This document shows positions 1 to 24,296 of a stretch of DNA of 24,296 nt, in pieces. Within the stretch, counting starts at the first letter, position 1; the number at the start of each line of letters is the position of its first letter. Under the pieces are notes generated by a model. That model was not told the DNA's origin, ran no database searches, and saw only the letters and a list, made by a program, of their open reading frames with translations. The stretch covers positions 1 to 24,296 of IMG/VR virus record IMGVR_UViG_3300020017_000186; one strand, given 5' to 3'. The DNA is from a virus. Lineage: Duplodnaviria > Caudoviricetes. The translations under genes and the position numbers were made by a program.

Positions 1-1
1 C

Positions 2-106
2 CCACCAAATCCACGGGGTATTGACTGCCGTTTCAATGAAGTGGGCGATGTGACAGAAGGCGTGTTTGGAAGCCAGAGTGACGTTATTGCTTTTAGGAGT
101 CGCTGA
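2..106 (+). CDS. 3' end of a CDS truncated by the window edge (hypothetical protein)
   Basis: Open frame PPNPRGIDCRFNEVGDVTEGVFGSQSDVIAFRSR ends in TGA at 104-106, directly before the ATG at 107. Confidence 0.6.
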   Translation, partial: PPNPRGIDCRFNEVGDVTEGVFGSQSDVIAFRSR

Positions 107-859
107 ATGCCAATTACTGATCAATGGCACGAGTCCGTGACTGCCTCACTTGGAGGAAAGGAACGTGTCGGGAAAGGGATTTATCCAAACCCATGGCCTG
201 ATAAAATGCATGAGTACGTTCGCAGACGGGCCAATGGATCAACTATATTCTTAATCGGTGAAAGGATTTTGGACCTGACGGAGCCAAGGTACATAACCAC
301 AACTGAAACCAGCGAGTTGATGGAAAAACTGATCACCATGATCGGAGCCAAGCGAATCCTGGAGCTTGGGATGTACACAGGCAGATCAACTCTTCACTTC
401 CTGCGTGCCATTGTTGGAATCGAAGGGGCAAGAGTCACTTCGATTGATGCGAGGCCAGTACACGACAGGGAATTCTTCTCAAGCGAAGGTATCGCAAAAC
501 ACTTTCGATTCATTGATGGGTGGACTGTTGATGTTCTGAAGACGCTCCATGGTGAACAGTTTGATTTCGTATTCGTGGACAGTGCCCATGATATTGAAAG
601 TACACGAAATGAAGTTGAGTCATTAAAACATGTGATACACGTTGGGACTGTGGTTTGCTTTCACGATGTGCCAGAATGGCAGACTCCTGATAATCATTCC
701 GAATCTACAGTCAGATCATACCTTAATGGATTGATCACTTCAGGTCAGTATTCAGGACTGATGCTGCCCAGTCCAAATCAATTGGATTGCGAGGAGCAGT
801 ACGGAGTCGGGTACGACTCAAGGTGCAACCCTGGATTGGCTATTTTGGTTAAAAGATAA
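107..859 (+). CDS. Class I SAM-dependent methyltransferase (Methyltransf_24 / O-methyltransferase-like)
   Basis: Motif I ILELGMYTGRST, acidic residue in TSIDA, FDFVFVDSAH motif and VVCFHD strand. Confidence 0.85.
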   Translation: MPITDQWHESVTASLGGKERVGKGIYPNPWPDKMHEYVRRRANGSTIFLIGERILDLTEPRYITTTETSELMEKLITMIGAKRILELGMYTGRSTLHFLRAIVGIEGARVTSIDARPVHDREFFSSEGIAKHFRFIDGWTVDVLKTLHGEQFDFVFVDSAHDIESTRNEVESLKHVIHVGTVVCFHDVPEWQTPDNHSESTVRSYLNGLITSGQYSGLMLPSPNQLDCEEQYGVGYDSRCNPGLAILVKR

Positions 860-862
860 ACT

Positions 863-1657
863 ATGGAAATTGTCATCGTCACATTCGCAAGAGACTTCTC
901 CTATTTGAAATACTGCCTCAAATCCATAGATAAGTTCGCTAATGGGTTTGAGGTTGTGACGGTCCTGATTCCAGCCAGGGACCTTCCACTGCTGTTGGAC
1001 TTCACGCTGAACTACGGCAACAAGACACCACTTCGGGTGAAGACGATGGATGAATGGCCAGGAGCAGGGTTCCTGCATCATATGTACATGGTGATGACGA
1101 CTGATGAATGGAGATGTGGGAAAACTCCATACATCGCTCATATTGATGCAGATTGCTGTTTCACAGGACCAGTGACTCCCATGGATTACATGAGGGATGG
1201 GAAGCCAATCCTTCGTTACGAGGAGTTCAATAGCCTGTGTGCAAGGCATCCAGCCCACGGGGAGTGGGAGAAGGCGACAAGGATGTGTCTACCGTACAAT
1301 CCACCGTACGAAACAATGCGTGCTCACCCAGCTGTTTACCACGTCAGCACGTACGCGAAGGCGAGGGAGAGGATGATTGAGAAGACAGGTGAACAGGTTT
1401 ATTCGTACATTCGCAGACAGAAGAATTCATACCCTCAAACGTTCTGTGAATTTGTGACTCTTGGGAATGTGGCTATGATTGATCAAAAGCATCTCTACAG
1501 TCCGCTCAGGCAGAACGGAGACTGCCCCAGTCCCGACAACAAGGTGATTCAGTTTCACGCTCCTGATCCCGTAGATAAACCACAGGACATCTGGATCAAG
1601 GGGAGACAACAGGTGGTCGTTCCAATCGAAGTGATTAGCAGTCTTGGAATAGTATGA
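863..1657 (+). CDS. GT-A fold glycosyltransferase-like protein (DUF6492-like)
   Basis: N-terminal strand IVIVTFARD followed by CLKSI, DxD motif in IAHIDADCCF, and FCEFVTLG motif; lies among methyltransferases. Confidence 0.65.
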   Translation: MEIVIVTFARDFSYLKYCLKSIDKFANGFEVVTVLIPARDLPLLLDFTLNYGNKTPLRVKTMDEWPGAGFLHHMYMVMTTDEWRCGKTPYIAHIDADCCFTGPVTPMDYMRDGKPILRYEEFNSLCARHPAHGEWEKATRMCLPYNPPYETMRAHPAVYHVSTYAKARERMIEKTGEQVYSYIRRQKNSYPQTFCEFVTLGNVAMIDQKHLYSPLRQNGDCPSPDNKVIQFHAPDPVDKPQDIWIKGRQQVVVPIEVISSLGIV

Positions 1658-2214
1658 AGCATTTAATCATCAACAGTAGAGAGGCTTTGGGATTCTGGTT
1701 GAACAGGATTGATCATGTCATTCCTGCCCAGATGGCAGAGATCGGATGCGCCCATGGTGGGTTCGCCAAGATCGTGCTGAATCAGTGGGAGGGGGACAGG
1801 TATTGGATGATTGATCCTTGGAAGGTTCAGGACGTTGAGGTTTACAAGGAGAACCAGCCCACCCAGGAGGATTACGACAAGCAGTTTGGTGAGTGTGAAG
1901 AATTGGCAAGGAACGATGATCGTGTCCGAATCATCAGAGACACATCCGTAAACGCTTCCAAGCTGATTCCTGACGGTCAATTGGTATGTGCCTACATTGA
2001 CGCTAATCACAGCTACCGTTCAGCAATGGAGGATATGGACACTTGGTGGCCCAAGGTGGCTGCGGGTGGGATCATGGGAGGGCACGACTTCAAGACCAAG
2101 ACAGACGAGGGGTGGTTCTGCGAAGTGGACGCTGCGGTCAAGCGATGGACCACTGAGCATAATGTTCCGTTTCATGTGACCCCTTGCACCAGTTGGTGGA
2201 TTGTTAAACCGTGA
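1654..2214 (+). CDS. Class I SAM-dependent methyltransferase (Methyltransf_24)
   Basis: Motifs AEIGCAHGGFA, MIDPW, YIDANHSY and WWPKVAAGGIMGGHDF; ATGA overlap with the upstream gene. Confidence 0.88.
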   Translation: MKHLIINSREALGFWLNRIDHVIPAQMAEIGCAHGGFAKIVLNQWEGDRYWMIDPWKVQDVEVYKENQPTQEDYDKQFGECEELARNDDRVRIIRDTSVNASKLIPDGQLVCAYIDANHSYRSAMEDMDTWWPKVAAGGIMGGHDFKTKTDEGWFCEVDAAVKRWTTEHNVPFHVTPCTSWWIVKP

Positions 2215-2822
2215 CTGCTGTTTCTTCATACAGGCCACTGGGAAGGTTCAGTGATATTGATCACAACCAGATCATTGCCAAGCACAGTTGGGATTCAGTG
2301 TTCGATGGGATTATTTACCTGAATCCGTGGGCTAAGCAGCTTGATTCAATGAAGACGGTGTTCACCGGAACAATGAGACGACCCAGGATGATGGAATTAT
2401 TCCTGACTGCGGCTGTGGCTGGTGGGATTGCAGTAGTGATCAATTCAGACATTGTAATTGGTCAAGGTGCCAGAACCGAATTGAGGAAGGTATTCACTTC
2501 AGGTTCGGCTTGCGCTTATTCGTTCCGGTACGAATTTGATCCCAGAACCTTGAATCTTAATTCTGCCAAGCAGGTTGATTCCGGGTTGGACTTCTTCGCT
2601 GCTCACTCTCTTGTTTGGTACAAGACATTCAACGAGTGTCCTGACAAGTACGTAATCGGGAACCCGGAATGGGACTCGTGGTTGTTAACCCATTGGCAGA
2701 AGCGGTACGGAAGACACTGTGTTAACATCACCAACTGGAAGCTGGTCTTCCATCCAAATCATGGGAACAGGGAGAGGGAGCCAGATGTTGTTGGGATTGA
2801 CCGGACTCACGCACCAGCGTAG
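2211..2822 (+). CDS. Putative glycosyltransferase-like protein
   Basis: VVINSDIVI (DxD-like), GLDFFA, IGNPEWDSWL and a C-terminal HPNH motif; GTGA overlap with the upstream gene. Confidence 0.5.
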   Translation: MTAVSSYRPLGRFSDIDHNQIIAKHSWDSVFDGIIYLNPWAKQLDSMKTVFTGTMRRPRMMELFLTAAVAGGIAVVINSDIVIGQGARTELRKVFTSGSACAYSFRYEFDPRTLNLNSAKQVDSGLDFFAAHSLVWYKTFNECPDKYVIGNPEWDSWLLTHWQKRYGRHCVNITNWKLVFHPNHGNREREPDVVGIDRTHAPA

Positions 2823-2832
2823 CCTTCACAGC

Positions 2833-5163
2833 ATGGCAAAATTTACCAGCGCAGCATTCGTTGAGGATACCGTATGGACCATGCGTCTGGGTGATTATCC
2901 ACGCTCACTCAACCGTGCCCGTATCAACGATCTGTTCAACGGAGTCGCCCCATTCTCAGCCGAATACGTCCAGCAGAACAACGCTGTCACCAACGTCAAC
3001 TTCCTTGAGTCCACCAAACTGGCTCAGGATGCCCGTGGACAGGGGATGTCTGCCCTGACCAAGCCAGTTAACTACTTCACCATCACAGAGGTTGATCGTG
3101 GTCCCAAGCACAAGCGCAAGGGGTATGCAGCAACCCTGACGAAGCTGATCAACCGCAAAGCGATGAAACAGAGTCTCAAGTACTACGAGACTCTGCGATC
3201 AGTGATGGCCAACGTGGTTCTGCATGGGATCGGGCCAGTCATTTGGGATGATACGGAACGGTGGTGTCCCAATGCGCTGGGGGTTGAGGATGTGTTGGTC
3301 CCAAGCAACACGAAGCTGGACATGGACAGCCTACCCTTCTTTGCCATCTTCAGGCCATACACAGCCCTGCAATTGTACCGGCTGACTCATGGACCAAAGG
3401 TTGATCCCGGTTGGAACATGGATTTGGTGAACAAGTGCATTGAACAGGCAGACAAAGAGATTATCGACTTTGGGGTTCCCTACAACGATCTGTACGCCCC
3501 GGAGAAGATTGCTGAACGGATGAAGAGTGACAGTGGGCTTTACTCCGCTGATTCAGTCCCAACGATCAATGCATGGGACTTCTTCTTCTACGATGATGAC
3601 GATGGGGAGGCAGGGTGGAGACGCAGGGTTGTGTTGGATGCCAACTGGCAGCTTGGGTACGGAGGGGTCCCATCCTCGCTCTCGGGGATGAACACGAAGG
3701 TGGGGACGAAGGGTGAATTCCTGTATGACTCAAAGGATCGGGTGTATGCGGAAAAGATTAGTCAGATTGTTCACTTTCAATTCGGAGACTTGTCATCCGT
3801 TGCCCCATTTCGCTACCACAGTGTTCGCTCCCTGGGGTTCCTCATGTACGCAGTCTGCAACCTCCAAAACAGACTCCGCTGCAAGTTCAATGATTCCCTC
3901 TTTGAACACATGCTACAGTACTTCCGAGTCAGAAACCTGGAGGAGTACGAGAGGACCCTTAAAATCAACCTGATTGAGAAGGGAATCATTGACGAGACAG
4001 TCAACTTCGTACCGGCTGCTGAACGATGGACAGTGGATGCTGGATTGATTGCGATGGGTCTTTCCCAGAACAGGGACTTGATGGCCAGCAACAGCAGTTC
4101 CTACGTCCAGCAGAACCAGTTTGGCCAGAATCAGCAGGAGAAGACAGCCACTCAGGTGATGGCTGAAGTGAACAACAACACCCAGTTGATTTCAGCAGCA
4201 CTGGGTCAGGAGTACATGTACCAGAAGTTTCAGTACAAGGAGATCACCCGAAGGTTCACCCTGAAGAACAGTCTGGATGCTGATGTGAAGAAGTTCAGAC
4301 TGGAAGCGTTGAAGGCTGGAATCCCTGAAGAAGTATTGGATTACGACTGCTGGGAGATTGAGCCAGACAAGACGATGGGGGCGGGCAACAAGACGCTGGA
4401 GATGGCCATCTCAGACAAGATGATGGCTGTGAGGAATCTGTTTGATCCTGATGCACAGCGGGACATACTCAGAGACTACACACTGTCTGTCACAGATGAT
4501 CCTGGAAGGACTGAACGGCTGGTGCCTGAACAGCCCGTACTGGTCACAGAGGCTGTCCACGATGCCCAGTTGGCTGCTGCATCGTTGCTGTTGGGGATGA
4601 AGGTGGATGTGAAGGCTGGGATGAACCACATCGAATACATCGAGACGATGCTGGGGCAGGCTGGATTGATCCTGCAACAGATTCAGATGTTTGGTGGAAA
4701 GGCTCGTCCACAACAATTGATTGGGATTGAGAACATGATTGCCCACACAGCCAAACACATTGCGATTCTGGCACAGGACAAGAATGAGAAGCAGAGGGTA
4801 AAGCAGTACGGTGATGCGATTGGGCAGATAATGAATCAGGTCAAGGCACTGACCAAACAGATGCAGCAGGCGATGCAGGCTGCACAACAGCAGAACGGTC
4901 AGCCCCGTATGTCTCCTGACGAGGCTGCGAAGGTTCAGGCGACTCAGGCCATGTCTCAGGCAAAGATGGAAGCTAGTGCCCGCAGCAATGCCCAGAAGAC
5001 AGCGCAGAGACAGACACAGTTTGAGATTACCATGCAACAGGATGCGGAGAAGCATCAGCAGCAGTTGGAACAGCAAGCCAATGAAGCACTTCTCAAAACC
5101 GGACAGGAAGTCTTAAAGAATCAGGCAGAACAGAATGAGCCCACGAACCCGATTACAGAATGA
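2833..5163 (+). CDS. Portal protein (776 aa)
   Basis: Size, position before scaffold and MCP, VVLHGIGPVIW segment, EKTATQV motif typical of podovirus portals, and Gln-rich coiled-coil C-terminus. ATG 2833 preferred over the ORF-track start at 2719. Confidence 0.75.
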   Translation: MAKFTSAAFVEDTVWTMRLGDYPRSLNRARINDLFNGVAPFSAEYVQQNNAVTNVNFLESTKLAQDARGQGMSALTKPVNYFTITEVDRGPKHKRKGYAATLTKLINRKAMKQSLKYYETLRSVMANVVLHGIGPVIWDDTERWCPNALGVEDVLVPSNTKLDMDSLPFFAIFRPYTALQLYRLTHGPKVDPGWNMDLVNKCIEQADKEIIDFGVPYNDLYAPEKIAERMKSDSGLYSADSVPTINAWDFFFYDDDDGEAGWRRRVVLDANWQLGYGGVPSSLSGMNTKVGTKGEFLYDSKDRVYAEKISQIVHFQFGDLSSVAPFRYHSVRSLGFLMYAVCNLQNRLRCKFNDSLFEHMLQYFRVRNLEEYERTLKINLIEKGIIDETVNFVPAAERWTVDAGLIAMGLSQNRDLMASNSSSYVQQNQFGQNQQEKTATQVMAEVNNNTQLISAALGQEYMYQKFQYKEITRRFTLKNSLDADVKKFRLEALKAGIPEEVLDYDCWEIEPDKTMGAGNKTLEMAISDKMMAVRNLFDPDAQRDILRDYTLSVTDDPGRTERLVPEQPVLVTEAVHDAQLAAASLLLGMKVDVKAGMNHIEYIETMLGQAGLILQQIQMFGGKARPQQLIGIENMIAHTAKHIAILAQDKNEKQRVKQYGDAIGQIMNQVKALTKQMQQAMQAAQQQNGQPRMSPDEAAKVQATQAMSQAKMEASARSNAQKTAQRQTQFEITMQQDAEKHQQQLEQQANEALLKTGQEVLKNQAEQNEPTNPITE

Positions 5164-5404
5164 TAAGTCCCTTGCTTCCAATGTCCAAAACATGGTGGAT
5201 GGAGGAGTCTTTGACGCAGCTTCAGAAGCAGCCTTGGCGAATCTGGTGATGCAGTGCAAGAGGGTTGGGACGATTGAGGAAGCTGCGCAGGCGTACAACC
5301 GCATTGTGGGGGCTGTTGAATATCTGACAGCCATCCAGACCATCGCTGATGTCCCCAAACCCAGTCCATCCCGTTTATCTGACAACCTGAACCACAAAGT
5401 TTGA
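5135..5404 (+). CDS. Small helical hypothetical protein between portal and scaffold
   Basis: 89-aa ORF tightly packed between two structural genes. Confidence 0.6.
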   Translation: MSPRTRLQNDKSLASNVQNMVDGGVFDAASEAALANLVMQCKRVGTIEEAAQAYNRIVGAVEYLTAIQTIADVPKPSPSRLSDNLNHKV

Positions 5405-5406
5405 TT

Positions 5407-6681
5407 ATGCCCGAAGCTGCTGCCCCTCCCGCTCCTGCCCAACAGGAAGCATTCACCCCACTCCCCGTCCAGAACGATCCCTCCAGTGGATCAGCCAAAC
5501 CCATCCCACAGATTGATGTGGGGAAGGCTGCGGAAGGGGCCAGATCGAACAAGCCTGCTGGTTCAGGGATGGATGATTCCATGAGTGATCTGGACAAGAT
5601 GTTCGCAGACAATGAGCCCAAGGCAGAGAAACCCACTAGCAGGCCCAAGGAGGCACCGAAAGAGGAGAAGGTGGATACAACCCCTGCTGATGATCAGAAC
5701 GCCCCAGAAGCCAAGGAGGAGGCAAAGGGGGAGGATTATGGGGAGGATGCCAACGCGAAGGCTGGCAATGGGAAGCCTGTGTCTGCCCCGGAGTTGAGGA
5801 AGGCGTACGAGAATTTGAAGCGAGAAGTGGCTGAATTGCGGGAGAAGGCGAAGTCCAAGGGTCCATCTGAGGATGATCTGAAGACGTACAAGGAGCAGTT
5901 CGAGGCAGAACACACCCGCAGGACTGCGCTTGAGAAGGAATTGGCTCAGGCTGCGTACGAACGATCCCCGGAATTCATGGAGAAGCACGCTGCCCCGTTC
6001 AGGAATGCGTACCAGAAGGCCCGTGACCGGATCAGCAGCTTCAAGGTGACTGACAAGGATGGGAATGCACGTCAGGCATCCCCGGATGATTTTGATGCAA
6101 TCATGCAGGTGGGGGATGATATGGAGGCAGCCGTACTGTCCCGGGAACTGTTCGGTGACACGGTGGGACCCATTGTGATGATGCAGCGGGAGAAGGTGCA
6201 GGAATTGCACCAGGGGATGCAGGCAGCGATCAAGAGCGCAGAGGAGAACTTTGGCAAGAGTCAGCAGGAAAAGAAGGTTCAGTCAGAAATGCAGACTGCG
6301 AAGCTGAACAAGTTGTGGAAGACGTTGAATGATGGGGCTGCTGAGAAATATCCACAGTTGTTTCGTCCAGTGGAAGGGGATGAGAAGGGGAACGAACTGC
6401 TTCAGAAGGGGTACGAACTGGTGGATAGGGTGTTCATGGATGCGGAACAGATGAACCCCGAAGAGACGATCAAGCTGCACAGTCAGGTAAGGAACAGGGC
6501 AGCAGCATTTGGAAGACTTGTTCATCAGAACAGGCAGAAGGATGCGAAGATTGCGGAGTTGGAGAAGGCTCTTGAGCAGTACAAGGAATCAGAGCCAAAG
6601 AACGGAGAGGGGAGGATCGGAAAGAAGCCGGAAGCGGAACAGTACGGGGAAAATGCGTTGTCGAGGTATGTGGATCGTTAA
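5407..6681 (+). CDS. Capsid scaffolding protein
   Basis: Disordered Pro/Glu/Lys-rich N-terminus and long coiled coils; sits between portal and MCP. ATG at 5407. Confidence 0.65.
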   Translation: MPEAAAPPAPAQQEAFTPLPVQNDPSSGSAKPIPQIDVGKAAEGARSNKPAGSGMDDSMSDLDKMFADNEPKAEKPTSRPKEAPKEEKVDTTPADDQNAPEAKEEAKGEDYGEDANAKAGNGKPVSAPELRKAYENLKREVAELREKAKSKGPSEDDLKTYKEQFEAEHTRRTALEKELAQAAYERSPEFMEKHAAPFRNAYQKARDRISSFKVTDKDGNARQASPDDFDAIMQVGDDMEAAVLSRELFGDTVGPIVMMQREKVQELHQGMQAAIKSAEENFGKSQQEKKVQSEMQTAKLNKLWKTLNDGAAEKYPQLFRPVEGDEKGNELLQKGYELVDRVFMDAEQMNPEETIKLHSQVRNRAAAFGRLVHQNRQKDAKIAELEKALEQYKESEPKNGEGRIGKKPEAEQYGENALSRYVDR

Positions 6682-7106
6682 GATCGTCTGTGCTCAAAGC
6701 ATTCCAGTCCACTCCACTTGTTTGGTTGGGCAATCGTTGGTCGATTGAATTTTAGGCAGTCTCCGTGAAACCAGTTTGGTTGAAACGTAACGGTTTCAGT
6801 TCGTCCATCTGGAGTCTTGATTTGACTGCTTGATTTGTCAGCCAGTTTACCACGTTTGAAATGCTTGCAGTCATTACAGTCCGCATCAATCGTCTGGCAG
6901 GAAATCGCTTCATTCCGTTCACCAAGCTGCTTGCATTCACGATGGCATTGGAATGGATCGCGATTCCAGTATGAGAACGTGGTGACTGAAGATTCAGTCA
7001 CAGGAAGTCCACAGTATCTGCAATTGACGATTGCGCTGACGTGATTCATAATCTTCACTGCTGTTGGTATTGCGTTCATGTGACCGGATGATCTGTGGTG
7101 GGTCAT
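6678..7106 (-). CDS. Cys-rich putative metal-binding protein, last gene of the inserted cassette
   Basis: CRYC, CHREC, CNDCKH, GDC and C-terminal CFEHRR motifs; ATGA-type overlap with 7103-7639; its stop overlaps the scaffold stop. Confidence 0.65.
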   Translation of the reverse strand: MTHHRSSGHMNAIPTAVKIMNHVSAIVNCRYCGLPVTESSVTTFSYWNRDPFQCHRECKQLGERNEAISCQTIDADCNDCKHFKRGKLADKSSSQIKTPDGRTETVTFQPNWFHGDCLKFNRPTIAQPNKWSGLECFEHRRS

Positions 7107-7639
7107 CCGGTCTTTTCATTAGAACCGTTTGATTCAATCTGTCTCAGGCCAGACTTGATCGACTCTTCTGCCGTCAGCCTGCGCTTAGCTGCTTCTGTGG
7201 CTGCTTCCAGTGTAGCCATTGATCGTCTTGAAGTTGCCATCGCAAGGACTCCATGACTACTGAACTGAGCATGGAATTTGATTCGTTCTTCATTCGTCAT
7301 CTTGTCTGGATCAGCATCACGAACCAGCATCTTGCGAATTGTTCTACGTGCCATCTTGTTGATCCTTCGTGTCGCATCTGATCCTACCGTATGGAATTCC
7401 CCCGCAGTTAGTCTGCGCAAGCCTTGACCGCGAACATGAGCGAAATACTTTCCAGAATCCCGCTGAGTGATCAAGACAGCCCGCGACAGAACCCATGCGT
7501 GTTTACCGAACAGTAAACGGTTCGGGACCAGCGCAAGAATTGTTGCCTTTGGAATCAGTTCGTGATGCTCAATCGCGCTGAGGTATTTTGCGATTGTCAC
7601 CGAATCAACATTAGCCTGCGCTGGAATTTCTTGTCCCAT
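7103..7639 (-). CDS. Basic helical accessory protein of the RAMP cassette (possible nucleic-acid binding)
   Basis: 178 aa with VRGQGLRRL and Arg-rich RRINKMARRTIRKM; start codon directly follows repeat array C. Confidence 0.7.
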   Translation of the reverse strand: MGQEIPAQANVDSVTIAKYLSAIEHHELIPKATILALVPNRLLFGKHAWVLSRAVLITQRDSGKYFAHVRGQGLRRLTAGEFHTVGSDATRRINKMARRTIRKMLVRDADPDKMTNEERIKFHAQFSSHGVLAMATSRRSMATLEAATEAAKRRLTAEESIKSGLRQIESNGSNEKTG

Positions 7640-7645
7640 AAAAAT

Positions 7646-7780
7646 GAAGTGGTGTGGTGTGCGGTGTGATGACGTGGCTTGTTGGGCTGTGTTGTGTGAT
7701 GACTTATCGTGACGTATGATGACGTGTGGTGGTGTGCCGTGTTGTGATTTGGCTAGGCGTGGAGTGGCGTGACTTGCAGT
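7646..7780 (-). repeat. Pentamer array C, 27 units of CA(C/A/T)+NN (candidate guide RNA)
   Basis: + strand reads gaagt ggtgt ggtgt gcggt gtgat gacgt ggctt ... ggagt ggcgt gactt gcagt. The G-NN-D-T phase holds over 135 nt with only four deviant units. Confidence 0.9.
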
Positions 7781-7803
7781 GGAGAAAATCGTAAAATCAT
7801 AAT

Positions 7804-7878
7804 GATGTGGAGTGGTGTGTGGTGACTTGATTTGGCGTGCCGTGACTTGTCTTGAATTGCTGTGCCGTGTTTTGGTGT
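7804..7878 (-). repeat. Pentamer array B, 15 units of CA(C/A)+NN (candidate guide RNA)
   Basis: - strand: AC caa AA cac GG cac AG caa TT caa GA caa GT cac GG cac GC caa AT caa GT cac CA cac AC cac TC cac AT cat. Starts at the RAMP stop codon. Confidence 0.9.
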
Positions 7879-8438
7879 TAAATCTTTTCGAGCTTCACGA
7901 CTTCAAATCGGCCATTCGTGCCACCCTTCTCAGCACGGAACTGGCCCAGTCCGATGAACATACCCGCATGGTCCAAGTGTTCCCGAAGAACCTTCTCGTC
8001 AATCGCATCATCCAGCACAGCGATTGTGACGGTGGTCTTCCATGACATCAGTGTAGGGATGCAACGGGCAACTCGCTTGCCAGAGCCACGCAGTCCATCT
8101 GAGTTGGCATTGATCCAAATTGGTTTAGCATCCTTACGAGTAACACCAAGATCAGCATCTTCCATTACGAGCAATCCGCTCTCAAACAGCTTCGTGTAGG
8201 TTCGCTTACCCTTACCCGGAACCTGACGACCAAGATGCTTCGCGGCTGCGCAGATACAGAACTTCAAAGCCATTGCTGGAATGATGCACTTACCGGCCTC
8301 GTTTACACGAAGCTTTTCTGGGTAGCATCGAACCTCGAAATCTTCGTGGGTTTCACGGTCGGCGCGTTTGCTTTCAAATGGGGCACCGCCTCCAAGTGGA
8401 GCGCGGGATTCTAATGTGACTCGATATTTATTTAGCAT
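7878..8438 (-). CDS. Stand-alone RAMP/Cas7-like RNA-binding protein (Vipr-like), 186 aa
   Basis: N-terminal strand YRVTLESRAPL, IIPAMALKFCI (like the RAMP IPxxxxKG motif) and C-terminal Gly-rich loop AGMFIGLGQFRAEKGGTNGRFEV. Start placed at ATG 8438 because the upstream extension is repeat array and structured RNA. Confidence 0.75.
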   Translation of the reverse strand: MLNKYRVTLESRAPLGGGAPFESKRADRETHEDFEVRCYPEKLRVNEAGKCIIPAMALKFCICAAAKHLGRQVPGKGKRTYTKLFESGLLVMEDADLGVTRKDAKPIWINANSDGLRGSGKRVARCIPTLMSWKTTVTIAVLDDAIDEKVLREHLDHAGMFIGLGQFRAEKGGTNGRFEVVKLEKI

Positions 8439-8442
8439 GATG

Positions 8443-8522
8443 GGGATGGTGTGTTGTGGGGTGGTTTGGCTTGCAGTGCTGTGTGGTGTCTTGTCTTGAG
8501 GTGTAGTGTATTGGTTTGATGT
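8443..8522 (-). repeat. Pentamer array A, 16 units of CA(C/A/T)+NN (candidate guide RNA)
   Basis: - strand: AT caa AC caa TA cac TA cac CT caa GA caa GA cac CA cac AG cac TG caa GC caa AC cac CC cac AA cac AC cat CC. Ends a few nt before the RAMP ATG. Confidence 0.9.
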
Positions 8523-8526
8523 AAAA

Positions 8527-8635
8527 GGCCCGCTCAGGTGAAAGACCAGATCGAATGGGGCTGGTCCGGTTTCCCGGAACTGAGCGGACCAGAAAGTCCA
8601 ATTTGTCAGTCTTGCGCCATTCGACCGGCTTTCAC
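8527..8635 (-). ncRNA. c4-antisense-like cloverleaf RNA with upstream complementary sites
   Basis: Outer stem 8530-8537/8580-8587 and inner hairpins 8544-8549/8561-8566 and 8566-8569/8574-8577. The loop (8551-8558) and bulge (8538-8544) are perfectly complementary to 8617-8624 and 8629-8635. Confidence 0.6.
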
Positions 8636-8654
8636 ACCAGTCACGGACAGGCGG

Positions 8655-8683
8655 ACAATCCTTCATCACTGAACGTCTGTCAA
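8655..8683 (-). promoter_or_regulatory. Candidate sigma70-type promoter for the RAMP cassette
   Basis: Perfect TTGACA (8678-8683 on -), 17-nt spacer, weak -10 GATTGT. Confidence 0.35.
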
Positions 8684-8696
8684 ATTAAAATCTCTA

Positions 8697-8725
8697 TTGA
8701 CTTTACGTTAACGTTAACTGAAATT
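8697..8725 (+). promoter_or_regulatory. Candidate MCP promoter with palindromic operator in the spacer
   Basis: TTGACT at 8697-8702, TGAAAT at 8719-8724, palindrome GTTAACGTTAAC at 8707-8718; the same 13-mer recurs at 19023-19035. Confidence 0.5.
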
Positions 8726-8902
8726 CCCATTAGTTGAGCGTAATTGGCTCCCTCAATGGCCATCACCTTTCGCTTGGGGTGACATAAAAAATCAGGCAAC
8801 AGCGTTAGTGGCACGGGTGCCAGAAGGTCGCTGTTCTTCATTAAAATCCCCAACAGAATCCCTCTGCATTAGGGACAAAACTTTTAATGAAAGGCTCACA
8901 CA

Positions 8903-10237
8903 GTGGCCAACGAGAATATCAGTTGTGACAGTTTTACTCAGTTCCTCGTCGATCAATTGCCGGTTTATGATAAGTTGATTCTTGAGGATATTCGCCCGAT
9001 GGATGGTTGGATTGGGCATGTCAAGACGGGGACCTTCGAGGCTTATTCCGGCACAGAGCATACTCTGGACCGTTTCAACCATGTCTACCCAGATACGACC
9101 AAGGCATGGAATCGCACCACGGCGTCTAGTTGCGTCGGAACTCCTTGCGACAAAACGGAATACTGCATTGGATGGGGGGCCACTCGGATCACTTATTTTT
9201 TGGAGGAGCAATCTTGGGCGACTCCGCTTTTGTGTTTCGATCAGCTTATGCACATCACGAAGGCCCGTGAGAACTTCCGCTACATCATCGGTGGAATCCT
9301 CAAGCCTGCCACATCGACAATCATGTCGAACTTCCTCCGCCGTCGTGCCCTCACGATTGGCACAGGCAAGAAGTGGGTGGCTGATGCCAACATGACCGAC
9401 TTCACGGCCACCTGGGTCACTGTGGGCGATTCTGAACTGTACCTGGATGTCTCTGCTGAACCCACGTCTCGCCTGACTCCGCAGATGCTTCAGCGCCGTG
9501 TCAGTCCCCTGATGCTGATGGGCTACTTCGGCAAGACCCCGTTCAACGACAAGAAGGACATCCCTCTGATCGAACTGGTCACTGGAATGGAAACCTTGTG
9601 GGACCTGGACAAGCAGGTTTGTGATGCGAACATCTCCGGTGCATGGCGGTTCACGGAGTGGACGGCTGCCAATCAGTACTGGCGCTACGGGTTCAACGGC
9701 CAGCTTGGGAACTACGCGACTCGCGCAGACCCAATGGAGATGCGGTTCAACCGTGTTGGCGTCCAGCCGGGCGGGTTGATCCGTTTCCAGTTCATCCAGC
9801 CCTACATCAATGTCGCCTCCTCTGGGGCGGGTGGTGAACCGGGCTTGAAATCCATTGAGAATCCTGACTGGCAGGCTGCTCAGTATTCCATCAGCTTCAT
9901 CTGGCACAAGATGGCGATGGAAGCCTTGGTCTCTGACGCAACCCCTGTGAATCCCGAAATGCCGTTCAGTTCCCGCAACTTTGGTGGACGCTGGCAGTTC
10001 GTGAAGAACAACCTTGGGGCAGACCCCACGGGCTGTGTCATTGAGAACAAGCGCGGCAACAAGGGTCAGTTCATTGCTGACTTCAAGCTGGCGATCAGGC
10101 CCATGTACACGGAATTCGCCGAGGCCATTTTCCACAAGCGTCAGCGGGCCTGTGTCACTGTCTGCGATGTGTGCGAAGATGATCCGGGTTATCCGACTCA
10201 GGATTACAATTCGTGCAACGAAGTCTGCCCTGAGTAG
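8903..10237 (+). CDS. Major capsid protein (444 aa, GTG start)
   Basis: Size, position after portal and scaffold, strongly biased codon usage (C-ending codons, open antisense frame), upstream promoter and downstream hairpin. Confidence 0.75.
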   Translation: MANENISCDSFTQFLVDQLPVYDKLILEDIRPMDGWIGHVKTGTFEAYSGTEHTLDRFNHVYPDTTKAWNRTTASSCVGTPCDKTEYCIGWGATRITYFLEEQSWATPLLCFDQLMHITKARENFRYIIGGILKPATSTIMSNFLRRRALTIGTGKKWVADANMTDFTATWVTVGDSELYLDVSAEPTSRLTPQMLQRRVSPLMLMGYFGKTPFNDKKDIPLIELVTGMETLWDLDKQVCDANISGAWRFTEWTAANQYWRYGFNGQLGNYATRADPMEMRFNRVGVQPGGLIRFQFIQPYINVASSGAGGEPGLKSIENPDWQAAQYSISFIWHKMAMEALVSDATPVNPEMPFSSRNFGGRWQFVKNNLGADPTGCVIENKRGNKGQFIADFKLAIRPMYTEFAEAIFHKRQRACVTVCDVCEDDPGYPTQDYNSCNEVCPE

Positions 10238-10261
10238 GGCCGTAGGGTTGGACAGTAAATT

Positions 10262-10304
10262 GGGAGGCTGGCTGTTTGATGAGAGCAGCCAGCTTCCCTC
10301 ATTT
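10262..10304 (+). terminator. Strong hairpin after MCP (terminator or attenuator)
   Basis: GGGAGGCTGGCTG (10262-10274) pairs with CAGCCAGCTTCCC (10286-10298) with one G-U; short TCATTT tail. Confidence 0.55.
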
Positions 10305-10314
10305 GAAAGCCTAC

Positions 10315-10638
10315 ATGCCAATTATCTACAAGAAAGACAAGTCGGACACAGCAGATTCTGGGATGGATTCCAAAGACGGTATGGCCAAGGATGACAGTGA
10401 TGATTCAGCCTCCTGCCTGATTCCCAAGTCAGTCATTCAGAACAAGAAAGTCTCACCTGGAGACAAGCTGGTTCTGGAAGTCGTCCACATCTACGAAGAT
10501 GAAGTGGAAGTGAAGTACGGCAAGGACAAGAAGGACAAGGACAAGTCTGACGATGATAGCGATGATTCAAAGGAAGAGTCAGCAGGAAGTCAGATGGATA
10601 TGTCTGAGCAGCAACTGAGTGGATTGATGGACGAATAG
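10315..10638 (+). CDS. Small acidic protein with a short beta-rich core
   Basis: ATG 10315; Asp/Lys/Ser-rich ends flank LIPKSVIQNKKVSPGDKLVLEVV, which resembles an AbrB-type hairpin. Confidence 0.6.
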   Translation: MPIIYKKDKSDTADSGMDSKDGMAKDDSDDSASCLIPKSVIQNKKVSPGDKLVLEVVHIYEDEVEVKYGKDKKDKDKSDDDSDDSKEESAGSQMDMSEQQLSGLMDE

Positions 10639-10641
10639 ATC

Positions 10642-11202
10642 ATGCCAATCGCTTGTGATCCAGCGTCACTTCGGGCTGAAGCTCACTGCATTTCAGCCTG
10701 CATTACGCATGGTCAGGCGATAGCGATCAAGTCACACCTTCTGGCACAGATCGCTGGTGGCAGCGAGAATCCCGGCACACTGCTCCAGGAAGCAGCCTGC
10801 TTCCTATGCCTCACCAAGCCTCAACTGTTTGCAATTCGCATCTACCTCTTGGCAGGACTGGCTGGGGTTGATCCTGAATCACAGGCAGTCATGGATGAAG
10901 CGTGTTGCCTGCTGGGATGCCTGACTGGTGGACAGTTGCGACTGATACAGATTTACATCCTGGCGACAATTGCCGGGGAAGAACCAGATGGGTCCCTACT
11001 TAATCCAGCGCAGTGTTTCCTTTCGTGTCTGATGGGAATCCAGAACGATGCAGTCCAGACGTACCTGCTGGCAGTGATTGCGGGTGGGTCAACCTACCCA
11101 CAGGAACTGGCAGAACTGGCCTGTTGCATCCTGACTTGTTTGTCAGGAGAACAGTTGTTGGCTGCTGAGACAGCCCTAATGTGCGAGTGGGCGAATGTAT
11201 GA
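10642..11202 (+). CDS. Cys-rich helical repeat protein (5 x ~37 aa), probable virion protein
   Basis: Repeated unit (D/N)P..L..EA.C..CL..GQL.AI..YLLA.IAGG. Confidence 0.7.
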   Translation: MPIACDPASLRAEAHCISACITHGQAIAIKSHLLAQIAGGSENPGTLLQEAACFLCLTKPQLFAIRIYLLAGLAGVDPESQAVMDEACCLLGCLTGGQLRLIQIYILATIAGEEPDGSLLNPAQCFLSCLMGIQNDAVQTYLLAVIAGGSTYPQELAELACCILTCLSGEQLLAAETALMCEWANV

Positions 11203-11387
11203 ATCAGGATCAAGATAACGCACTGGCTGGACTGAGGTATGCATTGAGAATTGTGGAAGGACGAAGAATACTGAACAGGCCACCAGGATACTTGGCTGCA
11301 ATTGATGAAATTGAAATCTTCCTCAAGGCTGCAATCAGTCGCGTTGAGAATGGCGAGGAAATGAGTGCATCCTGTCTGGTTCAATGA
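11199..11387 (+). CDS. Hypothetical protein (62 aa)
   Basis: ATGA overlap at 11199-11202; fills the gap between the two paralogs. Confidence 0.55.
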   Translation: MNQDQDNALAGLRYALRIVEGRRILNRPPGYLAAIDEIEIFLKAAISRVENGEEMSASCLVQ

Positions 11388-11390
11388 CGT

Positions 11391-12029
11391 ATGCCTGAAT
11401 GCGATGCAGCATCACTTGTAGAAGCTGGCTGTTGTCTCTCCTGCCTTGAAGCGGGTCAGCTTAATGCAATCAAGACCAGTCTTCTGGCTGAGATTGCTGT
11501 GGGTTCCACTGATCCCATCGTACTTCTGGAAGAGGCCAATTGCTTCCTCTGTCTGACCCGCACTCAACTGGCATCCATCAGGGTTTACTTGCTGGCTGAA
11601 CTGGGAGGAATCGAACAGACCCCACAGGCGATCATGGATGAGACGTGCTGCTTGATTGACTGCATGACAGCCTTTCAGGCACTGGCAGCACAGGTGGCTA
11701 TTCTGGCAGAGATCAATGGGGATGATCCTGAATCCATCCCTGAACTAATGGGTGACTGCTGTTTCCTCTCCTGCCTGTCTGGATTGCAGGTGGATGCGAT
11801 TCAGACGTACTTGGTGGCAGTCATCGCGGGTGGAAGTACTGACCCAATCGTCCTGCTAAGTCAGGCATCATGCGTGCAGCAATGCCTGTCAAAAGGTCAA
11901 TTGATCTTTGCTGAGACAGCGATGATGTGTGCGTGGTCAAATAATTTGGGTGGAACATTCTTCAGAATCACGCAGGATGGAGACTTCCGAATCACTCAGG
12001 ATGGTGATCGAAGAGTCTGGAGACACTGA
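11391..12029 (+). CDS. Cys-rich helical repeat protein, paralog of 10642-11202, with C-terminal RITQDGD tandem repeat
   Basis: Same five-repeat pattern; ends FFRITQDGDFRITQDGDRRVWRH. Confidence 0.7.
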   Translation: MPECDAASLVEAGCCLSCLEAGQLNAIKTSLLAEIAVGSTDPIVLLEEANCFLCLTRTQLASIRVYLLAELGGIEQTPQAIMDETCCLIDCMTAFQALAAQVAILAEINGDDPESIPELMGDCCFLSCLSGLQVDAIQTYLVAVIAGGSTDPIVLLSQASCVQQCLSKGQLIFAETAMMCAWSNNLGGTFFRITQDGDFRITQDGDRRVWRH

Positions 12030-12032
12030 AAT

Positions 12033-13769
12033 ATGGCTGACAAAACAATTTCTGATCTGACAGCAGCGGCATCGGTAAACCTTTCAACATTGATTGAGGT
12101 TGAAAATGTTGGCCCAGCAATCAGCCGCAAGGCAACTCTAACACAGGTTCAGACCGCACTTACAGGGAAAGAGAATACCCTTGGCTATATTCCAGAGGAT
12201 GTTGCAGACAAAAGCACTGATGGGACTCTTGCTGCCAATTCAGATATTCTGTATCCAAGCCAGAAGGCTGTAAAGACGTACGTAGACACGAATATTGCAA
12301 CAGTCACTCCTCCATTCTCAGACAACAATGCTCTGATTAAGGGAACAGCAGACCCAACAAAGCTGTTTAGATTTGAGATTGATGCCTTTACTGCTGGGGC
12401 TACTCGTGTTGCTACTCCTCCGAATCAGAACTTTACAATCGCAGGACTTGAGGTTGCCCAGACATTCACGGTTAAGCAGACAATCACTCCTGCTGTAAAC
12501 ACAGAGGCGTTATCCATTTCTGGATTTTCCCTGACTGGAGCAAACATTCAATCAGTTGTTGATATTCAGGGGACATGGAACACAACAGGTGCCCCAATTG
12601 CGTTCAATCTGAATGTTACTGACACAGCATCGAATGCAGCAGCATTGCTTTTTCAACTTCAGGTCAGTGGTGATCCCAAATTCCAGGTTGATAAGAATGG
12701 AGGGATGATCATTGATGGTGGGATTGTTTCCGGTGGTGGAATAATAAGCACAGCAGGCAATCTGTTAATTGGTGCTGGTATATTCACCGTAAATGGCACC
12801 ACTGGGGCAGTTCTGTTCGCTGACAATGTGACTCAGGTATTCAACCCCGGAGTCAACAATGCTGGAATAAATGTGGGTGCAGTTGCTGCTGACCCTGGAA
12901 CCCCTGTAAATGGTGACTTGTGGTATCAATCCACAGCGAATGAACTGCGTGCCAGAATAAACGGGGCAACAGTTGCGCTGGGAGCAGGTGGTGGGTCTTC
13001 TCCTCCGTTCGATGATGGGACTGCAATCATAAAAGGAAGTGCTGATCCCACGAAACTTCTCAGGATTGAAGTGGATGGATTCACTGCTGCTACAACACGA
13101 GTCGCTACCCCGCCAAATCAGGACTTCACGATTGCTGGAACGAATGTTGCACAGACGTTTACGGTAGAGCAGACGTTTACCCCTGCTGCGAATACGGAAG
13201 CGATTACGATTACTGGGTTCTCCCTGACAGGTGCTGCAACAAGTTCATGTTTGGATATTTCAGGAACATGGAACACGTCTGGTCTTGCCACAGCAATAAG
13301 TCTTAATATTACTGACACGGCATCAAACGCTGAAAGCCTTCTGCTTGATTTGAAGGTTGGTGGAGCATCAAAATTCTCTGTTGGTAAGAATGGAGAAATT
13401 GTTGCTGGAGGTGGAGGATTTACGGTTGGTTCAACTGGATTCGTTTTTGCTGAAAATATTGCAATTCAGTCCATCATAACGTTTACAGGTTCAGGGTTTA
13501 CAATTGTTGATAATGGGTCAAAGATTGTTTTTGATGCCCCCATTGATGTAAGCAGTCACATTATTAGTAGTGTGACTGATCCCGTTGATCAACAGGATGC
13601 AGCTACCAAGGAATATGTTGATAACGCAACATTAACATCTCCTATTTCTGGTTCTGGATCACCAGAGGGGGTTGTTGAAGGAAGCCCAGGTAGAACTTAT
13701 ACTGATGTTTCTGTTGATCCACCATCTTTTTGGGTAAAGTTCAGCGGTGTTGAGACAATTACAGGATGA
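12033..13769 (+). CDS. Tail fibre protein with ~130-aa internal duplication
   Basis: MADKTISDLTAA N-terminus, PSQKAVKTYVD, NGDLWY, DAATKEYVD and GSGSPEGVV motifs; Thr/Gly/Ala-rich. Confidence 0.75.
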   Translation: MADKTISDLTAAASVNLSTLIEVENVGPAISRKATLTQVQTALTGKENTLGYIPEDVADKSTDGTLAANSDILYPSQKAVKTYVDTNIATVTPPFSDNNALIKGTADPTKLFRFEIDAFTAGATRVATPPNQNFTIAGLEVAQTFTVKQTITPAVNTEALSISGFSLTGANIQSVVDIQGTWNTTGAPIAFNLNVTDTASNAAALLFQLQVSGDPKFQVDKNGGMIIDGGIVSGGGIISTAGNLLIGAGIFTVNGTTGAVLFADNVTQVFNPGVNNAGINVGAVAADPGTPVNGDLWYQSTANELRARINGATVALGAGGGSSPPFDDGTAIIKGSADPTKLLRIEVDGFTAATTRVATPPNQDFTIAGTNVAQTFTVEQTFTPAANTEAITITGFSLTGAATSSCLDISGTWNTSGLATAISLNITDTASNAESLLLDLKVGGASKFSVGKNGEIVAGGGGFTVGSTGFVFAENIAIQSIITFTGSGFTIVDNGSKIVFDAPIDVSSHIISSVTDPVDQQDAATKEYVDNATLTSPISGSGSPEGVVEGSPGRTYTDVSVDPPSFWVKFSGVETITG

Positions 13770-13783
13770 CGTCAATTGATTGC

Positions 13784-14314
13784 ATGAAAACAATCCTATC
13801 ATTCATCATACTACTGGCATCACTGCTGGCATCCAGTGCGCAGCCATTGCTGAGAAGTCCGTTCACTACTAATGCAGTTCCAGGAACCAGCGGAACCAAT
13901 GTTAATTTGTTCTTCACAGGATCAACCACTGTCTTCAATCAAATCATTCCACCTGAGAGTGGGATTCATACCTTTACTGATCAACTGGCAGCCACAAACT
14001 CAACAGCGAATACAAACATCACTGTTGATATGCGTGTCAAAACAACACGGCTGACTCTGACTAACAACGCCAGCTTTACAAATTTCATAGGCAACTCAGC
14101 CACTACATCTGGAAGCTTTGCAGTCATTGTCAGGCCACAACTGGTCAATCGAACAATTGTTTGGCCAACATTCTCCACCCCAATATTTGGACTCTATTTC
14201 CGCACGAATTCTGGTTCAACAATGTGGACTACGTTTACGAATGGTGTGGAATATTGGATTACTGGTGACAGGCATGATACCAACGTTGACCTAACATTAT
14301 CCGCATTCCAATGA
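13784..14314 (+). CDS. Beta-rich tail-associated protein with signal-peptide-like N-terminus
   Basis: ATG 13784 gives MKTILSFIILLASLLASSAQ, followed by Thr/Asn-rich strands. Confidence 0.6.
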   Translation: MKTILSFIILLASLLASSAQPLLRSPFTTNAVPGTSGTNVNLFFTGSTTVFNQIIPPESGIHTFTDQLAATNSTANTNITVDMRVKTTRLTLTNNASFTNFIGNSATTSGSFAVIVRPQLVNRTIVWPTFSTPIFGLYFRTNSGSTMWTTFTNGVEYWITGDRHDTNVDLTLSAFQ

Positions 14315-14541
14315 GAATAACATTCATTACAGATGTCGATCAGGACCTTGGATTGGAGGCCATGCACGCTGCATCAGGCTCTACCGATCCAATTGATGTA
14401 TTCGCACAAAAGTTGGTGCAAGACTTTTTGATAAATCTTAAGCCAATCGTAGACAGGCAGCAGAGAGTTAGATTGCAGCGGGCAATTGATACCGCTGCAC
14501 AAGACAGACTTGATGCGGCAGAACAGGCACTGATACCATGA
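14311..14541 (+). CDS. Hypothetical protein (76 aa)
   Basis: ATGA overlaps at both ends. Confidence 0.65.
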   Translation: MRITFITDVDQDLGLEAMHAASGSTDPIDVFAQKLVQDFLINLKPIVDRQQRVRLQRAIDTAAQDRLDAAEQALIP

Positions 14542-16028
14542 GACTTATTTTAGCAGTTCTTCTTTTGTCCACGTTTGTCAGTCGAGCAGCCACAAGTTAC
14601 ACTGAGTTCTACTGCAAATCAGATGGCACTAATATAAATGCCGGAAGCACTACAAGTGCAGCGGCAACATTCTCTAATGCCAATGGGAACTGGGACGCAA
14701 CTACTGGAATCTTCATTTGCTCCGGAGCGTCTGACCTATCTGGAATCTCGGCTGGCGACTGGGCTAGCGTGTTCGTTGATGGAGCAACGACTGCGGTTTT
14801 CATAGGACGAATCGTGACGGTGGTGGACGCCACGGACACGATCACGGTGAGCCTATCGATAAAGACGGGAACGCCACCAAGCACTAGCGCCACCGGGCGA
14901 AGCATAAAAGTGGGCGGGGCGTGGTATGGCCCATACTGGAATTCAACCCAGACCGACGGCTTCCCGTTCTCGCTCGTGAACAACTTGATGACAAATACGA
15001 GTCTTCACTCGACAAGGTTCAACATCAAGTCTGATCGAGTTTACTATACGACCAACCTTAACATTTTAAGTAATGGACCAATGAGGTTTGAAGGGTATGG
15101 AACAACTCCTGGAGATCAGGAGATTGCGAAAGTTTCAGGGGTTACTGATGGGGCAAGTTTTACACTGTTTACAATAACAGGTGCAAACATTGATTTGTGC
15201 AACTTCTTATTTGAATCTAATGGTGTAAGCGGGACTTCAGATTTGATTCAATGGTCTGGCACTGAAGGTTTCGCTTGTAGGGTTGCATCAAGATGCGGAA
15301 GGAGAAGCGGATTTTCTTCCGTACAAGAATCCACCTTTATTGAGTGTGAGGCCTCTACAAACAATCTTGGTAATTCCGCATCTCACGGTGGATTCGCCCT
15401 TGGGGGAAGCGGAGCAACAGCTATGATTAGATGCATAGCACATCATAATTCAGGTTCTGCAACAAGCGGTTTTATCTGCACATCAGACGTATTGTTGTTT
15501 GGTTGTGTTGCTGCCAACAATGGAAGAAACGGAGTAACTGTTTCAGGAACCGCTACAATAGTTATTGATGGGTGTGATTTATATGGCAACAGGTCAAACG
15601 GAGTTGATTTAATTTCTGCATCAGCATCATCACCGCTCATATCCAACTGCAATTTTTTGTTAAATACAAACACATATGGAATCAACAGCAGTGGCAGCAC
15701 ACTAAGGAATGGAGGTATATTCAACTGCGCCTTTGGTGCGGGAACGAAGGCTAATGGGGCAGGAGATATTAACCGCGCCACAATTGGAGGGATTCAGGAG
15801 ATAGGAACAGTGACCTATGCCGCGAATACTGTTCCGTGGGTAGACCCTGACACTGGTGACTTCAAGATAAATCTTGCTGCTGCAATCAATACTGGTAGAG
15901 GTTCGTTCCTAGAACTTTCTTCAACCTACACAAACACTGTTGGGTATCCAGACATTGGAGCAGCACAGGCTACAAATTCTGCTGCTGGTGCAAGTTCAAT
16001 TGTTTCCTATCCAATATTCAGAAGATAA
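14538..16028 (+). CDS. Right-handed beta-helix (pectin-lyase-like) tailspike or depolymerase-like protein with signal-peptide-like N-terminus
   Basis: Repeating C..NN...G.. turns (CEASTNN, CIAHHNSG, CVAANNGRNG, CDLYGNRSNG), WVDPDTGDFKI and YPDIGAAQ C-terminal motifs. Confidence 0.65.
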   Translation: MRLILAVLLLSTFVSRAATSYTEFYCKSDGTNINAGSTTSAAATFSNANGNWDATTGIFICSGASDLSGISAGDWASVFVDGATTAVFIGRIVTVVDATDTITVSLSIKTGTPPSTSATGRSIKVGGAWYGPYWNSTQTDGFPFSLVNNLMTNTSLHSTRFNIKSDRVYYTTNLNILSNGPMRFEGYGTTPGDQEIAKVSGVTDGASFTLFTITGANIDLCNFLFESNGVSGTSDLIQWSGTEGFACRVASRCGRRSGFSSVQESTFIECEASTNNLGNSASHGGFALGGSGATAMIRCIAHHNSGSATSGFICTSDVLLFGCVAANNGRNGVTVSGTATIVIDGCDLYGNRSNGVDLISASASSPLISNCNFLLNTNTYGINSSGSTLRNGGIFNCAFGAGTKANGAGDINRATIGGIQEIGTVTYAANTVPWVDPDTGDFKINLAAAINTGRGSFLELSSTYTNTVGYPDIGAAQATNSAAGASSIVSYPIFRR

Positions 16029-16202
16029 ATGAATCCAACAAAAACAATCACGTTCACTCAGGAAGATTTGACTGCGCTTCAAATCATATTTGATGCCGCA
16101 TTGAAGGGAAGTGGAATGTCAGTATTGAATCAAGTTGCCATTCTTTCACAAAAGATCATCTCAACACCTGCTGACCCACAACCAAAACAGGAACAAACAT
16201 GA
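16029..16202 (+). CDS. Small hypothetical protein (57 aa), absent from the ORF track
   Basis: MNPTKTITFTQEDLTALQIIFDAALKGSGMSVLNQVAILSQKIISTPADPQPKQEQT; ATG abuts the previous stop and TGA overlaps the next ATG. Confidence 0.7.
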   Translation: MNPTKTITFTQEDLTALQIIFDAALKGSGMSVLNQVAILSQKIISTPADPQPKQEQT

Positions 16203-16423
16203 AATCATTCCTCACAAACAGGAGTGTGATTGGATCATTGGGAACAGTGCTTCAAACTTGGGGTGCAATTAAGGTGATCAGCGCACTTGTGTCTGCACAG
16301 AACGCAGAGACTGTTGGGAACCCGGTTCACGGTACTGGAATGATGTTTGGACTGATGATCGTGGGTGCTATACTTTCAATCATTGGCAAGTTTTCAAAAA
16401 AAGAAGAGACAAAGACTGTATGA
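16199..16423 (+). CDS. Small two-TM membrane protein, possible holin
   Basis: Two hydrophobic segments and a charged C-terminus (KFSKKEETKTV). Confidence 0.5.
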   Translation: MKSFLTNRSVIGSLGTVLQTWGAIKVISALVSAQNAETVGNPVHGTGMMFGLMIVGAILSIIGKFSKKEETKTV

Positions 16424-17019
16424 GCACACAAATTCTTCCTGTTGGTGAAATCATCCTGACGAATGAACGTGGATTGATTGGGGCTGGGTACGACTACCTG
16501 CTTCGTAGTGGACCTGACGGAACTACGGACAAGGATACCGGGTCATTCGGACTGACTGGGAATGCGGATGATCGTAAGCTCAGGTTCGATCACTGCTTCA
16601 TAATTGTGCCTGAATCCATCCCGTGGTTCCCATCTGCGGATGATCTGTTAAATCTGTTCCGATTCACACTGGTTCGTGACAGTGATGGATTCGTTGTGTC
16701 CGATACACAGAAGAATCTGTTCGGTGATCTGAAGTATGTGTTCCACGATATGGTTCATTATGTTGAAGGTCATTCTGATCTGTACAACATTCCAGCACGG
16801 TTGCAGGACATGCCGGATGGAAGCTACACCCTGACAGTTTCTGTTGACCAGTACAGGGTGATCTGTCCTCCAGCATTCTTCTACCTGGGGGTTCAGGGTG
16901 AGAATTCATGGATGACAAAGGCTCCCAGTGGTCCAGCATTGAAACTTGTTCCATTCGTTGAAGGGACTGTGACGAGGGAGATGTTGAATCCTGCTGCCCC
17001 TCCACCGAAACCTACTTGA
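16420..17019 (+). CDS. Hypothetical protein (199 aa)
   Basis: ATGA overlap; beta-rich; no family recognised. Confidence 0.65.
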   Translation: MSTQILPVGEIILTNERGLIGAGYDYLLRSGPDGTTDKDTGSFGLTGNADDRKLRFDHCFIIVPESIPWFPSADDLLNLFRFTLVRDSDGFVVSDTQKNLFGDLKYVFHDMVHYVEGHSDLYNIPARLQDMPDGSYTLTVSVDQYRVICPPAFFYLGVQGENSWMTKAPSGPALKLVPFVEGTVTREMLNPAAPPPKPT

Positions 17020-17074
17020 CGTAATTATGTGACATTGGGATTATCCACACGTCCTGGGTGTCTCATAGAGAGTT

Positions 17075-17110
17075 GGCTGTCAGAGTCGCTTCTGGCAGCC
17101 TTCTTTGTTT
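17075..17110 (+). terminator. Rho-independent terminator at the convergent junction
   Basis: GGCTGTCAGA-gtcgct-TCTGGCAGCC hairpin followed by TTCTTTGTTT. Confidence 0.7.
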
Positions 17111-19001
17111 ACGCTGAGTAGTTGAGTGCAGTTGAATGATGAAGATCAAGAGACTTCTTCCTCAAGGTATCCTTCCAGTCATTGTTCTGTGGCTTCTGCG
17201 GAGCAGCCAATGCACGAAGCATGAATCCCTTCTGTCTAGCCCCTTCCACCAGTGTAGCCAGCCAGTCGAACAAGTCAGGGGACCGACCCATACGTTCCTT
17301 CGTGTCTATCTTGGATTCGATTTCAATCTTGTTTCCTGAAACCATCTTCCATTCACGAGTCATCCCATCTTCCAGCACTTCCTCAGTCAGTCCACGGAAT
17401 TGACCAGACTCAATCGCGTACCTGACCATGAACCAGAGTTCAGTCACGAACTTACTGAAATGCTCCACACAGGTCTTGGGACGCATCTTTCTTGTGTCAG
17501 GATCAAGAATCATCAACTCAGCAGAAACCTGTCTGGCAGTCGCCCTACCTCCAAATTCGAGTGGATTGACGAATGGAGACCAGATGCGGGCGAATGCTGT
17601 TCCAAGACTGCCCCGCCCTGTGGCGTCGTAGTATACATTTTCAGCAGGAATCTTCTGAGCGATACAGTCCTGTCTCACGAATTCAGCAATCTGATCTTCT
17701 GGGGAAATATCGGTACCAGCTTTCACTGGTATGATGACGTGGGGATTCATGTGGAAGATCATGTCCCCGTTCACGTCCCGTCCGAATCGTCCTGATCCAC
17801 CCACACAACGATCCCCACCTACTTCTCCGTAGGCAGCGTCTACAGCATAGAGGAGGACTTGCTGGTCATTTTTCCACGCTACCTCCTCCATTGCTTTGAA
17901 CTTGATGGCCAGATTGCGGGTGATGACACGACGACCATTAAGGCCAGCTTTGCGAACCCCTTTGCATTGTGACCAGTATTGGAGCGAGTCTTTGCCGTAG
18001 AAGTTTGCAACAGCGTCTATCGAACGCTGATTGATCATCCATGGGTACTTGACTGGTTCATTCTGGGGGAAATCGAAATTCGGACTGTCCGTGCCAACCA
18101 AATTGATTGTTCGACCATTCTCGAAACGATTGTCCCAAGTTGTGGTCTTGGTGACTTCACCTTCAGTTCCCCATCCGTTCTTGGGTTCAGCGATACGATC
18201 AAGCGGGTCCCCGATTCCAAGGGGATTCCCCACGAATACCCCCTTAAATTCATTGCCTTCTTGATCCCCGGAGTTTAGATTTGCCAAAGCATCAAGGAAT
18301 CCAGCCTTCATGATGGAAACTTCATCACCTAATAAACGCCTTCTCTTCTGCTTGATTCCAACGTACTTTCCCAATCCCTGCCAAGAACCCCCTGAAGAAA
18401 ATGCCGGCAGGCAAATAATTCCTCGCCTGAGATCACGGGTTCCATCCTCAATGAGATTGTCTGTAGCGACAGCGTGTTTGCTATCAATCAAATGACCCGG
18501 AATTGATGGGTATCGTTCCTTTGCCTGCTTGAACATTGTCTTCATGTCTCCCCAAACCCTAAGCTCAAGCCCGCGAACATCGGTGCTTGAGATCATTATG
18601 AGCGTGTTCTGAGGGAAGCAGAAGTAGTCAGTCAGAGCGTAACGGGTAAGGGCAACGTGAGTTTTGCCTGAATCCTTCGGCCCCATGATGGCCGTAATTG
18701 TGTTCTTAAGGATTTCCTCCAGTATCAAGTCGCTCCACCTGTGATGCACATCCTTTGGCCATAAAAGTTGTTGCAGTCTTTTGTAGTGGTAGAAATTCCC
18801 CATTCCAATCGTCTGCCCCTGCTTTCCTTTCCAGGTCCCGCCTTTTTGGATCATGTGAATCTCTACGGCGATGGCATCCATGACCACCGGAAATGACAAC
18901 CCATACAAATCCTTCCTCGCTTTGGGATTGCGTTTAGGCCCACTAAACCGTGGAACTGATGGGTCTGGTGGGGGTGTGGGATTATCTGGATTTTCTGGCA
19001 T
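17109..19001 (-). CDS. terL: Terminase large subunit
   Basis: Walker A IMGPKDSGKT, Walker B LLGDE, VGNP coupling motif, RNase H-like nuclease AVDAAYG / YYDATGRG / GRSPDLFD. Confidence 0.9.
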   Translation of the reverse strand: MPENPDNPTPPPDPSVPRFSGPKRNPKARKDLYGLSFPVVMDAIAVEIHMIQKGGTWKGKQGQTIGMGNFYHYKRLQQLLWPKDVHHRWSDLILEEILKNTITAIMGPKDSGKTHVALTRYALTDYFCFPQNTLIMISSTDVRGLELRVWGDMKTMFKQAKERYPSIPGHLIDSKHAVATDNLIEDGTRDLRRGIICLPAFSSGGSWQGLGKYVGIKQKRRRLLGDEVSIMKAGFLDALANLNSGDQEGNEFKGVFVGNPLGIGDPLDRIAEPKNGWGTEGEVTKTTTWDNRFENGRTINLVGTDSPNFDFPQNEPVKYPWMINQRSIDAVANFYGKDSLQYWSQCKGVRKAGLNGRRVITRNLAIKFKAMEEVAWKNDQQVLLYAVDAAYGEVGGDRCVGGSGRFGRDVNGDMIFHMNPHVIIPVKAGTDISPEDQIAEFVRQDCIAQKIPAENVYYDATGRGSLGTAFARIWSPFVNPLEFGGRATARQVSAELMILDPDTRKMRPKTCVEHFSKFVTELWFMVRYAIESGQFRGLTEEVLEDGMTREWKMVSGNKIEIESKIDTKERMGRSPDLFDWLATLVEGARQKGFMLRALAAPQKPQNNDWKDTLRKKSLDLHHSTALNYSA

Positions 19002-19021
19002 GATCAGTTTAATGTGGACGG

Positions 19022-19035
19022 AACGTTAACGTTAA
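19022..19035. promoter_or_regulatory. Palindromic operator-like site in the terL/tail divergent gap
   Basis: AACGTTAACGTT palindrome; ACGTTAACGTTAA is identical to 8705-8717. Confidence 0.55.
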
Positions 19036-19050
19036 TGCTGAACTGATTGT

Positions 19051-20823
19051 ATGGCCAACGCCCCTAACGGAACCCGGATTACAGACGGGTCCACTACGTT
19101 CGAGGGCGGGATTGACAGTGGACGCATCCCAACGATTGCCAGCCAGTCTAATCCACACGGGCTTGCTCGCAACGAATTATCGTGGGCAACCAACGCAACC
19201 ATGCGTGGTAGGGGAATATCCCCAAGGGCTGGCTGGAAGCGATTGACCAAGATCGTCTCCGCTCCTGGACTATTCCAGGGTGGACAGGTGTACGAGCCAG
19301 ACTTCGCCTTTCCGTATCTGATGGTGGACATCTCAGGTCGAACTTACCAGATCAGGGTCGATACTGACAACAGCGTTGTAGATGTCACGTCTGTCCCGAT
19401 GCCAGCCACAGAGGTTCAGCACTGGATCAGGCAGGGGGAACAGTTCCTGATCACACAGGATGGGGTATCTGAACCCAGAGTCTGGGATGGTGTTCAGCAA
19501 CGATTGATCAGCGCAATGGGTGGGGCAAACGCTCTTTACCTGCCAATAGGTCAGGCGATGGATTATTTCATGGGCAGGATGTGGGTCGCCTTCGGACGTG
19601 AGTACATGGCCGGTGACATAGTGCGTGGTCCATCTGGAAGCGCAGTTTATGAGTTCAGGGATTCAATCCTGCATTCCTCTGAGAATACGTACTTGGCAGG
19701 TGGTGGGAACTTCATCGTCCCAACGAATGCCGGGAACATTCGCTCCCTTGATCATACAGCCAACCTGGACACACAGCTTGGAGAAGGTCAGTTGTACATC
19801 TCCACACGCAGGGCGATTTACACACTGAACGTTCCCCCAACCAGAGCAGTGTGGAATGCTCTCACCGAACCACTACAGCGTATTGCGCAAAGGCAATTCG
19901 GAGTAACATCAGATCGTTCTGTTGCTCCTGCCAATGGAGATTTGTTTTACCAGTCGATTGATGGGATTCGTTCTCTCTTAATTGCTGTTCGTGACTTCCA
20001 ACAGTGGGGACAGTCTGCGATTAGTCGTGAACTGAATCGTGTCCTTCAATTCAATGATCGTTCACTCTCAAGGTTCGGAACAGGGATAAACTTCAACAAC
20101 AGGATGCTTCAATCTGTTCTCCCAAAGCAGACGGATTCTGGGGTGATTCATCAGGGGATCGTTGCGTTGGACTTCGACCTGATCAGCAACTTGGGATCAA
20201 AGCTGTCTCCTGTCTGGGAGGGGATGTCTGAGGGGTTGCAGATTCTTCAGATGTGGTCTGCTGACTTTGGTGGACTGGAACGAGCTTTCGCAGCCATCGT
20301 TTCTCAAAACCCACTGACTCTTGGGGATATTGAACTGTGGGAATTGACCCAACAGGATTCATTCGATGAAGATGACAGGCGCATTCAGTGGTACATCGAA
20401 ACCCCTGCCTACACATGGGGCACGCAGTTCAGTCTGAAGAAGCTGGACTCTGCTGAAATATGGATTGATCGGTTGATTGGTAAGGTTGAATTCAAGGTTC
20501 AGTTCAGGGTGGATCAAGACCCATGCTGGTACGACTGGTTTGAGTGGGAGGAATGCAATGCTCGCAATTCATGCGAGCTAGCCAGTGATCCTGTTTGCTA
20601 TCCCGAAGACACGTTCTGTCCTGGGTATCGGGCAACGATGACTCTTCCCAATCCCCCCGTTCATGCAGGACATGGGAACAATCGACCCATCAACATTGGC
20701 TACCAGTTCCAAATGCGTATCTTTATTAAGGGATACTGTCGAATCAGGGGAATACTGGTTCACGCATTGCCACGGGATAAGGCCCCGTTTGAGGGGATCG
20801 TTACGGAGACAATGGTTCCATGA
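19051..20823 (+). CDS. Tail tubular/nozzle protein (P22 gp10 / T7 gp12-like beta-propeller)
   Basis: 590 aa; N-terminal FEGGIDS...NATMRG pattern, YFMGRMWVA, GDLFYQSIDGIRSL and C-terminal YQFQMRIFIKGYCRI. Confidence 0.7.
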   Translation: MANAPNGTRITDGSTTFEGGIDSGRIPTIASQSNPHGLARNELSWATNATMRGRGISPRAGWKRLTKIVSAPGLFQGGQVYEPDFAFPYLMVDISGRTYQIRVDTDNSVVDVTSVPMPATEVQHWIRQGEQFLITQDGVSEPRVWDGVQQRLISAMGGANALYLPIGQAMDYFMGRMWVAFGREYMAGDIVRGPSGSAVYEFRDSILHSSENTYLAGGGNFIVPTNAGNIRSLDHTANLDTQLGEGQLYISTRRAIYTLNVPPTRAVWNALTEPLQRIAQRQFGVTSDRSVAPANGDLFYQSIDGIRSLLIAVRDFQQWGQSAISRELNRVLQFNDRSLSRFGTGINFNNRMLQSVLPKQTDSGVIHQGIVALDFDLISNLGSKLSPVWEGMSEGLQILQMWSADFGGLERAFAAIVSQNPLTLGDIELWELTQQDSFDEDDRRIQWYIETPAYTWGTQFSLKKLDSAEIWIDRLIGKVEFKVQFRVDQDPCWYDWFEWEECNARNSCELASDPVCYPEDTFCPGYRATMTLPNPPVHAGHGNNRPINIGYQFQMRIFIKGYCRIRGILVHALPRDKAPFEGIVTETMVP

Positions 20824-21203
20824 CAATCAGGCCCTGCAACGAATTCATTGACTGCGAGTGTTCGGATAATCCGTTCATCAACACATCTGCTGAACGACCT
20901 GATCCCAACCTGTTCTTTGCTCGGGCGTACTACGCAAACAATCCTGCACTGAATGTAGATGATTCGTGGTACGAACGATTGTCCTGTTTGGGAACATGCT
21001 TCTCTGAACAATCGCAGATTGATGCGGATGATTGTGCTGAACGCAATGCCCAACTCTGCACATGGATTACGGTTCAGCCACCACTGACTGTTTTATCAGA
21101 TGATGCCAGCACATCCCCACGAACAAACATCTTAAGGGCAGCAATGTCTTCAGGCGTACTGGCCTTTTCACCCAGGGCACGATTGAAATTCTCAACACCG
21201 TAG
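20820..21203 (+). CDS. Cys-rich virion-associated protein, possibly truncated near 21070
   Basis: ATGA overlap; Cys-rich to about aa 80, then runs antisense to the 21074-23044 gene. Confidence 0.5.
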   Translation: MTIRPCNEFIDCECSDNPFINTSAERPDPNLFFARAYYANNPALNVDDSWYERLSCLGTCFSEQSQIDADDCAERNAQLCTWITVQPPLTVLSDDASTSPRTNILRAAMSSGVLAFSPRARLKFSTP

Positions 21204-23044
21204 CTAGCGATTTGATCAGGTGGAATGCTTTCGTACGCAGCAGCAATCTCCTGTACTGGCTTGTTAAGTAACTCAGTCAGTGGAACTTGCGCTTTGGTTC
21301 CTTCTCCCGGTTGTACAGGCTGTTCGCTTCGTGGGCTAGTTTCTCTGACTCTTTCTTGGATGGGCACTTGCCCTTGGCCTTCTCCGGGTTGTTCGCGCAC
21401 AGGTTGAAGAACCTGCGCTGTTTCTCGCTGTAGGGCATTTGCTCCTTTCATTTGCAAGGACTGCATGTAGACCTTGCGTAAAATTGGTTTCACTTCCTCA
21501 CCGTAAAGCTTGGACATCTCAGCAGACCATGCTGGGTAGTCCCTGATTCCTCGCTCGATTACGGCAGCCCCTTTGATTGACAGGGCTGCAATGTCCTTTA
21601 CCAACACGTCAACTGGGTTGGCAGACACACGGTAACGTGGGTCAGTGGACAGGAAATCATCAGCCCACTTCTCCAGCTTCGATCCAGCAATGATTCCCGG
21701 TCTTTCCCCAGGAATCTGATTCTCAAGGATTGCTCGCTTTAGGCTGTCTTCGATCAGGCCAAGCTGATTATCGGTCAAAGGTTTGTCAGGATGAACGATT
21801 GCCTCGTGCTGTTGAGAGACTGTTTCAGCCCGAGCCTTCTCGAAGTCAGTACGCCTGCGAATGGATTGACCCAGTTCTTCCACTGCTGCCAGTGCTGGAC
21901 CGCGTTCTACTGGTTGTTTGAGCAGTTCACTGACGGGCACTTCAGCAAGCTTCCCTGGAGGCAATTGTTCCAGCAGTGCAGGAGTAGCCTTTATTTCGCC
22001 CCTGGATGGCTGTGGCTGCGTCTCAGGCTCTACCATGCTCAATCCAGAGGGTTCGCGCCTTGGAAGCGGTGGGAAGCCTTCAGGCGCTGGGATGGTGGCT
22101 TCCTGTGTTACCTGCGGAACTGGCTCTATGGGGGCAGCGGGCCTGATGGTTGGTTCGATGGGTGGAGGTGCCGGGGCTGGTGTTCTGGCACCCTTGCGTA
22201 GTAATGCCCTGGCTGCCGCACCGGCTCCCCCTAAAACGACTGGGAATGCAGACCCAAACAAGGCCCCCTGCATTACCCCTTCAAAGATTGGGGTTTTTAG
22301 TCCTGCCTGTTGTTCAGCGATATTCCCAGCAGCCGTACCCCCACCAAAGATCGCCCCACCTGCACCTGCTGACTTGAGCACTTGGGCAGCAGACCCACCA
22401 CCCACAGGAACAGCGACTCCCTCAACTGCCCCAATCCCAGCCCCAGCAATCGCTACTTTACGAGCAATCTTGACTGCTTCGTCAGGAGTCTTGCCTTCAG
22501 CCATCGCTCGCAGTCCTGCCTTGAGGAATGAATCCCCTGCTGATTGCAGTCCAAACTGCGCAGCCAGTGCTGGCTTTCCACCACCCGCCATTTGACCAAC
22601 AACAGAAGTGATTCCTGCACCCAACAAATTGCCAGCAACATCAGCAGCCTTTTCTGTAAACGTGGGTTCACCTTCGGAAGCCTGTAGCTTCTTCTGTTCT
22701 GACATGAGCAGGTACTTGAGCTTGTCATCTGATTGAGTCAGGGCGTACCCACCCATGGCAGCAGAACCAACGAAACCTTTTGTCACCCCTTCCCTGAAGT
22801 GCTGGAATGCTCCTTTAGGAAGTGTTTTGCGAACCTGTGTTTCCCTTTCCTTTTCCATCTCATAGATGGATGGGTAGTAATGTCCCTCGTACGTAATACC
22901 CTTACGTTCCTCGGGGGGAAAGTATTTACCAGAAAGTGTTGTGCCCTCATCCCGATCAACCAAATCATCGTACAGCCCATTTGTTTCGGAAGACTGTTTA
23001 GGTTCTTCCGCCTCCACCAAATCATCGAACAATCCCGTAGGCAT
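21074..23044 (-). CDS. Internal virion / DNA ejection protein (656 aa, possibly truncated)
   Basis: GLFDDL/GLYDDL N-terminal repeat, Gly/Ala-rich glycine-zipper helices, Pro/Glu-rich linker and GAAVIERGIRDYPAWSAEMSKLYGEEVKPIL segment. Confidence 0.65.
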   Translation of the reverse strand: MPTGLFDDLVEAEEPKQSSETNGLYDDLVDRDEGTTLSGKYFPPEERKGITYEGHYYPSIYEMEKERETQVRKTLPKGAFQHFREGVTKGFVGSAAMGGYALTQSDDKLKYLLMSEQKKLQASEGEPTFTEKAADVAGNLLGAGITSVVGQMAGGGKPALAAQFGLQSAGDSFLKAGLRAMAEGKTPDEAVKIARKVAIAGAGIGAVEGVAVPVGGGSAAQVLKSAGAGGAIFGGGTAAGNIAEQQAGLKTPIFEGVMQGALFGSAFPVVLGGAGAAARALLRKGARTPAPAPPPIEPTIRPAAPIEPVPQVTQEATIPAPEGFPPLPRREPSGLSMVEPETQPQPSRGEIKATPALLEQLPPGKLAEVPVSELLKQPVERGPALAAVEELGQSIRRRTDFEKARAETVSQQHEAIVHPDKPLTDNQLGLIEDSLKRAILENQIPGERPGIIAGSKLEKWADDFLSTDPRYRVSANPVDVLVKDIAALSIKGAAVIERGIRDYPAWSAEMSKLYGEEVKPILRKVYMQSLQMKGANALQRETAQVLQPVREQPGEGQGQVPIQERVRETSPRSEQPVQPGEGTKAQVPLTELLNKPVQEIAAAYESIPPDQIASYGVENFNRALGEKASTPEDIAALKMFVRGDVLASSDKTVSGG

Positions 23045-23973
23045 TACAGGTCCTCTCCGTACGTCTGCTTGAATCGGGCGCGTACTTGATCAGCGATTCT
23101 GGGCCTGCTCTTGATCAAGTCCTGTGCCTCCTTGCGTGCTTCTGATTTGTCAGGTGTTGCAGATTTTGCAACAGTTGGAGCAGGCTTGGACTTGCTGGGA
23201 GACAGTTCAGAAATCGCTTCCATCACAATGTCATGTTGGGCTTTGATGGACTTCATTGACTCCGGGTCCCCAATTGCATTGTCCATCTGCTTGTTCAGTT
23301 CGGTTAGCTGAGTGCGTAACACCTGCAACTTTTGTGAGGGAGAGAGGGTTGTTTGTGTCGCTCGTTCCTGCGGAAGAACATGGACAGCCCCACTCTTACC
23401 ACGAATCGCAAATCGTGGTGCCCCCTCAGTTCCAGTGATCTGTTCTGCCTTGATTGGCCCTGAATCTATTGCGGCTTGTGCTGGTGGGAACTTGAATTGA
23501 CGGGGGGAAACCTGAATCAATCGTTGTCCACCAACTGTGGTTTCAGTAGGGGTGAATGGCTGGGATTGAGCGTATGATCTTGCGATACCAGCAACGGTTG
23601 CTGGGTTCTTGAAGTACATCTTGGGCGCCCATTTCATCAGTGCTTCCTGCACGGGAATCCCGCGCTTCCTGTCTGCATCGAAACCCAGCACTCCCTCCAA
23701 CTGCATTGCTCGCTCAATCCCACGAGCAGCTTGAACTGAAGTCGCTTGCTGCTGGGCATTGATCTGAGCCTGCAATTCATCTCGTTCCCTGCGTCTCTGC
23801 GCTTCCTCATCAGCCTGCGCAATCCACCACGGCAATGGTTGTGGGGCTGCCTGAGAGCGTTGAAGCTGATCATTGACCTTGATGAATCCCTCTGGAATTG
23901 AAGAGTCAGCACCCGGTCCACGAATGATCAGGGAATTGGGATTGTAAACTGTGTCTCCAGCTTCAGTAGCCAT
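23044..23973 (-). CDS. Internal virion / ejection-type protein
   Basis: Gln/Ala-rich helical protein ending ARFKQTYGEDL; stop overlaps the next ATG; ATG at 23973. Confidence 0.6.
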   Translation of the reverse strand: MATEAGDTVYNPNSLIIRGPGADSSIPEGFIKVNDQLQRSQAAPQPLPWWIAQADEEAQRRRERDELQAQINAQQQATSVQAARGIERAMQLEGVLGFDADRKRGIPVQEALMKWAPKMYFKNPATVAGIARSYAQSQPFTPTETTVGGQRLIQVSPRQFKFPPAQAAIDSGPIKAEQITGTEGAPRFAIRGKSGAVHVLPQERATQTTLSPSQKLQVLRTQLTELNKQMDNAIGDPESMKSIKAQHDIVMEAISELSPSKSKPAPTVAKSATPDKSEARKEAQDLIKSRPRIADQVRARFKQTYGEDL

Positions 23974-24296
23974 AATAATCAATCACATCGTCGTAGTTCG
24001 TGAATCCACCATACCCATCATCGTAAGGGGCACCAGTGACAACACTTGGGTTGCTTGCGTAATCGTATCCGTAATCATACAACGCTCCACCTGTTGGGCC
24101 TGTCCCAAGGGCAATTGTTGGGGCACCGAATGAACCACCGGGTTCGTCTGCAAAGCTTGACCCAGTTGATCCACCCGTGAATCCCCCACGGCTTCCACCC
24201 CTGCTACCACCACTTCCCCCACCCAGCCCAAGGGATGCCCGGTAGTTTGCTCCTGATTCACCCAATGCAGCCAGATTGGCTTGCTGTCCCAATCTT
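23963..24296 (-). CDS. C-terminal part of a Gly-rich ejection-type protein (5' end outside the window)
   Basis: Open frame to TGA at 23963-23965; QQANLAALGESGAN followed by Gly/Ser- and Tyr/Asp-rich tail. Confidence 0.55.
   Translation of the reverse strand, partial: RLGQQANLAALGESGANYRASLGLGGGSGGSRGGSRGGFTGGSTGSSFADEPGGSFGAPTIALGTGPTGGALYDYGYDYASNPSVVTGAPYDDGYGGFTNYDDVIDYYGY

Follow-up and report, generated by a model that had tools for sequence, protein, structure and literature searches.

A tract of 5-nt units, each combining a constant triplet with a variable dinucleotide (NN), lies upstream of the major capsid gene in the viral record IMGVR_UViG_3300020017_000186 (Duplodnaviria; Caudoviricetes), which raises the question of what the dinucleotides encode and against whom they are directed. 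The window referred to below is the whole stretch analysed, 24,296 nucleotides in length. A preliminary description of this DNA had read the tract, array A, as a wobble-skipping code for a segment of the capsid gene and as a guide against the capsid genes of related phages.

A VIPR cassette upstream of the capsid gene

VIPR was described in 2026 from SUSP1 and, in its type II form, from P. fulva; as the text of these reports has it, each triplet takes up one protomer, the variable dinucleotides pair with DNA while leaving out every third base, and transcription is repressed (10.64898/2026.04.26.720920, 10.64898/2026.04.26.720927). The corresponding region of the window comprises the following features.

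7103..7639, minus strand: probable vap accessory gene, 178 aa; a homologue follows vipr in the sister phage L004 and in the CAC locus L028
7644..7783, minus strand: array B2, 28 units by unit parse, perhaps two guides
7802..7881, minus strand: array B1, 16 units by unit parse, scaffold as in array A
7878..8438, minus strand: vipr gene, 186-aa RAMP/Cas7-like effector, from a profile match and the model fold
8446..8520, minus strand: array A, predicted vrRNA, 15 NN-CAC/CAA/CAT units
8527..8590, minus strand: structured leader directly 5' of array A (z -3.4; conserved in kin)

The 186-aa gene encodes a stand-alone RAMP protein with an RRM, a thumb and a G-loop. A profile of 22 Vipr homologues matched SUSP1 Vipr (36pp_D) with an E value of 1.4e-8, and the model of the protein (pLDDT 91) has a fold resembling Cas7/Csm3. 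Class 1 CRISPR-Cas systems share this effector fold, but they combine a CRISPR array with multiple cas genes, whereas we found no CRISPR array or other cas gene in the window, a 24-kb fragment, and its code is gapped. As the text of the first reports describes for SUSP1, a single RAMP gene is accompanied by an accessory gene, and 5-nt units of constant triplet and NN lie on both sides of vipr on the gene strand; a 1-nt skip falling on the wobble base and phage targets are likewise VIPR traits (10.64898/2026.04.26.720920, 10.64898/2026.04.26.720927), the former found here for array A only. Unlike in SUSP1, a long tail after array A appears to be absent, and the decoded target is a kin capsid gene. 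We conclude that this is a VIPR cassette with an unusual CAC/CAA repeat.

Array A stops 7 nt short of the vipr start and B2 4 nt short of vap, with no Rfam match. The target match described below does not fix the strand of array A, because both strands, when decoded, lead to one DNA site; we infer a minus-strand RNA because SUSP1 arrays and the GGC/CGC arrays of the clade share the strand of vipr. The vap homologue was matched with an E value of 9e-9, and the 178-aa product in the window bears a weak winged-helix likeness; BLAST of the 178-aa gene against the gene that follows SUSP1 vipr gave no alignment. At 8366-8385, about residues 16-19 of Vipr, GGG replaces the SQS kept by most homologues, a change that may be linked to tolerance of CAA. 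A 14-pair hairpin with a T run (7082-7112) lies where vap meets the following ORF, which is Cys-rich (6678-7106).

The leader has a three-way-junction-like structure with an 11-bp closing stem, and equivalents occur in L007, L008 and L091. It is present in non-carriers too, where it is followed by an unrelated start codon or other genes. The leader marks the insertion point of the cassette, upstream of a variable gene slot. An Rfam search with the leader returned no match, and a promoter scan was uninformative.

Array A and the capsid genes of related phages

8903..10237, plus strand: major capsid protein gene, HK97-type fold, 444 aa from GTG, from the structure model and the nearest named Atlas clusters
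9188..9225, plus strand: own copy of the guide-A site, 22/26 match

All 50 matches listed in a structure search with the capsid model are HK97-type capsids or encapsulins, the best with Z 7.4 and rmsd 5.2 over 183 aligned residues for a model with a pLDDT of only 45. The named Atlas clusters nearest to the ORF are capsid families; Pfam/PHROG and PDB sequence searches with the protein were uninformative.

Read from 8520 to 8446 on the minus strand, the NN of array A are AT AC TA TA CT GA GA CA AG TG GC AC CC AA AC, set in CAA/CAC triplets with a final CAT. A 16th unit, CC, in the preliminary description lies beyond the last scaffold triplet, leaving 15 units; of the three closing units held there to be unmatched, AA and AC indeed do not pair, and CC is no unit of the array. 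Units 1-13 form the capsid code. With a 1-nt skip they match 9188-9225 on the plus strand at 22 of 26 nucleotides (10 of 13 dinucleotides), against 15/26 at the runner-up site in the window, and skips of 0, 2 and 3 reach at best 16, 17 and 18. The site is in the frame of the capsid ORF, with the skipped base at codon position 3. None of 2,000 shuffles of NN order reached 22 (maximum 20) for the 13 units, a cut picked post hoc once the match was visible; over all 15 units the self match is 22/30, which 2 of 2,000 shuffles reached. The code match of array A to the capsid gene is thus confirmed as real, as the preliminary description had claimed.

The four mismatched bases of the own site fall at a Phe codon (TTT; Tyr TAC in kin), a Leu codon (TTG; CTG in kin) and a Ser codon (TCT; AGC in kin). 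Searching IMG/VR with the 26-base guide-A pattern returned three exact matches, all better than the self copy and all in frame in homologues of the window capsid (88, 89 and 62% identical), where they encode ITYYLEEQSWATP. We also assembled 149 kin capsid loci from viral and metagenome collections (the metagenome part being the best 80 of 121), which yielded 112 distinct guide-A sites, the window included; four of the 112 listed match at 26/26. Across 4.19 Mb of kin DNA, guide A scores 26 with skip 1, against 14 with skip 0, 12 with skip 2 and 10-13 for six shuffles. No Vipr match was found in the stretches fetched around the 26/26 sites, and the two closest perfect-target phages are syntenic with the window but lack the insert at 6681-8522. 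The perfect kin targets and the neighbouring Vipr together support the proposal that array A is a guide against the capsid gene of related phages.

The sister phage L004 carries a Vipr 92% identical to that of the window, with the scaffold kept and different NN. Read with skip 1, and with no other skip, its array A points to this same motif of the capsid gene, displaced by five codons downstream, scoring 26 against 12-14 for shuffles in the 4.19 Mb of kin DNA. There is no perfect target for this guide among the 112 kin sites listed (best 30/32), and its self/non-self margin is thin, since its own site matches at 27/32 and the nearest kin site at 28/32.

The remaining arrays gave no comparable match. 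Eight-unit scans of IMG/VR, which for B2 covered its first half, returned 27 matches for B1 and 24 for B2, and none extends convincingly (best 25/32 and 22/32); against kin DNA (4.2 and 5.7 Mb), neither array exceeded its shuffles. The three B tracts of L004 likewise had no target above shuffles. Its B3 tract makes a borderline match to the kin phage L186 at 3802 on the minus strand, a site close downstream of that phage's GGY VIPR locus (nine units with one mismatch; score 17, shuffles up to 16). A near-copy of B2 occurs in a relative's contig (run X1, compared over 7641-7790), with 2 differences in 150; the vipr gene of this relative is about 89% alike and the sequence next to the B2 copy differs. 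Exchange of B2, or selection on it, may account for this.

Taking the decoded target and the neighbouring effector together, we consider it likely that this VIPR cassette, with array A directed at the kin capsid gene by a two-read, one-skip code, silences co-infecting kin. By analogy with SUSP1 VIPR, the minus strand of array A would be transcribed, one Vipr protomer would bind each CAC/CAA triplet, base pairing would take place between the NN and the capsid gene's template strand, and the filament so bound would block transcription. It is very improbable that the cassette is decayed or inactive and the capsid match a relic: the B guides have no found target and the SQS motif close to the Vipr N-terminus is no longer present in the window lineage, but the ORFs are intact, the sister phage retains the scaffold while its NN have diverged, and perfect targets exist in present-day phages.

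A Vipr homologue occurs in 6 of 40 kin records, and the carriers examined other than L004 have GGY arrays; two scaffold types therefore coexist in this phage group. Loci of the other Vipr clade, mostly with GGY arrays, include L186 (4147-4915), L128 (8851-9712), L143, L138, L191, L217, L232 and L286; some of the kin loci lie in the same slot, ahead of the capsid gene. Among the kin GGY guides that were parsed, two short ones exceed their shuffles. A guide of L143 (minus strand, 9128) matches L106 at 7775 and L111 at 2000 over 9 consecutive units (score 18, shuffles 12), and one of L186 (minus strand, 8612) matches L347 over 8 (score 16, shuffles 12); these are possible further kin targets of GGY guides.

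Own and kin capsid alleles

8965..9200, plus strand: capsid-gene segment common to two cassette carriers, set against their nearer non-carrier kin, from a permutation test

The text of a report on the SUSP1 family describes vrRNAs that target relatives, with a self match lower than the non-self match and a wobble alignment (10.64898/2026.10.15.759431). The targets given there are vipr genes, vrRNAs and satellites, whereas the target here is an essential structural gene of which the owner has a copy beside the cassette. Guide A could act on its own capsid gene, 670 bp away, as a self-regulator that dampens expression, the perfect kin matches reflecting motif conservation only. Consistent with this, the first guide of both carriers fits the adjacent capsid gene above shuffles (14 against a maximum of 12, and 17 against 13), guide A matches its own site at 85% over 13 units, and the L004 guide fits self about as well as kin. 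We nevertheless regard self-regulation as unlikely. Guide A matches kin exactly and differs from self at four positions, and the capsid segment common to the carriers adds mismatches. Over all 15 units the match is 73% to self and 87% to kin, on either side of the 80% cut applied in the text of 10.64898/2026.04.26.720920; a figure for mismatch tolerance was not found in the published VIPR text searched. Self-targeting was also sought in 22 records, where 8 of 140 tracts beat all 20 shuffles, about as expected by chance; only the two capsid matches are convincing, and no convincing self near-match was seen in the 20 other Vipr carriers.

We compared the capsid genes of five genomes, two carriers and three non-carriers. 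Over most of the gene the window clusters with L091, a non-carrier, whereas L008 (the L004 phage) falls with the non-carriers L006 and L007. Within 8999-9240, however, the two carriers group together, and the ratio of carrier-shared to vertical sites is 19:4, against 16:86 after it. The best carrier-shared segment, 8965-9200, was equalled in 0 of 1,000 permutations and has a GC3 of 0.59 and 0.54 in the carriers against 0.70-0.72. It holds the carriers' mismatches and ends inside the guide footprint, at the Leu mismatch.

An alternative reading is active self-escape, in which the owner's capsid would have been recoded at the Leu and Ser codons, silently yet visibly to the guide, under pressure from its own guide. 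Three of the four mismatched bases are indeed synonymous first- or second-position changes, as many such changes occur in only 5-8% of 13-codon windows, and the Leu change is where the carriers' segment ends. We find this reading doubtful all the same. Outside the footprint, Leu switches occur at 5-7 of 19 and Ser switches at 6 of 15 conserved sites (26-40%), which puts the odds of both near 0.1-0.15; among the 112 kin sites listed, TCN Ser occurs in 47 and Phe in 64; and 17 of the 19 carrier-shared changes are at wobble positions, which the guide ignores. The 22/26 of the window is itself ordinary for the family (53 of the 112 listed sites higher, 48 lower), and guide filtering against an already divergent allele explains the pattern equally well. 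The mismatches resemble escape, but such codons are common in kin, background switching is 26-40% and the site of the non-carrier L091 also matches at 22/26; recoding under guide pressure is therefore no more than a possibility. Linkage to a capsid allele is the stronger signal, although five genomes are a small sample. In the silencing model the owner would be protected by the four self mismatches, since the cassette and the nearby mismatched capsid allele would be inherited together. As the owner also needs the target gene, the natural pair of 26/26 and 22/26 sites makes self/non-self discrimination by VIPR directly testable.

Scaffold triplet and G-loop residue

Canonical type II VIPR combines a GGY scaffold with G-reading residues; the window combines CAC/CAA/CAT with Gln166 and Ile127. 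Gln166 (codon 7941-7943) aligns with SUSP1 Asp177 and Ile127 with Arg138, the two G-reading residues in the text of the SUSP1 reports, of which Asp177 is a scaffold contact (10.64898/2026.04.26.720920, 10.64898/2026.04.26.720927). The scaffolds given there are GGY or NNNGG, YNNNG and NNNNG forms. Purines in the third position of the scaffold are said not to be admitted by the SUSP1 pocket; the window lineage has A there in 15 of 54 counted units, six of them inside the matched stretch. An October 2026 preprint (10.64898/2026.10.21.760802, section 2.3) reports non-canonical GAC/NN and CAC/NN arrays beside Vipr-like folds; in its text as searched we found no decoded targets for the CAC/NN arrays and no named protein determinant.

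We collected 130 distinct Vipr proteins of the clade (the viral listings being the best 80 of 329 and the best 80 of 233) and called the scaffold on the gene strand in 108, leaving out the 22 without a called scaffold. The 108 listed loci comprise 52 CGC, 27 GGC, 10 GAC, 9 CAC, 7 CTC and 3 GTC scaffolds. The G-loop residue is Gln in 8 of 9 CAC loci and in 0 of the 99 others, Arg in 78 of 79 GGC/CGC loci, and Phe solely with GAC (6 of 10). The Gln/CAC rule held in 4 of 4 cases in the first set and in 4 of 5 against 0 of 54 in the later set, which was Gln-enriched by its search pattern and selected without regard to scaffold. This column ranks first by mutual information with the scaffold, and Gln corresponds to 4 changes on a quick tree, on which kind of tree the scaffold and independent-pair tests rest; supported branches carry just 2 independent pairs, a number that cannot reach significance. 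The association of Gln166 with CAC is a strong lead, not a result, and Gln166 may help to read a G-free scaffold. A thumb Lys/Arg reading the first scaffold base, also considered, agrees in 98 of 108 loci, but four further columns are better predictors and the independent pairs do not back it; we take it as kinship.

VIPR itself, wobble skipping, kin targeting, a lower self match and CAC/NN arrays are already in the published text. In the VIPR text searched we found neither a decoded target of a scaffold without G, nor a capsid target, nor a link between residue and scaffold, though figures and supplements may cover this clade. What our comparisons add are a natural target predicted for a G-free scaffold, a different guide in the sister phage on the same capsid motif, the capsid segment of the carriers and the putative G-loop Gln/CAC association. 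The match provides natural evidence that the VIPR skip code is independent of scaffold G, even across CAA units. Gln166 is a single residue to test and, if the association is true, natural systems could supply orthogonal silencing tools that are PAM-free. We tentatively suggest a wider picture in which the scaffold code is switchable (G-loop Arg with GGC/CGC, Gln with CAC, Phe with GAC, Thr/Ser with CTC), giving orthogonal systems immune to hijack by kin GGY guides, and in which guide and resistant capsid allele spread as a block, like a selfish drive, shutting down kin capsid production in co-infection.

Elsewhere in the window, 107-2214 contains two SAM methyltransferases and a DUF6492-like gene, and a Cys-rich repeated 186-aa protein (10642-11202) follows the capsid gene. 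Beyond the CAC loci, Vipr homologues lie beside GAC (L012, L013, L022, L376, L390, L394), CTC (L030, L041, L365, L393, L397) and GTC scaffolds (L017, L067, L370), with G-loop Phe accompanying GAC and Thr/Ser the cyanobacterial-type CTC.

What the first reader, a model, noticed from the sequence alone, without database searches (positions are those of the whole stretch)
9197..9214. Self-escape signature in the phage's own capsid gene
Seen: the three mismatches between array A and the resident MCP are Leu CTN vs TTG (synonymous), Ser AGY vs TCT (synonymous) and Tyr TAY vs Phe TTT (conservative). Established: Leu, Ser and Arg are the only residues that can change codon position 1 or 2 silently. 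Inference: these are exactly the changes that escape a wobble-skipping guide while keeping the protein, implying self/non-self discrimination by recoding or an arms race among sibling phages.
Basis: partly seen in the sequence, partly recalled or inferred. Interest (0 to 1): 0.8.

Follow-up and report, generated by a model that had tools for sequence, protein, structure and literature searches.

The report
Phage guide spares own capsid allele
A phage carries a repeat array that, read with a one-base skip, matches the capsid gene of cassette-free sibling phages perfectly but its own neighbouring copy with three codon differences, likely because the predicted silencing cassette travels with a divergent, probably immune piece of that gene rather than because those three codons were specially recoded.

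Summary
The three mismatches are real. Array A (8444-8523, minus strand, CAC/CAA-NN repeats beside a RAMP-fold gene) matches capsid codons 96-108 at 10 of 13 units in this phage and 13 of 13 in three relatives without the cassette. The locus behaves like a VIPR system aimed at siblings. The 'recoding signature' is weaker than claimed. Three differences in 12 codons is the gene-wide rate against those siblings (p=0.32), and 18 of 41 conserved Leu/Ser codons elsewhere also switch family. TCN at Ser104 is shared with a non-carrier and absent from the only other carrier. All three codons occur in a complete cassette-free genome. Phe99 and TTG100 do track carriage, but as part of a divergent, T-rich 5' capsid tract that both carriers share (bootstrap 100; breakpoint at codons 102-104, p=0.0002) and that ends at the guide footprint. 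All five decodable guides in this phage family hit the orthologue of a gene next to the cassette and mismatch the own copy, mostly by amino-acid changes where the protein is variable. Best reading: self-avoidance through a cassette-linked allele. Whether the self site escapes binding is untested.

The parts
9197..9199 (+). Phe99 TTT; guide unit TA expects Tyr; one base mismatch; carrier-associated in the close clade
9200..9202 (+). Leu100 TTG; guide unit CT expects CTN; one base mismatch; in both carriers, in 2 of 28 Leu-bearing near-complete non-carriers
9212..9214 (+). Ser104 TCT; guide unit AG expects AGY; two base mismatches; TCN shared with non-carrier L179, absent in carrier L003
9188..9226 (+). 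Orthologue of the guide-A target (capsid codons 96-108), 10 of 13 units, 22 of 26 read bases
8444..8523 (-). Array A: 16 five-base units CA(C/A/T)-NN; first 13 NN encode the target, last 3 look like an unprogrammed end
7878..8438 (-). Vipr-like RAMP protein, 186 aa, G-rich loop; Cas7/Csm3 fold
7800..7874 (-). Array B, 15 units; no target found
7642..7781 (-). Array C, 28 units, probably two guides; no target found
7103..7639 (-). Accessory (vap-like) ORF, 178 aa, 78% identical in carrier L003; no Pfam or PHROG family; no nuclease evidence
8903..10237 (+). Major capsid protein gene, divergently oriented to the cassette
8966..9232 (+). Carrier-type 5' capsid tract (about codons 22 to 104-110): groups with carrier L003, synonymously saturated against non-carriers, T-rich third positions; right edge at the guide footprint
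8527..8590 (-). Stable hairpin upstream of array A; also present in non-carriers L179 and L002, so not cassette-specific; nearly identical between the two carriers

Best explanation
Array A matches the capsid gene of cassette-free sibling phages perfectly and likely guides the neighbouring Vipr-like protein to silence it, while this phage is probably spared because the cassette is linked to a divergent 5' capsid allele whose differences include the three mismatched codons. Shown: the match pattern, the fold of both proteins, the shared carrier tract and its edge at the footprint, and that five decodable guides in the family all aim at genes flanking their cassette. Inferred from published VIPR work: RNA expression, pairing with the template strand, and repression without cutting. 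Inferred here: a guide against a gene the carrier also needs can persist only with a mismatched own copy; crossovers between cassette and footprint would join guide and sensitive allele and be lost, so adjacent targets are favoured and the interval diverges like a small recombination barrier. Because residues 97-108 are nearly invariant, any mismatch that exists must be a Leu/Ser family switch or a conservative swap; these states are common standing variants, so the guide could have been sorted against them with no directed recoding.
For: Siblings 13/13 versus self 10/13. Trees: codons 15-104 group window+L003 (bootstrap 100), codons 133-440 group L003+L002 (98) +L001 (100). 19 of 27 carrier-pair sites lie at or before codon 104; breakpoint 102/104, permutation p=0.0002, also with third positions only; window versus L179 breaks after codon 110 (footprint ends 108), L003 versus L002 after 132 (its guide covers 102-116). 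Synonymous distance 0.95-1.01 in the tract versus 0.28-0.48 downstream at 2-8% amino-acid difference; T3/(T3+C3) 0.56-0.59 versus 0.22-0.29 in 7 non-carriers. Leu25 is also TTG in both carriers, outside the footprint. Of 17 array regions scanned, 5 gave hits above shuffles, all in genes flanking the cassette, 140-700 bp away, self 9/12, 11/15, 9/16, 7/13, 6/10. Standing variation among 122 distinct site sequences: Phe 65, TTR 14 of 90, TCN 36 of 87, all three 6. Only 2 of 254 arrays in 73 vipr loci show a strong self near-match.
Against: Only two carriers of this cassette were found, so the tract is one event. The intergenic 8700-8900 groups the window with non-carriers L179/L002, so the tract is not continuous from cassette to footprint. 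L003's guide barely separates self (11/15) from close non-carriers (12/15). The self site keeps 85% of read bases, above the 80% cut-off used for natural targets in the VIPR preprint, so immunity is not assured. The searched DNA is enriched around the capsid gene (2.26 of 9.44 Mb were whole-genome stretches), which favours adjacent hits; 12 of 17 regions had no target. L001/L002 are 33-35% complete and L179 is 2.6 kb, so they are empty at this locus only. Among 12-codon windows with at most one amino-acid change only 20 of 305 have three or more differences, a mild excess that also fits selection on self.
Confidence: 0.55

Rival explanations
1. Directed escape recoding: the carrier's capsid codons 99, 100 and 104 were changed under selection by its own or rival carriers' guides.
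For: Phe99 and TTG100 are derived relative to four close non-carriers; TTR100 is rare in near-complete non-carriers (2 of 28); L003 also mismatches its own guide by two Leu switches; only 7% of equally conserved windows differ this much.
Against: No enrichment over gene or tract background; Ser104 does not follow carriage; all three states in vipr-free G004; TTG100 is one of 12 C-to-T carrier sites across the tract.
Confidence: 0.2
2. Hitchhiking without function: cassette and 5' capsid piece came together from one donor; the guide copies a competitor and the self mismatches are incidental, or the guide is outdated.
For: Background-level mismatch rate; mosaic genomes throughout the clade; 12 of 17 array regions without any target.
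Against: Tract edges fall at the footprints in both carriers; 13/13 matches persist in siblings; adjacency recurs in three cassette lineages.
Confidence: 0.13
3. Autoregulation: the partial self match dampens or delays the phage's own capsid expression.
For: 22 of 26 read bases match; SUSP1 guides act on targets averaging 89% read bases; the four 3'-most programmed units match and pairing is reported to proceed 3' to 5'.
Against: The guide carries the sibling state at all three positions and matches siblings fully; self near-matches are rare across 254 arrays; guides in related carriers match self at only 6/10 to 9/16.
Confidence: 0.12

Closest known systems
VIPR systems (bioRxiv 10.64898/2026.04.26.720920, .720927; 10.64898/2026.10.15.759431)
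   Same: Phage-borne RAMP gene plus one accessory gene, five-base repeats up- and downstream, 1-nt skip aligned to the wobble base, targets in competing phages, guides that spare their own locus (reported for vrRNA-targeting guides).
   Different: Scaffold is CAC/CAA/CAT with no G, not among the GGY, NNNGG, YNNNG, NNNNG forms named in the text; no folded 3' tail seen; target is the orthologue of the carrier's own adjacent capsid gene; self match of 85% read bases, whereas the preprint found no self hit at 80% or more. Figures and supplements were not seen.
Virus-borne mini-CRISPR arrays of SPV1/SPV2 (PMC6858448)
   Same: [quoted passage not shown]
   Different: Those borrow host Cas proteins and pair contiguously; here the effector is on the phage, wobble bases are not read, and a divergence tract ending at the footprint is visible.
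Free-standing homing endonucleases of T4, intronless homing (SegF, SegG; PMC2988022)
   Same: Element sits beside its target gene, acts hundreds of bases away on the allele of a related phage, and flanking sequence co-travels.
   Different: No nuclease domain found in the window cassette; a break-repair mechanism is not supported, so spread would rest on silencing and selection.
Synthetic Cleave-and-Rescue drives (recalled; PMC7183144 seen as search listing only)
   Same: Guide against an essential gene linked to a recoded resistant copy.
   Different: Engineered, cutting, diploid; here natural, predicted silencing, in co-infecting phages. Analogy only.

Membership tests
VIPR | Stand-alone RAMP-fold protein with glycine-rich loop, no CRISPR array | tested here: met
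   pLDDT 91; best matches Cas7/Csm3 chains, E 1e-7; no CRISPR-like repeat family
VIPR | Minimal phage locus with accessory gene and flanking arrays | tested here: met
   array-vipr-arrays-ORF order shared with L003
VIPR | Five-base tandem repeats with variable NN | tested here: met
VIPR | GGY scaffold or a listed variant (NNNGG, YNNNG, NNNNG) | tested here: not met
   CAC 90, CAA 45, CAT 13 of 165 units in window+L003; 42-47% identical homologues carry GGC arrays, so the protein family spans both
VIPR | 1-nt skip rule aligned to codon wobble | tested here: met
   score 12 at skip 1, at most 6 at skips 0 and 2 and in 5 shuffles over 7.3 Mb
VIPR | Structured invariant 3' tail | tested here: inconclusive
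   arrays fold no better than shuffles; array A ends 5 bases before the vipr start; stereotyped last units only
VIPR | Sequence homology to characterised SUSP1 Vipr | tested here: inconclusive
   tblastn of 50,697 phage records gave 6 weak matches, none SUSP1; no direct comparison made
VIPR | vrRNA expression, RNP formation, repression | not testable with these tools
   needs experiment
Intronless homing endonuclease | Nuclease gene in the element | tested here: not met
   no nuclease family for the three cassette-side ORFs; carrier L003 has a nearby ORF with partial HNH-family PHROG hits
Intronless homing endonuclease | Target in the neighbouring gene of an element-free relative with co-travelling flank | tested here: met

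The most novel reading that the evidence does not exclude
These cassettes are natural silence-and-rescue drives: an RNA-guided repressor switches off the rival allele of the essential gene next door while a linked, mismatched allele rescues the carrier, which makes the cassette-to-target interval a recombination barrier that splits phage populations and would explain why virus-borne guides aim close to home.
Probability: 0.27. Interest if true: 0.85.

Novelty: new variant of a known kind. Interest (0 to 1): 0.6.

Why it matters
VIPR papers argue that wobble skipping blocks synonymous escape; this locus shows the loophole (Leu/Ser family switches) in natural sequences and supplies a natural series of sites (13/13, 11/13, 10/13) to measure mismatch tolerance, which term searches of the three preprints did not turn up. 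The recurring adjacency of target and cassette, with a divergence tract ending at the footprint, offers a testable reason for a proximity that the mini-CRISPR paper called unclear. The G-free CAC scaffold widens the guide code. The narrow claim of a three-codon recoding signature is not established.

Tried and rejected
Skips of 0 and 2 bases: no signal. Targets for arrays B and C and for three downstream L003 arrays: none above shuffles in 9.44 Mb; exact 10-unit patterns for B and C found 0 matches in IMG/VR. An apparent L003 guide against vipr itself (6 units) equals the shuffle maximum: rejected. Rfam: 0 matches in 6600-9000. The hairpin at 8527-8590 as a guide tail: rejected, it lies 5' and occurs in non-carriers. 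Pfam, PHROG and PDB sequence searches did not name the capsid gene; the fold did. General self near-matching by guides: not seen (mean 4.48 versus 4.38 in shuffles). Sequencing runs: two small-share holders, no RNA holder on record, no statement on expression. Earlier scan notes: three look-ups, nothing returned. Literature searches for VIPR with homing, recoding or capsid targeting returned only the known preprints, with 0 occurrences of homing or recoding. GGY-type carriers G025 and G053 gave no decodable target.

Full report
Observation. The window is a phage contig with a portal-like gene, a scaffold-like gene and a 444-aa ORF at 8903-10237 (portal and scaffold are my labels from size and position, not from a family hit). 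The ORF has no Pfam, PHROG or PDB sequence match, but its model matches HK97-type capsid proteins and the nearest named Atlas clusters are capsid families. Between scaffold and capsid, on the minus strand, lie array A (8444-8523), a 186-aa ORF (7878-8438), arrays B and C and a 178-aa ORF. The 186-aa protein folds like Cas7/Csm3. Reading the two variable bases of each five-base unit with one skipped base, array A matches capsid codons 97-108 at 9 of 12 units, 10 of 13 with the leading unit, mismatched at TTT (9197), TTG (9200) and TCT (9212). One of 300 shuffles reached this.

What the system is. This is the VIPR logic: a RAMP protein, five-base repeats, a 1-nt skip on the wobble base (I read parts 1-3 and 6 of 6 and section 27 of 10.64898/2026.04.26.720920; parts 1-2 of 6 of .720927; parts 1-3 of 8 and passages of 10.64898/2026.10.15.759431; no figures or supplements). 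The scaffold here is CAC/CAA/CAT rather than GGY, while homologues at 40-49% identity carry GGC, CGC, GAC, GTC, CTC or CAC repeats on the gene's strand. I therefore treat it as a VIPR variant; direct homology to SUSP1 Vipr was not shown. The only hit in prokaryote genomes for the capsid family is a 7.4-kb contig of a Pedosphaera MAG, a weak host hint.

The real target. L001 and L002 (capsid 88-89% identical, no cassette between scaffold and capsid) match 12 of 12, as do L248, L247 and L275. An exact search of IMG/VR returns 3 matches, all this gene. One other phage, L003/G001, carries the same cassette (Vipr 92%); its upstream array decodes to the overlapping codons 102-116, with 11 of 15 on itself and 13 of 15 at best elsewhere.

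In the close clade both carriers have Phe99 and TTG100 and four relatives without the cassette have Tyr and CTN; Ser104 fails, being TCN in the window and in non-carrier L179 and AGT in carrier L003. Across 122 distinct site sequences Phe99 occurs in 65, TTR100 in 14 of 90, TCN104 in 36 of 87, all three in 6. Of 100 family records searched whole, 6 hold a vipr (5 of 52 near-complete). Among the 52 near-complete records, 3 were dropped because my site pattern did not match; of 44 non-carriers 26 have Phe, 2 of 28 TTR, 13 of 24 TCN and one (G004, capsid about 54% identical) all three. Against L001 or L002, 73 of 439 codons differ in the first two bases, so 3 of 12 has p=0.32; 11 of 25 conserved Leu and 7 of 16 conserved Ser outside the footprint switch family versus L001. 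The signature is thus compatible with escape but does not show directed recoding: at a nearly invariant site any mismatch must be of this kind.

What the mismatches sit in. The capsid gene is mosaic. Of 97 informative sites, 27 pair the two carriers and 70 pair the window with L179; 19 of the 27 lie at or before codon 104; the best breakpoint is between codons 102 and 104 (p=0.0002 by permutation, also for third positions only). Trees agree. The window's divergence from L179 drops after codon 110 and L003's from L002 after codon 132, each just beyond its own guide footprint. In codons 15-104 carriers differ from non-carriers by 2-8% of residues but 0.95-1.01 per synonymous site, against 0.28-0.48 downstream, and third positions are T-rich (0.56-0.59 versus 0.22-0.29 in seven non-carriers; p about 0.001). 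Inside the tract the footprint is not enriched for position-1/2 changes (p 0.20-0.67). Against a single clean tract, the intergenic stretch 8700-8900 groups the window with non-carriers, although 8530-8660 is nearly identical between carriers. With two carriers this is one evolutionary event.

A repeated pattern. Five family records hold a distant GGY-type vipr (23-26% identity). I scanned 17 array regions against 9.44 Mb (both strands), of which 2.26 Mb were whole-genome stretches of 19 complete records and 2 fragments. Five regions gave in-register hits above shuffles: the two capsid guides, two against the scaffold C-terminus (15/16, self 9/16; 12/13, self 7/13) and one against the small gene upstream of vipr (10/10, self 6/10). 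All five targets are orthologues of a gene flanking the cassette, 140-700 bp from its edge; they represent three cassette lineages. In the three non-capsid cases 13 of 15 classifiable self mismatches change the amino acid; in the two capsid cases 4 of 5 are silent. The search space favours loci near the capsid gene and 12 regions had no target, so adjacency is a lead with moderate support. Across 254 arrays in 73 vipr loci only the window and L003 show a strong self near-match.

Mechanism. Inferred: the guide has the sense of the capsid mRNA, would pair with the template strand and repress the rival's capsid gene in co-infection. A carrier needs a mismatched copy; linkage keeps guide and immune allele together, crossovers in between would be self-silencing, and the interval would diverge and lose the capsid gene's codon bias. 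Whether 22 of 26 matched bases is enough to escape is unknown: the preprints use 80% as a target cut-off, report activity at an average of 89%, and my term searches found no mismatch-tolerance data.

Comparison. Self-sparing guides are reported for VIPR. Mutated orthologous loci and unexplained target proximity are reported for SPV1/SPV2 mini-CRISPR arrays (passages of PMC6858448). Action on a neighbouring gene with co-conversion is intronless homing (passages of PMC2988022), but no nuclease is found here. Searches for VIPR with homing, recoding or capsid terms returned only the known preprints.

Verdict. Observation confirmed; interpretation partly supported; new variant of a known kind; interest 0.6, carried by the linked tract and target adjacency more than by the three codons.

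Noticed in passing
window 7878-8438 and 68 distinct vipr loci: The residue before the aromatic-Arg of the G-rich loop co-varies with the repeat scaffold: Gln with CAC (4 of 4), Phe with GAC (3 of 3), Thr with CTC (2 of 2), Asp with GGT (2 of 5, rest unassigned), Arg mostly with CGC or GGC. May be the scaffold-reading residue; not corrected for phylogeny.
   Followed up: partly
L003:5471-5585: At the Ser104 position this carrier's guide reads AC, one base from both AGY and TCN; could be a hedge against Ser switching, or simply a Thr-bearing target.
   Followed up: no
window 7641-7790; run X2: A contig from another run matches array C with 2 differences while another contig of that run matches vipr at about 89% and array B differs: one array may be conserved across cassettes.
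   Followed up: no
L265:7168-7932: Carrier L003 has an extra ORF downstream of the accessory gene with partial matches to HNH-endonuclease PHROGs; absent in the window.
   Followed up: partly
L326, L327 downstream arrays; L330: GGY-type arrays are punctuated by short hairpins (GGCC-GAAA-GGCC, GGACTC-GAAA-GAGTCC) and a block shared between L326, L327 and L330, possibly processing sites or ribozyme parts.
   Followed up: no
L282:8220-8473 versus L281: A GGY-type carrier is 99% identical to a non-carrier until about 120 bases before its guide footprint, then diverges to the cassette; weaker echo of the capsid tract.
   Followed up: partly
window 10642-12029: Two tandem paralogous Cys-rich ORFs with internal repeats follow the capsid gene and are kept in L001-L003; function not examined.
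   Followed up: no
window 107-2822: Cluster of two methyltransferase genes (PF13578) and two glycosyltransferase-like ORFs upstream of the portal-like gene.
   Followed up: no
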